This document shows, one piece after another, positions 1 to 64,000 of a stretch of DNA of 64,000 nucleotides. The translations under genes and the position numbers were made by a program. This DNA is from Gammaproteobacteria bacterium (GTDB lineage: Bacteria > Pseudomonadota > Gammaproteobacteria > Eutrophobiales > Eutrophobiaceae), in contig CBDCTH010000012.1 in NCBI GenBank assembly GCA_965222155.1, positions 832,001 through 896,000 of the forward strand. The letters are read 5' to 3'. Position 1 is the first letter of the stretch; the number at the start of each line of letters is the position of its first letter. The notes under the pieces are model-generated. The model was given only the letters and a program-made list of their open reading frames with translations, did no database searches and had not been told where the DNA came from.

Positions 1-2254
1 AGCCTTTTACTTCCCATTTGCCGTCCGTGGAACGCAGCCCGCCATGCAGGTTCAGGAGCTCAAAACCACCGAGTTTGCGGTCGTAGCGGGGTTCGGTAAA
101 GTTATATTGCTCGCTACGGAAGAACACGTTGCCACCGAGGAACAGTTTCCAGCCGGTATTGGCAAGCGGCTGCTCATAGATAGCGCCCACGGTGCCGGTC
201 CACTCAGAGGAAAACGGCAGGTTCTCTTCTCCCAGTGGAATAAAACCCGGGGTGGGAGTTAACGGTCCTATTCCTTTATCAAAGGTCGCATCCAGCCATT
301 GTACTGAAGCGTTGACTCGCAATTCGGCCGTGACGAGCAGGTTGCCCTCAACCTCGACACCCTGTGAGCGCGCGCCGGCAATGTTTTCAACCGCGAAATT
401 ACCGGTCGGCTGCAAGGTCTGTACCTGCAGGTCCTCAAAGTCGGTACGCCAGGCCGCGACATTCAGGCGCAGCCGCTCATTTAACAGAGTTGATTTGACA
501 CCGATTTCGTAGTGGTCGGCGAACTCCGACCGGAAAGTCGGGTCGCCCGCGTTGGCGAAGTTGCACACCGGTCCAATCGGTGTACCGCCGGGCGGACATC
601 CTGCGGGTGAGCCCAGGGCAATCATCGGCCCGGCCGCGTCGCGGGTGAGGCTTATTCCACCGGCCTTGAAGCCATGACTGTAGGTAAAGAACGTCATTAT
701 ATTGTCGGTCCAGTTATACTGGATACTCGCATTCCCTGTGGGTTCCTCATTCTCAGTTTTCACGTTGTAGTCGTGGACGACCTGCAATGGGAACGTATTG
801 AAGTTGAAAGGAGGGAACCCAAGGCCGAGGAAACCGACATTATTGGTGGGATGGTCATTCACCAGGCTCGCTTTCTTCTCGTCCCGTGTCCAGCGGAAGC
901 CACCCGTGATAGCGAGTTTTTCGGTCAACTCCAGGGTGCCGTGGGCAAATATCGCAAAGGTCTCGTCTTCATGTTTGAAGCTGGCCAAAAATGCCCGGCC
1001 GGGTTGGCCGCCGAAAAATCCGGGGGGGAGAAAAGGAGGAAACTGGGGCAGGTACCCTATCTGTGATGCCCAGATGAACTCATTGGAACGTTCGATATCC
1101 TCAGTTGCATAATAGATGCCCAGGGTCCAGTCGAGAGACTGTCCAAAAGCGATGTCCTCAAACAGGCCACGGATGCGGAATTCTTCCGAAAGCAGGCTGA
1201 TCTCCGGCATGTTTTGCTGTGTACGCAGGATATCCACGCCACCGAAGTCGTTATCCTTGATATTGATGTCCTCGTAGTCACGGTAGCCCGTGATGGATGT
1301 CAGTGTCAGGTCTCCAACGTCCCAGTTGATCTCTACGGAAAATCCGCGATCCTCAGCATCCCAGGTTGATGAGAAGTTTGACGCTGACTCAAGATCCTCA
1401 ATATCTGCGGGATGTTTCTCAGTGGCGCCGTTGGCTTGCGCCAGGGGCAGATTGACTAGAGGTACGAACGGGTCACTGATGATATCGAGCGGCTGGCAGC
1501 AAGACTCCTCCAGTTCGCTGTAATCAGCGGCAATGCGCACGCTCAGGTTCTCATCAGGCTCCCACAGCAGTTGACCTTTGATGTTCCAGCGATCCAGGTC
1601 GCGTTCGTCTTTGCCGGTTGAGAGATTATCTATCCAGCCATCACCGGTAGCGACCGAAGCAGTGAGGCGCGCGGCAAGCGTATCGCTGATGGGTATGTTT
1701 ACCATGCCGTTGAAACGGAACCGATCGTGCTCTTCGTACGTCCCCTGAGCCATTGCGCCCATCTTACCCAGTTCCGGTTTCTTGGTAATGAAATGTACCA
1801 CGCCCGCTGTGGAATTCTTGCCGAACAAGGTGCCCTGTGGGCCTTTCAATACCTCCACCCGCTCCAGGTCGACCAGGTCGAACACGGTGGTCAGGCCGCT
1901 GCGGCTGCGGTAAACGCCGTCGATAAAGGTGGCGACGGTCGGCTCGAAACCCATATTGAATACCGATGTTCCGAGTCCCCGCAACGAAAATGATGCACCC
2001 TGGGAAGGTGGGTCTACGGACCGTACTTCCAGGGCCGGCACGGCCTGGCGCAAATCAAATACATCGGTAACCAGGTTAGCCGCCAGGTCCTCATCGCTGA
2101 GCGCACTGACGGATATCGGTACGTCCTGTAAGGATTGTTCGCGCTTCTGCGCGGTGACCACAACTTCTTCAAGCACCGCCTGGGCACCGGAAAAGGTGGA
2201 GACCAACATTAAAAAGAGACCGGGAATAACCGATACGAGATACTTTTTGTGCAT
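1..2254 (-). CDS. TonB-dependent receptor (3' end runs off the window)
   Basis: Manual reverse translation from ATG at 2254: MHKKYLVSVIPGLFLMLVSTFSGAQAVLEEVVVTAQKREQSLQDVP...LERVEVLKGPQGTLFGKNSTAG (signal peptide, TonB box, plug motif). Absent from the ORF track because no stop lies in the window. Confidence 0.9.
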   Translation of the reverse strand, partial: MHKKYLVSVIPGLFLMLVSTFSGAQAVLEEVVVTAQKREQSLQDVPISVSALSDEDLAANLVTDVFDLRQAVPALEVRSVDPPSQGASFSLRGLGTSVFNMGFEPTVATFIDGVYRSRSGLTTVFDLVDLERVEVLKGPQGTLFGKNSTAGVVHFITKKPELGKMGAMAQGTYEEHDRFRFNGMVNIPISDTLAARLTASVATGDGWIDNLSTGKDERDLDRWNIKGQLLWEPDENLSVRIAADYSELEESCCQPLDIISDPFVPLVNLPLAQANGATEKHPADIEDLESASNFSSTWDAEDRGFSVEINWDVGDLTLTSITGYRDYEDINIKDNDFGGVDILRTQQNMPEISLLSEEFRIRGLFEDIAFGQSLDWTLGIYYATEDIERSNEFIWASQIGYLPQFPPFLPPGFFGGQPGRAFLASFKHEDETFAIFAHGTLELTEKLAITGGFRWTRDEKKASLVNDHPTNNVGFLGLGFPPFNFNTFPLQVVHDYNVKTENEEPTGNASIQYNWTDNIMTFFTYSHGFKAGGISLTRDAAGPMIALGSPAGCPPGGTPIGPVCNFANAGDPTFRSEFADHYEIGVKSTLLNERLRLNVAAWRTDFEDLQVQTLQPTGNFAVENIAGARSQGVEVEGNLLVTAELRVNASVQWLDATFDKGIGPLTPTPGFIPLGEENLPFSSEWTGTVGAIYEQPLANTGWKLFLGGNVFFRSEQYNFTEPRYDRKLGGFELLNLHGGLRSTDGKWEVKG

Positions 2255-2390
2255 AACAACCCCCATGAAGAAAGATCTACCAGTATTTATTCTAGTACCT
2301 TATGGTAACAGAAATTTATGCGATGCCGCATTTTCCCTATGCAGGGCAACCATAACGCTTCCTGTAATCCTTCCAGGTATCAAATGTCTG

Positions 2391-2804
2391 TCATGCCGGT
2401 TTTGCTGCGAACAACAACCCGTCATCGTAGGACAATATGACCAGTTTAATTGCTGCGTCGTTTTTGATCCTTATCGGTTCATCGATTAATCCCGTAACCA
2501 GTCTGATACCTTCTTCAAGGTCTACAATACCGACGCTGAACGGTATATCATCGCGGAATTGTGTCGCGGCGGCGTGAATAGTCGTCCTTGCATACAGGGT
2601 TCCATGTCCCGACAGTTCAATCCACCCCATTTCGCCAGACCAGCAGTTCGGGCAGTGTTGTCTGGGGGGAAACGTCAGTTCCCCGCATGAAGAGCACACG
2701 GTCGTCAGGAATTTCCCCGACTCAAGCCCGTGTCGGAATGTTTCGCTGAACCCGGAGTATTCCGGCACAAGAGGAAGGCGTCTCGGGACCTTGATAATGT
2801 CCAT
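2391..2804 (-). CDS. Zn-ribbon/OB-fold protein (DUF35 / ChsH2-like)
   Basis: CxxC...PPRxxCPxC rubredoxin-like ribbon followed by an OB fold (VDLEEGIRL); directly downstream of a thiolase. Confidence 0.9.
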   Translation of the reverse strand: MDIIKVPRRLPLVPEYSGFSETFRHGLESGKFLTTVCSSCGELTFPPRQHCPNCWSGEMGWIELSGHGTLYARTTIHAAATQFRDDIPFSVGIVDLEEGIRLVTGLIDEPIRIKNDAAIKLVILSYDDGLLFAAKPA

Positions 2805-2806
2805 GG

Positions 2807-3988
2807 TCAGTTACCGGCATCTATTACGTGGGCGAGGGCGGCATTGTAATTTCCCAGTTCACACAGGTGCAATCCCAGGCCGGCGTTGACTACCTGGCGT
2901 TTGCCTGCCCTGTGCAGGAGTTGGTCGAATAATTCGGCAATCCCGTACAGGGCGGTCAGTCCGGGCGGATGTCCCCGGGAGAGACAGCCTCCCGAAGTAC
3001 AGACCGGGATGCGTCCGCCGATCGCAGTCTCGCCGGCGCGTGCGGCAATCGTTCCTCTGCCTTTGTCCACCAGCCCGATTGCTTCGGTGACCAATGCCTC
3101 GGTGATGGTGCAGGGGGCATACAATTCCGCAACATCAATGTGTTCCAGGCTTACACGGGCGTCTTCCAGGGCGCGCGATGTCGCCTGCCGGGCAGCGGGA
3201 AAGTCAGTAATGTCATGAGGTGAATAACCGATCTGATGGCGTCCGTCGTGAGAAAAACCCCGTCCCAATACCCGTATATAGGGTTTGTTGAGTCTGCGTG
3301 CGATCCCTTCAGAAGTGATCACCAGGCAAATGGCGCCATCACTACGCGGCGGCACATCGTAGCGCCCGAGCGGCTCGACAATGGGGTCCTGTTTTATTAC
3401 GTCGTCGACCGTCATTGGAGTCCGGAACTGGGCGAGTGGATTGAGCATGGCATGTTGGCGGTTTTTCACCGCAATCGCGGCAAGGTCGCGGCGGGTGGTC
3501 CCGGTCTCGAACAGGTACCTGTCAGCGTCCAGGGCATACCAGGCAATAGGCGTCAGTCCGAAAGGAGACTGAAAATTTACGTCACCGACAACGCGGACCC
3601 CGCGTTCCATCATGGTCGCGGCATCGACGCCGGAGCTGTATTCTATTCCCAATGCGAGCGCAACGTGTGCCCGTCCGCTGCCGACGTCGGCGCAGGCCTG
3701 GTCAAATGCCAGACCTCCGGTGATGCCCATATTACTGACTTCTGCAATCTGCCCATGACAACGCAGACCCAGTTGGCTCGCCATGAACGTGGAGAAACCC
3801 AGTTGGCGAGTGGCGGGTGTCGGGCTGGTGAACACGGCGGAATCAACATCAACCCTGTCCAGACCGGCTGCGCGAACGGCGTCTATGACCAGCTTCGCCA
3901 GGATTTCCTGTTCAAACTGCGTTTGTTCCAGCCGTCCCACCTTGCTGGCTGCGTAACTGATGAGAACCGGTATTGTATCGTTATTCAC
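2807..3988 (-). CDS. Thiolase-family protein (SCP2/Ltp2-like)
   Basis: AVKNRQHAMLNPLAQFR, SDGA, ELYAP and SGGCLSRGHP motifs; paired with DUF35 gene. Confidence 0.85.
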   Translation of the reverse strand: MNNDTIPVLISYAASKVGRLEQTQFEQEILAKLVIDAVRAAGLDRVDVDSAVFTSPTPATRQLGFSTFMASQLGLRCHGQIAEVSNMGITGGLAFDQACADVGSGRAHVALALGIEYSSGVDAATMMERGVRVVGDVNFQSPFGLTPIAWYALDADRYLFETGTTRRDLAAIAVKNRQHAMLNPLAQFRTPMTVDDVIKQDPIVEPLGRYDVPPRSDGAICLVITSEGIARRLNKPYIRVLGRGFSHDGRHQIGYSPHDITDFPAARQATSRALEDARVSLEHIDVAELYAPCTITEALVTEAIGLVDKGRGTIAARAGETAIGGRIPVCTSGGCLSRGHPPGLTALYGIAELFDQLLHRAGKRQVVNAGLGLHLCELGNYNAALAHVIDAGN

Positions 3989-4171
3989 GCTGTTACTTTG
4001 TATGGGGACTTACCCGCAGACCTCACCGTACTGCATGTTATTAACGTAGCATCCTCTTCTGCCGATTGGTTACCTGGATGATATCAACCGCCTGCCATTA
4101 CGGATAATATTACATGTTAAACTGTTATCCGGCTATCAGGCCGACCGGATCATGATGCACAGGTGTAAGAC

Positions 4172-4792
4172 ATGACAAAACAAAAAGCAACGAACGTTCA
4201 TTGGCATCAGGGTGACATCACCCGCGCCGACCGAAACCGGTTTCTGGGGCAGAAAGGAGCGACGCTCTGGTTTACCGGCCTGTCGGGCAGCGGCAAGAGT
4301 ACGATTGCGGTCGCACTGGAGGCAGCCCTGTACGAGCGCGGGAAACTGAGTTACCGGTTGGACGGTGATAATATCCGTATGGGCATAAACAGGAATCTGG
4401 GCTTCTCGGCAGAGGACCGGACGGAGAACATCCGCCGTATCGGCGAGATATCGAAACTGTTTGTGGATGCGGGTCTGCTGGTCTTGTCCGCCTTTATCAG
4501 TCCTTACCGGGAGGACCGCGATCGGGTACGCGAACTGCACCGGGATGCCGGGGTTGATTTTATCGAAATCCACGTGGATTGTTCCCTGGATGTGGCAGAG
4601 CAGCGCGACCCCAAGGGTTTGTACAGGAAAGCCCGGGCAGGACAGATCAAGAACTTTACCGGGATTGACGATCCCTATGAGGAGCCTGAAAACCCGGAAA
4701 TCCATCTCCGTACCGACCGCATGACGCTTGCGGAAGAGGTTGAAATAATTATCGAATATATGAAGGATAAAGGCATTATCCGGATTGATTAG
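4172..4792 (+). CDS. cysC: Adenylyl-sulfate kinase
   Basis: WFTGLSGSGKST P-loop, LDGDNIR, RDPKGLY, FTGIDDPYE. Confidence 0.97.
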   Translation: MTKQKATNVHWHQGDITRADRNRFLGQKGATLWFTGLSGSGKSTIAVALEAALYERGKLSYRLDGDNIRMGINRNLGFSAEDRTENIRRIGEISKLFVDAGLLVLSAFISPYREDRDRVRELHRDAGVDFIEIHVDCSLDVAEQRDPKGLYRKARAGQIKNFTGIDDPYEEPENPEIHLRTDRMTLAEEVEIIIEYMKDKGIIRID

Positions 4793-4794
4793 TT

Positions 4795-5784
4795 TTATTC
4801 TTCAACTCCGGGCTTCGGAATCTGCCCCAGGCTGCCCAACAGGGTAACGAAACGCGTCAGTTTTTCCTTTTGCCAGGCGTCGACGTCGATACCGCGGAAA
4901 TCGTAATAACCCCGGCCTTCGCGCAGGCCCCTGCGTCCGTCCTCCATCATCCTTGTTACCTCCTCAGGCGGGGCATGACGCGGCGAATCCAGCGCCTTGG
5001 AGAGGTAGTGGCCGGCGTAGTAGAGAATATCGACGCCGCCCCAGTCTATAAATTCCATTACCCCCAGCGTCGCATAGCGCGGGCCGAAGCCATGGGTAAT
5101 GGCCTTGTCAATCTCTTCCGGTGTGGCCACGCCTTCTTCCACCATGCGGCAGGCCTCGGCCATGAGTAGCGATTGCAGGCGGGGAATAATCAGGCCGGGC
5201 GAGGCAGAACACCTGACCGGCACTTTGCCGATGGATTCGAACAAGGCAATAATGTCACTGACCACACTCTCATCGGTACCCGGTGAGGGACTCACCTCCA
5301 CCAGCGGGATGAGGTAAGCGGGGTTCAAAAAATGCGTGTTCAGAAAGCGTTCCGGTACCGATACCCACTCCTGTAATTCGGTCACCAGCATGGATGAGGT
5401 GGTCGAGGTCACGATGGCATCCTGGCCCGCGTGCTGCCCAACCAGTTCAAGCGCTCGCTGTTTCGCCTCCCGGGTCTCCGGAACCCCTTCAATAATAATA
5501 TCAGCCGCAGCAAGCTCACCGGCGGCGCGCGCGCGCGGCTTGACATGAATAAGATCAAGAACTTTTTTCACCTGTAACGGGCTCAGGTAACCGAGTCCGG
5601 ACAGGAACTTCAGGTTTGCTTCAATTTCAGCCAGGGCGGACTTGACCAGTTGCCTGAACCCGTCCTCATCCCGGTCCTTGACATCAAGCAGCGTTATCGG
5701 GTAGCCCGCATAGGAAAACATGTGGGCAATACCCCTGCCCATGCGCCCGGCGCCGACGGCCACAATGCGTTTATGGGCCATCAA
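4795..5784 (-). CDS. 3-hydroxyacyl-CoA dehydrogenase family protein
   Basis: GAGRMGRGIA Rossmann motif, EGVPE, STTSS, HFLNPAYLIPLVEV. Confidence 0.9.
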   Translation of the reverse strand: MMAHKRIVAVGAGRMGRGIAHMFSYAGYPITLLDVKDRDEDGFRQLVKSALAEIEANLKFLSGLGYLSPLQVKKVLDLIHVKPRARAAGELAAADIIIEGVPETREAKQRALELVGQHAGQDAIVTSTTSSMLVTELQEWVSVPERFLNTHFLNPAYLIPLVEVSPSPGTDESVVSDIIALFESIGKVPVRCSASPGLIIPRLQSLLMAEACRMVEEGVATPEEIDKAITHGFGPRYATLGVMEFIDWGGVDILYYAGHYLSKALDSPRHAPPEEVTRMMEDGRRGLREGRGYYDFRGIDVDAWQKEKLTRFVTLLGSLGQIPKPGVEE

Positions 5785-6866
5785 ATACCTTCGTATAGCA
5801 ATTCCGCGAGGGCATCCCGGTCCAGATCGGCAAGGCCCAGGTTCTTCAGGGTGCGACCTGTTATACGGAAATCGCGCCCCGTGATCGCCGAGCCCAGGGC
5901 CAGCAAGCCGTTACTGACGGGTGCGTCCAGGCCAAGATAGCCGGCGCAGGATACCAGGAACGCGAGTCCCAACTCCATGTCCTCGGTCATGTAACGGTGT
6001 GTCATAAGGTCGATGTCTTCGCGCCAGTCTTCGCTGTCCGTCAGCCTTTCATGGGCGGCATTGCCGTACATCCACTCATCACCATCCGGAGTATAGTGGT
6101 CGACAAGCGGAAAATGTGGTGGGGCATAACCAAATGCCTCACGGATGGCAATTCTCTCTGCGTCGAGCGTATCCGTAACGCGGCGGATAGCGGGTTGTGT
6201 ACCCTCATTATGGATGTCCCACTTGTCGAAATGCTCCATGGGGCCGGCGTTCATCATAATCAATGGCGGGTGAATAATGGGGCCGGCATTCATCAGGGCG
6301 CCGCTTAAGGCGTCTTCGATACGTTCGATGACCGGGTAAGCCTGTTCCAGTATGGGGAAGGCATGTTGCGAGTTTTTTGCCGGGAAGACGCCGCTGGGCA
6401 GGCGCGTGGCATAGCCGCTGACGGCGACCAGGTTTGCCTCACGTTTCCTGGCCAGGTAAGGCAGGGTGCCGGTTTCCGCAAAACTGACATCGGCATCGTT
6501 GCCGGCATCACGCAAGGCTCTAGCGAAGATGTAGCTGCCAAACGTGCCCGGTGGCAGATAGACAACCTGACCGCTCCTTAAATGAGGCGCCAGCTCTTGC
6601 GCCAGGGACTCATGGGTCAGTGCCGGCAAGGGGATGACTATCAATTCCACTCCGTTGACCGAATCGGCGAGATCAGTCGTCACATGGTGTATCTTCACTT
6701 CCCGTTTACCGTTACTGTCCAGCACGGTAACGGATTTTGATTTCAATACCGGCTCAAACGCCTGCTTGTCGCGTCGCCAGAAACGCACCTGATGACCTTG
6801 TTCGGTCAGTGTCGCAGCGGCGGCATAAGAACCGTGTCCGCCTCCCAGTACGGCTAATTCCATCAT
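5781..6866 (-). CDS. NAD(P)-dependent opine/octopine dehydrogenase family protein
   Basis: VLGGGHG, ETGTLPY, NAGPIIHP, LDAER, HRYMTED motifs. Confidence 0.88.
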   Translation of the reverse strand: MMELAVLGGGHGSYAAAATLTEQGHQVRFWRRDKQAFEPVLKSKSVTVLDSNGKREVKIHHVTTDLADSVNGVELIVIPLPALTHESLAQELAPHLRSGQVVYLPPGTFGSYIFARALRDAGNDADVSFAETGTLPYLARKREANLVAVSGYATRLPSGVFPAKNSQHAFPILEQAYPVIERIEDALSGALMNAGPIIHPPLIMMNAGPMEHFDKWDIHNEGTQPAIRRVTDTLDAERIAIREAFGYAPPHFPLVDHYTPDGDEWMYGNAAHERLTDSEDWREDIDLMTHRYMTEDMELGLAFLVSCAGYLGLDAPVSNGLLALGSAITGRDFRITGRTLKNLGLADLDRDALAELLYEGI

Positions 6867-7342
6867 TCCTCTCCGGATATACTGCTGTAATCATGCTGCA
6901 GCCTGTTTGCTTTTTCCATCAGTTTATCAATCATATCGTTGAATATTTCCAGTTCTTCTGTTGTTAAACTTGCCAGCAATTTTGCCTCGTAATCCCTGGC
7001 GATGGGCATCACTTCATCGTAGACAGTCGAGCCGGTCTCAGACAGTTGCAACCTCGAACGGCGTTTATCGTTTTCGTCCCTGTCCCGGTTGATGAGATGA
7101 CGGTTGAACAGCCGCGCCACGGCCCGGGAAACCACGGATTTTTCGATTTTTGTACGGCGACAGACTTCATCGGCAGACACACCCGGATATTCCGCCAGGA
7201 TCATCATGATACGCCACTCCGGCATGGAAATGGCAAACTTGTCCCCGTAAACACCAGCGACGGCGCCACTGATGGCGTTTGACAACAGTGATAGCCGGTA
7301 GGGTAGAAACGCCTCCAGTTGTAATGGTCTACGATGTTTCAA
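6863..7342 (-). CDS. MarR-family transcriptional regulator
   Basis: LEAFLPYRL...PEWRI...KSVVSRAV...DKRR winged helix. Probable TTG start at 7342 with GGAG upstream; the longer ORF extension runs into repeats. Confidence 0.88.
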   Translation of the reverse strand: MKHRRPLQLEAFLPYRLSLLSNAISGAVAGVYGDKFAISMPEWRIMMILAEYPGVSADEVCRRTKIEKSVVSRAVARLFNRHLINRDRDENDKRRSRLQLSETGSTVYDEVMPIARDYEAKLLASLTTEELEIFNDMIDKLMEKANRLQHDYSSISGEE

Positions 7343-7402
7343 AGCGATTTGCTCCGGCAATGTACAAACATAGAAACATATAACACTACGATCGCCTAAA
7401 TC

Positions 7403-7517
7403 AAGGACACCTAAATTTAGGACACCCATAAATTAACACCTAATTTAGGACACCCATAAATTTAGTAAATCCAGGAAACACCTAATTTAGGACACCCATA
7501 AATTAAGGACACCCATA
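7403..7517. repeat. Tandem copies of AGGACACCCATAAATT (REP-like arm; same family as 49059-49153)
   Basis: Four to five imperfect direct copies of aggacacc(c)ataaatt/ctaattt visible in the sequence. Confidence 0.8.
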
Positions 7518-7524
7518 CAAACAG

Positions 7525-7572
7525 TTGACAATAGTTGTTCGTGCAACTAATATCAGTTGCACGAACAACTAT
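7525..7572 (+). promoter_or_regulatory. Sigma70 promoter of hppD overlapped by a perfect 18-bp-arm inverted repeat (probable MarR operator)
   Basis: TTGACA(7525)-17 bp-TAATAT(7548); ATAGTTGTTCGTGCAACT-aatatc-AGTTGCACGAACAACTAT at 7531-7572; divergent MarR gene. Confidence 0.8.
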
Positions 7573-7596
7573 TATGCCACGGCAGGAGCTATACGC

Positions 7597-8664
7597 ATGA
7601 CCGAATTATTCGACAATCCCATGGGTACCGACGGGTTTGAGTTTATTGAATACACCGCTCCCGACCCGGAATTACTGCGCAGCCTGTTTGAAAAAATGGG
7701 TTTTCCTGTAACGGCAAAGCACCGGAGCAAGAACGTCACGCTGCATTCCCAGGGCGATATCAACTTTATAATTAACGCCGAGCCGGACAGTTTTGCCCAA
7801 CAATTTGCTGAACAGCACGGACCGTCTATATGTGCTGTCGCTTTCCGGGTGAAGGACGCGGCCAGAGCCTATACCCGGGCGCTTGCAGCCGGGGCGCAAG
7901 CAGTGGAGACAAGGCCGGGACCTATGGAATTGAATATCCCCGCCATTGAAGGTATCGGCGGGAGCCGTGTCTACCTGGTTGACCGTTATGGCGATAGGAC
8001 CATCTATGACGTGGATTTTGCCCCCCTTGAAGCCGATTATCACCTCACCCGCACCGGGCTCACCTACGTGGACCATCTCACCCACAATGTCCAGCGTGGC
8101 AATATGGACAAGTGGGCCGGGTTCTATGAGAAATTATTCAACTTTCGTGAACTGAAGTACTTCGATATAGAAGGCGAGTTAACGGGGTTGAAAAGTCGCG
8201 CCATGACCAGCCCCTGCGGCAAGATTCGCATCCCCATCAACGAATCAGCCGATGACAAATCGCAAATCGAGGAATACTTGAGCGAATATCACGGAGAAGG
8301 CATACAGCATATCGCCCTGGGCACGGCCGACATTTATGCAACCGTGGATGCGTTACGCAGTCACGATGTTGTGTTTCAGGATACGCCCGACAGCTATTAT
8401 GAAAAAGCAGACCAACGTGTGGCCGGCCACGGTGAAGACCTGGAGGCGCTTAAACAACGCCGCATATTAATTGACGGCGCTCCCACGAAAGGCCAGGGAG
8501 TATTGCTGCAGATTTTCACCAGGAATGTAATCGGGCCGATTTTCTTTGAAATTATTCAACGAAAAGGTAATGAAGGATTTGGCGAGGGAAATTTTCAGGC
8601 TCTGTTTGAATCAATTGAACAAGATCAGGTTCGGCGCGGCGCCCTGAATCAGGATGTCTTGTAA
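7597..8664 (+). CDS. hppD: 4-hydroxyphenylpyruvate dioxygenase
   Basis: NPMGTDGFEFIEY, DHLTHNV, GEGIQHIAL, FFEIIQRKGNEGFGEGNF; ATG 7597 preceded by AGGAG. Confidence 0.97.
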   Translation: MTELFDNPMGTDGFEFIEYTAPDPELLRSLFEKMGFPVTAKHRSKNVTLHSQGDINFIINAEPDSFAQQFAEQHGPSICAVAFRVKDAARAYTRALAAGAQAVETRPGPMELNIPAIEGIGGSRVYLVDRYGDRTIYDVDFAPLEADYHLTRTGLTYVDHLTHNVQRGNMDKWAGFYEKLFNFRELKYFDIEGELTGLKSRAMTSPCGKIRIPINESADDKSQIEEYLSEYHGEGIQHIALGTADIYATVDALRSHDVVFQDTPDSYYEKADQRVAGHGEDLEALKQRRILIDGAPTKGQGVLLQIFTRNVIGPIFFEIIQRKGNEGFGEGNFQALFESIEQDQVRRGALNQDVL

Positions 8665-8666
8665 CA

Positions 8667-8691
8667 GGGGGCGGATTTAAAATCCGTCCCC
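8667..8691. repeat. REP-like palindrome GGGGACGGATTT(N)AAATCCGTCCCC (also 13230-13254, 47670-47693, 47720-47770, 52204-52227)
   Basis: Five dispersed intergenic copies seen directly. Confidence 0.85.
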
Positions 8692-8736
8692 GGACGAATC
8701 CATCCCGGACAGTGGAGGGAATATGTTCGTTCCCCA

Positions 8737-9726
8737 CTAACGCCGGAAAACGCTCCCTTTCGTCGCGGAGGGCAATTCACCGAAAAGCTGGTAATAATCT
8801 TTGGCGAACCGGCCCAGGTGCCAGATACCCCATTTTGCCGCGATATCCCCCAGGGTTTTGGGCTGCATGGAGAGGATTTCCCTCCTGATATTATTGAGGC
8901 GCAAGGCCCTGATGTACCTGGCCGGGCTCATCTTGATGTTCTCATTGAATATGTATTCCAGTGTGCGCCGTGACGCCGCCAGTTCTTCACACAGCTTCCC
9001 GACTGTTAATTCTTCGCATATATTGTCCTTGATGATGTCGAGGGCATCATGGAATAGCCGGTGGTGCTTATCTCTCGTCGTCATTCCTGATTTAATCCTG
9101 CCGCGCTCGTTTTCTGTGATAAACACCGAGCATATCGTTTCTATCAGGGTATTTTTGAGGGCTACCAACTGATTCGGACTTCCCAGTGTAAGATGCACTT
9201 TTTCCGCTCCGGTCTGAAAATCTTCCAGCAATGAATACAGGGGCCAGGTTTCTTTTTCATTCTTGATGAGCATGTATGGGATATTGTCGGCGTTGAGCAG
9301 ATTCAGTTCATGGTATTGGTGTTGAAGTGCGCGCTTCAGTAATTCGACGGATACGTGGATGATACAGATTCTCATATCGGGTGATGAAATACCCTCCATC
9401 TCAGACCCGGGAGGTAAAATAAATGCAGAGCGTTTCGGGAAAGGTTCACAGTTCAATACCAGGGTTCTATCGGTATTCATCAAAAAGCCGATTGCATAAT
9501 AATGATGCGGGACCATGGCATTTTGATATAACACCTGGTTGGTGGATTCAAAAAACAGACTCAGTTCAGGATCCAGGTCACAGGTGGTGAAAGTGCCGGA
9601 GAAAGAACCCCTGCTGATCTGCTGGTAGGATTGCCCATAACCGGTGAGCCGGGCGGCCTGTTCATCAATATCACGGTGATGAAGTTTCTTGATCAGGGGG
9701 TTTTTTGCGCAAATCGGATAATCCAT
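8737..9726 (-). CDS. AraC-family regulator (EutR/FeaR-like)
   Basis: C-terminal SRRTLEY...SPARY...RLN...IAAKWGIWHLGRFAKDYYQLFGELPS double HTH. Confidence 0.92.
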   Translation of the reverse strand: MDYPICAKNPLIKKLHHRDIDEQAARLTGYGQSYQQISRGSFSGTFTTCDLDPELSLFFESTNQVLYQNAMVPHHYYAIGFLMNTDRTLVLNCEPFPKRSAFILPPGSEMEGISSPDMRICIIHVSVELLKRALQHQYHELNLLNADNIPYMLIKNEKETWPLYSLLEDFQTGAEKVHLTLGSPNQLVALKNTLIETICSVFITENERGRIKSGMTTRDKHHRLFHDALDIIKDNICEELTVGKLCEELAASRRTLEYIFNENIKMSPARYIRALRLNNIRREILSMQPKTLGDIAAKWGIWHLGRFAKDYYQLFGELPSATKGSVFRR

Positions 9727-9783
9727 CGCATGTACTCACCAATTCAGCCTGAAAAATACGTTTTTCTTGCGCATTGAGGATAA
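9705..9783 (+). promoter_or_regulatory. Direct repeat TTGCGCA-N4-GGATAA (putative AraC-regulator binding sites)
   Basis: Copies at 9705-9721 and 9767-9783, 62 bp apart, upstream of the divergent TonB receptor. Confidence 0.5.
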
Positions 9784-9854
9784 CACTTCATTAATTCAAG
9801 CAGTAATACTGTCTCCTGTCAAATCATATAACTGCATTTGTAGAGGATCTGATA

Positions 9855-12155
9855 ATGATTAGAAACAAGATATTGACCCATATCCAATGTGGATGTTTAT
9901 TCCTGCTGTCCCTGGTAGCGGCGAACCCGGCGTGGGCGCAGGCTATTGAGGAGATTATCGTCACCGCAACCAAACGTGAAACAAGCCTGCAGGATACGGC
10001 CTTGTCAATAACGGCCGTCGGCGAATTTGAGTTGCAACGTATCGGCGCCGAAGGCATATTCGACTATGGCGCCAAAATTCCCAACCTGGGTTTCAGTTAT
10101 GAGGCCGATGGGCGTTTCAATGCCGGTTCGCCCGCTATTCGCGGTGTGGCCGGTGGCGGGGTGGTTGGTGCAACAGGCTTCTATATTGATGATATTCCGG
10201 TTCCCGAATACATGAATCCGCGTGTCTCAGACATCGCGCGAGTTGAAGTGTTACGCGGCCCGCAAGGCACGCTCTACGGCGCGCGTTCCATGGGGGGCAC
10301 GGTTCGTGTGATCACAAAACAGGCCAATCCTGAGGAATTTGACGGGTATGTGCATACGTCTGTTTCTGATGTAAAGGAAGGTGGCATTAATTATGCTTTT
10401 GACGGTGGGGTCAACATACCGGTTATTGCAGATACGCTGGCAGTGAGAGCCATGGCTTACTATGCGGCAAATTCAGGGGTGTTTGATCGGGTACACCTGT
10501 CCGGTTCACCCAGACCGGCATTTGCCGACCAGAACAATGTCGATGATGACAATTATTATGGTACAGCATTGGCATTATCCTGGCAGGTCACGGACCAACT
10601 CACCGTCAAACCCCGCTTCATGTACCAGCGCACTGATTCAGACAACCTCCCCCTGGCCGATATTGACCCGGGCAATTTCACTGTTGTGCGGGCCAATAAT
10701 ATTGAAGAGCCGGGTGATGATAAATGGTGGTTGGCAAGTGTCACTATCAACCTGGATACTGATATCGGCAGCATTGTTTCAACGACAGCAAAATATAAGC
10801 GGAAAGTGAACGAATTTGAAGATCAGACCGGCACCCTGGATGGTCTCGTGTTTGCGGGCAGTGGTTTGGCCGAACCCAACATTCCCGCTTTTGTATCTGA
10901 AAAGGAAGAAGACACTTCGTTTATTCATGAAACCCGGCTGATTGCTGATTTCGGTGATTTGTTCAGTGAACGGATTGCAGCCACTGTCGGTGTATTCTAT
11001 GAGGATCGCGAGCATATTCGGGAGTATCCACCGTCCTTTGCGCCGGGCATTAATGCGAAATTCACCAATGACCTGAATAACGCCTATGGGTTGGGGATTC
11101 CACTGCCCCCAGGCGCCCTGGGAACGGATGAAGTATTTGAAACCTTTGATGAAGTGGATTCGGAAGAAATAGCGCTTTTTGGAGAAATCACATTCAAACT
11201 CACGGACTGGTTACGTTTCACCGCCGGCGCCCGTTGGTCCGATGTTGATGTGAAATCGAGTTCAGTCTCCGGTGGATTCGTGAATGCGGGCCCTTCTGTG
11301 GTTGACGCAATGCAGTCAGAATCGAGTGTCAATCCAAAGTTTTTGCTGGAAGCCGATATGAGCGATGATATTTTGCTATATGGTTCAGCCTCGAAAGGAT
11401 TTCGTATCGGCGGCAACAACTTCAATGTGCCATTCTCGCCAGTGATTGGATGCCTGGCAGAATTGGAAACACTGGGAGTTAGCTCCAGGGCTGATGTGGA
11501 TTCCTTTGATTCCGATTCGATCTGGAGTTACGAATTGGGGACAAAAACATCCTGGCTTGATAATCGGCTGACTGTGAATATTGCCGGTTTTTTTATCGAC
11601 TGGTCAGACATCATACAAACCAATCGATTAGCCTGTGGTTTTCAGGTTGTGGCCAATGCGGGCGAAGCGGAGAGTAAAGGATTCGAAATTGAAGTCGAAG
11701 CCGTACCGGTCGATGGCTTGCATCTGTCTCTTGGTTTTGGCTATACGGATGCTGAGATTACCGAAGGGAATAATCCCATTTCAGGCCTGGATAAAGGTGA
11801 CCGCATCAATCAAGTGCCGGAAGTTACGTTGAACGCATCGGCTGAGTATACATTTCCATTATTCACGGATTGGGAAGGTTATGTCCGTGGTGATTTTTCA
11901 CACTACGGTGACAGCTTTAGCGCAAACAATAATGCCACAATGCCGCGTGTCAGAGACTCCTTCGAAATCCTGAATCTTCGACTTGGTGCGTTTCAGTCCG
12001 ACAGCTGGGATATTTCCCTGTTTGTCAGGAATGCCACCAACGAACACGCCAACCTGTCCGATAACCGATCCATCGCTGCGGAAAAACCGGGACGACCGCG
12101 TATCATCACGAACCGCCCGCGCAGTTTCGGCCTGGAAATCCGGAAAGACTTCTGA
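9855..12155 (+). CDS. TonB-dependent receptor
   Basis: Signal peptide, IEEIIVTATKRE TonB box, RVEVLRGPQGTLYG, C-terminal Phe. Confidence 0.95.
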   Translation: MIRNKILTHIQCGCLFLLSLVAANPAWAQAIEEIIVTATKRETSLQDTALSITAVGEFELQRIGAEGIFDYGAKIPNLGFSYEADGRFNAGSPAIRGVAGGGVVGATGFYIDDIPVPEYMNPRVSDIARVEVLRGPQGTLYGARSMGGTVRVITKQANPEEFDGYVHTSVSDVKEGGINYAFDGGVNIPVIADTLAVRAMAYYAANSGVFDRVHLSGSPRPAFADQNNVDDDNYYGTALALSWQVTDQLTVKPRFMYQRTDSDNLPLADIDPGNFTVVRANNIEEPGDDKWWLASVTINLDTDIGSIVSTTAKYKRKVNEFEDQTGTLDGLVFAGSGLAEPNIPAFVSEKEEDTSFIHETRLIADFGDLFSERIAATVGVFYEDREHIREYPPSFAPGINAKFTNDLNNAYGLGIPLPPGALGTDEVFETFDEVDSEEIALFGEITFKLTDWLRFTAGARWSDVDVKSSSVSGGFVNAGPSVVDAMQSESSVNPKFLLEADMSDDILLYGSASKGFRIGGNNFNVPFSPVIGCLAELETLGVSSRADVDSFDSDSIWSYELGTKTSWLDNRLTVNIAGFFIDWSDIIQTNRLACGFQVVANAGEAESKGFEIEVEAVPVDGLHLSLGFGYTDAEITEGNNPISGLDKGDRINQVPEVTLNASAEYTFPLFTDWEGYVRGDFSHYGDSFSANNNATMPRVRDSFEILNLRLGAFQSDSWDISLFVRNATNEHANLSDNRSIAAEKPGRPRIITNRPRSFGLEIRKDF

Positions 12156-12174
12156 TCTTTTCCGGGTCGTTGGT

Positions 12175-12213
12175 TCAGGTGAGGCATGATCCGCAACGTT
12201 ATGCCTCACCTGA
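12175..12213. terminator. Stem-loop after TonB receptor gene
   Basis: TCAGGTGAGGCATGA...TTATGCCTCACCTGA 15-bp stem; no clear U-tract. Confidence 0.5.
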
Positions 12214-12264
12214 CCGGTTATCAGGGTATAATTCTGCCCGCCTTACAACTTATCTTTCCCTTGT

Positions 12265-13065
12265 ATGAAAAAACGGCTCGAGTTACCTGACGGACTAACG
12301 CTTTCTTTCGTGGAATACGGCGCCGGCAAGCCGTTAATTTTTATCCCGGGCTGGACGTATACCGTGAAAGTCTTCGCAAGAAACCTGCCGGCCTTTGCCG
12401 AGCATTACCGGGTACTGGCTTATGACCCGCGCAGCCACGGTGATTCAAGTGTGACAGCCGGTGGCAACAATTTCAAACAGCATGGCGCCGACCTGCATGA
12501 ATTCATCACCCGCCTGGGGCTCGATGATTGCCTCATTGCTGGTTGGTCCTTCGGCGCTTGCACGGCGTATTCGTATTTTGAACAGTATGGCACCGCCAGG
12601 GTACGGGGATTTATCGGTATTGACGAGCCGCCGAAGATCAGGAAGGAAACCGCATCGGATTGGGGAGAGGGGAAAGAAGATGAGTTGCAGGCCAGCATGG
12701 AGATGTTGACAAATCATGGTCATTTGAAATTTTTTGAGGATTACCTGCACTATTGTTACGTCAATAAACCCGACCCGGCTTTTGTCCGGGACATGCTGAG
12801 TGAGGCCGCCAAAACACCGGAACCAATAGCCTTCGAACTGATTAAAACCAGTTTTGACCTGGACTACCGGGAGATAGCGCGCAGGATCGACAAAGAGATA
12901 CCGGTAATGCAGGTTGTACGCGAGGATTGGAGACAGGCAGCCGGAAAGTGGATCAGCGAGAATCAACCGAATGCAAGGGTTTATTACATGCCCGCCCATC
13001 TTTCTTTCCATGAGTTCGCACAGAACTTCAACACGCAGGCGCTTGATTTTTGCAACAGCTGTTAG
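12265..13065 (+). CDS. Alpha/beta hydrolase (non-heme chloroperoxidase-like)
   Basis: FIPGW, YDPRSHG, GWSFG nucleophile elbow, C-terminal His. Confidence 0.88.
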   Translation: MKKRLELPDGLTLSFVEYGAGKPLIFIPGWTYTVKVFARNLPAFAEHYRVLAYDPRSHGDSSVTAGGNNFKQHGADLHEFITRLGLDDCLIAGWSFGACTAYSYFEQYGTARVRGFIGIDEPPKIRKETASDWGEGKEDELQASMEMLTNHGHLKFFEDYLHYCYVNKPDPAFVRDMLSEAAKTPEPIAFELIKTSFDLDYREIARRIDKEIPVMQVVREDWRQAAGKWISENQPNARVYYMPAHLSFHEFAQNFNTQALDFCNSC

Positions 13066-13324
13066 CCCGGATTTCTCACCAGGTCGCTAGCTGCTATCGG
13101 ATATGGATATTTGGGGTCAGAGTAAAAATACTACAGTCAGTTTGGCAAGTGGTAGTGGCTTGTTGTTGAGTATTTTTACTCTGACCCCAAATATCCATGC
13201 TCATCGTCGCAGACGCCCGTACTGCATAAGGGGACGGATTTGAAATCCGTCCCCGGAGAGATGGAAGGCGCACATCAAAAATCCGGCGCGATCATCGCAT
13301 CACCTGGTGAGAAATCCGGGTTAA
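13062..13324. mobile_element. MITE-like element with ~21-bp terminal inverted repeats, containing nested REP-like palindromes
   Basis: TTAGCCCGGATTTCTCACCAGGT ... ACCTGGTGAGAAATCCGGGTTAA; internal perfect 30-bp IR (13103-13132/13169-13198) and a GGGGAC palindrome (13230-13254). Confidence 0.7.
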
Positions 13325-13425
13325 CGGCTGTGAGCGGGATGGAATTAATTCCGTTTCCTGCAGATAAAAAACAATATTCCTTATAATAGAATGGTAGCCT
13401 ATCCACTGGAAGATTAAGGTAAAAA

Positions 13426-15048
13426 ATGAATCTGGCGGAGCAATTACTCAAGGCTTTGAAAGGCTACGGAGTCAACGAGATTTTCGGTATCCCCGGCGAT
13501 TTCGCCTTGCCGCTGTTCAAGGTCATCGAAGAGACCGAAATCCTGCCGTTGTATACCCTGAGCCATGAACCCGCGGTGGGATTCGCCGCCGATGCCGCGG
13601 CGCGTTTTCATTCCAAACCGTCAGTGGCAGCGGTCACGTACGGGGCCGGCGCATTCAACATGGTGAACCCGGTCGCGGCGGCCTATGCGGAGAAATCCCC
13701 CGTCATCGTCATTTCCGGCGGGCCGGGGAGGGCGGACAAATCCACCGGCCTGCTGGTGCACCACCAGGCCAAGCAACTCCATTCCCAGATACAGGTATAC
13801 AAGGAGGTGACCTGTGACCAGGTGATCCTGGAGGACTTGGCGCAGGCGCCGGAACAGATCGCCCGAGTACTCAGAAACTGCATCGTCGAATCCCGCCCCG
13901 TGTATATTGAGGTGCCGAGGGACCAGGTGTTTGAGCCCTGCGACCCCGTGCCCATACTGCCGCTGACCAGCGATTGTGACGCCGATGCCCTGGATGCCTG
14001 CACCGATGAAATCATCAGCACCCTGGCGCAGGCCCGCTCCCCGGCGCTCCTGGTGGGGGTGGAAATACGCCGGTATGGTCTGGAGCAGGACGTTGCCCTG
14101 CTGAGCCGCAAACTGGATATCCCGGTTGCCACGACGTTCATGGGCAAGGGATTGCTGGCGGGACAGCCGGTGGATTTCAGAGGCACTTATATGGGGATAG
14201 CCGGCGAGCAGGCATTGACCGAACTGGTTGAGTCCTCCGATGGCCTGTTCCTGCTGGGCGTGTTGTTGTCCGATACCAATTTCGGCATCTCGGAGAAAAA
14301 GATAGACCTGAGGAAGACCGTCCTGGCCTGCGATGGTTCGGTATCCCTGGGCTTTCATATCTATCCGAACATACCTCTACAGGAACTGGTGCTGGCGCTG
14401 AACAGCAAGTTGCCGGACAAACCGCAACGTGACGTTACGGTGTTCGAGCATCCGAAAGGTCTTGAATTAACGGATACGCCTATCACCCCCACCGATATCG
14501 CCACCGCGGTCAATGACATGTTCCATCTTTATGGCGCGTTGCCCATCGCCGCGGACATGGGGGATTGCCTGTTCACGGCCATGGATATGGAATACACCGA
14601 ACTGGTGGCGCCGGGCTATTACGCCACCATGGGCTATGGCGTCCCCTCCGGCCTGGGCGTTCAGGCCGCAACGGGGCGCCGTCCGCTCATCCTGGTGGGT
14701 GACGGTGCATTTCAGATGACGGGTATTGAGTTGCTCAACTGCCGGCGTTACGGCTGGAACCCCATCGTCCTGGTATTTAACAACAGCAGTTGGGAAATGC
14801 TGCGGGCGTTTCAACCGGAATCCGCGTTCAACGACCTGGACAAACTGGATTATGCCGCCCTGGCAAACGCCATAGGCGGCCGCGGCCAGGCGGTTAAGAC
14901 GAAAAAAGAGTTACATGCCGCCCTGGACCGCGCCTTCGGGGATGAGTCCTGTTTTCAATTAATCGATATCAGTCTGGCGCGCGGTTTGATGTCCAACACA
15001 TTGACACGTTTTGTAGAGGGTATTAAAAAAATGAGAAAAACCAGGTAA
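13426..15048 (+). CDS. ipdC: Indolepyruvate/phenylpyruvate decarboxylase (ThDP-dependent)
   Basis: FGIPGDFALP, SHEPAVGFAADA, HHQ, DMGDCLF, GDGAFQMTG...NNSSWEML. Confidence 0.9.
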   Translation: MNLAEQLLKALKGYGVNEIFGIPGDFALPLFKVIEETEILPLYTLSHEPAVGFAADAAARFHSKPSVAAVTYGAGAFNMVNPVAAAYAEKSPVIVISGGPGRADKSTGLLVHHQAKQLHSQIQVYKEVTCDQVILEDLAQAPEQIARVLRNCIVESRPVYIEVPRDQVFEPCDPVPILPLTSDCDADALDACTDEIISTLAQARSPALLVGVEIRRYGLEQDVALLSRKLDIPVATTFMGKGLLAGQPVDFRGTYMGIAGEQALTELVESSDGLFLLGVLLSDTNFGISEKKIDLRKTVLACDGSVSLGFHIYPNIPLQELVLALNSKLPDKPQRDVTVFEHPKGLELTDTPITPTDIATAVNDMFHLYGALPIAADMGDCLFTAMDMEYTELVAPGYYATMGYGVPSGLGVQAATGRRPLILVGDGAFQMTGIELLNCRRYGWNPIVLVFNNSSWEMLRAFQPESAFNDLDKLDYAALANAIGGRGQAVKTKKELHAALDRAFGDESCFQLIDISLARGLMSNTLTRFVEGIKKMRKTR

Positions 15049-15098
15049 CACCGTAAGTAGTATAATCAAGTTCGTTGCCACCCTGATTAGAGGTCACC

Positions 15099-15527
15099 AT
15101 GAAAACCCAAGGCAGTTGTCTGTGCGGTAAAATTCGCTACGAAGTGAATAAAACATCCGATGACATTGATCATTGCCACTGTACGTTCTGCCAGACATTT
15201 CACGGCGCCGCATTCGGCACTTATATAGAGCCGGTAACCCCGGAAAATTTTGCCTGGCTTGAAGGCGAGGATCTGGTAGGCCGCTACCAGTCCGGTTCGC
15301 ACTCCGCCCGGCTGTTCTGCAGCATATGCGGCGCTGCCCTGGTCGCGGAGATTAACGGCGGCGAGGTACTGGCCGCGACTGCCGCCACTCTTGACGGGGA
15401 GGTTGAGGTCGGTGAGGCTGCGCACATGTTCTGGCAGTCAAAAGCAAGCTGGTGCGAGATTAACGACGACCTGCCGAAATACGACACCTATCCGCCCGGT
15501 ATGGATGAGTTCATGCCGACCGATTAA
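15099..15527 (+). CDS. GFA/CENP-V family Zn protein
   Basis: GSCLCG, CHCTFCQ, RLFCSICG. Confidence 0.9.
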   Translation: MKTQGSCLCGKIRYEVNKTSDDIDHCHCTFCQTFHGAAFGTYIEPVTPENFAWLEGEDLVGRYQSGSHSARLFCSICGAALVAEINGGEVLAATAATLDGEVEVGEAAHMFWQSKASWCEINDDLPKYDTYPPGMDEFMPTD

Positions 15528-15551
15528 CTCTTATATTCCGCCCATTTTATA

Positions 15552-16487
15552 GTGGTGGTTAAATTACTCTCCGTGCCTGCCGCAAGCAGGCTATCGTCAT
15601 TCTGGCGAATGCCAGAATCCAGTCGAAAACGGGGTCTATCCCTTATAGCGTTCGCCGTCAGCCTCGCCGTCGCATTCGGTGCTGGCGCGGACAATGAACA
15701 ACCGGCCAAATACGCCTTCAGCGCGATTGATGCGCCGACGGACGCTCCGCCCGCTCCGCTCGGCGGTTACGCCGCAGGGTGCCTGGCCGGGGCTGAGCGG
15801 CTAGCCGAAACTGGGCCGGGCTGGCAGGCGATGCGCCTGTCCCGCAACCGCAACTGGGGCCATCCGCAAATGATCGCATTCATAGAACGGCTATCCCGCG
15901 CGGCCCAGGGCGCAGGCTGGGCCGGACTTTACGTGGGCGACATCAGCCATCCCCGCGGCGGTCCGATGGTCTCCAGTCACCGCTCGCACCAGGTCGGACT
16001 GGACGCCGATATCTGGCTGCGCCCGCCGGACACAATGAAGCTGAGCGTAGCGGAACGGGAGAAGATCAACTCTCCCGCACTGGTCGCGGCGAACCGGCTG
16101 GAGGTGAACGGCGCCTGGACCGGCGCGCATTCCCAGGTCATCGAGGCGGCGGCGCGGGACGAAGCCGTCGCCCGCATCTTCGTGAATGCAGCGATCAAAC
16201 GCCGTCTGTGCGAGAGCAGGGAAGAGGAGGATGCCCAATGGCTGCGCAAGGTGCGGCCATGGTGGGGCCATGACTCCCATTTTCACGTCCGTCTGCATTG
16301 CCCGAATGCAGGCGCCTGCATCGACCAGGACCCGCCGCCTGAGGGCGACGGCTGTGATACCGAACTGGACTGGTGGTTCACCGACGAAGCGCTGTATCCA
16401 CCACCGCGCGCACCGGAGGATGAGCCGCCCGAACTTATGCTTGCTGATCTACCTGCAGCCTGTCAGGCGGTACTTGAGGCGGAGTGA
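15552..16487 (+). CDS. mepA: Penicillin-insensitive murein endopeptidase
   Basis: GYAAGCLAGA, RLSRNRNWGHP, HRSHQVGLDADIW, RPWWGHDSHFHVRL; start may be 15552/15555 or 15609. Confidence 0.9.
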   Translation: MVVKLLSVPAASRLSSFWRMPESSRKRGLSLIAFAVSLAVAFGAGADNEQPAKYAFSAIDAPTDAPPAPLGGYAAGCLAGAERLAETGPGWQAMRLSRNRNWGHPQMIAFIERLSRAAQGAGWAGLYVGDISHPRGGPMVSSHRSHQVGLDADIWLRPPDTMKLSVAEREKINSPALVAANRLEVNGAWTGAHSQVIEAAARDEAVARIFVNAAIKRRLCESREEEDAQWLRKVRPWWGHDSHFHVRLHCPNAGACIDQDPPPEGDGCDTELDWWFTDEALYPPPRAPEDEPPELMLADLPAACQAVLEAE

Positions 16488-16541
16488 ATGCGGATCGTCT
16501 CGCAGCAGTTTCCGGCCCTGCTCTTACCGCCCCCTTCTGAG

Positions 16542-16808
16542 CTACTCATAGTGAGTCCAAAGGCGTAATACTTTTACGACTTTTTTATCACTCAGAACCT
16601 GGTAAACCAGCCGCTGTTGAATATTTATTCTTCGGGAGAACGTTCCCGTCAAGTCTCCCACCAGTTTTTCGTAATGGAGCGGGGTTTGATATGGATTATT
16701 CTGAATAATCGTGAGTAGTTCTTCTGCCTTTTCCTTAAGACCGGCAGCGGCCAGTTTCCTGGCATCCTTTTTGGTTTGCCGGGTAAAATACAGTTCCCAC
16801 ACTACCAA
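16542..16808 (-). CDS. Txe/YoeB-family toxin
   Basis: YEKLVGDLTGTFSRRINIQQRLVYQV...LWTHYE. Confidence 0.9.
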   Translation of the reverse strand: MVVWELYFTRQTKKDARKLAAAGLKEKAEELLTIIQNNPYQTPLHYEKLVGDLTGTFSRRINIQQRLVYQVLSDKKVVKVLRLWTHYE

Positions 16809-17044
16809 TCAAGTTCCTGATCACACTCTTCAAGTCTGGCGTTCATCCCCTCAATGATGGACTCTCGCATACCAGGAATCGACACCAGGCAGAGGGTTTC
16901 ATTGATAGCATTCCAATCCTCCTCAGCGAGAAGTACCGCGTTGTTTCTTTTTCCGGTAATGACAATCGGTTTGTGAGTTTGTGATGCTTCATCAATCAGT
17001 TTATATAACCTGGAACGTGCTTCTGTTGCATTAAATGTGGTCAT
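16802..17044 (-). CDS. Phd/YefM-family antitoxin
   Basis: ATEARSRLYKLIDE...PIVITGKRNNAVL; overlaps the toxin start. Confidence 0.92.
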   Translation of the reverse strand: MTTFNATEARSRLYKLIDEASQTHKPIVITGKRNNAVLLAEEDWNAINETLCLVSIPGMRESIIEGMNARLEECDQELDW

Positions 17045-18273
17045 AGTACACCTCCGTTATAACGTAAGATGGTGCTGTCTGCGTAAATCCCGGTTTTGTC
17101 AGCGCTGGCAAACAGGCGTTCAACAAGTTCCTGGCTGGACAGTTGATCGCGAAACATCTGCTGTATCAGCGCCAGACTGCCGCTGATGTACGCGGTACTG
17201 GTTGATGTCCCGTGGCTGATGTAAATACTCTGGACAAATTCCCCGTTTTCAAGGCCACTGTAGAGGATGGGTATGCCGGACGTGGGTGCAGCGATACACC
17301 ACTCGGCAGCCTGGCCGCAGTGATTGGACAATTCTCCGATAGACCCGTCTTCACGGGTTGCTGCGGTGGCGATGTAGTGGCCTTTCAGTTCAGGCACGAA
17401 AACCGGCAAGGCGGCAGAAGATGACGGTTGGGGATAGGCGTCATTGCCTGTTCCCGTGACTATGATGATTTTGTCATCATGTCCTGTTTGTTTATACGCG
17501 TCTATTATGATTTGACGGATCGGGGCTGTATCAAGGGATTCATGCTCGTCAATCCTGTCTGTTGAACCTATGCTGACATTGAGTATTCGAATATCTTCAT
17601 CGCGGGCAATGCCCATGATTTCTGTTATGTGGCTATGGTATTGTTGCCTGCCGTTGATTCGTGGAGCGGTAAATGTGTGCAGGTGTGCACCATTAGCGTT
17701 TCCGTAGAAGTTCAGGAAATGATCGGTCACCTGTCCGTTGGCGAGACTACTGCCGGCGACACCGGTGCCGTGTGAAAATGAGTTGGTGTATAGGTCATCG
17801 GTATAGGTAGTGGATGATTCTTTGGTTGCGCCGCCAAAAAAATGTTCCGTGACGCTGGCATCGACCAGTCCGGGATGGGTTAAATCAATGCCGTCGTCAA
17901 TCATGCCGATTTTGACGCCGGCGCCCGGCCTCACTGAATCTCCGCGGATCAGGCGGATGTTGGACCAGGCGGCTGACAGTCCGGATTTATCGCCGTACCA
18001 GTGATTGCTGTAGACAGGATCATTTTCGTATTCTTCAATGAGCCGGATCTTTTTCTCATTGTATTGTTCCAGGGACAGGCAACCGTCTTCGGCTGTTTCG
18101 ACCTCGCAGGGGTGAGTTACGCTGTCTTCGGTCATATCCTCTACAGGTTCTTCTATCGGATCGGGTTGTGGCTCCGGATCGGGTTTGGGCGAGTTACAAG
18201 CTGATGTTATGAAAAGCAACACAGCGCTCGATAACGGTGTGAAGGCCATCGATGTTTGTGGTATCTGTTTCAT
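17041..18273 (-). CDS. S8 subtilisin-like serine protease, lipoprotein, probably C-terminally truncated
   Basis: Lipobox TSAC; catalytic IDDG, SHGT, GND, GTS motifs; ends abruptly, overlapping the antitoxin start. Confidence 0.8.
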   Translation of the reverse strand: MKQIPQTSMAFTPLSSAVLLFITSACNSPKPDPEPQPDPIEEPVEDMTEDSVTHPCEVETAEDGCLSLEQYNEKKIRLIEEYENDPVYSNHWYGDKSGLSAAWSNIRLIRGDSVRPGAGVKIGMIDDGIDLTHPGLVDASVTEHFFGGATKESSTTYTDDLYTNSFSHGTGVAGSSLANGQVTDHFLNFYGNANGAHLHTFTAPRINGRQQYHSHITEIMGIARDEDIRILNVSIGSTDRIDEHESLDTAPIRQIIIDAYKQTGHDDKIIIVTGTGNDAYPQPSSSAALPVFVPELKGHYIATAATREDGSIGELSNHCGQAAEWCIAAPTSGIPILYSGLENGEFVQSIYISHGTSTSTAYISGSLALIQQMFRDQLSSQELVERLFASADKTGIYADSTILRYNGGVL

Positions 18274-18416
18274 TTTGCTGTATCTCTCTGATAATGATCA
18301 GGTAGTCATGGTTTAACGAGGGAAGATACAGTGCGCCATAACGTTACTCTGTCACAGGTTTTGTATGGAATACAGAGTATTCCCGTAAATCCACTGCCGG
18401 ATTTTCATTGTCAGTT

Positions 18417-20453
18417 TCAGGGGACATGACAAGATGTTGGATTGTTGGAGAGTAAGACCCATTGGCCGTTAATGCATCCCCACAATGAATGACCCCTGCA
18501 CTGAGTTCCACCTGAACACGCTTGCGGTTTCGGGGCTGGCGGTTCAACTATAACGGGTGGAAATTTATCGTCATCATCACAAACTTTTGTCCCGCTGACA
18601 GTTTGAGTGCTTGTTGGCTGTGTACCGCCCTGACATGGAGAGTTGATCAGGGTGACAGTTCGGGATTGGCTGCCGGTTTCGCCGCTGCAGATATTGGCTG
18701 GGTTATCGCCGGTCCAGTTGCCGGTGGACCACTGACAGGTCGGGCGGCAGTTCCGGGTGCCGGATACGGTTTGTGTGGAAGTCGGCGCAGTACCGCCCTC
18801 GCATGGGCTGTTAGTCAGGGTGACGGTACGGGACTGGGTGCCGGTACTGCCCTGGCAGATACTGCCCGCACTGTCCCCGGTCCAAGGGCCGGTGGACCAG
18901 CGGCAGGTCGGCAGGGCACAATCCATCGTACCGGACACGGTGCGGCTTGCCGGAGGTCGGGTGCCGCCGACACAAGGTTGATTGGTTGGCGTAACGGTGC
19001 GGGTCTGAGTCCCTGTGTTGCCCCGGCAGATACTGGACGCATCGGGACCGCTCCAGGGGCCGGCCTGGTACTGGCAGGTGCTCGGCGGGCAGTTTTTTGT
19101 CCCGTAAACGGTACGGCTATCTAATGTACAGTCGCTGAGAGTACGAGTCTGTGTAAATTGATCGGACCTACAATACAGGTTTTGTGACGGGGACCAGCTT
19201 GTCAGCGGACAGGTCTGGCGACACGATTTTGTGCCGATACCGGCACGTGTTTCCCGGCTGCAGTTGGACAGGGTGCGCGATTGCGTGAATGAGTCGCCCA
19301 GACAGACAGATGATGCGGCGGGTGTCCAGTCCTGGGGTGTGCAGGACTGGCAGTTTTTTGTTCCGGTTACGGTGCGTGTCTCGGTGGAACAATCGCTGTT
19401 TGTCCGGGTTTGTTCAAAACTGTTTCCCTGGCAGATGCTGCTTGCGGCGGGCGCCCAGTTGGTTGCGGTGCAGGTCGATGGGCAGTATTTGTTGCCGTTG
19501 GCAGTCCTGGTTTCAGTCGTGCAATCGGACCGGGTACGGGATTGTGTGAATGCCTGACCGATACATTTGCTGCTCGGGTCCGGTGACCAGGAGCTTGCGG
19601 TGCATTGATTGGTACAATTCTTTGTGCCGGAGGCTTGACGGATTACAGTAGAACAATCGTCATAGGTTCGGGTTTGCTCAAACGGGATGCCGTCGCAGAC
19701 GCTATCGGGTTGCGGTAGCCAGCCACCGGGCGTACAGGACTGTGAGCAATCTTTTGTTCCCCGGACGGACCGGCGCTCGTCCTGGCAGGCAGGACCGACA
19801 CGAGTCTGGTAGAACTGCACTGTGTCGCAAACCAGGTCGGTGTCGGGACCCCATGGCGTTTCACAACCGTTGCAGGGGCCGGTTCCCTGAGCGGTTCGTG
19901 TTTCGATTGAGCAATCGTCCAGGGTATGGGATTGGTCGAAGTTATCGCTGGCGCATACCGTATCGGTTGCAGGGGACCAGTCGCTGGCAGTACAGGACGG
20001 TTGTCGTACTGGTGTAGTACTGCCCGGTTCGCATTGTGTCGGCGTGCACTGCAGGAGGGTAACGCTCGGGCTGCATGAAAATCCAGAGCCGGTATCCCAT
20101 GCCCTGGTATCATCGCAGATACACGCGTGCAGGTTGGCTTCCCTGTCTATCTTGCTGAGGAATGAGCAGAAACCGCCTCCGCTTTTCAGGTTGATGGGGA
20201 AGCCGCCGGCGCCGCGCTCACTCCATAATTTGATCGCTTTAGGCGTGGTATTACTGTGTCCGCCGGGTCGATGGCGGCGCACAATGCTGGGACTGTCGCC
20301 TGACCACAGGATCAACGCGTTGGTATTACCGGGCTCGCCGCCACCGAATTTACCTTCGTCGCCGTATTCGCTGGTTTGCTGGGTATGTTTATCGACTGTA
20401 TCGGCATGGCAAATACTGATGGAAAATAAAAGAACAAATAGAGTACGCATCAT
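18417..20453 (-). CDS. Secreted Cys/Thr-rich repeat protein with thrombospondin-type-1-like modules
   Basis: Signal peptide MMRTLFVLLFSISICHA; 7 repeats of ~43 aa and 3 of ~57 aa, each with 4 Cys, W and QxRT. Confidence 0.75.
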   Translation of the reverse strand: MMRTLFVLLFSISICHADTVDKHTQQTSEYGDEGKFGGGEPGNTNALILWSGDSPSIVRRHRPGGHSNTTPKAIKLWSERGAGGFPINLKSGGGFCSFLSKIDREANLHACICDDTRAWDTGSGFSCSPSVTLLQCTPTQCEPGSTTPVRQPSCTASDWSPATDTVCASDNFDQSHTLDDCSIETRTAQGTGPCNGCETPWGPDTDLVCDTVQFYQTRVGPACQDERRSVRGTKDCSQSCTPGGWLPQPDSVCDGIPFEQTRTYDDCSTVIRQASGTKNCTNQCTASSWSPDPSSKCIGQAFTQSRTRSDCTTETRTANGNKYCPSTCTATNWAPAASSICQGNSFEQTRTNSDCSTETRTVTGTKNCQSCTPQDWTPAASSVCLGDSFTQSRTLSNCSRETRAGIGTKSCRQTCPLTSWSPSQNLYCRSDQFTQTRTLSDCTLDSRTVYGTKNCPPSTCQYQAGPWSGPDASSICRGNTGTQTRTVTPTNQPCVGGTRPPASRTVSGTMDCALPTCRWSTGPWTGDSAGSICQGSTGTQSRTVTLTNSPCEGGTAPTSTQTVSGTRNCRPTCQWSTGNWTGDNPANICSGETGSQSRTVTLINSPCQGGTQPTSTQTVSGTKVCDDDDKFPPVIVEPPAPKPQACSGGTQCRGHSLWGCINGQWVLLSNNPTSCHVP

Positions 20454-20807
20454 TGTAGTAAATTCAAATCCATTAAATTGAGGTATCCATATTAAACCTG
20501 TTACGGGCAAATGTACATTGTTTTTAACTCGCCGGGAGTTAGCGGGAACTGCTGTTCGGCAAGAGAGACTGTAAGATATAAATCAGCTATAATCTGAAAC
20601 CTTTAGTAGAACATGAGAGAACCGGTATCCGGTTGCTCTTTAGCGTATCGAATCATAGTTCACCAGGGAAAAGCCCTGGCGTGACTGTAGTGTTGGAAGT
20701 GATATATAAAAGTATGCGGTTGCCTTGGAAAAGTACTCAGGCAAGAAAGACAGGAAAAAATAAATCGGCTATAATCCGAAACCATTATAGGACCAGAGAG
20801 AACCGCT

Positions 20808-21056
20808 ATGTCGTTAAAAGCGATATCTGTAAGGTTGGATGACGAAATTTTAAAACGTGTAGGTCAAATGGCTGAAGCGATGGGCAAATCTCGCCCCTGG
20901 TTGATGGCATATGCAATCAGGCGGTATGTGGAGCATGAAGACTGGTTTGTCCATGAGGTTGAGGAGGGTATCCAGGCAGCCGCTGATGGCCGATTAGTGG
21001 ATCATGCTGACATAAGAGCCAAATGGAAGGCGAAGCATGCAACTCAAGTGGACTGA
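20808..21056 (+). CDS. CopG/RHH antitoxin
   Basis: ISVRLDDEI...SRPWL...AIRRYV; overlaps the ParE/RelE gene. Confidence 0.85.
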   Translation: MSLKAISVRLDDEILKRVGQMAEAMGKSRPWLMAYAIRRYVEHEDWFVHEVEEGIQAAADGRLVDHADIRAKWKAKHATQVD

Positions 21057-21348
21057 GCCGGCTGCTGCTGATCTCCATCATATAGAATCATATATCGCCA
21101 GAGAAAACAGCCTGGATGTGGCTACTGCTGTGGTGCTGAAAGTGATTGACACTACTGAACTGATTCTGTCAAATCATCCCATGACAGGACGCTCTGGACG
21201 AGTGAAAGGGACACGGGAACTTGTGATTAGTGGTCTTCCTTTTATTGTGATCTAGCGCTGGGTCAGCGCCTTGAATCAACTGCAAATCCTGCGCGTACTG
21301 CATGACGCGCAGCAATGGCCCCCGGTAGAAGTGCAGAGGACGTATTAG
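21037..21348 (+). pseudogene. RelE/ParE toxin with internal nonsense codon
   Basis: WTEPAAADL...GRSGRVKGTRELVI..PFIVI-TAG(21253)-RWV...QILRVLHDAQQWP; the family-typical C-terminus continues in frame after the stop. Confidence 0.85.
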
Positions 21349-21382
21349 TTTTATGTGAGAAAAGTCAGGAGATAGAACAAGA

Positions 21383-22471
21383 ATGAGCGTATCCGTCAGC
21401 CCCAAAGCAGGGGTGATATTCAAATCCTATGAATCGCTGGCGTCCATGCAGGTGTATGCCCGGCAGACCGAAGCATCCAACCTGATGGGCGGATTCTGGA
21501 TTGCCGAGGCGTACCACTGGTTTCGCCAGTACGGGTTGGAAGCCCGCGGTTGTTTTACCACATTGGCGGCGGTCAGTGTGGCGACCAAAAAAATACCTGT
21601 CGGCCTCGGCATTACTTCACCCTATATGCGGCATCCCACCATACAGGCATCCGAGGCGGCGGCTATAGACGAGTTGTCCGGCGGCCGTTTTATCATGGGC
21701 ATCGGCGTGGGCAAAGTGGGCATCGAGTACTTGGAATATGATGTTGAAAAACTGCGGCCGGTCGGAGTCCATCATGAATCCATGGAAATCATGCGCAAGG
21801 TCTTTGCCGGAGAAGCCTATGAATACGAGGGACAATATTACGCATCTTCCATGCCGGCGTTCGACCGGAGAGGCGCCGGTCTGCGCACTGATATCCCTAT
21901 CTATGTAGGCGCTACCGGGCCTTTCATGCAAAAGCTCTCAGGCCGTGAGAGTGACGGGATGCTGCTGGCGGGGCTGACTTCCCCCGCCTTCGTCAAGTAC
22001 GCCCGCGCGAATATGCTCGCCGGCGCGCAAAAGGCGGGACGCACACTGCCTGCGGATTTCCCGGTGGGAGGTGTGATCCTTTGTTCGTGTTCCCGGGACG
22101 GAGACAAGGCGCGGGATGCAACCCGCCCGTATACCGGAACCTACGTGGTTAACAAGATCAGGAATATTAAAAACGACGTGATTCTGGCCGGATCAGGGTT
22201 GCCCGACTCCGCCTGGGAACCGTTCCGCCAGGCCATAGCGGATGGTACCCAGGATAATGTCACCCAATACGTGACGGATGAAATGATGCGCAGGTTCACC
22301 GTAATTTCCGGCACGCCTGAGGACTGTCTCGAGATCACCCAGGAGCTGGTGGATGCGGGATTGAACCTGCCGTTGCTGGAAGTTGTCGGCGCCGATGAGG
22401 CTACCAACCTTGAGACCATACGCTTGATGGGAGAGGAGGTTGTGCCTGAGCTTAAACCTGCAACTGTTTGA
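21383..22471 (+). CDS. LLM-class (Mer-like) flavin/F420-dependent oxidoreductase
   Basis: FWIAE, RHP, DELSGGRFIMGIGVG, PIYVGATGP, GTPEDC. Confidence 0.88.
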   Translation: MSVSVSPKAGVIFKSYESLASMQVYARQTEASNLMGGFWIAEAYHWFRQYGLEARGCFTTLAAVSVATKKIPVGLGITSPYMRHPTIQASEAAAIDELSGGRFIMGIGVGKVGIEYLEYDVEKLRPVGVHHESMEIMRKVFAGEAYEYEGQYYASSMPAFDRRGAGLRTDIPIYVGATGPFMQKLSGRESDGMLLAGLTSPAFVKYARANMLAGAQKAGRTLPADFPVGGVILCSCSRDGDKARDATRPYTGTYVVNKIRNIKNDVILAGSGLPDSAWEPFRQAIADGTQDNVTQYVTDEMMRRFTVISGTPEDCLEITQELVDAGLNLPLLEVVGADEATNLETIRLMGEEVVPELKPATV

Positions 22472-22488
22472 TTTGACTATTACTAACT

Positions 22489-23406
22489 ATGAAACTAGCG
22501 ACATTTGACATTAACAGTACCGGTAAACGTACCGTAGGGGCGTGCCATAACGGTGCCTACGTGGACCTGGCGGGTTTATCCGGTGGTGAGTTACCGGCCG
22601 ATATGATCGATTTTCTCAAGGCGGGCGAGGCCGCCATGCAACAGGCCCGTAGTCTGTTGTCCGGGGTACGGTCCGGGAGCGGTGAACATATCTATGCGGA
22701 AGGCTCAATCACCTTGCAGTCGCCGGTACCGCTGCCGGGCAAGATAGTGCATACCTCCTGCAATTTTGACTCTCACCTGCAGGAACTGACGACCTGGAAT
22801 GATCCCGAATGGGAATCCCATAACTGGGGCGACTTCCATTTTGAACACCCAACCGGTTTCCTGGAAGCGCCTTCGTCCGTGGTGCCCAGCGGCGCCGGTG
22901 TTGAGATCCCTGTCTTCACCAGGCAACTGGATTATGAAATAGAAATCGCCATCATCATCGGCAGGGAAGCCTTCAAGGTCGCTGTCGGTGAAGCCTTCGA
23001 TTACGTGGCGGGTTATACCATCTTCAATGACTTGTCCGCCCGGGATATCCAGGCCCGGGAGCATTCAAACAAGGTGATCCTGATGGGTAAGAGTTTCAAG
23101 GGTTCCTGTCCCCTGGGTCCCTGGCTGGTAACGCTGGATGAACTGGACGATCCCCACGACCTGGATATGAAACTGCGCGTCAACGGCGAAGTGCGCCAGG
23201 ACGCCAATACCGGGCAAATGCACTACAAGACCGCGGAACTGGTCTCCTGGTGGTCCCACATGGGCCTGTATCCCGGTGACGTTATCACCAGCGGCAGCCC
23301 CCCCGGCGTCGCAGCCGGAATGGATTCACCCAGGTGGCTGCAAGCGGGGGACACAGTGGAGGCGACCATTGACAGACTGGGTACATTGACGACCAGGATA
23401 GTATAA
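22489..23406 (+). CDS. Fumarylacetoacetate hydrolase family protein
   Basis: LDYEIE, FNDLSARDIQ, GKSF, PLGPWLVT, PGDVITSGSP. Confidence 0.92.
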   Translation: MKLATFDINSTGKRTVGACHNGAYVDLAGLSGGELPADMIDFLKAGEAAMQQARSLLSGVRSGSGEHIYAEGSITLQSPVPLPGKIVHTSCNFDSHLQELTTWNDPEWESHNWGDFHFEHPTGFLEAPSSVVPSGAGVEIPVFTRQLDYEIEIAIIIGREAFKVAVGEAFDYVAGYTIFNDLSARDIQAREHSNKVILMGKSFKGSCPLGPWLVTLDELDDPHDLDMKLRVNGEVRQDANTGQMHYKTAELVSWWSHMGLYPGDVITSGSPPGVAAGMDSPRWLQAGDTVEATIDRLGTLTTRIV

Positions 23407-23409
23407 TCC

Positions 23410-23581
23410 ACATGGATACACAGGATGGACAGGATAGGTAAAGTTTTGGGGTAGGAATGTACACAACAACACAATATTTGTGCGCAAAAGCGGGGGCGAT
23501 TCAGTAAAAACCCCGTTTGCGAGAACTGTACAGATAAAAAAGTTACAATCAATAAATCCTGTATATCCTGTACATCCATGT
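23410..23581. repeat. Inverted-repeat element (CAGGATNNA 9-nt periodic arms) enclosing ~120 bp unique DNA; second copy at 43910-43984
   Basis: ACATGGATACACAGGATGGACAGGAT ... ATCCTGTATATCCTGTACATCCATGT, starting 3 bp after a stop codon. Confidence 0.75.
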
Positions 23582-23602
23582 TAAACATATAAGGTTTGAA
23601 TT

Positions 23603-24877
23603 ATGACTGTTGAAGTAAATAAGGAGCTGCTGGCCAGAGCCATCGATCACATCGACAGGCAGCGCCTGGTGAAACTGGTTATGGACCTGGTTGACATTCC
23701 CAGCCCTACCGGTGAAGAAGAGGGCGTTGCCCGCGCCCTGCATGAAATACTCGGAACAGCCGGCTTTGACGCTACCCTGCAGCCCATTGGTGATGACCGT
23801 TATAACGCCATCGGCCGCCTGCAAGGGCAGGGCGGTGGCAAGTCGCTGCTGTTTAATGGCCACCTGGATACCTCTTTCGGCCCGGAACAGGCCCATCGCG
23901 GTATCGGTTACCAGTGCAAGGCGACACTGGTTGACAATGAATGGATTTACGGCATGGGGTCTTTCAATATGAAGAGCGCCATGGGCACATATATCGTTGC
24001 CACGGAGGCGATCCGCAAAGCCGGTATCAAACTGGCCGGAGACGTGGTCATTGCCGGTGTGGCCGGAGAGATAGAGAAAGCGCCGGTAAATGACTTTGAG
24101 GGCAGGCAATACCAGGGCTACGGTGTCGGCACGAAATATGCGATTACCCACGGCGCAGTGGCTGATTTCTGTATCCTGGGGGAACCCACGAATATGATGC
24201 TGATCCCGCGTCACTGTGGTACGACCTGGCTTAAAATCACCGTGCCGGGGCGTTTGATCCATACCGCCTGGTCTGATGCGGATACCAATGCGATCAATAA
24301 ATCCCGAAAAGTCCTGGACGCCATCCATGACTGGATCCCCGATTACTGCCAACGCAACCAGGTGGGCGATTTCCAGCCCCGGGTAAACGTCTCCGCCATC
24401 GAGGGGGGCTGGCCCTGGCGCGGCGCCAGGACCCCGGATAACTGCTGCATCTATATGGACGTCAGGACCATACCGGGTGTCATGCCTGTTCAAGCCTATA
24501 ATGAAGTACGCGAGTTGATAGCGGGCACCGTCAACGACAACCCGGAATTAGCCGGCGTCAAGGTGGAGATCTTTTTATCTGCGCCGGGCACCTCCATACC
24601 CGATGACCATGAATTGGTGCAAACCGTCATCCGGGCGCACACCGACCAACTGGGCAAGCCGCCGCAGATGGGGATGGAAACCTGGTACAGCGATGCGGCG
24701 CACATGAATCGCTACGGCATACCGACGGTGAATTACGGTTCAGCCGGCCGAATCCGTACAACCGGCAGCGGCGGCTTTTCCACCGCCCAGGGCGAAGCGG
24801 TTTATATCGATGACATGCTGGATATCATCAAGGTTTATATTCAGGCCATCCTGATGATCTGCGGCGCCGCTGAATGA
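23603..24877 (+). CDS. M20-family metallo-amidohydrolase (ArgE/DapE-like)
   Basis: FNGHLDT, GMGSFNMKS, GEIE, LGEPT; some canonical ligands substituted. Confidence 0.88.
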   Translation: MTVEVNKELLARAIDHIDRQRLVKLVMDLVDIPSPTGEEEGVARALHEILGTAGFDATLQPIGDDRYNAIGRLQGQGGGKSLLFNGHLDTSFGPEQAHRGIGYQCKATLVDNEWIYGMGSFNMKSAMGTYIVATEAIRKAGIKLAGDVVIAGVAGEIEKAPVNDFEGRQYQGYGVGTKYAITHGAVADFCILGEPTNMMLIPRHCGTTWLKITVPGRLIHTAWSDADTNAINKSRKVLDAIHDWIPDYCQRNQVGDFQPRVNVSAIEGGWPWRGARTPDNCCIYMDVRTIPGVMPVQAYNEVRELIAGTVNDNPELAGVKVEIFLSAPGTSIPDDHELVQTVIRAHTDQLGKPPQMGMETWYSDAAHMNRYGIPTVNYGSAGRIRTTGSGGFSTAQGEAVYIDDMLDIIKVYIQAILMICGAAE

Positions 24878-24886
24878 TCAATGACT

Positions 24887-25021
24887 CGTCATTCCGGCGG
24901 ATGCCGGAATCCAGTCTACTATTCTACCGCCGGAGGCGGTACCTTATCAGGTGCTCCCGCTAACTCCCGGGGTCGAGGGCATCCTGCCCTCGTGGAGGGC
25001 GAGACGCCCTCCCTCCCAGGG
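24887..25021. repeat. Two REP-like palindromes: CGTCATTCCGGCGGATGCCGGAATCCAG and GAGGGCATCCTGCCCTC/GGGCGAGACGCCCTCCC type
   Basis: First family also at 15595, 56260, 56424, 63674; second family also at 52244-52299 and partially at 20533-20553. Confidence 0.75.
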
Positions 25022-25259
25022 AAACATGCTCCCTTATGGTCAGAGTATGCCCGAATCCGGCAAAAATCACTGTATTGACCTCGATTTAGCGGGAGCACCT
25101 GGTACCTTATGAGCAGGAATGTATTTTTCGTGTAAACTGGAAGAGTTAATACCCGTGTATTCACGGGCTGTGATGCTGAATTGAGCTATTTATAGATGTT
25201 GGGTACTTTTGATGCCCAGGTTCCAGAACAGGGACCGGCGCAATATCCGGATTGGTTAC

Positions 25260-27659
25260 ATGAGTCTACAGAACAGAGCCGTGGAAAAGCTGCACCGGGA
25301 AGTTTCACCCGACCTTGATGAAGTCCTATCATGGTCCGCTTGTGACATCCACGAGCTTATGGAACGCGCAGCGGAGTTGCGCGATCAGGGCCACGGCCGC
25401 ATTATTTCCTACTCCCCCAAGGTTTTTATTCCCCTTACAAAACTGTGCCGTGACGTTTGCCACTACTGTACCTTTGCACAACCGCCGCGAGCAGGTCAAC
25501 GCGCCTATCTCAGCGCCGAAGAGGTATTGACCATAGCCAGCGCCGGCGCGGATGCCGGTTGCCATGAGGCGCTGTTTACCTTGGGCGACAGACCCGAATT
25601 GCGCTACCGGACCGCCCACAATGAGTTGCATGAACTCGGCCACACCTCGACCTTGTCCTACCTGCGCGAGATGGCGCAACGAGTGCTGGACGAGACCGGT
25701 CTGCTACCCCATTTGAATCCCGGTGTAATGAGTCGCGCCGACTTGGATAATTTGCGCAGTGTGTCGGTATCCCAGGGATTGATGCTGGAAAACAGCTCAC
25801 CGCGGTTATGTGAAAAAGGTGGACCCCACTACGGTTCGCCGGATAAACAGCCGCAGGTCCGCCTGGACAGTATTGCCGCGGCAGGGGCGGCGCGCGTGCC
25901 GTTTACCTCCGGCATCCTGATAGGTATAGGTGAAACCCGCCGTGAGCGTCTCGAAGCTTTGCTGTCTCTGAGGGAATCACATGAAACCCACGGACATATA
26001 CAGGAAATCATCATCCAGAACTTCCGGCGCAAACCCGGCACGAAAATGCATAACGCCCCGGAACCCACACTGGACGAATTATTGTGGACCATCGCCATGG
26101 CGCGCATTATTTTCGGCCCTGATATGAACATACAGGCGCCCCCGAACCTGACGCCCGATGCGTTGCCGGACATCATCCGCGCGGGGATTAACGATTGGGG
26201 CGGCGTCTCACCCGTCACGCCGGACCACGTCAACCCGGAAGCAGCCTGGCCGCACCTCACGAGGCTCAGGGAAGCAACGGAGTCAACCGGCAAAGCGCTG
26301 GTGCCGCGCTTGCCGGTTTACCCGGAATACATAAAGGCGATGGATAGCTGGATCGATCCGGCCCTGCATACCCGGGTGATACGAAAAACGGATGCCGCAG
26401 GGTTCGCCCGGCCGGATGACTGGGCGCCGGGTACCCACAAACCCGTACCGGCGCAACAAAACCGGATACAGCATAATAAAGGCGCATTCACACACGTCAT
26501 CGATAAGGCGCTTGCCGGCAAGCGCTTGACTGAAACCGAGATCGCAAGCCTGTTCAATGCACGCGCTGCTGATGAGATCCAGGTCCGGCAGGCAGCCGAT
26601 GAACTGCGCCGCGAGGTCAACGGTGATACGGTGACTTACGTTGTCAACAGGAACATCAACTACACCAATATCTGCTACTTCGGTTGCGGTTTCTGCGCCT
26701 TTTCCAAGGGGCGCGTGGCTGAAAACCTGCGCGAGCGCGGCTATAACCTGCCCCTGGCTGAAATCCAGGGGCGCGTCTCCGAGGCCTGGCAAAAAGGCGC
26801 GACCGAAGTCTGCCTGCAAGGGGGCATTCACCCGGATTATACCGGCGAGACCTATCTCTCCATTGTCAAGGCCGTCAAGGAGACCCAGCCGGACATCCAC
26901 GTGCATGCGTTTTCTCCGCTGGAAATCAGGCAGGGGGCGCAGACCCTCGGTCTGCCGCTGCAAACCTACCTGGCGGAATTGAAGCAGGCCGGCCTGGGCA
27001 CCCTGCCGGGCACTGCGGCGGAAATTCTTGATGACGAGGTGCGCCAGGTCCTGTGCCCGGACAAGCTGAATACGGCACAGTGGCTGGAGGTAATGAGAAC
27101 CGCCCACTCGCTGGGTCTGCAGTCCACGGCCACCATCATGTTCGGTCACGTGGACGGACCGGTAAACTGGGCGCGTCATTTACTGCGTGTCCGCGACCTG
27201 CAGGTGGAGACGGGAGGTTTTACCGAGTTTGTCCCGCTTCCCTTCGTGCACATGGAAGCGCCCATCTATCGTAAGGGCCGGGCGCGCATGGGTCCCACGT
27301 TCCGGGAAACCCTGTTGATGCACGCCGTTGCCAGGCTGGTGCTGCATCCGCACATCACGAACATACAGGCATCCTGGGTAAAGATGGGAATGGACGGGAT
27401 GAAGGCCTGCCTGGACGCGGGCGTGAATGACCTGGGCGGCACCCTGATGAATGAAAGCATCAGCCGCGCGGCCGGGGCCTCCCACGGACAGGAGTTCACC
27501 GTTGCCGACATGCGCCGCTTGATTTTGTCTGCCGGCAGGGTACCCCGGCAGCGTACGACCCGCTATGAAGCGGTTGCTGAGGCAGACGATGACCTTCACC
27601 TGCCCGTTATGCGCCAGAGCCCGGATGCGGTAGCCCGCGCTGCCTATCATGCAGACTAA
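25260..27659 (+). CDS. fbiC: Bifunctional FO synthase (CofG-CofH fusion), F420 biosynthesis
   Basis: Two radical-SAM CxxxCxxC motifs (LCRDVCHYC; ICYFGCGFC), GINDWGGVSPVT, PGTAAEIL, DLGGTLMNESI. Confidence 0.93.
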   Translation: MSLQNRAVEKLHREVSPDLDEVLSWSACDIHELMERAAELRDQGHGRIISYSPKVFIPLTKLCRDVCHYCTFAQPPRAGQRAYLSAEEVLTIASAGADAGCHEALFTLGDRPELRYRTAHNELHELGHTSTLSYLREMAQRVLDETGLLPHLNPGVMSRADLDNLRSVSVSQGLMLENSSPRLCEKGGPHYGSPDKQPQVRLDSIAAAGAARVPFTSGILIGIGETRRERLEALLSLRESHETHGHIQEIIIQNFRRKPGTKMHNAPEPTLDELLWTIAMARIIFGPDMNIQAPPNLTPDALPDIIRAGINDWGGVSPVTPDHVNPEAAWPHLTRLREATESTGKALVPRLPVYPEYIKAMDSWIDPALHTRVIRKTDAAGFARPDDWAPGTHKPVPAQQNRIQHNKGAFTHVIDKALAGKRLTETEIASLFNARAADEIQVRQAADELRREVNGDTVTYVVNRNINYTNICYFGCGFCAFSKGRVAENLRERGYNLPLAEIQGRVSEAWQKGATEVCLQGGIHPDYTGETYLSIVKAVKETQPDIHVHAFSPLEIRQGAQTLGLPLQTYLAELKQAGLGTLPGTAAEILDDEVRQVLCPDKLNTAQWLEVMRTAHSLGLQSTATIMFGHVDGPVNWARHLLRVRDLQVETGGFTEFVPLPFVHMEAPIYRKGRARMGPTFRETLLMHAVARLVLHPHITNIQASWVKMGMDGMKACLDAGVNDLGGTLMNESISRAAGASHGQEFTVADMRRLILSAGRVPRQRTTRYEAVAEADDDLHLPVMRQSPDAVARAAYHAD

Positions 27660-27900
27660 AGTAAGAACTGCCTGCCGTGCCTGCGGACACGGGGGCTGCA
27701 GCGTCTATGTGGCGGTGGAAGACGGTAAACCGGTCAAGGTCATGCCGGATTGGGAGCATCCGATCAGTAAAGGGTATACCTGTAAAAAAGCCCATGGTTT
27801 TCTGGAGTTACAGACTCATCCGGACCGTTTGCTCTATCCCATGCGGCGCACCGGCGCACGGGATGAGGGCTAATGGCAACAGTTGTCCTGGGATGAGGCG
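27649..27900 (+). pseudogene. Molybdopterin oxidoreductase N-terminal fragment
   Basis: CRACGHGGC..C Fe4S4 motif, HPDRLLYPMRR, internal TAA then WQQLSWDEA; homology then lost. Confidence 0.85.
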
Positions 27901-28142
27901 CCACCAACCTCAAGGGACTGACGTTCAACGTTGCATTCAAAACGGATGTGCTTGGCAAACACTCAAACTGGGCAATGATTATCTGGAAAGGGTCACCTTA
28001 GTCAGGGGCAACAACTTGATGATGTCACTCCTTTACGGCCAGAACATAATATGGGTTGATTTGCTGAGAGACGTGGGATCTTGTTTTCGCTAGTTGCTCG
28101 TTGAACTCGGGATAGGCACTACATGGCGGCAGGTGAATTCTG

Positions 28143-29075
28143 ATGTCCGATAATCCTGATAAACTGCTTGCTGACCAGTTTCGAGAATTAGTGCGGCGTT
28201 ATACCGGTTCTACGCCGGAATCATTCATAGATGTTCTCTGCCCTATGTTGGTTCCAATTTACAGTATAGATAAGGAGATCAAAAAAATCAGTGGTCAAAA
28301 TCACTATCGGGCGTCATTTTCTGTTCAAATTACGGAGCAGAACAAAGGTACGCTTTGCAGGGGATGTACCGGCAAGTTTGTACCTGGTATTTTTGCCAGT
28401 GGGGGAACTTGGAGGGAGATCGCAAAGGGCCGAATAATCGAAGTTGACGTTGCGACAAGTACAGCATTTGGAGAAATTTACACCGGAGGGCGTAAGGCGG
28501 ATCTGGAGGAAGCGCTTTCAGAACTTTCCTTGGATGATCTTCTTGAAGTTGATCAATATGGCGCCGCGGCAAAGGTACTCAGTGGCTTAGCGGAGCATTC
28601 ATTGGCAAAGCGTTTAACTGACAAGGGTTACATGGTTAGAAGGATGCCTGAAGATATGGCGCGGTATCTGGGAAGTTATCCGAATTACGATTTCGAAGTA
28701 TCGAAGGGGGGTCAGACCAGGAAGGTAGAAGTAAAATCCCTGTGGGGTACAGACACGCGATTTGCCCGCTTGATACACAGCACGACGTCTATCCCGGGAG
28801 GAAACCCCGGTGGTTGGACAGAAGAACAGCGTCGTAATTATTATCCCACTAGCAGTTGTAAGTTTGCTACACAAGATATTTTCGCAGTAAGCCTTTTCCT
28901 ACGAACTGGTAATATCCAAGATTTTGCGTTCGCACGTTCTGTCCCAAGAGACATTCAACCGTACGGGCTGCCAAGGGCTTCGAATTACCCTGCTCACGTC
29001 AATCAAAATCCCCTTTGCACTGTTGGGGATGGGTCATGGTTCAATTCTATTGATGAAGTATGGGCTCTTGCCTAG
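28143..29075 (+). CDS. Putative PD-(D/E)XK restriction endonuclease
   Basis: E...YDFEVSKGGQTRKVEVKS catalytic pattern; convergent with and overlapping a DNA methyltransferase; lower GC. Confidence 0.65.
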   Translation: MSDNPDKLLADQFRELVRRYTGSTPESFIDVLCPMLVPIYSIDKEIKKISGQNHYRASFSVQITEQNKGTLCRGCTGKFVPGIFASGGTWREIAKGRIIEVDVATSTAFGEIYTGGRKADLEEALSELSLDDLLEVDQYGAAAKVLSGLAEHSLAKRLTDKGYMVRRMPEDMARYLGSYPNYDFEVSKGGQTRKVEVKSLWGTDTRFARLIHSTTSIPGGNPGGWTEEQRRNYYPTSSCKFATQDIFAVSLFLRTGNIQDFAFARSVPRDIQPYGLPRASNYPAHVNQNPLCTVGDGSWFNSIDEVWALA

Positions 29076-31326
29076 ACGATTCTGCTGTGAGCCAGGATGA
29101 GATTAATTTATCCATGGACTTCGAGAACAAACATTCTTCCTGGGCTAGCTTTGACCGCATTTCGCGCAAATTACCTGCTTTTTCTTGAAGTAGATTCATA
29201 TCTTTTCTCAATACGGGGAGAAGAACACCGAGGAGACATTCCTCACTAATAGCAGGATACGCAATTCCTATATTATTGCGAAGGATTTGTTCGTTTGCGA
29301 AGTCCGATTGAAGCAACCGTGCAAGCACGGTTGCTTCAATCCCTTTACACTTGAGTACAGCGAAGCCCGTTGAACAAACGGCTTGATCCAGTTCTTGCGG
29401 GACTACTCCAATAGTCTTACGCTCTGGGCGGACAGTAGACACCAATACTTCACCTGCTCTCACTAGCTTTCTGGCGCGACTCGGCGCTTGATTACATTGA
29501 ATAGCTTTCGACGTAATACCTAGGGTTGCTGAATCGACATCGGATATTTCTATATAAGTAAAGACAGTTGAGGCATCAGACCGCCTGGGGTCTACACGGG
29601 TGTTCGAAAGAGTTGCAACTTCTCGAACAAACACGTCCGTCTCCCTTGAATTCTCTATTCGGTCTGCAATTTCATTAGATAAACCAGCATGGTACGTAGC
29701 ATCCCACCTAGGAATAGCAGGCGTAACGTTCACTAAACGCCCTATCCGTGTTTCATGCTCACGACTGGCCTCTGGTAAAATATCCACCAGATCGTTTCGG
29801 CCGTTCGACACTTTTTTCCGCTGGGAAGAGCGTGTCGTTACCTCATATCCAACATGGCGACAAATAGAAAAGTAAACCTTGTCTCTGCATACCCCCTTGG
29901 CTTTTTTTGTAAGATGTAAAATAGATGTTTTCGTCGTGGTTCCAGCTGCTCCGAAAGTCACTGGCGGGAGGGAGATGACTGAGCGAAGCTCTACCAGCGG
30001 AGATAGTCCTTCCCGTAACTCCTGATATATACCACGATTAGTTAGAATACTGTCAGGCATAATAGCTATCAGCGTCCCGTCTGGAGTCAGCCAATCTAAA
30101 TATCGTTCCAAAAAGATTATTTCAGAATCAAGTGATTTGGGTATTCGATGCGACCATTCAGACGCAACTTTATACCCTGTAAGGGATGACCTGGGAAATT
30201 CAGCTCCGAACGGCGGATTCGTGAGTATCAGTTTTACCTTTCCTTCCAGGCCTGTCGTTATTTCGGTTCCTTGCCCTTCCCTGGCTAAAGAATTTGCAAA
30301 ATACAGGTTCGCCGCAGGTGAACCGAAAAGCGCAAGATTAGTCAGGGAAAGGCGGATCATACGTTCACTCTTATCGATTCCCACCAGTACGGAACGGACC
30401 ATCTCATTAACCCAATCATCAGCACCTTCAGTTCCATGTCGTTTAAACACTTCGACATGTAATGACTTTAGAATCTCCGTTAGGAAAGAACCAACCCCGC
30501 AGGAAGGGTCAAGAATTATTCCAAAATCGGAACAATTTTTCGGGTGACATAGAATCTCGAAATCTTGTCGTGAGAGTGAATTGATGCCAAGACGACTCAT
30601 AAATCGGACTATTTCCGTTGGAGTGAGGTATTGTCCTAATTCCTTTTCATCAACAAAGGAATCCGCCAGGAACTGACCAAAAACGTCATTCAGGACGTCA
30701 GTGCCATCAGGTCCGGAGAACTCCGCTGAGAATTCGGGATTCGAGATGCAGTCAAAACAAGAAATGATTTCATCCGCGAAAACGTTTTCCGAATCTTTAA
30801 GCCGAAGATGGAAATCACTTGGTTTCAATGTATATGCAAGTGAAACGGGGAGGTGCTGGCTATAGATTTTGGAGACGAAATCCTTTAGTGCTTTTGCTGG
30901 TGATTTCGCCTTCTTGACTAATCTTGTTGAAATACCAGGGCCACCGGTTTGTAATGAAATGATGTGTGCAAATAATAGTTTCGATATTTCATCTAGTGCT
31001 TCGTGACGTGAGGACAGACTTCCACTTCGATGGAGGGCTACGCGGGCTTTCTGTAGAGTAGAAGCAATAACGGAACGAAGGTATTCCTCACGCTTTGGTT
31101 CATGCCAACCATAAAGAGGCAATGGTTCCCGGACTGAAAATGGAGGCAGATTTCCTGCCAACTTTCGGATTTGTCCTTCGATTGAGGGGTGGGGACGAGT
31201 TGCTCCAGAGAGCCATCTGCCTACGGTTGAAGAAGAAACGCCAAGCTGTGCCGCAATGCCTGTTCTTCCACGGGGGTCGGCGGATATAAGTTCTCGCACA
31301 AGGACAGGGATATCTGATGATTGCAT
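29047..31326 (-). CDS. N6-adenine DNA methyltransferase fused to N-terminal HTH and C-terminal HsdS-like target-recognition domain
   Basis: IAAQLGVSSSTVGRW HTH; GQYLTP, DPSCGVGSF, NPPF; PSRARKLVRAGEVLVSTVRP...STGFAVL...YPAI. Confidence 0.88.
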   Translation of the reverse strand: MQSSDIPVLVRELISADPRGRTGIAAQLGVSSSTVGRWLSGATRPHPSIEGQIRKLAGNLPPFSVREPLPLYGWHEPKREEYLRSVIASTLQKARVALHRSGSLSSRHEALDEISKLLFAHIISLQTGGPGISTRLVKKAKSPAKALKDFVSKIYSQHLPVSLAYTLKPSDFHLRLKDSENVFADEIISCFDCISNPEFSAEFSGPDGTDVLNDVFGQFLADSFVDEKELGQYLTPTEIVRFMSRLGINSLSRQDFEILCHPKNCSDFGIILDPSCGVGSFLTEILKSLHVEVFKRHGTEGADDWVNEMVRSVLVGIDKSERMIRLSLTNLALFGSPAANLYFANSLAREGQGTEITTGLEGKVKLILTNPPFGAEFPRSSLTGYKVASEWSHRIPKSLDSEIIFLERYLDWLTPDGTLIAIMPDSILTNRGIYQELREGLSPLVELRSVISLPPVTFGAAGTTTKTSILHLTKKAKGVCRDKVYFSICRHVGYEVTTRSSQRKKVSNGRNDLVDILPEASREHETRIGRLVNVTPAIPRWDATYHAGLSNEIADRIENSRETDVFVREVATLSNTRVDPRRSDASTVFTYIEISDVDSATLGITSKAIQCNQAPSRARKLVRAGEVLVSTVRPERKTIGVVPQELDQAVCSTGFAVLKCKGIEATVLARLLQSDFANEQILRNNIGIAYPAISEECLLGVLLPVLRKDMNLLQEKAGNLREMRSKLAQEECLFSKSMDKLISSWLTAESSRQEPILHQ

Positions 31327-31386
31327 GAAAGTTAATTTACACGGCGTGTATTAAAAATGCAACCAACATCTTAACATGCCGTGTGA
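31327..31386 (-). promoter_or_regulatory. Leaderless-type promoter with inverted operator boxes for the HTH-MTase
   Basis: Minus strand TTGCAT-17 bp-TAAATT-7 bp-ATG; boxes TACACGGCGTGT and ACATGCCGTGTG in inverted orientation. Confidence 0.6.
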
Positions 31387-31518
31387 TGGTATGCTGAAAA
31401 TCTTTTTACGATGGCCCCCACCGGACTAGAAACCAATAGTCATCAGGATAAATAGACTCCCTGCTCATCGATTTTATTCATTATCTCGACTGCGATGGTC
31501 TGATGTCCTGATCGGAGC

Positions 31519-32136
31519 CTACAACATAAAAGAGATATTCCCCTGAGCCTGATCCGCATCGATCAGGTGGATTTGTTTCACTTCGATAAGCCAGCTTTGA
31601 TCAACCTGGCGTTGCAGCACGTAGCCACCCATGCAGGCAAGGGTTGCGTGCTTGCCTCTGCGGTAAGTATGAATGGTTAAATTCGTGAGCGCTCGCAGTT
31701 CAGTCTCGCTGACGGCCCAGACCTCGATATTGCTCAGGCAATGGCGGGTACGCGTGGGCGGTAATTGTGAAAAGGCAAAGCCCGTGCGGAGCCGGGCGAT
31801 CTTGTCTTCCAGGCGCCGTCGGTCCTGTATCTCCCAGGTGATCGCGCATCGTGGGTCTTGTGGTGTTATATCAGTGGGGATCCAGTAAACGCACTGTTCC
31901 TGGAAAAGATCGAGCCACTCTTCAAATCTGTTGTCGTCCAACAGGCGGCACTCGCGGTTGAGCAGCACGTTTATCTCATAGAATTGCTCAGGCGGAATAG
32001 GTTGCCCGGGACTTGTCCAATTTTCCGCTATCTCCAACAAGCGGTCGTAGTAGTCATCATTAATATAGGTGGAAGGACCCGGTTGCTGTTGCAGTAACTT
32101 CGTACTCATCAGATCAGTTTCCCCTGCGCAGGTCAC
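31519..32136 (-). CDS. Aromatic ring-hydroxylating dioxygenase beta subunit
   Basis: ECRLLD..FEEWL...YWIP...RTRHCLSNI; true start may be slightly downstream. Confidence 0.92.
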   Translation of the reverse strand: MTCAGETDLMSTKLLQQQPGPSTYINDDYYDRLLEIAENWTSPGQPIPPEQFYEINVLLNRECRLLDDNRFEEWLDLFQEQCVYWIPTDITPQDPRCAITWEIQDRRRLEDKIARLRTGFAFSQLPPTRTRHCLSNIEVWAVSETELRALTNLTIHTYRRGKHATLACMGGYVLQRQVDQSWLIEVKQIHLIDADQAQGNISFML

Positions 32137-33445
32137 TGTCTGCGTCCAGGCGCATCAGGCGTTTCCATTCCTTGTAAAAGGTGCGCATGGTGATATCGCT
32201 GGTTACCGGCGCCCGGATGCCGTCAATTTCAACCACTTCCCGCTCACTGTGCAGGTGCCGGCTGCAATCCACCCATTCATGCTCGGGGATACTGAGACCG
32301 GCCTGGCATGACTCGAAGTTTTCAACGTCATCGACCTCGCCGAACATCGGAAAATCTTCCTGGGTGCGCATGCGCATCGCATTCACCTCGTCAGGCAGGT
32401 TGGAGACGGTCGTGGCAAACCAGAAAATATCGGTCTCAGCCACGCCCAGCGGGTTGATTAACTGTATCTGGTTGCCGATCAATAACAGGTTCGGGAAAAC
32501 GGTTAAGTTCATGCCCGCGCCCACCGCCAATTCAAGTAATCTTTTTGCTTCATTATCGCCGTATTTTTCAGGCAGGGCCCGTTCGAGATGCTCCCGTCCC
32601 GGCTGCGGGCGTTGCAGTTCCCAGGCGGATTTCGCGTGCATCTCGGGGCGCTGGTCCAGGTAGTAATGCCCGTTCTGGAAAGCCTTCACAAACATTCTGC
32701 TTGCGTCCGGGTCAGCCGCAAAATATTGCATATCCTTATCTCCATAGCGTGCTGCCGCCATCATCAACAAGGATCGGTGAGAATAAGCCGGATGGTACCC
32801 GTCCCCCTGGTTATCGGTGACGAATTTCCAGTTGGCCGCAACGCGGTAGCGCTGGGTCCCGCTTACCTCCACCTCTCCGTCGCCGTAGCGGTCCAGCCAG
32901 TCGTCAATGACTTTCTTACCGCCGGCAAGGTAATCCTCGAGATGTATCTGTTCAGGATTGAGACAGCCGAAAATAAAACCACGGTATGAACTGACCCGCG
33001 GCACTGTTAATAGGTCGAATTTCCCGCTTTCCCTGTCTGTGTCATAGGCATAGTCCAAAGGCACGGACACGGAACGGCCCGCCAGATCATAGGACCACGA
33101 GTGATAGGGACAGACAAATACCTTGGATCTTCCCTTATCCTCACGGCAGACTTTTGCGCCGCGATGTGCGCAACGGTTAAAGAGTATGTGTATATCGGCA
33201 TCACTGTCACGGGTGATGATCACCGGGCGGCCGCCAAGGTGGCGGGTGACAAAATCGCCTGCTGCAGGGATTTCACTCTCGTGACCGACGAACACCCAGG
33301 TGTTGGCAAAAATATTGCGCATCTCGCGCTGGAACAGAGTTGCACTCGTATAAACCGAACGGTGGATGCGGTCTTCTTGGATAAGATAATCCCAGTCAGC
33401 GGTTGAATCAGCGGCGCTCACGGGAGAAATTTTATGCATGTCCAT
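32114..33445 (-). CDS. Aromatic ring-hydroxylating (Rieske) dioxygenase alpha subunit
   Basis: NRCAHRG...CPYHSW Rieske motif; ANWK...DGYHPAYSH mononuclear Fe motif. Confidence 0.95.
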   Translation of the reverse strand: MDMHKISPVSAADSTADWDYLIQEDRIHRSVYTSATLFQREMRNIFANTWVFVGHESEIPAAGDFVTRHLGGRPVIITRDSDADIHILFNRCAHRGAKVCREDKGRSKVFVCPYHSWSYDLAGRSVSVPLDYAYDTDRESGKFDLLTVPRVSSYRGFIFGCLNPEQIHLEDYLAGGKKVIDDWLDRYGDGEVEVSGTQRYRVAANWKFVTDNQGDGYHPAYSHRSLLMMAAARYGDKDMQYFAADPDASRMFVKAFQNGHYYLDQRPEMHAKSAWELQRPQPGREHLERALPEKYGDNEAKRLLELAVGAGMNLTVFPNLLLIGNQIQLINPLGVAETDIFWFATTVSNLPDEVNAMRMRTQEDFPMFGEVDDVENFESCQAGLSIPEHEWVDCSRHLHSEREVVEIDGIRAPVTSDITMRTFYKEWKRLMRLDADSDLRRGN

Positions 33446-33617
33446 TTCCGCACCTGATCATTACATTCACAAAAGTACGAAAACAGGCCAAACCCGGCTT
33501 ATATTCGGCTGATACAACCCTGTATTCAAGGGTGTCGAAAACAGACGGAAAGTCATGGATACAACGTATCATAATGAGTTCTGGGGATACAATACTTAAT
33601 TCGGGCGCCCTGTCAAA

Positions 33618-33710
33618 ATGGCAAGGCTGGCAAGGATCGTTCTTCCTGCGTACTCTCACAATGTGATGCAACGGGGGAACCGTCGTCAGTATGTGGCAGA
33701 TTCTTCATAG
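33618..33710 (+). pseudogene. 5' remnant of REP-associated tyrosine (IS200-like Y1) transposase
   Basis: Translates MARLARIVLPAYSHNVMQRGNRRQYV, the typical RAYT N-terminus; preceded by a CTGGGGATACAATACTTAATTC REP-like arm. Confidence 0.7.
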
Positions 33711-33744
33711 TCCATAGTTTCTGTCTCTTGCACGTGATAATCAA

Positions 33745-34743
33745 TCAAGTCGACGTCGAAAGCGTCACCGTATTTATTTCTTCTTGTAGCCTTTGAAGTA
33801 CCACCAGAATCTCATCGAAGTCCGGGATCTCCCCAAAAATCATATTTTCCATTGCTCGATAATCGGATCTAACCGAGTCCAACAAATAGCGCCCCGGCAC
33901 CAACTGCAAGGTATCCGGTTGTGCCAACTCATATTTGGCCCATCCCCTCGGATAAAAACGTTGCTTGAACTCCACTACACTGGTCAACAGTTCTGTATCA
34001 GCCAAGGCCTGCTCCTTGACCGGCGACTGAGCCATCTTTGCTAAATCGTAATAGTGGCGCGAATAGCGGAGCGGCTGGTGACTATCTTCGGGGCGATGGG
34101 CCTCATGGTGCAGAATCGTTGCCTTCTCCCAAAAAGTACGCTCCGCCTTGAGCACTCGCACCATACAGTCGTGCTGTTCAAATACATCTGGAAACGCCTC
34201 GGCCGCATAACAACTAATCTTACGTGACTCATGAGGCAACCATGATGCCAGCGGGCCAATTTCCAACCGCACCTCGGGGCGGAGGTAATCATCTGAAAAG
34301 GCAGCGGGATAGTTTATATTAATCACGTGCGGGTCATCATCGTCCACGCGACAACCACATACCCCATCAAATGCTTTCTTGACCAATATCAGCAGATCCC
34401 CAGCAATATATTGCTGGGCTCGCTTATTAAGAGCTTTGTTCAACTGCTCCTGCTTCGTTCCGGAACGTTGAGCTAACGGGTTTTCATCGCCCAGTACGCG
34501 CCAGTCCAAGATCAAATCGATATCTTCTGAGAAGCGTTCAATCAACCGATATACCTTGGAGAGACTGGTACCTCCCTTAAACGTCAGTAACTGCGCAAGA
34601 TGCGGTTCTTGGAACAGCTGGTTAAGCACCCAGGTTACCCAAAAGTCTTTTTCCACAACGAATGGAGTCGTAGCTTTCTCCGTCGCAGTCTCCAAAAACA
34701 ACTCGCTACGTTCTCGGGCTGAAAGGCGGGCAATCCTTTCCAT
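33745..34743 (-). CDS. AbiEii/AbiGii nucleotidyltransferase toxin
   Basis: VEKDFW, FKGGTSLSK, RFSEDID, RTFWEK, SRHYYD. Confidence 0.92.
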   Translation of the reverse strand: MERIARLSARERSELFLETATEKATTPFVVEKDFWVTWVLNQLFQEPHLAQLLTFKGGTSLSKVYRLIERFSEDIDLILDWRVLGDENPLAQRSGTKQEQLNKALNKRAQQYIAGDLLILVKKAFDGVCGCRVDDDDPHVININYPAAFSDDYLRPEVRLEIGPLASWLPHESRKISCYAAEAFPDVFEQHDCMVRVLKAERTFWEKATILHHEAHRPEDSHQPLRYSRHYYDLAKMAQSPVKEQALADTELLTSVVEFKQRFYPRGWAKYELAQPDTLQLVPGRYLLDSVRSDYRAMENMIFGEIPDFDEILVVLQRLQEEINTVTLSTST

Positions 34744-35357
34744 CAGTCACCCTTCTTGCATATCCGTTTGATGGTTTCATAGATCCAGCCGGTAACCGAA
34801 CGGGTATTATCCCTGAGGATACGCTCGCAGTTCTTCGGTCCCAACTGGTCACGGATACTCCCGATCACTTTTTGGTCCACGTGTTCTCGGCCCAGTGCTT
34901 TCAAGGCCTGTACCACCAGGCCGCTCTCCCTGTATTTGAAACCCACGTCCTTCAGGGCAGAATTCTCAAACACCAGTGCATGATGTCCTACCTCGTATTC
35001 GCGGTCCGGACCGTCAGAGAGGTAAACCCAACGCCCCGGCACCTGGGTGGAGAGCCCCAACAGATTCAGGGCCGCATCGCCAGAGGGTTGAATGCGCCAA
35101 TTAAATTTGCGAGCTAATGCATAAGCAACTTGATCGAGGTCCGGGCTCAATTGACGCTCCAGCAGGTCACTATAGCGAGGATAGTCGTAGACCCCGCGAC
35201 AGACACGTCGAATCTTGCCAGCTTTTGTCAGGCTGGAGAGAGCTTGATGAATATTTGCCTCGTCAAATTCGGCCACAAAATCTGTTTTAGTAAATGCCCA
35301 ACCCCTACCTCGCCCATATATTCTTGAAATGACCTTTTTTTCAATACCTTGTATCAT
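34743..35357 (-). CDS. AbiEi-type antitoxin (DUF6088-like)
   Basis: IRRVCRGVYDYP, AALNLLGLSTQVP; translationally coupled to AbiEii. Confidence 0.85.
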   Translation of the reverse strand: MIQGIEKKVISRIYGRGRGWAFTKTDFVAEFDEANIHQALSSLTKAGKIRRVCRGVYDYPRYSDLLERQLSPDLDQVAYALARKFNWRIQPSGDAALNLLGLSTQVPGRWVYLSDGPDREYEVGHHALVFENSALKDVGFKYRESGLVVQALKALGREHVDQKVIGSIRDQLGPKNCERILRDNTRSVTGWIYETIKRICKKGD

Positions 35358-35474
35358 TATATATCGACAATGTTTTTTAGGAAAATAGTATAGTTTTTCT
35401 AAAAAACAGATTAGCAGACGTGTAGCTCTATGTACAGCCTGCAGTATGCAGTATAGGGTCAGACCAGTCCGTAT

Positions 35475-35785
35475 GCAGTATAGGGTCAGACCAGTCCAGC
35501 CTGACAGAACCTACTGAATAATAAGGGGAACCTGTCACAAAAGACGTGCTGTTCTACGCTTAAACTACGATTTTCATACGCCAAAACAGGACGTTAAGGA
35601 GGAAGTATCAGACGCTGCACAAGCAGACCACAGCGAATCAGGAGAGTAATGCCGTCAAACAGGGATGGGGAAGTTAAGACCTCAATTTTGAAAGCAAAAA
35701 GGGGGTTTTAAGGAGAAATAACCGGCGTATATGGCACATAAACTAAAGTGGAACAAATAGTTAGGCAGGTCCGACCCTATCCTTG
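35475..35785. mobile_element. 311-bp non-coding element, copy 1 (imperfect terminal IR ATAGGGTC[A/G]GACC)
   Basis: Near-identical to 37090-37400; left end carries a 27-bp tandem duplication (35444-35497); right end truncates abiEii. Confidence 0.75.
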
Positions 35786-35993
35786 CTGGGAAGTCTAAAT
35801 CTTCTGAAAATCGGTAGGTTTCAAAGTAACACTTCTTTAAGCAAGTGCCTCCCTTGAATACCCACGATTGAGATAAAACAGGGTTTGTATTAATAGCAGC
35901 AAGCAACCAACCGAGTACAGAGTCTTTCTCTACGACATTAGGCGTTAAACCTGTCTCATCGGCAAATGCCAGTATTTCATCCTTGCCTATCAT
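35786..35993 (-). pseudogene. Truncated AbiEii toxin
   Basis: VVEKD, FKGGTCLKKCY, RFSEDLDF, then runs into the 311-bp element. Confidence 0.85.
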
Positions 35994-35999
35994 TTCGCC

Positions 36000-36785
36000 T
36001 TATCTCCTTGGTACCCATAAATTCCACCGTGTAACCAACCGATTATTCTCAGCTTTTTTACCCAGAGTGGCATAACCTGATGTTATGCGTTCCCGGCACG
36101 TATTGATAAAAGAAGGCTTGAACTCAAGCGTTTCAGCCAGGTAACCCAGTTTTTTAAACAACGCACCATTATTGAATTGAATAGCGTAGTTCAGTAAAGA
36201 ATCAAGATCGCTTGGCTTATTAAATACCCGTGTAAATTCGATCAAGCAATCTGTTACATGTTGCAAGCCTGCACCCAAGTCCAAATCATCAATACAATCC
36301 AACAGTGTTTTATACGGGTCTGAAATTTGTATCTTCGCATTTTCCTGCCATATGGTTTTTGTGCCGAACAAATGCTTTTCAGCAACATATTTGATAAAAA
36401 AGTTAACGCCTTGATGAGTGGTTACGCCATAGGACACCCGCTTATGGGTAAGAACGCAGATAGACCTGAAAAGCTGTTCCGTCAACTCCCAGTGTTCCAA
36501 GGCGCTCCAGCCACCGATGTAGCCTGGCGTGTATAACTCCGGCACCAGCACCCAAGGGTCTTCAAGCACCTGGTTTTGCCCTAGCGCAGATGGCTGAACA
36601 GGAACATACAAACCGTGTGCAACGCGGCGAATTACTCCTTGTTTATGCCATCCTGCCAGCAATCTTGATGCATGTTGTCGGTCTAACCCCAGAACCCGTA
36701 TTGCATCGGATACTCTGATTCTCCCGGATGTTGCGCGTAATAATGCCGCTAATCGCTGTTGCCTTTTTGAAGGCTGACTGCTCAT
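36000..36785 (-). CDS. AbiEi-family antitoxin
   Basis: IRRVAHGLY, YIGGWSALEHWELTEQ, SDPYKTLLD, KKLGYL. Confidence 0.85.
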   Translation of the reverse strand: MSSQPSKRQQRLAALLRATSGRIRVSDAIRVLGLDRQHASRLLAGWHKQGVIRRVAHGLYVPVQPSALGQNQVLEDPWVLVPELYTPGYIGGWSALEHWELTEQLFRSICVLTHKRVSYGVTTHQGVNFFIKYVAEKHLFGTKTIWQENAKIQISDPYKTLLDCIDDLDLGAGLQHVTDCLIEFTRVFNKPSDLDSLLNYAIQFNNGALFKKLGYLAETLEFKPSFINTCRERITSGYATLGKKAENNRLVTRWNLWVPRR

Positions 36786-37089
36786 TGAACTATATCAAAA
36801 TACGGATTGTTAACAATATTAAAGAATATCATGAATTTTAATATAGTGCTACTAGAAAACGCATTAAAAGGAAATAAAAACAGATTATATTGTATAATAA
36901 TGTAGTTATCATGAATAACTGCAGACCGCTGTAAAGATAATTTTCTATGTCAGTATGACGAATTTAAGGCCGATTATATGGTTAGGTACGTCCAGGACAC
37001 ACTTAAAAGCTTTCCCGAATTAGGTCAGAAAAATACCCGGTTATGAAAATTTCACGATAGACAAAATCTTTGAAGATATTGGCAGTATC

Positions 37090-37400
37090 GCAGTATAGGG
37101 TCAGACCAGTCCAACCTGACAGAACCTACTGAATAATAAAGGGAAACTGTCAAAAAAGACGTGCTGTCCTACGCTTAGACTGCGATTTTCATACGCAATA
37201 ACAGTACGTTAAGGAGGAAGTATCAGACGCTGCACAAGCAGACCACAGCGAATCAGGAGAGTAATGCCGTCAAACAGGGATGGGGAAGTTAAGACCTCAA
37301 TTTTGATAGCAAAAAGGGGGTTTTAAGGAGAAATAACCAGCGTATATGGCACATAAACTAAAGTGGAACAAATAGTTAGGCAGGTCCGACCCTATCCTTG
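37090..37400. mobile_element. 311-bp non-coding element, copy 2
   Basis: Direct repeat of 35475-35785 with scattered substitutions; right end abuts a headless gene fragment. Confidence 0.75.
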
Positions 37401-37768
37401 ACTATGGGGCACAAACTGTTGGTCCCATTTGTTGGATATCAGAAAATAGTCGCCACAAATATCCAGAGAATGCAACAGATGATGGATTCGGTTGTGACTT
37501 TGTTATTCGCATAGATAAAAAAGTCCATTACGTTGAGGTTAAGGCCACTCAAGGAGAAGATGATACCTTTGAACTTGGTTCTTCTGAGGTTGAGTTAGCC
37601 ATCGATACTGCAAGGCGTAGAAATAAGGAATTCTTGATACTACATGTACTGAACGCGTTGGGAGATTCGCCGAGGGTTCGGTTGTTGCCGAACCCATATG
37701 ATAGAAAATATAGAGACAAATATCACTTTGAGGAAGCCGGGCTGAGGGTTAAGTATAAGATGCACTGA
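37400..37768 (+). pseudogene. C-terminal fragment of a DUF3883 / NO-VEIN-like nuclease domain protein
   Basis: Open frame without a start: ...DDGFGCDF...YVEVKATQGEDDTFELGSSE...LPNP...*. Confidence 0.7.
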
Positions 37769-37881
37769 TAATAAGTAATCGAAGCGTTCCCTCCGCCTAT
37801 GGCTAGCACCTCCGTCCAGCGTATCACCAGACCCAATCTGGCCAGAACGATGAACCGTACCTTTGAAAGACAGTCCCATTT

Positions 37882-38763
37882 TTATGGGACTTTGATTGTT
37901 TGTATCATTCTCCTTGAGTTTAAACCAAGACCAAAGTCAAACAAGTCGACTGCGGTAGCATCATTCTGTGGCATCCATTTGAGTATTTGATGAACTCGGC
38001 CGTTATTCAATCTATAGTAGGCTTCAAATGCTGGAAAGATTCCTCCAATTATCGTAATTTCAATAGTACGCATTAGAATGCTGTATCTTATAACAACTTC
38101 GTAATCTATCCTTGGTGCGACAGAAAACCCAAAATAATTGTAGTAGGGATTCGGACTCGAAGCTCGAGTATTTATAACCCTCAAGAAATTGCCCTCTTTT
38201 ACAGTTCCAACTGAAACCGTGTCGGAACTAGACGAAAGTGGTGATTGTAACTGTTTACCCGATTTACAGTCGACATTTTGTGTTAGGCCAACTCTGGACA
38301 TCTCACGTCCATGTGCCTTCTCAATCGATACGTTCCTGCGCTTAATAACGAGTACGAATTCCGAGGTCACTCTAGCTGAAGCGGTTGGGTCATTAGAAAA
38401 ACCACGGTTATCGGTGAGAAAGCATGTATCACTCAATTTTCCAATTTGTCCGAGTTTTGGTGTTGTTGGTGCTCTCAATACCCATGTTCCACTCAGTGTT
38501 CTTGTAAAGTAGTTTTCTAAGTTTGGGTGCTTATTGGGTATGAATGCTTTAATCCAGAAATGAAAACGATCCGTAGCATTTGCCGTTCCACAACTTAAAA
38601 TTATGCTCGCAACTATACATAAAAAATATCTTATTGCAGTTGCGCTTATACTTCTTTCGCTTATTCTTTGGATTAGCACTAATCCTCCATTCAACTCATT
38701 GATATTGAACATACTCCCTTCAATCAACTTTTCGATATTTTTACAGTGCCCGTTACTTTGCAC
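37882..38763 (-). CDS. Hypothetical secreted protein (possibly DUF3238-like), low GC
   Basis: Hydrophobic signal-like segment then KAFIP...TDNRGFS..SAR...FPAFEAY; family call from memory only; start uncertain. Confidence 0.5.
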   Translation of the reverse strand: MQSNGHCKNIEKLIEGSMFNINELNGGLVLIQRISERSISATAIRYFLCIVASIILSCGTANATDRFHFWIKAFIPNKHPNLENYFTRTLSGTWVLRAPTTPKLGQIGKLSDTCFLTDNRGFSNDPTASARVTSEFVLVIKRRNVSIEKAHGREMSRVGLTQNVDCKSGKQLQSPLSSSSDTVSVGTVKEGNFLRVINTRASSPNPYYNYFGFSVAPRIDYEVVIRYSILMRTIEITIIGGIFPAFEAYYRLNNGRVHQILKWMPQNDATAVDLFDFGLGLNSRRMIQTIKVP

Positions 38764-39011
38764 ATCAGCGTATACTTAGACGGAATCATTGGTTTTTCCT
38801 AGGCGACCTTATTTTTTGAACTTTTCACCGTATCAGAGCACCGGTTGTAAAAAAATGGACCAAATTATGCTTGCTTGGCGAAGACAGAACTCGTGGTTTT
38901 TAGCCCAATGAGCTATGTAATCCCACATTTGACAGCAGGAAATTTGATGTCCACTATCAGGAATATTGTCCCTAGTGGATTAAGAAATAACTGTATCAAC
39001 TATATTGTCTA

Positions 39012-39317
39012 TCAATTAGACTCAATAATAGTCGTGAAGTCTAAATCGCCTTCCCTTTCTAAAGGATCATCTGGCATATCGAATTCAATACTTTGATTTC
39101 CATCGTTGTCGTATGAGATGTTTACTTCGGCGTCTTGACCAGGGGTAATAATCATAGTTCCGGTATCCCTGTCTATATTCAATTTAAAAAGTTCCTTGTT
39201 TGGTGCTCGATCGATATTAGTTTCTCCAGAAGTATCTGCGCTGACAATACTTTCGTTTGATGCCATTGATAGTGAAATTACTATAGTGACGCACAAATAT
39301 TTTATGTAACTGTTCAT
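39012..39317 (-). CDS. Hypothetical secreted acidic protein
   Basis: AGGAG RBS, N-terminal signal peptide, 101 aa, AT-rich context. Confidence 0.5.
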   Translation of the reverse strand: MNSYIKYLCVTIVISLSMASNESIVSADTSGETNIDRAPNKELFKLNIDRDTGTMIITPGQDAEVNISYDNDGNQSIEFDMPDDPLEREGDLDFTTIIESN

Positions 39318-39855
39318 AAACGATTCTCCTATATTAAGTGAATAACTTATTTCTTATCTCAATGCCGAGTGAGTGAGCCTCATTGCGGAACTAGACACTC
39401 ATAAATTCAAGATTTCCAGCTTGTTGATATCGTCGGTAGAACTCCTCCAGTGTTAGGTCATTCAGTGATTAATGGGCTCTATACTGATTATAGTCCATTC
39501 GCCAGATATCTATTTTTTTCGCATCTTCTAAGGGTAGGAAACAATTCGTGTTCATACATTCATCCTGAAAGCTGTCGTAGAACGATTCGACAAACGGATT
39601 ATCCGTGGGTTTTCCGGGCCTAGAGTAGTCCACAACCGCCCAATTTTCATAGGACTATTTATCGAACGTGACACAGCAGCTGCATGCTTGTCTAGCTCGA
39701 CAGCGAATTTTACATCGATTCCGGCTTGCATAGAACCAGCGATGGAGTAAATGGTACTCGTTAAAAGTTGTGGTATTAGACAATCGCCTTGCCAGATAGG
39801 GTTGTGGCTAGTCTATGCGATAGACATAGTGGTAGATTGGAGTTCCACAAAACAA

Positions 39856-40732
39856 TCAATACATCTCAAAATACTCCCGATGCTCCCAATCCGTAACATG
39901 CGCCAAAAACCGCCCAATCTCCGCCCTCTTAATCAACAAAAAATGATCAACAAACCGATCCCCGAACCCGACCCTCAACATCGCTGACCCATCCAACGCC
40001 TCCACCGCCTCCATCAACGATCTCGGCATAGCCGGCCTGTCGGTCTGCCGGTAAGGATCATCCCGCACCGGCTCCCCCGGGTCCGTCCCGTTCCGTATCC
40101 CGTCCAGCCCTGCATAAATCTGCGACGCCATGTACAGGTAAGGATTCGCCGAAGGCTCCCCCGACCGGTTCTCAATCCGCGTCCCCGGCTCGGCATATCC
40201 ACCTACCAGTCTGAGCATCGCCCCCCGGTTGTCATGCGCCCACAGAATACGGTTCGGCGCCAGCGGGTTGACGTTCAGGCGTTTGTAGCCGTTGATGGTC
40301 GGGTTGGAAAATGCGGTCAGCGCCGCGCCGTGTTCCAGCAGTCCGCCGATGTAGTGATACCCGGTATAGCTCAACAGGTTCTCATTGCCGTTAAACGCGT
40401 TGGTCCCGGTTTCCCTGTTCCGCAACGACTGGTGCAGGTGCCACCCGCTCGAATAAACATTGGGCAGTGCAGGCTTCGCCATAAAGCTGGCCAGCAGGCC
40501 GTGGCGCCGCATCAGGTGCTTGACCGCGGAGCGGAACAGCAGCAGGGAATCGGCCACGGCGAGACCGCTCAGTGGATTGAACGTTACCTCGAACTGGCCC
40601 GGCCCCCATTCGGCTTCGATGGTGCGCAGGGGTAATTCCAGCTTGACTGCCATATCCCGGATTATCTCGGTCACGTGGGCGACCCTGTCCATGGGATGTT
40701 CGTCATGGTATTGAAAGCCGTGGCTGATTGCC
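39856..40732 (-). pseudogene. 3' partial duplicate of the glutamine-synthetase-family gene at 41422-42894
   Basis: Co-linear with 41422-42299; 5' half replaced by an IS end at 40733. Confidence 0.85.
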
Positions 40733-40900
40733 TGCGTATTTCACAGCAAAGCTGCCACTGATTGCACGGCAAAGCTGCCACCCATTACACGGCAAAGCTG
40801 CCACCTCCAAGGGGGTAGACAGTCGGCGCGATTGACGTGGATAACCAAGGGTGTCCTGTGTCCTTTTTTCTATTGAAAGGAGGAGACACAATTGCCTTGC
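40733..40900 (+). mobile_element. IS21-family left-end remnant
   Basis: Starts TGCGTATT; three CAC[A/G]GCAAAGCTGCCAC repeats at 23-bp period (40742, 40765, 40788); AGGAGG RBS but no transposase follows. Confidence 0.65.
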
Positions 40901-40998
40901 TTCTATCAGTGTTATTATAGAGGGAGTGAATAGATACACATTCCGGCACAGAATTTTCTGTGGCACATTTCCAAAAAGTATAACAGGGGGGTAATCAT

Positions 40999-41406
40999 AT
41001 GAACGACAAAACCATCTTGACAATCGAGCGGATTTTTCTTGCCGTCATCGGAATCATATTTATGGCGTCGGGCATATTTACCTTCTTTGACCCCCACACC
41101 ATGGGGCAAGCCCTTGGCATTGCGCCGATGAACGCGTCCGGCGAAACGGAAATCCGTGCTACCTACGGCGGGCTGGTGGTGGGTTCTGGGCTGCTGGTGC
41201 TGGCGGGATTATTCTCCAGGTTGATGGCCGTCGCGGCGCTTGCTGGCACTTTTTTTGGAGCTGGCGGTCTGATGTCCACCCGAATAGTTATTCAGGCCAT
41301 GGAAGGGTTCACCATCAACCAGGGCATCGTCGCTGTGTTCGAACTATCCATGGTGGTAATTGCGTTCCTGCTGCTCAAGGCGGCGATGCGTCGCGCTAAG
41401 GAGTAG
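40999..41406 (+). CDS. Small membrane protein (DUF4345-like)
   Basis: Four hydrophobic segments, EIRATYGG motif. Confidence 0.75.
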   Translation: MNDKTILTIERIFLAVIGIIFMASGIFTFFDPHTMGQALGIAPMNASGETEIRATYGGLVVGSGLLVLAGLFSRLMAVAALAGTFFGAGGLMSTRIVIQAMEGFTINQGIVAVFELSMVVIAFLLLKAAMRRAKE

Positions 41407-41421
41407 CATGCCCTTAATAAA

Positions 41422-42894
41422 TCAATACATCTCAAAATACTCCCTGTGCTCCCAATCCGTAACATGAGCCAGGAAACGAGCAATCTCGGCCCGCTTGATA
41501 TGCAGGAAATAATCGATGAACTGGTCGCCAAACCCGGCTCTCAGTACGCTTGATCCATCCAGCGCCTCGACCGCTTCCATCAGCGAACGGGGCATTGGCG
41601 GCTTGTCAACCTGCTGGTAGGGATCGCCTTTTACCGGCTCGCCCGGATCTGTCCTGTTTTGCATCCCGTCCATCCCGGCATAGATCTGCGATGCCATGTA
41701 CAGGTATGGGTTTGCCGCGGGTTCCCCCGTGCGGTTCTCAATACGGGTACTCGGTTCGGCGTAACCTCCGACCAGCCTGAGCATGGCCCCGCGGTTGTCA
41801 TGGGCCCAGAGAATGCGGTTCGGGGCAAGGGGGTTGGCATTGAGACGTTTGTAGCCGTTGATGGTCGGGTTGGAAAAAGCGCTTAGCGATGCACCGTGTT
41901 CGATCAGCCCGCCAATGTAGTGATAGCCGGTATCACTCAACAGGCTGCTGCCGCTGGTGAATGCATTAGCGCCAGTTTCCGTATTCCGTAATGACTGGTG
42001 CAGGTGCCACCCGCTTGAGTAGACGTTGGGCAGGGCGGGTTTTGCCATGAAGCTGGCCAGGAGCCCGTGACGCCGCATCAGGTGCTTGACGGCGGAGCGG
42101 AACAGCAGCAGGGAGTCGGCTGCTTTGAGGCCGGCCAGGGGATTGAACGTTACCTCGAACTGGCCGGGGCCCCATTCGGCTTCGATGGTGCGCAGGGGTA
42201 ATTCCAGTTTGACTGCCATATCCCGGATTATCTCGGTCACGTGAGCGACCCTGTCCATGGGATGTTCGGCGTGGTATTGAAAGCCGTGGCTGATTGCCCT
42301 CACTGCCGGCGGATCCGGCGGGTGTCCGGATTCGCTGAGCGACAATTTCTCATCCTCTATGACGAATACGTAGAACTCGAGTTCCAGGCCGACGATGTAA
42401 CTGTAGTTCAGCGCATTGAGCGCGTTACGCATTACCTGCCGGCAATCAAACGGAACGCGGGTCCGATCCTTCAGATAGAGGTCACAGATGATCCATGCCG
42501 TGTCCGGCGCCCAGGGGAGGATTTTAAAGGTCAGCGGGTCCGGAGCAAGCAGCATATCGCCGGCGCCCCCCATTTGCTCAACACCGAACCCGCCGTCTGC
42601 CTCGAACAGCGGGAAAACCGGCGTGTTTGATGTGTCTTTCCCCAGGTTGGAGAAGGTATCGGCCACACCGTTCTGCAAGGCCAGCAGAAAGTTGTCTACG
42701 CTTAACGATTTCCCCCGCATCAATCCGTGCTGGTCGCTGTAGACGACCCGTACCGTCGTGACGCCGTTCTCACTGATTAGTGCGGGCAGTTGTCCGGCGC
42801 GTTCCGATTGCGCATCATCCCATGCGCCGGCCTCGGCGATAAAACCGGCATGTCCGACGCTGATTTCGTGTGCACCCGTATTAGTCGAAGACAT
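41422..42894 (-). CDS. Glutamine synthetase-family ligase (gamma-glutamyl-amine synthetase-like)
   Basis: DQHGLMRGK, GLELEF, EWGPGQFE, FMAKP, GWHLHQS, DNR, RIENR. Confidence 0.92.
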   Translation of the reverse strand: MSSTNTGAHEISVGHAGFIAEAGAWDDAQSERAGQLPALISENGVTTVRVVYSDQHGLMRGKSLSVDNFLLALQNGVADTFSNLGKDTSNTPVFPLFEADGGFGVEQMGGAGDMLLAPDPLTFKILPWAPDTAWIICDLYLKDRTRVPFDCRQVMRNALNALNYSYIVGLELEFYVFVIEDEKLSLSESGHPPDPPAVRAISHGFQYHAEHPMDRVAHVTEIIRDMAVKLELPLRTIEAEWGPGQFEVTFNPLAGLKAADSLLLFRSAVKHLMRRHGLLASFMAKPALPNVYSSGWHLHQSLRNTETGANAFTSGSSLLSDTGYHYIGGLIEHGASLSAFSNPTINGYKRLNANPLAPNRILWAHDNRGAMLRLVGGYAEPSTRIENRTGEPAANPYLYMASQIYAGMDGMQNRTDPGEPVKGDPYQQVDKPPMPRSLMEAVEALDGSSVLRAGFGDQFIDYFLHIKRAEIARFLAHVTDWEHREYFEMY

Positions 42895-43038
42895 TCACTC
42901 CCCCTGTATGATGATTCATTAATGCACTGGGTTCTGGCTTGCGCCAGAACGACATGGTCGCCGGAATGACGAACAAAGCCGGAACAGCGCAGTCATAAGA
43001 TAATAGTAGTTTATCCGTTTCAGGGTTAGAATACGACC

Positions 43039-43947
43039 ATGAAACTCCCCCACGAACGATTTGATTATTCGGCCATGCCGCAGCGCGAGCCGGTCCGGTT
43101 TCCGAACGGAGAGCGGGTTGCTGTGTACCTGGTGGTCAACGTTGAAGAGTGGAATATAGAGAAGCCTGTCGCAAGGGAATACGTGACATCGCCGGCAGGG
43201 GTTGTCACCGTCCCCAACGTCCCCAACTGGTCCTGGCATGAATACGGTATGCGTGTGGGCATCTGGCGTGTCATGGAGGCCCTGGCAAAGCGCGGCCTTA
43301 AGGCTAACGCTGCCATCAATGCGCGGGTCTGCGAAGGCGCCGGCGAACCGGTCGCCAGGGCCATGCTGGGAGCAGGCTGGGACTTCATGGGGCACGGCTA
43401 TGCCCAGGCGCCCATGCATGTTGTTGAAAACCAGGAGGAGGTGATCAATAAATCCTTCGCCGTATTGCAGGATTACACCGGCAAGGCGCCAAAGGGCTGG
43501 CTGGGTCCCGGTCTGCATGAGACCCTGGACACACTGGATTACCTGGCCGCGGCCGGGTTCAAATTCGTCTGTGACTGGCCCATGGATGAACATCCCGCCA
43601 TCATGAAAACTGCTGCCGAGCCCATGATGGCAATGCCTTATTCCTTTGAACTCAGTGACTTGCCGATGATGGTCGTACACCAGCACCGATCGGAGGTGTG
43701 GCTGAAACGCGCTGTCGACCAGTTCGATCGGCTATACCAGGAAGGCTCGCAACAACCCAGAGTCATGTCAATGAGTGTCCATCCCTATATAATGGGCGTG
43801 CCGCATCGGATAAAATACTTCGAGGAAGCCCTGGATTACATGCTGGCGAAGAACGATGTATGGTTCGCGACGGCAGATGAACTGTATGACTATTTCAGTT
43901 TAAGTATTAACATTGATGTACAGGATAAACAGGATAAACAGGAATAA
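43039..43947 (+). CDS. Polysaccharide deacetylase family protein (PuuE/allantoinase-like)
   Basis: VVNVEEW, NWSWHEYGMRVG, MGHG, GWLGPG, HPYIMG. Confidence 0.88.
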   Translation: MKLPHERFDYSAMPQREPVRFPNGERVAVYLVVNVEEWNIEKPVAREYVTSPAGVVTVPNVPNWSWHEYGMRVGIWRVMEALAKRGLKANAAINARVCEGAGEPVARAMLGAGWDFMGHGYAQAPMHVVENQEEVINKSFAVLQDYTGKAPKGWLGPGLHETLDTLDYLAAAGFKFVCDWPMDEHPAIMKTAAEPMMAMPYSFELSDLPMMVVHQHRSEVWLKRAVDQFDRLYQEGSQQPRVMSMSVHPYIMGVPHRIKYFEEALDYMLAKNDVWFATADELYDYFSLSINIDVQDKQDKQE

Positions 43948-44012
43948 ATAATTCAAGAATCCTGTTTATCCTGTCCATCCATGTAAACAATAACCATCAT
44001 GAAAGTAATAAT

Positions 44013-45212
44013 ATGAGTACGACCATTCCACAAGATAAGATATGGACGAGCGAGTTGAACAGGACGGACACTATCCTGTCCCGCTTCGACCGCAGCAAAC
44101 CTGTACATTTTTATGACACGACGTTGCGTGACGGGGAGCAATCCGTCGGCGTGTGTTTCAATCCGGAAGAAAAATTCAATATCGCCTGCAAGCTGAACGA
44201 ACTGGGAGTAGGCAGGATAGAATCAGGTTTTCCCCGGGTCTCCGCCGATGATACCCAGGCAGTAAAGCGCATCCTTGAGGCCGGTCTGGAGTCGGAGATA
44301 TGGGGTTTTTCCCGGGCCGTCAAGGCGGATATCGATGCACACATTGACCTGGGCACAGAGCACGTCCTGATTGAAATATCGACCAGCGACCTGAAGATTA
44401 AAGCCTATGGTTTTACCAGGGAAAGCGTTTTACAGCGGGTCACGGATGCGATCAAACATGCTAAGGATAACGGCATCAAGACGGTTAATTTTTTTGCCGT
44501 GGACTCGACCCGCAGTAACCTCGAATTCCTGCGGGACGTTTATTCAACCGCCATTGAGCATGGCGCTGATGAGGTGTCCGTCGTGGATACCATCGGTGTC
44601 TGTTCTCCGGAAGCGGTAGAGTGGCTGATCGGAGAAGTGAGCAGTTGGGTGGGTCCCGATATCCCCATCCACTGGCACGGCCATAATGATTTCGGTATGG
44701 CGACTGCCTCCGCGGTGGCCGCCGTGCGCGGCGGCGCCCGCTGGATCCAGGGCACGATTAACGGCATGGGCGAGCGCGCCGGCAATGCGGATATCTGTGA
44801 AGTGGCCCTGGCGCTGCAATGCCTGTATGACATGCCGGTGGAGCTGGATTTGAGCAAGGCAAGAGTGGCCTCACAGATTGTGCAACAAGCCGGTGGTTAC
44901 AACGTGGACGGCTGGAAACCCGTGGTCGGGGAATTCCTCTACACCCGGGAGAGCGGGGCGGTGGCGAACCAGTTCCATATCCCCCAGGCCATCGAACCCT
45001 ACTCCGCAGAGATCGTTGACGCTGAACGCCGGATTGTGCTGGGTAAAAAGAGTGGTTTATCCAACGTCAAGCTCAAGGGCGAGGAACTGGGACTGGATAT
45101 ACCGGAAGACAAGCGCGCCGGGGTACTGGCCCAGGTCAAGGACCTCGGCACGAAAAATGCCCGTCTCGTGACTGACGAGGAATTCAAGGACATCGTTGCC
45201 CGGGTTGTATAA
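44013..45212 (+). CDS. Homocitrate/isopropylmalate synthase family (DRE-TIM) enzyme lacking regulatory domain
   Basis: DTTLRDGEQ, HGHNDFG, NGMGERAGN, LGKKSG. Confidence 0.88.
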   Translation: MSTTIPQDKIWTSELNRTDTILSRFDRSKPVHFYDTTLRDGEQSVGVCFNPEEKFNIACKLNELGVGRIESGFPRVSADDTQAVKRILEAGLESEIWGFSRAVKADIDAHIDLGTEHVLIEISTSDLKIKAYGFTRESVLQRVTDAIKHAKDNGIKTVNFFAVDSTRSNLEFLRDVYSTAIEHGADEVSVVDTIGVCSPEAVEWLIGEVSSWVGPDIPIHWHGHNDFGMATASAVAAVRGGARWIQGTINGMGERAGNADICEVALALQCLYDMPVELDLSKARVASQIVQQAGGYNVDGWKPVVGEFLYTRESGAVANQFHIPQAIEPYSAEIVDAERRIVLGKKSGLSNVKLKGEELGLDIPEDKRAGVLAQVKDLGTKNARLVTDEEFKDIVARVV

Positions 45213-45233
45213 TCCGCAGATTACACAAATTTA

Positions 45234-45490
45234 TTTATCCGCAGATGACGCAGATTAACGCAGATTAAAAATAAGTCTTTTAAATTGTAGTTATTTAGTT
45301 CTGAAATTAATTAATAAACCCGGTTTAATCCAGAGGCTTTCAAATAGTTAATCAGTTAGGACTATTGGTAATTTGCCTCAAAAAACCTCATCAGAGTTCA
45401 TTGTGTACATTCAATAACGGACCGATAATTTTATATGTTTCCTGATCATTCATATTTTATCTGCGTTAATCTGCGTCATCTGCGGATAAA
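45234..45490. mobile_element. Element with perfect 32-bp IR (CGCAGAT 9-nt periodic) enclosing a decayed GxxExxY gene
   Basis: TTTATCCGCAGATGACGCAGATTAACGCAGAT ... exact reverse complement at 45459-45490. Confidence 0.8.
45265..45453 (-). pseudogene. Internally deleted GxxExxY (PD-(D/E)XK-like) protein remnant
   Basis: Manual translation MNDQETYKIIGPLLNVHNEL**GFL.../LINYLKASGL/GLLINFRTK*LQFKRLIF* matches both ends of GxxExxY proteins. Confidence 0.75.
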
Positions 45491-45499
45491 ATAATTTAA

Positions 45500-46456
45500 A
45501 TGAAAGAGATCGAAAAAGTATGCGTCGTCGGCGCGGGCGCCATCGGCAGCCTGCTGGTCGGGCATCTGGGCGCTATCGTCGATATGGCAGTGCTCACGCG
45601 CCGGGAAGAGCACGCCAGTGCGCTGAATGAGGAAGGGTTGCGCGTCAGCGGTAAATCCGAATTACATGCCGACGTGCGCGCATCTACGGACGCGGCAGCT
45701 CTGGGCGAGGTTGACCTGGTCATCATTGCATCCAAGGCACTTGCCGTTGAGGCCTGCGCCGGGATGATTGAGGGTCATTTCCCCGGTGCCCACGTGTTTA
45801 TGATCCAGAACGGCCTGGGTTGTGAGGAAATGGTAAGCCGGTTTGGCGACTGGCCGATCATATCCGGTGTCACATTCATGAGCGGTACCCGGCACTCCGA
45901 CACGCACGTGGAATATGAGCTGGACACGGCCACCTGGATGGGCCCCTGGGCGGAAGGCAGCGCGACCTTTGCATACGTCAAACAGGTTGCGGCGCTCATT
46001 AATCGCTCCGGCCTGAAAGCGGATGCCTATGAGGATTTGCTGCCACACCAGTGGTCCAAACTGATCTTCAATTCGGCGGTAAACAGTATTTCGGCGTTGA
46101 CGGGCCTGCCCCACGTCAAGGACTTCGCGTTCCGGGACAACCTGGAGGACCTGGGCCACCTGGTCCATGCCATGATGGATGAGGCTAAACGTATCGCGGA
46201 AGCCCGGGGCGTGACGCTGGCAGATGACCCCTGGCTAATGAACGTCAACGCAGTGCGCCAGGGTAATACCAGCGGCGAGGAGTACGCCCACGTCCCCTCT
46301 ATGCTGGATGACGTGCGCAACAGACGCCCGACGGAAATAGACTGGATCACCGGTTCCATCGTGCGCGAGGCGAAGAAGGCGGGCATCCCTGCGCCGTACC
46401 ATGAGACCCTGTACCGGTTGGTCAAGGCTCATGAAACCAGCTATAGCGGAAGATGA
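45500..46456 (+). CDS. Ketopantoate reductase family protein (PanE/ApbA)
   Basis: GAGAIG, QNG, WSKLIFN, SMLDD, TEID. Confidence 0.9.
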   Translation: MKEIEKVCVVGAGAIGSLLVGHLGAIVDMAVLTRREEHASALNEEGLRVSGKSELHADVRASTDAAALGEVDLVIIASKALAVEACAGMIEGHFPGAHVFMIQNGLGCEEMVSRFGDWPIISGVTFMSGTRHSDTHVEYELDTATWMGPWAEGSATFAYVKQVAALINRSGLKADAYEDLLPHQWSKLIFNSAVNSISALTGLPHVKDFAFRDNLEDLGHLVHAMMDEAKRIAEARGVTLADDPWLMNVNAVRQGNTSGEEYAHVPSMLDDVRNRRPTEIDWITGSIVREAKKAGIPAPYHETLYRLVKAHETSYSGR

Positions 46457-46646
46457 TTTATCCGCAGATGACGCAGATACACGCAGATAAATTAATTTTG
46501 TTTCATAGAGCAGGGTAACTCCAATCCAATATCCGGAATTATCAAGGAATCACATTCGACTGCATTCCGTCCCTTGCTTACTACATGCAGGGACAAACAC
46601 ACATAAATTAAAAAATCTGCGGTAATCTGCGTAATCTGCGGATAAA
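46457..46646. repeat. Second CGCAGAT-periodic inverted-repeat element with unrelated ~125-bp core
   Basis: Arms 46457-46488 and 46615-46646, starting immediately after a stop codon. Confidence 0.8.
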
Positions 46647-46692
46647 AATAATATAATCCTGCGTTTGCAGCAGGAACAGTCAGGAGGTATTA

Positions 46693-47622
46693 ATGAAGGT
46701 ATGTATCGTTGGTTGCGGTTCCATCGGCGGGTTGTACGGCGCTCACCTGGCCAGGCTGGATGACGTCGAGGTATGGGCGTTTGACCTGGCCCGCGACCAT
46801 GTGGACGCCATCAATACGCACGGTTTGCGCCTGACCGGGCTGAGTGACTTCGTTGCCAGCGTACATGCCCGGACGAAGGTTGAGGAAATCCCGGAATGCG
46901 AGTTCGGCATTATCGCAACAAAAACCATGTTCACCCGTTCTGCCATTGAAACAACCGCGCCGATTTTCCGGGACGGCGCAGTCTGCTCGGTACAGAACGG
47001 TATCGGCAACGAGGAAATAGTGGCGGAATACGTGCCGCGGGTGATACAGGGCACGATTTTTCCGGCAGGACATATCACCGCACCAGGAGTGGTCAACCAG
47101 GACGCCGGAGGCAAGACCTGGATAGGGCCATTTGCCGTCAACGCGGCCACCATGGAAGAGGTTGAACAACTGGCGGACGCCCTCACCCGCAGCGGCCTGG
47201 AATGCCTGGCCATGGAGGATGCCCGCGGGGCGCAATGGACCAAGCTGATATTCAACTCCGCCTCCAATGCCATGGCCGCCCTGACGTGCCTGCCCCACGG
47301 GGTGGCCTGTGACCAGGAAGGGGTGCGCAAGGTCATGTCGGTCCTGGTGAAGGAGGGCATGGCCGTGGCAGACGCCCTGGGGATTACCTTGGACAGTGAC
47401 CCGGAGGCGCTCATCGATTACGGCAGGGAAAAGGCCTATTACCACCCCCCCAGTATGCTGCAGGACGTGATGGCGCAAAGATTGACTGAAGTAGACGCCC
47501 TGAATGGAGGCATCGCCCGGCTCGGCCGGGAACTGGGTATCCCATGCCCCATGAACGAGGCCTGTGCCGCCATAATCAAGGGACTCGAGGCCTCCTGGAC
47601 GCTCGAATATCCGGAACATTGA
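46693..47622 (+). CDS. Ketopantoate reductase family protein (second paralog)
   Basis: GCGSIG, QNG, WTKLIFN, SMLQD, TEVD. Confidence 0.9.
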   Translation: MKVCIVGCGSIGGLYGAHLARLDDVEVWAFDLARDHVDAINTHGLRLTGLSDFVASVHARTKVEEIPECEFGIIATKTMFTRSAIETTAPIFRDGAVCSVQNGIGNEEIVAEYVPRVIQGTIFPAGHITAPGVVNQDAGGKTWIGPFAVNAATMEEVEQLADALTRSGLECLAMEDARGAQWTKLIFNSASNAMAALTCLPHGVACDQEGVRKVMSVLVKEGMAVADALGITLDSDPEALIDYGREKAYYHPPSMLQDVMAQRLTEVDALNGGIARLGRELGIPCPMNEACAAIIKGLEASWTLEYPEH

Positions 47623-47779
47623 ACATGAATTTGGGGGCAGGGTAATGTTACAGAGACAACAGAGACAATGGGGACGGATTTAAATCCGTCCCCGACATGC
47701 CGGGGATTGCAGAGACAATGGGGACGGACCCCCGCTTACAACATGCGGGGGCATGTTTAAATCCGTCCCCGGAATATCC

Positions 47780-47819
47780 GGGGTCAGAGTAAAAACTCGT
47801 GAGTTTTTACTCTGACCCC
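47780..47819. repeat. REP-like palindrome GGGGTCAGAGTAAAA...TTTTACTCTGACCCC (also 13103-13198; variant at 52301-52370)
   Basis: Perfect hairpin seen directly. Confidence 0.8.
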
Positions 47820-47857
47820 AAATAGTTCAAGACAAATATTTTTAGAGGAAATAACAA

Positions 47858-49012
47858 ATGACTGATTATATAAACCGTTTTCGACCCAGCCAGGCAGAGA
47901 TTGAGCGGCGTTACGCCAATGTGCGCGCGGCCATGGCAAAAGAAGGACTGGATGCGTTGGTGGTGAGCGGCAGCGAGTACACGGGGTTTGAGGGCGCAGT
48001 GCGTTATATGTGCGGGTTCGTGATCCTGCACCGCTACGCCTACGTGGTCATCCCCGCCGCCGGCGATCCCGTCTGTGTATTCCCCCGGGAAGCGACCTGG
48101 GTGGGGGACCATTCGGCCACCTTTATAGAGAAACGCGAATTCCCCGCCCATTGCGGTGAGTGGATAGCGGATTATTTGCAGGGTAAAGGAGTCAAAAAGC
48201 TGGGCATCTACGGTTTGCAGTACATTATCAACGTGCGTGATTATTCCGCCCTGGCGGCAAAGGACTTTGAGGTTATCGACTTTGAAATCCAGTTCGACTA
48301 TGCCCGTGCGCAGAAGAGCGAAGAGGAAATCGCCTCCGTGCGTCATTCCATGGAGATCAACAAGCAGGGAGTGCTTGATGTGTTCCGGGGCTACGAGCCG
48401 GGCAAAACGGAAGCGGAACTGATGGGTATCGCCGAGAATACCTTTGCCTCGGCCGGCTGCGCCAGGAATACCATGGACATGATCCAGATGGGGCCGAACG
48501 GTTCACTGGAGCCGCAGATGGTGTTCCCCACGAATCGTCCGGTACAGGACAGCGACGGCCTGATGTACGGCCTGGAGATCTCAGGTGAGGGCGGCCACTG
48601 GGTCGAGTTCTCCCGTCCGATGTTCCCCGCAGGCATGGATGATATCACCAGGGAAATGATGACGGCCTACCAGGAGTTCCATGAACTGGCGAAAGTGCAC
48701 ATGAAGGCCGGCAACACCGCCGAGGCAGCCAGCAACGCCTGCATGAAACCAATATTCGACCGCGGCTATCGCTCCGGCCACGTCTGCGGCCACTCCATCG
48801 GCATGACCATGATCGAGATGCCTAGAATAGGCGAAGGCTTCAACTTCGTCCTGCCGGAAAACATGGTCTGCTCCATGCACCCCCACTTCATGAACCAGGA
48901 ACGCACCCACTCGCTGTACTTCCAGGAAACCTACCGCGTAGGCAAGGACGGCGGCGAACCCATATCCGGAGTGCCGATCAAGGCCTACCAGGGAGGCGAG
49001 GAGTCTTTTTAA
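47858..49012 (+). CDS. M24 (Xaa-Pro peptidase/creatinase fold) protein
   Basis: Creatinase-N-like start, RAQKSEEEI, GHSIG; non-canonical metal ligands (SMHP, FQET). Confidence 0.85.
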   Translation: MTDYINRFRPSQAEIERRYANVRAAMAKEGLDALVVSGSEYTGFEGAVRYMCGFVILHRYAYVVIPAAGDPVCVFPREATWVGDHSATFIEKREFPAHCGEWIADYLQGKGVKKLGIYGLQYIINVRDYSALAAKDFEVIDFEIQFDYARAQKSEEEIASVRHSMEINKQGVLDVFRGYEPGKTEAELMGIAENTFASAGCARNTMDMIQMGPNGSLEPQMVFPTNRPVQDSDGLMYGLEISGEGGHWVEFSRPMFPAGMDDITREMMTAYQEFHELAKVHMKAGNTAEAASNACMKPIFDRGYRSGHVCGHSIGMTMIEMPRIGEGFNFVLPENMVCSMHPHFMNQERTHSLYFQETYRVGKDGGEPISGVPIKAYQGGEESF

Positions 49013-49058
49013 TCAGGCGAAAATCCAGGACGGAAATTCAGGGGGGAAATTCAGAGGA

Positions 49059-49153
49059 AATTCAGGACACCCATAAATTGTGGCTAATCAATGGGTGTCC
49101 TGAATTACTTTCCCATAAATTGTGGCTAATCAATGGGTGTCCTGAATTACTTT
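49059..49153. repeat. AATTCAGGACACCCAT inverted repeat with 42-bp tandem duplication
   Basis: IR 49059-49106; duplication 49070-49111/49112-49153; GGAAATTCAG repeated upstream. Confidence 0.8.
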
Positions 49154-49254
49154 TTCTTGTCTGATTACGCACTGATAATCCAAATATCACGAGAATCGAA
49201 TTCAAAAGTACGAATTATATTGATTTTCGTACTAAGTATTGCTATTCTTGCATC

Positions 49255-49459
49255 ATGGACGGAAAGGAATTCATCTGGTGCGTCAAGCGTTATGCAAGGA
49301 AGACAGGGCAAAAATGTCGTTACGACCCCAGACATGGTAAAGGAAGTCACGGTCGTCTTCATTTGGGCAACCGGCTTACGACTGTTCCGCGCAAAGAGTG
49401 GCAAAGGTCTTTTAGCGGCGATGTTGAAAGACCTTAATATCGATAAAGAGGATTTCTGA
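49255..49459 (+). pseudogene. hicA: Frameshifted HicA toxin
   Basis: GKGSH...TTVPRKE in one frame, GKGLLAAMLKDLNI in another; abuts hicB. Confidence 0.8.
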
Positions 49460-49944
49460 TGTACTACGTTTATCCATGTGTTTTGACCCCGGAGGAAGGT
49501 GGCGGTTTCTACGTAACCTTCCCGGATGTGCCGGGGGCGCTTACCGGCGGCAAGGACCGGGGCGAGGCGCTGGCAATGGCTGAGGATGCATTGACGGCCG
49601 CGCTAGCAGGATATGTTCAAGAGCATTGGGACATTCCGGTACCGAGTGCGGCGGTGGACGGCCAGGAGCTTATTGCCGTTTCACCTGTCGTGGCTGCTAA
49701 ATTGGCACTTTACACGGCTATGCGCCGCCAAGGCATTACGAAAACCGCCTTGGCAAAACGTCTTGGTCTGAGCGAGTCTGCGGTCCGAAAGCTGGTCGAC
49801 CCCGATCATCGCTCTCATATCAGCGGCGTAGAGGCAGCATTACGGGCTGTGGGCAGAGGTCTTGTAATTGGGGACAGAATTTATTTGGAATCTGTTCCTC
49901 AGGAACGGTTATTCAGCCTGAAAACCGGCAGCCACAGCCACTGA
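49459..49944 (+). CDS. hicB: HicB antitoxin with C-terminal HTH
   Basis: YPCVL..EEGGGFYVTFPDVPGALT...EALAMAEDAL; KTALAKRLGLSESAVRKL. Confidence 0.9.
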   Translation: MYYVYPCVLTPEEGGGFYVTFPDVPGALTGGKDRGEALAMAEDALTAALAGYVQEHWDIPVPSAAVDGQELIAVSPVVAAKLALYTAMRRQGITKTALAKRLGLSESAVRKLVDPDHRSHISGVEAALRAVGRGLVIGDRIYLESVPQERLFSLKTGSHSH

Positions 49945-49979
49945 AGTTCAGTGCTTGATTACTGTATAATATTCTATCC

Positions 49980-50237
49980 ATGAACGTGAATGACATAAAA
50001 GAATACGCCCAGCGGGATTGGGCAAAGATTTCCGGGTTGGATCAAATCCATTGGAAGGAAAAATATCTGGGTCATGGCCCTGAAGCCGGTTGGCAGGCGT
50101 CTGCCGCGCTTCGGCAGCATATCAAATCCATTTGCCCGGAATGGCCGGATGCTTCACAGCGTGATGCAGATTTTCAACACCACGTACGCTTCAAACAACT
50201 CCTGGACCGGACCGCGCGTGGCCTCATACCTGGCTGA
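49980..50237 (+). CDS. Hypothetical small protein (putative antitoxin partner)
   Basis: 85 aa, TATAAT just upstream, overlaps the following nucleotidyltransferase gene. Confidence 0.6.
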   Translation: MNVNDIKEYAQRDWAKISGLDQIHWKEKYLGHGPEAGWQASAALRQHIKSICPEWPDASQRDADFQHHVRFKQLLDRTARGLIPG

Positions 50238-50793
50238 TTTATTCTCCTCCCTGGCTATAGTCTTTAATAAGGCGTCATTGCGCTGGTATGTATTTGGCGC
50301 GCAAGCGGCAATATTCTACGGTTCTGTACGACTGACTGCTGACGTGGACGTGACGGTTTTGCCGGGTGATTATCCGCTTGATGACCTGTTGGGTTTATTA
50401 CAGGAAGAAGGTTTTGAGGTTCGCACGTCAGATGTTCATTCTTTGGTTCAGCAAACAAGAGTATTGCCGGTGGTACATACACAATCCAATATGCCCGTTG
50501 ATATCATCATCGGCGGCCCGGGATTGGAAGAACAATTTGCAGCTCATGCCCGGCCTTATGAGTTGGACGGTGTTAGTGTCCCGGTAGTGAGAAGTGAAGA
50601 TCTGGTTGCAATGAAGATCCTTGCAGGTCGGTATAAGGATTTACAGGATGTATTGTCGATCTTGAAATCGCAATCTGCGGGGATGAATATCAATGATATT
50701 CGGGCAACGCTGAAGACCCTGGAGGCGGCTTTGGACAGGAGCGATCTTATTTCTGTTCTGGACAGTCTTATCGCTCAAGCAACGAATTACTAA
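50218..50793 (+). CDS. Pol-beta-fold nucleotidyltransferase (AbiEii/DUF6036-like)
   Basis: FGAQA...RLTADVD...EDLVAMKILAGRYKDLQD; probable GTG start at 50218. Confidence 0.8.
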   Translation: MASYLADLFSSLAIVFNKASLRWYVFGAQAAIFYGSVRLTADVDVTVLPGDYPLDDLLGLLQEEGFEVRTSDVHSLVQQTRVLPVVHTQSNMPVDIIIGGPGLEEQFAAHARPYELDGVSVPVVRSEDLVAMKILAGRYKDLQDVLSILKSQSAGMNINDIRATLKTLEAALDRSDLISVLDSLIAQATNY

Positions 50794-50949
50794 AGGAGTA
50801 GTTTCCTCGGACAAATATTGATGATTCATAATAACCGAAGCCGGTTGGCGCTAATTCTGGTTAATTTTGTAGCGCACCACACTTCCCTGTTCAAGTATCG
50901 CCCGGGCCTGTAGCAATCAATTCCTGCATCCCCGCAATTATTTTGTCCC

Positions 50950-51014
50950 AAATGTGACTTTTCTCACATTTTTGCGCATTTTTTGCTTTTCAACTTGCCC
51001 CGACCGGGTAATAT
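50950..51014 (+). promoter_or_regulatory. Perfect CRP/FNR-family (CRP-type) box plus -10 element
   Basis: AAATGTGA-CTTTTC-TCACATTT at 50950-50971; TAATAT at 51009-51014; box centre is about -61.5 from a start near 51022. Confidence 0.7.
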
Positions 51015-51019
51015 CAGTA

Positions 51020-51380
51020 GCACGGTACGGAAACCGGGTGTGGCTGCTCCGAGTTAGTGGGAATAACGCCGGCGTGGTCGGTCGAACGGAATTCGAACCT
51101 TTTGTTCTTGTTTTGTGATGCTTCTATGCCTGAAGGCAGCCCGGTTTGAGTATCGCCGGGCCAGGGATCAGGGTCAGCCTGAGGGCGCCAACGGGGGGCG
51201 GTTTTCCATAGTCTGCTTCGCCGTCCCCCACTGGCAGGGGTTAAAGCGGGTAACCCTAATATCAGGTTCTGTTACCGAACTAATCACTCTGGCTACCTCT
51301 GTCAGCTGAGACTTCAATGCTACCGTGTGAACGCTAAGATTATGAATAAACCAGTGGAAACATTCAGCGTTAACCCGCAT
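51020..51380 (+). ncRNA. Candidate structured non-coding RNA or long cis-regulatory leader of unknown family
   Basis: Many nested helices with G-U pairs and loop-to-distal complementarities; no credible ORF; promoter upstream. Confidence 0.55.
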
Positions 51381-51392
51381 TTCTCAAGGAAT

Positions 51393-51824
51393 TCAATCTT
51401 CCAACGGATTTACATGAACAATCCCGCTGAAGCGGCGAAAGTCATAATCCGCGGAATATATTTCAGCGCCGTATTCAATAGCTAATGCAGCAAGATGTGC
51501 ATCCGACGTCAGGTTGCCCGCACTCCCTGTCGTACTCAGCAGGTTTCTGAAGATAGGCCAGTGACGCTCTCCGGGGCTTATCAGTTCGACCTGAGGTTGG
51601 TTCAGCCAGCCGTCAACATAAGCAATCGCATGAGTATAATGTAACGGTCTGGCCATGATCCCGGCACGAGTTGTTACACGGATAAACGCCAGGATCACGA
51701 TCCAGGCCAGCCCGAGTTCAATTGATCCCGAAAGCGCCCGTTCCAGCCACCTGTGCGCCCGTTTATGCTGATCAGCATCGCGGTTCACGGCGTATATCAG
51801 AAGATTCGCATCGATTAGGATCAC
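51393..51824 (-). CDS. vapC: VapC (PIN) toxin
   Basis: LIDANLLIYA...DAHLAALAIE...SADYDF. Confidence 0.92.
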   Translation of the reverse strand: MILIDANLLIYAVNRDADQHKRAHRWLERALSGSIELGLAWIVILAFIRVTTRAGIMARPLHYTHAIAYVDGWLNQPQVELISPGERHWPIFRNLLSTTGSAGNLTSDAHLAALAIEYGAEIYSADYDFRRFSGIVHVNPLED

Positions 51825-52090
51825 TTTTTCATTTCCAGTTTCCTGGCGACCTCTTCTTCTTCCAGGTAATCAGCGAGTTCCAGGGCCTTGGTTAAATTAT
51901 AAGCGCCTGCTACTTCCCCCATGGATACGGGTTTTAATCGGTAAGGTTTCGCGTTATCCATGATACGGTCTGAGAATAACCCGGCACGCAAAGTTTCATT
52001 TACAACCTGCTTGTAGCTTTTGCCACTACGGTGCGCAGCATCTTTCAGTGCTTTTGCAATTTTATCATCGATAGTGAGAGTCGTTCTCAT
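51821..52090 (-). CDS. vapB: VapB-type RHH antitoxin
   Basis: MRTTLTIDD...KQVVNETLRAGL; ATGA overlap with vapC. Confidence 0.88.
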   Translation of the reverse strand: MRTTLTIDDKIAKALKDAAHRSGKSYKQVVNETLRAGLFSDRIMDNAKPYRLKPVSMGEVAGAYNLTKALELADYLEEEEVARKLEMKK

Positions 52091-52350
52091 GGCATGACAT
52101 CATAGCATATATATAGATGACATCAAAACATCAATCAAAGGGGTCCAGGTGCCCCCGCTAACTCGAAGTCAATACAGTGATTCTTGCCGGATTCGAAGAC
52201 AGAGGGGACAGATTTAAATCTGTCCCCCAGGAGTCACGGGGCAAGGGAGGGCGTCTCGCCCTCTACGAGGGCAGGATGCCCAGTTAGCGGGAACTGCTGA
52301 AAGGGGTCAGACTCGATTGGTTTTCCAGACACCTTTGCATTGTTGTAAAA

Positions 52351-54168
52351 TCAATCGAGTCTGACCCCTTTGATTTTTTGGTGGGAGCGTATGACGGCAA
52401 GAAAGGTCTCGCCGTATTTTTCCAGTTTGCTCAAGCCTACGCCGCTGACCTGCAGCAGTTCTTCCGGGCTGGCGGGTAAGGTGTTTGCCATTTCTATCAA
52501 GGTTGAATCGTGGAATATCACATAGGGCGGCAGGCCCTGTTCAACGGCCAGCTGTTTGCGGTGGGCCTTGAGTTTTTCCAGCAGGTCGGGATCGTTGGCC
52601 TGTACAGGGGTTTTCTCATGTTGTTTTCTGGTAGGTTTTTTGATCCTGTCGTCCTTGCGCAAGAAAACCTGTGTCCCGCCTTGCAGCAAGGCTTTGCTCT
52701 GTTCGGTCAGTAGCAGGGAGCCGAAACCTTTCATATCAACGGTTAAAAACCGGCGTGCGATCAATTGCCGGAACACGGAGCGCCACTGCTGCATATCCAA
52801 TTCCTCGCCGATACCGAAGGTGCTGAGGCGCTGGTGGTTGAACTTTCTTACCTTGTCGTTTTCCTTTCCCAGCAACACGTCGATCAGGTGCCTGGCGCCA
52901 AAACGCTGGCCGCTGCGATAAACACAGGACAAAGCCTTGCGGGCGGCAGTAGTGCCGTCCCAGGTTACCACGGGATGCAGGCAGGCATCACAGTTACCAC
53001 ACTCGGCAGGGGATTCCTCCCCGAAGTATTGCAACAAGGCATGGCGGCGGCAACTGGTGATCTCGCACAGGCCCAGCATGGAATCGAGTTTATAGCGTTC
53101 GATCCGTTTATGGTTTTCATCCGCGTCCGACTGTTCCAGCATCAGCCGCAGTTTGACCACGTCCTCCAGGCCGTAGACCATCCAGGCGTCGGCCGCCTCA
53201 CCGTCTCGTCCGGCGCGCCCGGTTTCCTGATAATAAGCCTCGATACTCTTGGGCAGGTCCAGGTGGGCGACAAAACGCACATCCGGTTTGTCGATACCCA
53301 TACCGAAGGCAATGGTGGCAACAATAATGATCCCTTCCTCCTGCAGAAAGCGTTGCTGATGTCGGGAGCGCAGGCGCGCATCAAGCCCGGCATGGTAGGG
53401 CAGAGCCGTGCAGCCCTGCTTGTTCAACCAGTCGGCAATGGCCTCGGTTTTTTTGCGCGACAGGCAATAGACGATCCCGGCGTCTCCCTGGTGTTCCGTC
53501 TCCAGAAAATGCAGCAACTGCCGGCGTTCCTCCAGCTTGGTGGTGATCCGGTAGCGGATATTCGGGCGATTAAAACCGCTGGTAAACACCCTGGCGCGCC
53601 GCAGGCCCAGGCGTTCCCGGATCTCAGCGCGGGTCCGTTCATCCGCCGTCGCCGTCAGGGCGATACGTGGAATCGACGGAAAGCGCTGGTGCAGCTGCTC
53701 CAGGGCCAGGTAGTCTTTGCGGAAATCATGCCCCCATTGCGAGACGCAGTGGGCCTCATCGATTGCGAACAGGGCAACCTGTGCCCGTTCCAGCAATGCC
53801 AGGGTGCGTTCCTGTAACAGACGCTCCGGGGCGATATAGAGCAGGTCCATCTCATTATTCAGCAAAGCCTGTTCCGTTTCCCTGGCTGTTTGTACCGGCA
53901 GGGTCGAATTCAGATAGGTGGCCTTGATACCGAGTTGCAGCAAGGCGCTGACCTGGTCCTGCATCAGGGCTATGAGAGGCGAGATGATGATGCCTGTACC
54001 GGGTCGAATCAGCGCCGGGATCTGGTAACACAGTGATTTGCCACCGCCGGTGGGCATGAGGACCAGGGCATCGTTCCCGGCGAGTATGGTGTTGATGATG
54101 TCCTGCTGGTCGCCGCGATAGTCCCGATAGCCGAAAGTATTGCGTAGAATTTCCATTGCCTGTTCCAT
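52351..54168 (-). CDS. recQ: ATP-dependent DNA helicase RecQ
   Basis: [38 protein letters not shown] and HRDC domains. Confidence 0.97.
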
Positions 54169-54241
54169 CTGCTGTTGCTCCTGTCAGCCCTGCACGCCGG
54201 ATACGGTGGACCCTCCGAATCAAAAGTATGCAGTAGCCCTG

Positions 54242-54538
54242 TTAATCTTTCAATATCTCCCGTGGGAATTTATCGGCAAACTCACCGTCGTCCACACGCA
54301 GCGCCGGTTCCACCAGGATTTTTCCGTTGATTGGACACCAGGGGCGTATATAGCGAAATACTGCCTCCGAGCTGTCCGCTTCAAAGGCCGCGATACCCCA
54401 GTGGGACGCAGCCTGGCCTTCGAAAATTACTTTCACCCCGCTGGAATTCTCCCCCCGGTTCTCCGAATGCCGCAATGTGCCTTTTGCCACCTCATTGATT
54501 TTTTCCGGCATGATTTCAAAATAACAGATAAATAACAT
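54242..54538 (-). CDS. Small hypothetical protein (DUF3303-like)
   Basis: AGGAG RBS; 98 aa ferredoxin-like pattern ending PW...VEP. Confidence 0.6.
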   Translation of the reverse strand: MLFICYFEIMPEKINEVAKGTLRHSENRGENSSGVKVIFEGQAASHWGIAAFEADSSEAVFRYIRPWCPINGKILVEPALRVDDGEFADKFPREILKD

Positions 54539-54620
54539 GGTATTGCTCCTGTTTGTCTTGCAGGTTATCGTCAGGCCACAACACCGATTCTATGTGGGAT
54601 TGACACGTTTACAAGCGCTA

Positions 54621-55904
54621 TTAACCCATTTCTTTATCTTCACGTCCGGGGTAAGGACCCAACAGGGCTATCAGTATTGTTCCAACTACGACAATACCGG
54701 CCACGATCCATAATGCGCCGATGTAATTACCGGCACTGTCGTAATACAGCCCCATCAGCGGTGCGCCGATCATGGAGCCCAGTTGAAACGCTGCAAACAT
54801 CAGGCCGTAGATGAGGCCGAACGCGCGCGGGCCGAAGTAGCGGCTGCATATATAAGCTATCTCACTGATTTCCGACCCTGTGGCCATGCCCACGCAGACG
54901 GCCGCGACAAACACCAGCGCACCCGCCGTCCCGGTAGCCAGGATGATGATGCCCGCCAATAAGCCCAGCAGAAAACAGGCGGCAACGTAAGGCGCAAAGA
55001 AATAATCCATCAGATATCCCGCCAGGACGCGCCCAAAGATAAGCCCCAGGGCGAGGGAACTCATACACAAGGCAGCGCCGGCAGGCGCCACGCCGCGGTC
55101 TATCAGCATGGGGACCAGGTGGGTGAGCACGCTGGTGATGCCGATGCCCACCAGCAGGAACGAGACCAGGATCAGCCAGAAGCTGTGGGTCTTTGCAGCA
55201 TGCGAGCATGACAGCCCAGCCACCGCTGCCGCAACCGGAGCGGGCTTATCATCAGTGCCCGTCTTTTCCATCGGATCGCCATCCGGCTTAAGCCCCATTT
55301 CTGCCGGGCTTTCTTTCAGGATGAATACTGCCATGGGCAAGGCCAGGGCGAAGATGGCCGCGGCAAAAGCGGCATAAGCCATACGCCAGCCGTGGTTTTC
55401 AATCATCATTTGCGCAATGACGGGCACCAGCATCGCACCGACGCCAAACCCGGCGAGGGAGATGCCCAGGGCGATACCCCGGCGCCGGGCGAACCAGGCA
55501 ATCAGCACCCGTGAGTAACTCTGGGGCAGGGTGCCCGCGCCCAGCAACGGGATCAGAAAATACAGCATATAGAAATGCCACAGGTTGGCGCTGAGCAAGG
55601 TCATGGAGGCGACGGTCAGACCCATCAGGATTACCGATGGGATCAATACCCGCCGGACGCCGAATTGATCGATGATGAGGCCGAGGCAGGGAGAGGCAAT
55701 GACCACCGCGAAATTGGTCATCGTGACGGCAAATGATAATTCACCCCGGCTCCAGCCGAATTCATCCTCCAGGGGTTTTACGAAGACACCGAAGGCAAAT
55801 ATCGTGAACATCGCATAGCTCAAACCCATGCCGACAAAACCGGTGGCGACGTTCCACCAGCCGTAGAAGATGCCGGTGCGTTCGTTACTCATCAAGTTTT
55901 TCAT
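54621..55904 (-). CDS. MFS transporter
   Basis: FYGWW start, GLIIDQFGVR motif A, ~12 TM segments; true start 55904 or 55892. Confidence 0.92.
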   Translation of the reverse strand: MKNLMSNERTGIFYGWWNVATGFVGMGLSYAMFTIFAFGVFVKPLEDEFGWSRGELSFAVTMTNFAVVIASPCLGLIIDQFGVRRVLIPSVILMGLTVASMTLLSANLWHFYMLYFLIPLLGAGTLPQSYSRVLIAWFARRRGIALGISLAGFGVGAMLVPVIAQMMIENHGWRMAYAAFAAAIFALALPMAVFILKESPAEMGLKPDGDPMEKTGTDDKPAPVAAAVAGLSCSHAAKTHSFWLILVSFLLVGIGITSVLTHLVPMLIDRGVAPAGAALCMSSLALGLIFGRVLAGYLMDYFFAPYVAACFLLGLLAGIIILATGTAGALVFVAAVCVGMATGSEISEIAYICSRYFGPRAFGLIYGLMFAAFQLGSMIGAPLMGLYYDSAGNYIGALWIVAGIVVVGTILIALLGPYPGREDKEMG

Positions 55905-55920
55905 ACTATAGCGCGGCGAC

Positions 55921-56288
55921 ATGCCGGAGCACGCCGTCATACCGGAGCACGTCGTCATGCCGGAGCACGCCGTCATACCGGAGCACACCGTCATACCGGG
56001 GCACACCGTCATACCGGAGCACACCGTCATACCGGAGCACACCGTCATACCGGAGCACACCGTCATACCGGAGCACGCCGTCATACCGGAGCATGCCGTC
56101 ATACCGGAGCACGCCGTCATACCGGAGCATGCCGTCATACCGGAGCACACCGTCATACCGGGGCACACCGTCATGCCGGAGCACACCGTCATACCGGAGC
56201 ACGCCGTCATACCGGAGCACGCCGTCATACCGGAGCACACCGTCATACCGGAGCACACCGTCATACCGGCGTATGCCGGTATCCAGGT
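55921..56288. repeat. 19 x 18-bp tandem array (CGTCATACCGGAGCAC[A/G]C) ending in a REP-like palindrome
   Basis: Counted via the IPEHxV units; terminal CGTCATACCGGCGTATGCCGGTATCCAG; a second REP copy at ~56424-56451. Confidence 0.92.
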
Positions 56289-56480
56289 AAATACAGTGCC
56301 GCCCCAGGCGGCTCATTTATTTCACTGGATTCTGGCACTGGATAACGCCATTCCAGCACAGGCATGCGCCAGAATGACGTCAGGGGAGCATAACGGATAA
56401 TCGTGCATTATGCCGGAGCACGCCGTCATACCGGCGTATGCCGGTATCCAGGTAAATAGAGTGCCGCCCCAAGCGGCTCA

Positions 56481-57413
56481 TTACAACTGTACTTCATCAG
56501 CGAGGATATAACCCGGATTTGCCGTGTCCTCCAGCGACCAGCCGCCCATCAGGTAATGATGCACGATGCGTATGGCCGACAGGCCGACGTGTTCTTCGAA
56601 ACCATCCAGGTCACCGAACCGATCTTTTAATTTGTTCATGACGTAACCCTGCATGGGTTCATAAGCCCAGATAGGGACAAACTCCACAAAAGCCTGCTGG
56701 CAGGCTTCCTGGACAGCCTCAATATAATCGCAGCCTCTGGTAAAACCCGCCCGGTCAGTGACAGCGTAACGTCCGGGAACAAACCTGTCCCAGTCCAACT
56801 CCAGGAAACCGCGCATAAACCTGACAAAATTGGCAAGGTGAATATCCGGCAACAGGCCATAGCGGGCATTGGCAAAGATGGTATCCGCCGAGAACAACAG
56901 TTTTTCCCCGGCAAACCAGGCAGCCAGGTTACCGGAACCGTGGGTCGGCCCCGGATTTAATAAAACCAGCTCAGCGCCATCCACCGTGATGTTATTTTCC
57001 GCACCGGAAATAACCCGGGTGGGCCGGCGTTGCCCTTCGGCCTGGCGCAACTTAATAACTTTTGCGCATATCACATCAGCTATGATTTCCGCATCCGGCG
57101 CCAGGTCAGCAGCAAAGCCGGCATGGTCCAGATGGTCATGAGAATAAATAACAGTACTGATATCCTTCCCGGGAATTGCCTCGCTGATCGCCCGGGCATA
57201 AGCCCGCGCCTTGCCAGGCGTGCCGAAAGTATCAAAAGCGATAACGCCTTCCCGTCCCTCAAGAAAAATAGTCCTGCACACCCCATCACTGATCGTCCAC
57301 AAGCGCTCCGATAACTGCTCAACCGCCATCTCCGGCTCAAAAGCCAGATACACCTGGGCGTTATCCGTAGTAAATAATCCCCTGTTTTCACTCATATTTC
57401 CCTCCCCCATCAT
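56481..57413 (-). CDS. MBL-fold metallohydrolase
   Basis: YSHDHLDH, PTHG, SAD, VPGR (last His replaced). Confidence 0.85.
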   Translation of the reverse strand: MMGEGNMSENRGLFTTDNAQVYLAFEPEMAVEQLSERLWTISDGVCRTIFLEGREGVIAFDTFGTPGKARAYARAISEAIPGKDISTVIYSHDHLDHAGFAADLAPDAEIIADVICAKVIKLRQAEGQRRPTRVISGAENNITVDGAELVLLNPGPTHGSGNLAAWFAGEKLLFSADTIFANARYGLLPDIHLANFVRFMRGFLELDWDRFVPGRYAVTDRAGFTRGCDYIEAVQEACQQAFVEFVPIWAYEPMQGYVMNKLKDRFGDLDGFEEHVGLSAIRIVHHYLMGGWSLEDTANPGYILADEVQL

Positions 57414-57456
57414 TCAGCCACAGAGAACACAGAGTTGGCGAATATTAATGTCTCCC

Positions 57457-57561
57457 GCAGGTTTGCATGTGCTTTTCAGGACTATCATCCGCAGGGACAG
57501 CGGATGGTAAGCGTACAGGGATGTATTCACAGCGTGTCCTGAAAAGCACATGCAAACCTGC
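57457..57561. repeat. 26-bp perfect inverted repeat element
   Basis: GCAGGTTTGCATGTGCTTTTCAGGAC ... GTCCTGAAAAGCACATGCAAACCTGC. Confidence 0.75.
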
Positions 57562-57637
57562 CACCCCAGTACATATTCACAGCGAATCTTGAAACGCTCG
57601 TCCAAACCTGTCTCCCTATTAATCCCCCGACACTACT

Positions 57638-58579
57638 CTAAAATGGAGTAGTATCCGGCTGAATATTACCTTCAATACCCCATCCCCCAGTCAAGTATAC
57701 CTGCATGTACCTGGACAAATTCATGGCGCAGTATTCATGGTAACGAAACAGATTTCCGAAGGATGCCGACAGCTTTTCCCCGGTGTAGCGGCAGACGCCG
57801 TTCCAGTCGTGCGGGTCAAGCCCGTCAATAACGGCCTGCTGGGCAAAATCAGCCATCAGGTCATAGTATTCCAGGTTATCAATAAAGCCCTGCCGGTCAG
57901 TGATCCAGAAATGGCCGGGAACAAATACATCCCAGTCCAGACTCAGAAAACGTTTCATGCAAGGGACATAAGGCTTGAAGTGCCAGTCAGGGAAGAAGGT
58001 GTAGCCAACCCCGGGAATGACAGTATCCACCATGAACAAGACCTTGCTCTGTGGAAACCAGGCCGCAATGTTGCCGTCACCATGGGTAGGACCCGGATAG
58101 AGCAACTCGAAATAGACACCATCAATCTCATAAGCCTTGCGCTCACCGTCCCAGGCCTCCGTTGCCGGGGTCTGGCCGTCGGATTTTCTTGCCGCGACCA
58201 CGTCGGCGCACAATTTGTGGGCGATGATATCCGCGTCCGGCGCCAGGTCGGCGGCATAGCCGGTATGGTCAAGGTGATCGTGGGAATAGACGATGGTGTG
58301 AACGGGTTTTTGCGGAAACACCCGGCCTATGGCGCCGGCGTAGGCCCGGGCAGTACCGGGGGTGGTTAAGGTATCAAACGCGATAATGCCCTTGTTTCCC
58401 TCCAGAAATATGGAGCGGTAAATACCTTCACTGACGGACCAGATTTTGTCACGTACCGGGCTGTAGGAAATATCCCGCCATGCCCCCATGATGGGGTGGG
58501 GCGCCGGAATGGTAAAAATACCGCAATGGTCACACTCAGGGTGGCCTGTGCCGTTAGCGCCGTTTTCCTCTTCAGTCAC
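57638..58579 (-). CDS. MBL-fold metallohydrolase (paralog)
   Basis: YSHDHLDH, PTHG, MVD, VPGH. Confidence 0.87.
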   Translation of the reverse strand: MTEEENGANGTGHPECDHCGIFTIPAPHPIMGAWRDISYSPVRDKIWSVSEGIYRSIFLEGNKGIIAFDTLTTPGTARAYAGAIGRVFPQKPVHTIVYSHDHLDHTGYAADLAPDADIIAHKLCADVVAARKSDGQTPATEAWDGERKAYEIDGVYFELLYPGPTHGDGNIAAWFPQSKVLFMVDTVIPGVGYTFFPDWHFKPYVPCMKRFLSLDWDVFVPGHFWITDRQGFIDNLEYYDLMADFAQQAVIDGLDPHDWNGVCRYTGEKLSASFGNLFRYHEYCAMNLSRYMQVYLTGGWGIEGNIQPDTTPF

Positions 58580-58580
58580 G

Positions 58581-58973
58581 TTAACGTTTGCTGTATTGCG
58601 GGCGTTTCCTGGCCTTATGCAGACCGACCTTTTTGCGTTCCACTTCGCGGGCGTCGCGCGTGACGAAGCCGGCCTGGCGCAGAGTTTTGCGCAAACCTTC
58701 GTCGTATTTAATCAGTGCCCGGGTGATCCCGTGGCGAATTGCGCCGGCCTGGCCGGAAATTCCGCCGCCGGTGACGCTGATGGTAATGTCGAAATTATTC
58801 AGCATGTCGAGCTTTTCCAGGGGTTGCTGAATAATCATCCTGCCGGTTTCCCTGCCGAAATATTGTTCCATGGTACGGTTATTGATGACGATATTGCCGC
58901 CACCTTTCTTTAAAAACACCCGCGCGCTGGAGCTTTTCCTGCGGCCGGTACTGTAATAAATCTCGTCTGCCAT
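58581..58973 (-). CDS. rpsI: 30S ribosomal protein S9
   Basis: [30 protein letters not shown]. Confidence 0.99.
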
Positions 58974-59003
58974 GATTAAATGTCTGAAAGTTGATAAATC
59001 TGG

Positions 59004-59432
59004 TTATAGTTCCAATGGTTTCGGTTGTTGCGCGGCATGGCGATGATTGGCATCGGCATAAACCCGCAATTTGCGAAACAGGTCACGCCCCAAAGGGCCT
59101 TTGGGCAACATTCCCTTGACCGCCTTTTCAATAATCCGCTCCGGTTTGGATTTGAGCAGTTTCTCGAAAGTGATTGATCTGATACCGCCCGGGTAACCCG
59201 TATGGCGATAATAGGTTTTATCGCTTGCCTTGTTCCCGGTTACCTGGACATCTTTTGCGTTGATCACGATCACGTAATCGCCGGTATCCATATGCGGCGT
59301 GTATTCCGGTTTATGTTTCCCGCGCAGCCGCCGGGCAATCTCGGTGGCAAGCCGGCCCAGGATTTTACCCCTGGCGTCGACTACATACCACTCATGTTTA
59401 ATATCCGCCGGTGTTGCGGTGTAGGTTTTCAT
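59004..59432 (-). CDS. rplM: 50S ribosomal protein L13
   Basis: MKT...WYVVDA..LGRLA...[16 protein letters not shown]; start ATG 59432. Confidence 0.99.
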
Positions 59433-59631
59433 TGGACGTCGCTGAATCGTAATAAAGGCGCCGATCATACGGATTGTCCCATTTGCTGTCAATGATATTA
59501 TTCTATGATAAGTGTTCTTCCCGCATGGGATTTTCCAACATGGGATGAGCTTGAATAGAAATATCACCACGTTCCTATGAGTAAAGATGTAAGCTCATTC
59601 ATGTTCCTGACATCAGTTCCTGACGTCAGGC

Positions 59632-59668
59632 TTGCTAAAATGATATCACTAAAGTACGATTGCTATCA
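59632..59668 (+). promoter_or_regulatory. TA promoter with FitA-type operator
   Basis: TTGCTA-17 bp-TACGAT; TGATATCA-N12-TGCTATCA half-sites. Confidence 0.65.
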
Positions 59669-59684
59669 TAGATAACTACGGTAA

Positions 59685-59948
59685 GTGATGATTATGGCAA
59701 ATATGACAATTCGCAATTTACCAGAAGAAGTGCATCGTGCGTTACGCGTGCGGGCCGTTGGACATGGAAACAGTGTTGAGGCCGAAGTCCGTGAGATCCT
59801 GAAGGATTCTTTACAGCCTGAAGGTCGGATTAAGCTAGGTTCAATCTTGGCTGAGATTGGTCGTGAGGCTAACTTGACAGATGAAGATTTCGCGGTTATC
59901 GAGCAGGTGCGCGACAAAACTCCCGCCATGCCGGTAGGTTTTGAATGA
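59685..59948 (+). CDS. FitA/StbC-like Arc/RHH antitoxin
   Basis: MANMTIRNLPEEVHRALRVRA..HGNSVEAEVREIL; likely start 59694. Confidence 0.9.
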   Translation: MMIMANMTIRNLPEEVHRALRVRAVGHGNSVEAEVREILKDSLQPEGRIKLGSILAEIGREANLTDEDFAVIEQVRDKTPAMPVGFE

Positions 59949-60364
59949 TCATGCTGGATACCAACGTGATTTCAGAGCCACTACGTCCGGCCCCTGAATT
60001 CCGTGTCATTGAATGGATCGATGCCCAGGCGATAGAGACCCTTTTTTTATCGGCAATCACCGTGGCTGAACTGCGTTTTGGTGTGGCCTTGCTCCCAGTT
60101 GGGAAACGGCAAAACAGGTTACAGATAAGATTGGAAAATGAGGTGTTGCCTCTGTTCACTGAGCGCGTATTACCGTTCGATACATCAGTTACAAAAGCAT
60201 ATGCTGAGCTGATGGCTAAGGCCAGAGCGACCGGCCTGGCAATTGGTACGGCTGATGGATATATCGCTGCTACTGCTGCTGCAAACGGGATGATGATCGC
60301 AACGCGGGACGTAAATCCGTTTGCGGCTGCTGGCATTAAGGTCATTAATCTCTGGGCGAAATGA
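59945..60364 (+). CDS. FitB/VapC PIN toxin
   Basis: LDTNVISE, ITVAEL, DGYIAATA, ATRD. Confidence 0.92.
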   Translation: MIMLDTNVISEPLRPAPEFRVIEWIDAQAIETLFLSAITVAELRFGVALLPVGKRQNRLQIRLENEVLPLFTERVLPFDTSVTKAYAELMAKARATGLAIGTADGYIAATAAANGMMIATRDVNPFAAAGIKVINLWAK

Positions 60365-60387
60365 TAACTTTACTGAGCACACAAATG

Positions 60388-60490
60388 AAAAACGCCCCAT
60401 TGAGAGGCGTTAAGGATTAGTCTCTGAGGACATATCCTGCTTGAATTTTGTTGTAAAAAACAAGCAGACTCGGTTCAGATACAATCTACA
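60388..60490 (-). ncRNA. tracrRNA (type II-C)
   Basis: Anti-repeat 60450-60485 complementary to the 36-nt repeat (22 nt exact plus wobble/bulge plus terminal stem), two hairpins and an AACGCC..GGCGTTTTT terminator; adjacent to the cas9 start. Confidence 0.85.
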
Positions 60491-60537
60491 AGCTGATTAC
60501 AGCATAAAATTAATAGCATTACAAACGATTTCTCCTG

Positions 60538-60909
60538 ATGCAAAACGAAACCCCTTACATCCTTGGCTTGGACGTCGGTTCTAATTCCATCGGTTGGGCC
60601 GTCATAGATTGTGACATCAATACAAAAAGCAATCATCAGGGAATTTTCGCCGGTTACGATCCCGTCTCATTACGCGCACTGAATTCTCGTATTTTCCTCG
60701 AGATGGTAGAGGCTAAAACCCAAGTGCCAAAAAATCAGAAACGACGCGCTGCCCGTGGAACGCGCAATCGTCGGGCTTACTACAAGAAACGCCGTATGGC
60801 GCTTGTCGACGTTCTCATTGAAACCGGATTGTTGCCCCATGAGTATCTGGAAAACCCGGAGCAAACCCTGAATCGGATCGATCGCGAGTTTGCCGAAAGA
60901 AAATTGAAC
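60538..60909 (+). pseudogene. cas9: Cas9 N-terminal fragment (RuvC-I + bridge helix)
   Basis: YILGLDVGSNSIGWAV and KNQKRRAARGTRNRRAYYKKRR; deletion joins it to a CRISPR repeat; ORF stops at 60987. Confidence 0.9.
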
Positions 60910-60984
60910 ATCTACAATTTGGAAATGGATGCGCAGGCCAGCTTAAACATTGTATCTGAACCGAGTCTGCCCGCAATCTACAAT
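60910..60984 (-). CRISPR. Remnant array: 9-nt partial repeat, one 30-nt spacer, one complete 36-nt repeat
   Basis: ATCTACAAT (60910-60918); spacer TTGGAAATGGATGCGCAGGCCAGCTTAAAC; repeat reads ATTGTAGATTGCGGGCAGACTCGGTTCAGATACAAT on the minus strand, with the II-C-like terminal TACAAT. Confidence 0.85.
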
Positions 60985-60989
60985 TGAGA

Positions 60990-61345
60990 TATTCTTCCTG
61001 GCTTAGGTTATGTGCAGCGATGAATTTCCCGAATGCCCGGCTGCCAGCATCAGTTGTTAACTGGTGGTTCGCCTTCAGTATATCCGGGTCTATCACGGCA
61101 ACGTCGCCGTCAAACCAGTTGGCGAGGTAAATTAGTCCCGATACCGGGTCCTAGTCAATCCCTTCGGGATAATCACCGCTATATATAATTGCGGTTTTTT
61201 CCATCTTGTCCAGGTCTGCAACGGACACGCTGTTGTCCCTTTGATTGGTGACAAACAGTCTCTGTGTTGGATGGTGACAGGCCATGGCATGGGGGAACTC
61301 CCTAACCAGGATTCTTGTAATCACCTTAACCACTAAGGACACAGA
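60990..61345 (-). pseudogene. YVTN/YncE beta-propeller C-terminal remnant
   Basis: RLFVTNQRDNSVSVADL...GDYPEGID-TAG-...IYLANWFDGDVAVID...GSRAFGKFI; no valid start. Confidence 0.7.
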
Positions 61346-61422
61346 AATCATCTCGTGTGTGTATTCTGCGCCACAACTGTAATAGAATGTGCGTCTTTCA
61401 TATGGTTTGATGAAAATCCGGC

Positions 61423-62058
61423 ATGAATAAGCGTACATACAGTCCCCTGGATGAGTTGATCATCGGGTTCGACAGGGTCATATCCGTGTTTAATTCCGGT
61501 AACAAGCGCCCGCATCCGGCTGTTGACGAGCCTGATACCCGGATACAGGGGGCTGAAAGGCGTCGCAGTGCCGCACTGATGCGGGTCAATCACACTGGGG
61601 AGGTGGCGGCCCAGGCCCTGTATGCCGGTCATGCCGTGGTAGCAAGGGATGCCGGGATACGTGATTCCATGTTTCAGGCTGCCGCTGAGGAAAGCGATCA
61701 CCTGTGCTGGTGTGAGACCAGGGTCAGGGAGCTTGACAGTCATGTCAGTTACCTGGCCCCGGTCTGGTATGCAGGATCGTTTGCCATAGGCGCCATGGCC
61801 GGGTTAGCGGGTGATAAATGGAACCTGGGCTTTGTGATGGAAACGGAGCGCCAGGTGGTTGAACACCTGGATAAGCACCTGGAGCTGTTACCGGAGCAGG
61901 ACCATAAAAGCAGGACTATATTGCAACAGATGCGTCGGGATGAGCAGCAGCACGCATCCGTTGCCCAGGCCGCCGGCGCAGTTGAGTTGCCGCGACCCCT
62001 GCGAATAATGATGCGTTGTTGTGCAAAGGTGATGACGAGCACCGCATACTGGTTGTGA
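61423..62058 (+). CDS. coq7: Demethoxyubiquinone hydroxylase
   Basis: LMRVNHTGEVAAQALY, EESDHL, ETERQVVEHL, DEQQH diiron motifs. Confidence 0.95.
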   Translation: MNKRTYSPLDELIIGFDRVISVFNSGNKRPHPAVDEPDTRIQGAERRRSAALMRVNHTGEVAAQALYAGHAVVARDAGIRDSMFQAAAEESDHLCWCETRVRELDSHVSYLAPVWYAGSFAIGAMAGLAGDKWNLGFVMETERQVVEHLDKHLELLPEQDHKSRTILQQMRRDEQQHASVAQAAGAVELPRPLRIMMRCCAKVMTSTAYWL

Positions 62059-62120
62059 CAGGTCAGGGAACTTTTACGATTACCGGTCTCTAATAAGTAA
62101 TCACCGAGAATTGATTAAAT

Positions 62121-63542
62121 ATGGATGACACTATGCGTGACTATTTTATGGCAAAACACTTCTGTTTGACGGCCGGCAGCCTGAGGTTTTACTCAGCTAT
62201 GGCGCTAATCATGACCCTGCTGTATTTCAGTTCTACCCAGGCGGCTCTGCCCCGGTCTGATGGCGGACAGGAATTACCCAGTCTTGCCCCGATGCTGGAA
62301 CAGGTAACGCCGGCAGTCGTTAATATAGCTACCGAAGGCCGGGTGCAGGTGCGCCAGAATCCGTTATTTGCCGACCCGTTTTTTCGGCGTTTTTTCAATA
62401 TGCCGGACCAGCCGCAGGAAAGAAAAACCCAGAGCCTTGGTTCAGGAGTCATTGTCGATGCTGAACGCGGCTTGGTGCTGACCAACAATCACGTGATCGC
62501 CAATGCCGTGCAGGTCACCGTGACGTTACGCGATGGTCGCCATCTCGAAGCAGAGATTGTCGGTTCCGACCCGGCGACGGACGTAGCCGTGATTAAATTA
62601 CCAGCGCAGAACCTGACGCATATCGAGGTCGCCAACTCGGATGACCTGCGGGTCGGCGATTTCGTGGTGGCTATCGGCAACCCGTTCGGCCTGGGGCAGA
62701 CGGTCACCTCGGGAATAGTCAGTGCGCTCAGCCGCAGTGGCCTGGGTATTGAAGGTTACGAGGATTTTATTCAAACGGACGCATCCATCAATCCCGGGAA
62801 TTCGGGTGGTGCGTTGGTCAATCTGAAAGGGGAACTGGTAGGTATAAACACGGCAATATTTTCACGTGGCGGAGGCAATATCGGCATTGGTTTCGCAATA
62901 CCGATTAATCTCGCCCTGCAGATCACGGAACAACTGCTGGACAAGGGGATGGTGGAACGGGGTTTCATCGGTGTCCAGGTGCAGGATTTAAATGCCGATC
63001 TGGCAGAGGCATTCGGGCTAAAGAACCAGAAAGGCGCAATAGTGAACAGTGTATTACCTGATTCGCCGGCCCAGGAGGCGGGTCTGCTACCCGGGGATAT
63101 CATTACATCCATTAATTCAAAGCCGGTGAAAGCGGCCGCCGACGTCAGAAACCATATCGGGTTGCTGCCTGTGGGTGAACAGGTCATGTTTGAAGTTCTG
63201 CGAGACGGCGAAAAGAAGAAGTTCAAAGCCAGGGTGGTTGCCAACAAGGAGTTGAAATTCTCCGAGAAAACACTTAACAAGCGGCTTGAAGGCATAACAC
63301 TGGGTGATATTGAAGAAGGCCATCCCTATTTCGGCAAAATCAAGGGTGTGGTTATCACGGAAATTCAGCGCGGATCCCAGGCCTGGTCCGCTGGCTTGAG
63401 AAAAGGCGACATCATAACCTCCGTCAACCATAAGCCTGTTACCGACCTGCAGGAATTTTTGCAACTGGTTGATAACATCGACAATGCATTGTTGTTCAGG
63501 GTAATCAGAGGTGACGCCGCCGCCTTCCTGGTCATCAAGTAA
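62121..63542 (+). CDS. degQ: Periplasmic serine protease DegQ/DegP family
   Basis: TNNHV, DVAV, INPGNSGGAL, two PDZ domains; exact start uncertain. Confidence 0.92.
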   Translation: MDDTMRDYFMAKHFCLTAGSLRFYSAMALIMTLLYFSSTQAALPRSDGGQELPSLAPMLEQVTPAVVNIATEGRVQVRQNPLFADPFFRRFFNMPDQPQERKTQSLGSGVIVDAERGLVLTNNHVIANAVQVTVTLRDGRHLEAEIVGSDPATDVAVIKLPAQNLTHIEVANSDDLRVGDFVVAIGNPFGLGQTVTSGIVSALSRSGLGIEGYEDFIQTDASINPGNSGGALVNLKGELVGINTAIFSRGGGNIGIGFAIPINLALQITEQLLDKGMVERGFIGVQVQDLNADLAEAFGLKNQKGAIVNSVLPDSPAQEAGLLPGDIITSINSKPVKAAADVRNHIGLLPVGEQVMFEVLRDGEKKKFKARVVANKELKFSEKTLNKRLEGITLGDIEEGHPYFGKIKGVVITEIQRGSQAWSAGLRKGDIITSVNHKPVTDLQEFLQLVDNIDNALLFRVIRGDAAAFLVIK

Positions 63543-63553
63543 TCGCAAACTCG

Positions 63554-63801
63554 CGCCATTCCCGCGCCTCCCTCCGGCGTCATTCCCGCGCCTCCCTCCG
63601 TCGCCATTCCGGCGCCTCCCTCCGTCGCCATTCCCGCGCCCCCCTCCGTCGTCATTCCCGCGCCTCCCTCCGTCGTCATTCCGGCGTATGCCGGAATCCA
63701 GTAGAACAAAGCGTCGCCTGCGGCGACACGTTATCGGACTGGATTCCGGCATACGCCGGAATGGCGACAAGGGAGGCGCCAGCATGGCGACAAGGGAGGC
63801 G
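63554..63801. repeat. 5 x 24-bp tandem array plus inverted REP pair
   Basis: CG[C/T]CATTCC[C/G]GCGCCTCCCTCCGT x5, REP 63674-63702, inverted REP 63738-63766 with its own outer duplication. Confidence 0.88.
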
Positions 63802-63858
63802 TCCCCGGCTCACGACATGCCGGGGCAGGTTCCGGCGACTTTAATATCTTGCGCGGAT

Positions 63859-64000
63859 TTAATGTGCGCTATGTTTGCCGGGGATGTCGCAGCGCCGGAT
63901 CATCCGGCTGATAAGCTGCGCCAGTTGTTTTTTCGGGTAGCTGTTGCGCCAGGCCAGGGCGATATCCCGTTCGGGTACGGGTTTTGCGAAGGGCCGGTAT
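63859..64000 (-). CDS. 3' end of a LysR-family (OxyR-like) regulator, partial
   Basis: YRPFAKPVPERDIALAWRNSYPKKQLAQLISRMIR...*; only 46 codons visible. Confidence 0.6.
   Translation of the reverse strand, partial: YRPFAKPVPERDIALAWRNSYPKKQLAQLISRMIRRCDIPGKHSAH

Follow-up and report, generated by a model that had tools for sequence, protein, structure and literature searches.

The intergenic DNA that ends at a convergent vapC gene in the window (the whole 64-kb stretch of DNA analysed here) raises the question of what lies behind its perfect CRP-type box: is it a structured RNA and, if so, of which kind? The original prediction had described an orphan, highly structured RNA of ~360 nt that resembled no known RNA, and had proposed an undescribed non-coding RNA or ribozyme, or else a regulatory leader whose gene was lost; all of the bases that it quoted are present where it placed them. 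Positions 51018-51243 are very probably one copy of an RNA gene family, i.e., of a real conserved structured RNA family. Judged by sequence, this family is a folded RNA of ~225 nt with its own CRP-type promoter, and it is not catalogued in Rfam 15.

Extent and promoter of the element

Alignment of the locus to other copies delimits a conserved unit that consists of a promoter module (50941-51016, plus strand) and an RNA of ~226 nt (51018-51243, plus strand). The promoter module aligns to other copies as an A/T-rich flank, a palindromic box, a T-rich spacer, a weak -35 and a -10. The box itself, TGTGACTTTTCTCACA at 50953-50968, is a perfect TGTGA-N6-TCACA palindrome with A/T flanks and has no strand of its own; its centre lies at about -61 (-60.5/-61.5) from the putative start, which bears out the original call of a consensus CRP site at the class I position, and this spacing is kept in the other aligned copies. 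The -10 hexamer is TAATAT (51009-51014, plus strand), with TAAAAT in most of the aligned copies, and transcription would begin at 51020-51022. A full sigma-70 promoter was not recognised here by pattern scan (0 sites), which fits an activator-dependent promoter whose -35 is poor. In the alignments, promoter and RNA always travel together, and the regulated-type promoter is kept with every full copy; the promoter module also occurs where a full RNA is absent, namely at G000:C12:1041438 and 1004522, and in congener arrays.

The conserved RNA (51018-51243, plus strand) corresponds to positions 1-225 of the covariance model R1 and matches it with 130.4 bits (E 1e-29), which makes the window copy the weakest of the three own-genome matches and one of the weakest full-length matches overall. 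The putative transcript, with its start and its end, is placed by these alignments. The predicted extent of ~360 nt proved too long: the homology to all other copies stops at ~51243, and the tail (51244-51392, plus strand), a non-conserved spacer that reaches to the vapC stop, lies outside the family element, is unmatched in every other copy and has a 21-nt stretch as its sole other match in the own genome. The downstream flanks of 48 copies likewise fall into unrelated groups. An intrinsic terminator after the last hairpin, Pd, was found neither on the plus strand here nor, as a U-run, in the flanks of any of the 48 copies. A missing terminator is unusual for a stand-alone sRNA and for the Csr/Rsm RNAs.

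The plus strand is favoured, as had been predicted from G-U pairs, since across the family the model pairs hold 186 G-U against 93 A-C cells, a ratio of 2:1. A small protein-coding gene was considered and rejected: in 46 copies tested, none of the six frames runs through the core of every copy, each closing within 5-25 codons in at least one of them, and the ORFs seen over the RNA use differing frames in different copies. The lack of a match to known RNAs held up, with no hit in a tRNA/tmRNA scan and none at gathering score for the 4227 models of Rfam 15 across the whole 64 kb; a scan of 50750-51450 at E<=10 returned only three chance-level matches on the minus strand (18.9, 15.9 and 12.7 bits). 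The literature, searched once for structured RNA and proS leaders and by subject rather than by sequence, gave nothing relevant among the entries listed.

A conserved fold supported by covariation

That the RNA is structured was upheld by covariation and not by energy. The minimum free energy of 51018-51392 has a z-score of +0.09 on the plus strand and -0.35 on the minus strand, that of 51018-51243 a z-score of -0.06, i.e., no better than shuffles, so that "highly structured" does not hold in this sense; the best-scoring copy (L078) reaches -1.52. The original prediction had proposed gathering homologs and looking for covariation, and both were found. In an alignment of 48 distinct copies, which was fitted to the structure proposed here (A2), 88.0% of the cells are paired against 33-54% in slid controls, compensatory changes occur in 26 of 52 pairs against 10-15 in controls, and 0 of 500 shuffles reach the observed values. 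These counts come from related paralogues and several double changes track the split of two subfamilies, so that the independent events are fewer than the cells. A MAFFT alignment of 36 copies gave similar values, with pairing in 86.5% of the cells and 85 double-change cells (slid controls: 34-52% and 15-30), and RNAalifold independently recovered the helices Pa, Pb and Pd.

The 5′ domain would consist of a hairpin (P1), a long stem (P2) and a second hairpin (SL3), all read on the plus strand. P1 (51023-51036) has a CGGU/ACCG stem and displays the hexaloop ACGGAA (51027-51032); the family keeps G-C, C-G and C-G pairs in 40/44, 43/43 and 42/44 rows with the loop consensus A-N-GGAAA, and the register of the window copy is shifted relative to the model. 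P2 with its apical part (51041-51080) pairs 51041-51051 with 51070-51080; nine of the ten two-sided model pairs form here, and nine of 12 pairs show compensatory changes across the family. SL3 (51083-51095) is a CGAA/UUCG stem round a C-GGA-A loop, with 4/5 pairs formed in the window copy. Its GGA columns (111-113) are 95-100% conserved, and only copies of the long-P2 class have a well-formed stem.

The 3′ domain (51120-51241, plus strand) would be shut by Pa, within which two decamers pair as Pb, topped by the hairpin Pc and a 14-nt bulge and flanked by the hairpin Pd. Pa joins 51120-51123 to 51238-51241, with 95% of cells paired and the pair 170:316 found as GC 27, UG 14 and UA 2 times. Pb (51128-51186, plus strand) is built from direct copies of the self-complementary GCCYGARGGC (51128-51137 and 51177-51186), which pair with each other round two G/A mismatches; 8/8 pairs form in the window copy and 97.6% of cells are paired across the family, with variation at pairs 181:237 (CG 28, UA 14, UG 3) and 184:234 (GC 19, AU 14, GU 12). 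Pc (51139-51161, plus strand; GCCCGG/CCGGGC) forms 6/7 pairs here and varies little, with 92% of cells paired in the family. The bulge, A-N-GGAUCA-N-GGACA (51163-51176, plus strand), is near-invariant: 12 columns are 96-100% identical in 46 rows, and both N positions vary freely. In the window copy it reads ...GGGUCA, with loss of the second GGA and an A-to-U change. The G-rich hairpin Pd (51187-51235, plus strand) forms 10/11 pairs and varies at pairs 245:307 (AU 27, GC 9) and 257:300 (GC 38, CG 5). An alternative helix closing the 5′ end on the 3′ end was rejected: it is compatible with the sequence and shows no covariation, its pair 8:307 forming in 17/43 rows against 38/47 for the Pd pair.

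Among the helices first proposed, the pairing GCCA-ac-GGGGGGCGG / CCGTCCCCC-ac-TGGC is Pd, and it is the sole one that the family keeps. The TCAGG/CCTGA pairing competes with the better-supported Pb and is broken where a C stands at the Pb position or an A at the variable bulge position, and the segments of the AAACCGGG/CCCGGTTT helix belong to separate helices of the family model, P1 and Pc. Everything else lies in, or pairs with, the non-conserved tail, i.e., the closing stem 51020-27/51321-28, the helix 51160-66/51287-93, the GGGTTA/TAACCC, GGTTC/GAACT and AACGCT/AGCGTT hairpins, and the two pseudoknots, which are without a homolog.

Distribution across genomes

The RNA is not an orphan. 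BLAST found copies in its own genome (three full and two truncated) and in 20 of 22 congeners, which carry further copies, and model R1 gave 54 matches in 20 of the 23 genomes of the genus, at 0-9 per genome. Searches with R1 had no match in 39 genomes that represent 33 other genera of the family, nor in 150 other genomes of the class, and as far as searched the family appears confined to one uncultured gammaproteobacterial genus. Three congeners, G009, G012 and G017, have no match, and an unfiltered search within ~1.5 kb of their proS found none there either (best 6.3 bits). Copies in different species (G001, G007 and G016) score 216-222 bits and are nearly as alike as those within one genome.

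Pattern scans extended the search. In genome contigs, 34 loci were found, and the members among them all come from "Gammaproteobacteria bacterium" MAGs; for 11 of the 34, R1 decided, showing two to be members (L050 and L061). The other nine were rejected, five having short partial matches of at most 24 bits (L040, L041, L044, L049 and L065) and four having none (L046, L053, L055 and L072). Metagenomes yielded real members in four of the 80 loci examined (of 94 stretches), with five matches. Phage and plasmid collections held no match, and two pattern matches in viral contigs were set aside as chance (18-22 bits, partial).

These data bear on the idea that the element is a selfish or neutral intergenic repeat, with hairpins kept for propagation at the DNA level and the window copy a decaying relic. 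It would explain the truncated copies (L004, L005 and 5′-deleted forms of 128-151 nt), the abundance of other repeat families beside the copies, a 21-nt relic of Pc at 50885-50905, and the window copy itself, which has the lowest of three own-genome scores and has lost a conserved base. MITE-like repeats have terminal inverted repeats and a target-site duplication, and no internal promoter; in the flanks that were read, neither inverted repeats nor duplications were noticed. Against the idea of a repeat, every full copy has kept the regulated promoter, conservation is higher in the unpaired bulge than in the stems (a palindromic DNA repeat would show the reverse), G-U exceeds A-C on the transcribed strand, the long-range helices Pa and Pb covary, and a copy linked to proS is retained in synteny in at least nine species. 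A mere repeat is very unlikely.

Genomic context and the leader hypothesis

Gene orientation was read by eye from ORFs, and 29 of 31 loci were readable. Nine copies lie upstream of proS (identified at L075 by an NCBIfam score of 567.6 bits) and one more probably does; this syntenic copy is the one kept across at least nine species. The others comprise ten co-directional, eight convergent and one ambiguous case; they are scattered, many of them in toxin-antitoxin islets, without orientation bias. VapBC, HicB, AbiEii-type, RelE-like or PIN cassettes and genes of the Uma2 nuclease fold are frequent neighbours.

The window copy stands in such a place. Downstream is the convergent vapC (51393-51824, minus strand), confirmed as a PIN/VapC gene (Pfam PIN E 6e-15), followed by a vapB-like gene (51821-52090, minus strand); the two form an independently conserved cassette, which recurs alone in seven congeners with homology beginning at the vapC stop. 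Upstream, an AbiEii/DUF6036-type nucleotidyltransferase gene (50074-50793, plus strand; Pfam) is a separate, independent cassette, whose homology in G002 and G018 ends at the gene end. A comparison aimed at an empty site showed these neighbouring cassettes recurring separately elsewhere, not as an empty site. The window copy looks like a diverged paralogue between toxin-antitoxin cassettes. The 21-nt Pc relic lies in the upstream part of the same intergenic region, and the genome is rich in other repeat families beside the RNA copies.

The hypothesis that the element is a portable promoter with a 5′ leader, acting in cis on the downstream gene, for example through RNA stability, anti-termination or Rho control, draws on several of these observations. 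A co-directional ORF follows at 33-372 nt in 20 of 29 loci, the proS set included and, with nine cases, the clearest; with such a gene within ~370 nt in about two thirds of the copies, read-through into genes is possible. The RNA is not followed by a terminator, promoter and RNA are never separated in the copies, and some cassettes, with the RNA before one and the same gene, are repeated in three genomes (L079, L081 and L097). On this view, convergent copies such as that of the window would be cassettes left stranded, or would send antisense transcripts into vapCB. Against this, the start codon lies at no fixed distance and the intervening sequence is unrelated between groups, i.e., there is no shared expression platform; in the proS-linked group the RNA is followed by a TG-extended -10 (TGATATAAT or nearly so), so that proS may have its own promoter; and where the copies form tandem arrays, they are directed away from the neighbouring Uma2 gene. 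The form of this idea in which the gene of a leader had been lost also fares badly, since the copies away from proS are co-directional about as often as convergent (10 vs 8, one ambiguous) and three congeners keep proS without the element. A leader is an unlikely reading. A riboswitch or cis leader of the usual kind was rejected: downstream genes are unrelated, 8/29 loci are convergent, and there is no terminator and no constant distance to a ribosome-binding site. That the RNA is stand-alone and trans-acting rather than a leader has a slightly better than even chance of being right.

A candidate regulator

Only one protein of the genome matches the CRP model. It is 245 aa long, combines a cNMP_binding with an HTH_Crp_2 domain, and can be aligned to Crp-family regulators of solved structure, with H-R-E-A-I-T-R in the helix where one of them has S-R-E-T-V-S-R. 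Its score of 58.8 bits falls below the cut-off of 266 for the CRP equivalog, and it is therefore not an orthologue of E. coli CRP. It occurs in 21 of 22 congeners and in none of 18 more distant genomes (E<=1e-20), and 7 of the 8 loci of its gene have a similar box after the stop codon. Because the same box thus stands beside the regulator's own gene, this genus-specific, cNMP-binding CRP/FNR-family protein is the likely activator of the RNA promoter. In the 4.55-Mb genome, exact matches to the box number five, against 3.8 expected by composition, and three of the five share the A/T flanks; relaxed matches number eight. Such counts point to a small, dedicated regulon and not a global one.

What the RNA may do

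The tentative best explanation as a whole is a stand-alone sRNA that acts in trans through protein binding, with CsrA as the best candidate. In this scheme each copy would be transcribed from its own promoter with the CRP-type box at the class I position, the regulator would turn the RNA genes on, and four A-N-GGA motifs (one in the P1 loop, one in the SL3 loop and two in the bulge), made of the most conserved unpaired bases, could titrate CsrA. The GGA patches are prominent: 19 of the 24 unpaired columns that are at least 90% identical fall in these four, and A-N-GGA averages 3.62 per copy where shuffles have 0.92, with N variable and A and GGA fixed. The genome encodes a CsrA of its own (91 bits), and a search of the whole of it with the CsrB model gave no match. 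An ANGGAN hexaloop, or GGA in loops or single strands, is the CsrA/RsmE site as described in the review PMC7652899, and P1 of the window copy displays such a hexaloop, ACGGAA.

That the RNA is specifically a CsrA decoy, with binding predicted from these motifs, is rather doubtful all the same. The conserved fold is more elaborate than a decoy requires, the total GGA density is low (5.9 per ~225 nt vs 4.6 expected), two of the four A-N-GGA motifs are only 7 nt apart in one bulge, and the loss of one conserved GGA from the window copy counts against a decoy. CsrB and RsmZ have a GGA density far above that of this RNA. When the genome was scanned for stretches dense in GGA, as a more canonical CsrA decoy would be, those that came up were mostly coding, besides one REP-rich tandem repeat. 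The promoter box is not of the kind expected either: it has 16 bp with 5-6-5 half-sites, TGTGA / T(C)CACA, and a sixth position that varies, and it is not the UvrY/GacA box, TGTAAGN6CTTACA in the relevant part of PMC3171408. The best match to the UvrY family in the genome, at 177.7 bits, is below the cut-off of 280 and comes from contig C10 in an assembly that is 7% contaminated. A search of the own genome for antisense targets of the invariant core gave nothing convincing, with only one site of three mismatches (<=3/21) besides the RNA genes.

The same bulge suggests another possibility, namely that the RNA is catalytic or is the RNA part of a mobile or defence module, in which the bulge separating Pb from Pc would serve as an active site or as a pocket for a protein or ligand, a cyclic-nucleotide-type regulator would switch the RNA on in stress or infection, and each gene would be a self-contained unit that spreads among toxin-antitoxin and nuclease islands. 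The complex multi-helix fold with its 96-100% invariant 14-nt bulge speaks for it, as do the copy number of 0-9 between species, the likeness of cross-species copies, the frequent toxin-antitoxin, AbiEii-type, PIN and Uma2 neighbours, and the cNMP-binding domain of the regulator. It is nevertheless quite unlikely, for no recombinase, reverse transcriptase or nuclease gene is consistently adjacent, no terminal inverted repeats or target duplications were seen in the flanks read, the phage and plasmid collections are without a match (the two in viral contigs being chance), no Rfam ribozyme matches, and one copy is stably syntenic beside proS, like a chromosomal gene rather than a parasite. A bolder proposal is a new class of regulatory RNA, made of a self-contained sensor-promoter-RNA module with its dedicated cyclic-nucleotide-responsive CRP/FNR-type activator that multiplies into toxin-antitoxin/nuclease islands. 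The three-helix core that covaries would hold, in its invariant bulge, a pocket for binding or a catalytic centre and not merely a CsrA decoy. Such a module could, for instance, provide an RNA effector for cyclic-nucleotide signalling in stress or against phages. This, too, is improbable as it stands.

If expressed as proposed, the RNA would add a well-defined structured member, with covariation and a candidate regulator, to the bacterial RNAs without a function, and would offer a testable circuit in an uncultured lineage, i.e., a cNMP-type CRP/FNR regulator, its 16-bp box and the RNA. Should the A-N-GGA reading be true, CsrA control would here be wired to a CRP-type signal and not to the usual BarA/UvrY-type system; should it be false, an invariant bulge in a covarying junction would be a good candidate for screens for ligand binding or catalysis.

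Comparison with known systems

The Csr/Rsm sRNAs end in a Rho-independent terminator. Like the RNA described here, these sRNAs (CsrB, CsrC, RsmX/Y/Z) are multi-copy, lineage-specific genes of Gammaproteobacteria behind a conserved palindromic activator site. In both, A-N-GGA motifs are conserved in the loops of hairpins and in single strands, the site features being those given in PMC7652899. The present RNA differs in having no sequence or model match to them, four conserved GGA sites in ~225 nt, a CRP-type box instead of a UvrY/GacA box, and no terminator; furthermore, they are a string of short hairpins, whereas this RNA has a covarying long-range multi-helix fold.

McaS of E. coli is ~95 nt long, Hfq-dependent, single-copy and enterobacterial, and its transcription is activated by cAMP-CRP. 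It resembles the RNA described here in having few GGA motifs, and no similarity between the two was found. According to an excerpt of PMC7652899, this base-pairing sRNA, with "at least two" GGA motifs, binds and antagonises CsrA. The promoter is like the CRP-dependent class I promoters in its TGTGA-N6-TCACA palindrome with A/T flanks, its centre at about -61, its weak -35 and good -10, and in the presence of a CRP-family protein (cNMP-binding, Crp-type HTH) in the genome; it is unlike them in that the regulator is not an E. coli CRP orthologue and is genus-restricted at E<=1e-20.

Promoter-bearing intergenic repeats are known as "mobile promoters" and Correia-type elements. The likeness lies in a similar promoter sequence before unrelated genes, a copy number that varies between close species, and truncated copies; the difference is that terminal inverted repeats were not seen here, and that a covarying RNA of ~225 nt with invariant unpaired bases is attached. 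The motif sets of Weinberg et al. 2017 in Rfam are reportedly bacterial ncRNAs of unassigned function that came from comparative genomics. The RNA described here resembles them in its conserved, covarying intergenic structure, often in mobile or defence-type neighbourhoods, and is set apart from them by a defined promoter, a candidate dedicated regulator and a range of one genus in the genomes searched.

Extent and distribution of the RNA family

The original prediction placed an orphan structured RNA of ~360 nt behind a CRP box at 50950-51392, and every base quoted for it was found in place. The RNA element lies within a 600-bp gap (50794-51392), bordered by an AbiEii/DUF6036-type nucleotidyltransferase gene (50074-50793, + strand) and by a PIN/VapC gene (51393-51824, - strand) that is convergent to the RNA, with the VapC partner gene (51821-52090, - strand) following and RecQ (52351-54168) beyond the pair. 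The element is no orphan. BLAST with the gap sequence recovered a second full copy in the same 4.55-Mb assembly (contig C4:172633-172916), a third at C12:~724400-724750 (- strand) and two copies of the promoter plus the 5′ part (C12:1041438 and C12:1004522); among 40 relatives, matches were obtained in 20 of the 22 genomes of the same genus and in none from the family's other genera (0/2) or from other families (0/16).

Homology among the copies spans 50941 to about 51240, never further, and the 130 nt downstream of 48 distinct copies sort into groups with no relation to one another; the element is therefore a promoter module (50941-51016) followed by a transcript of ~226 nt (51018-51243), and the 3′ third of the predicted RNA (51244-51392), without homology to other copies, is on this comparison local spacer. 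Upstream of the promoter, the 21 nt at 50885-50905 repeat, in the same orientation and at 81%, a portion of the Pc hairpin described below (51140-51160), and may be the relic of a second, decayed copy.

Searched with a covariance model of the family, 23 genomes of the genus gave 54 copies, all from 20 of them (0-9 per genome); three are in the genome studied here, where the window copy scores lowest (130.4 bits). The model gave no copy in 39 genomes from 33 other genera of the family nor, with stricter filters, in 150 genomes of the class's other families. A pattern scan of the genomes of 185,579 species yielded members only from metagenome-assembled genomes titled "Gammaproteobacteria bacterium", all other matches reaching at most 24 bits over part of the model. 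Members were present in only 4 of the 80 metagenome loci listed, of 94 stretches, and in none of the phage and plasmid collections. Rfam 15 gave no match at gathering scores over the whole window, and at E ≤ 10 on 50750-51450 only three sub-threshold matches on the wrong strand; ARAGORN found no tRNA or tmRNA. The reading as an undescribed non-coding RNA thus stands in that the family is new to Rfam 15, with extent and fold both corrected; novelty beyond this rests on a limited literature search (proS leaders, structured RNA).

Fold and covariation

A folding energy no better than that of shuffled sequences had been named beforehand as counting against the RNA, and this is what was found: the 375-nt stretch folds at -126.1 kcal/mol versus -126.7 ± 6.1 for shuffles (z +0.09), with z -0.35 for its opposite strand and -0.06 for the conserved 226 nt. 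The argument from exceptional stability thus falls, and the case rests on homologues and covariation.

In a MAFFT alignment of 36 of 41 distinct copies (four 5′-truncated forms and one near-duplicate were left out), RNAalifold unaided proposed a helix in which GCCYGARGGC, a self-complementary decamer present twice in direct orientation, pairs with its second copy, as well as a closing helix AUGCCY/RGGGCAU and a G-rich hairpin. Sub-alignments of two size classes, together with pair counts, were used to build a model of nine helices. The 5′ domain comprises two hairpins, P1 (loop A-N-GGAAA) and SL3, and between them the long two-part stem P2, which comes in short and long classes. Pa closes the 3′ domain; within it the decamers form Pb, interrupted by two G/A mismatches, followed by the hairpin Pc, which a bulge of 14 nt separates from the 3′ strand of Pb, and by Pd, the G-rich hairpin, likewise in two parts. 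In the window copy P1 pairs 51023-26 with 51033-36 (CGGU/ACCG, hexaloop ACGGAA), and the other helices form with most of their model pairs (P2 9 of 10, SL3 4 of 5, Pb all 8, Pc 6 of 7, Pd 10 of 11).

Paired cells amount to 86.5% in the MAFFT alignment, versus 34-52% when the 3′ partners are slid by 1-3 columns, and to 88.0% versus 33-54% in a second alignment (48 distinct rows of 81 matches) that was fitted to our own structure. Double-change cells number 85 in the former (15-30 when slid) and 122 in the latter, where 26 of 52 pairs carry a compensatory change (10-15 when slid); these cells are not independent events, the copies being paralogues and orthologues, and the signal in part tracks a split into two subfamilies. 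None of 500 shuffles of the MAFFT alignment matched the observed paired cells, double-change cells or covariation score, and none of 500 matched the values of the model-fitted alignment. Among its clearest pairs are 170:316 in Pa (GC 27, UG 14, UA 2), 181:237 (CG 28, UA 14, UG 3) and 184:234 (GC 19, AU 14, GU 12) in Pb, 245:307 in Pd (AU 27, GC 9) and several in P2. A functionless repeat is a rival explanation to be weighed against this covariation. G-U cells exceed A-C cells in the model pairs (186 versus 93), which speaks for the strand that the promoter would transcribe, and no reading frame is kept across the copies.

Of the helices first drawn, only that of the G-rich hairpin (51187-51201 with 51225-51235) was retained, as Pd. 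TCAGG/CCTGA would compete locally with Pb, and common variants (a C at a Pb position, an A at a variable bulge position) disrupt it while Pb compensates; AAACCGGG/CCCGGTTT links pieces of P1 and Pc, and the remaining helices and both pseudoknots had been drawn on the non-conserved tail. Columns 174 and 218 of the model-fitted alignment (51124 and 51164 in the window), the base just past Pa and the first variable bulge base, covary C:G with G:C (MI 0.90; Watson-Crick in 36 of 46 rows), as a tertiary pair would, unless this reflects the subfamilies. The apical loop of long-class P2 (e.g., locus L078, 1538-1556) is a conserved A-rich run, ACAAGAAUAAACA, built of AAN triplets; the short class linked to proS lacks it, and the window copy has it in degenerate form.

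Genomic context of the copies

Context was tallied by our reading of the ORFs around 29 of 31 model-hit loci. Nine copies precede a gene that matches, at its N-terminus, the proS of the genome studied here (proline-tRNA ligase, 567.6 bits), as probably does one further copy; in that genome the proS-linked copy is divergent from acetolactate synthase, and in 7 of 10 single-copy genomes the RNA is at proS. Of the remaining copies, ten run in the same direction as unrelated genes (RelE-like, PIN, an oxidoreductase, unknowns), the window copy and seven more are convergent and one is ambiguous. The three RNA-less genomes of the genus keep proS, with no RNA-like sequence within ~1.5 kb (best 6.3 bits, filters off). 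The cassettes flanking the window copy are found alone in other species, with homology ending at the gene ends, and three species carry the RNA and Uma2-family genes in tandem arrays, in which the RNA is directed towards the previous Uma2 gene and away from the next. The mixed orientations, the separable cassettes and the proS genes without RNA argue for an autonomous promoter-RNA unit rather than a leader tied to one gene, let alone one whose gene was lost, as had been suggested; a portable promoter-leader is a rival reading.

The arrays (3-6 units, each a Uma2-family gene and after it an RNA gene in opposite orientation; L036 11100-14700, L037 1800-6700, L038 9100-18600) sit inside polysaccharide-synthesis clusters of three congeners. 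In the window, 49255-52090 is a mosaic of small cassettes around the RNA, with a HicB-like gene (Pfam; a possible HicA-type small ORF, 49255-49437, lies directly upstream), the AbiEii/DUF6036 nucleotidyltransferase and VapBC; the HicB stretch (49400-49877) and the latter two each turn up on their own in other species of the genus.

Other repeats lie nearby. A ~155-nt repeat (52146-52299; closing stem CCCGCTAACT/AGTTAGCGGG, internal hairpin GGGGACAG...CTGTCCCC) has at least 20 further copies in the genome at 72-87% identity (most 82-87%) and no Rfam match, and is followed by a palindrome (52300-52371) of the AAAGGGGTCAGACTCG... family, whose 28-nt arms are 93% complementary; palindromes of a related type, TTTGGGGTCAGAGTAAAAATAC, stand beside RNA copies in L003, L008, L012, L017 and L043. 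REP-like units on ATTCCGGC-N6-GCCGGAAT form tandem arrays (L005 1250-1440; L003 1240-1300 and 1400-1430), and one such unit truncates the copies in L004 and L005 past P2.

Promoter and putative regulator

The CRP-type box TGTGACTTTTCTCACA (50953-50968) precedes a TAATAT -10 element (51009-51014, + strand), and a start ~7 nt past the latter (inferred, 51020-51022) puts the box centre near -61. A pattern scan found no complete sigma-70 promoter, as expected if the -35 is poor and the promoter depends on an activator. Among aligned copies the half-sites are 5 nt each, TGTGA/T(C)CACA, with a variable sixth position, which is the CRP pattern. Exact boxes number five in the genome versus 3.8 expected by composition, and relaxed ones eight; most of these are part of RNA copies.

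The CRP model matches one protein there (58.8 bits; cut-off 266), which has cNMP_binding and HTH_Crp_2 domains. This CRP/FNR-type regulator aligns to solved Crp-family proteins, has the helix R-E-x-x-x-R, and is present in 21 of 22 congeners and in none of 18 more distant genomes (E ≤ 1e-20). The box lies 47-55 nt past the stop of its gene in 7 of 8 loci, where the distance from box to -10 is 21 nt, i.e., class II spacing. From these sequence features we infer that the genus-specific protein is a putative activator of the RNA genes. At its own locus (L105 1375-2400; G000:C12:2144561-2145590), gene and box are followed by a predicted conserved short transcript in which an AGGAGG ribosome-binding site precedes an ORF of 21 codons.

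Possible function

Unpaired columns are occupied at 90 positions, of which 24 are at least 90% identical, and 19 of these fall in four patches: the P1 loop, the SL3 loop and two in the bulge (A-N-GGAUCA-N-GGACA), in each of which the A and GGA are invariant and N is free to vary. These patches fit the published description of the CsrA/RsmE site, a hexaloop ANGGAN or else a GGA that is looped or single-stranded (PMC7652899). csrA is encoded in the genome, and a CsrB model search there found no CsrB-like RNA. Given these patches, the preferred mechanism is that the RNA would act as a regulator-controlled CsrA decoy, a tentative reading from motif content that we consider rather doubtful. Overall GGA density is low (5.9 versus 4.6 expected), a scan and the downstream flanks of 48 copies gave no terminator after the RNA, and the fold is more elaborate than a decoy requires; a catalytic or module-associated RNA is a rival here. 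An intergenic tandem repeat elsewhere in the genome (L124 780-930; G000:C12:2377380-2377530), with hairpins ACCGGA-CAGGGAUUG-UCCGGU and GGA in the loop, could be another CsrA-type decoy or merely a repeat. As to known systems, the promoter of the RNA family, with a box that differs from the UvrY/GacA box (PMC3171408), is non-Gac, unlike those of Gac-controlled decoy RNAs, a difference counted against the decoy.
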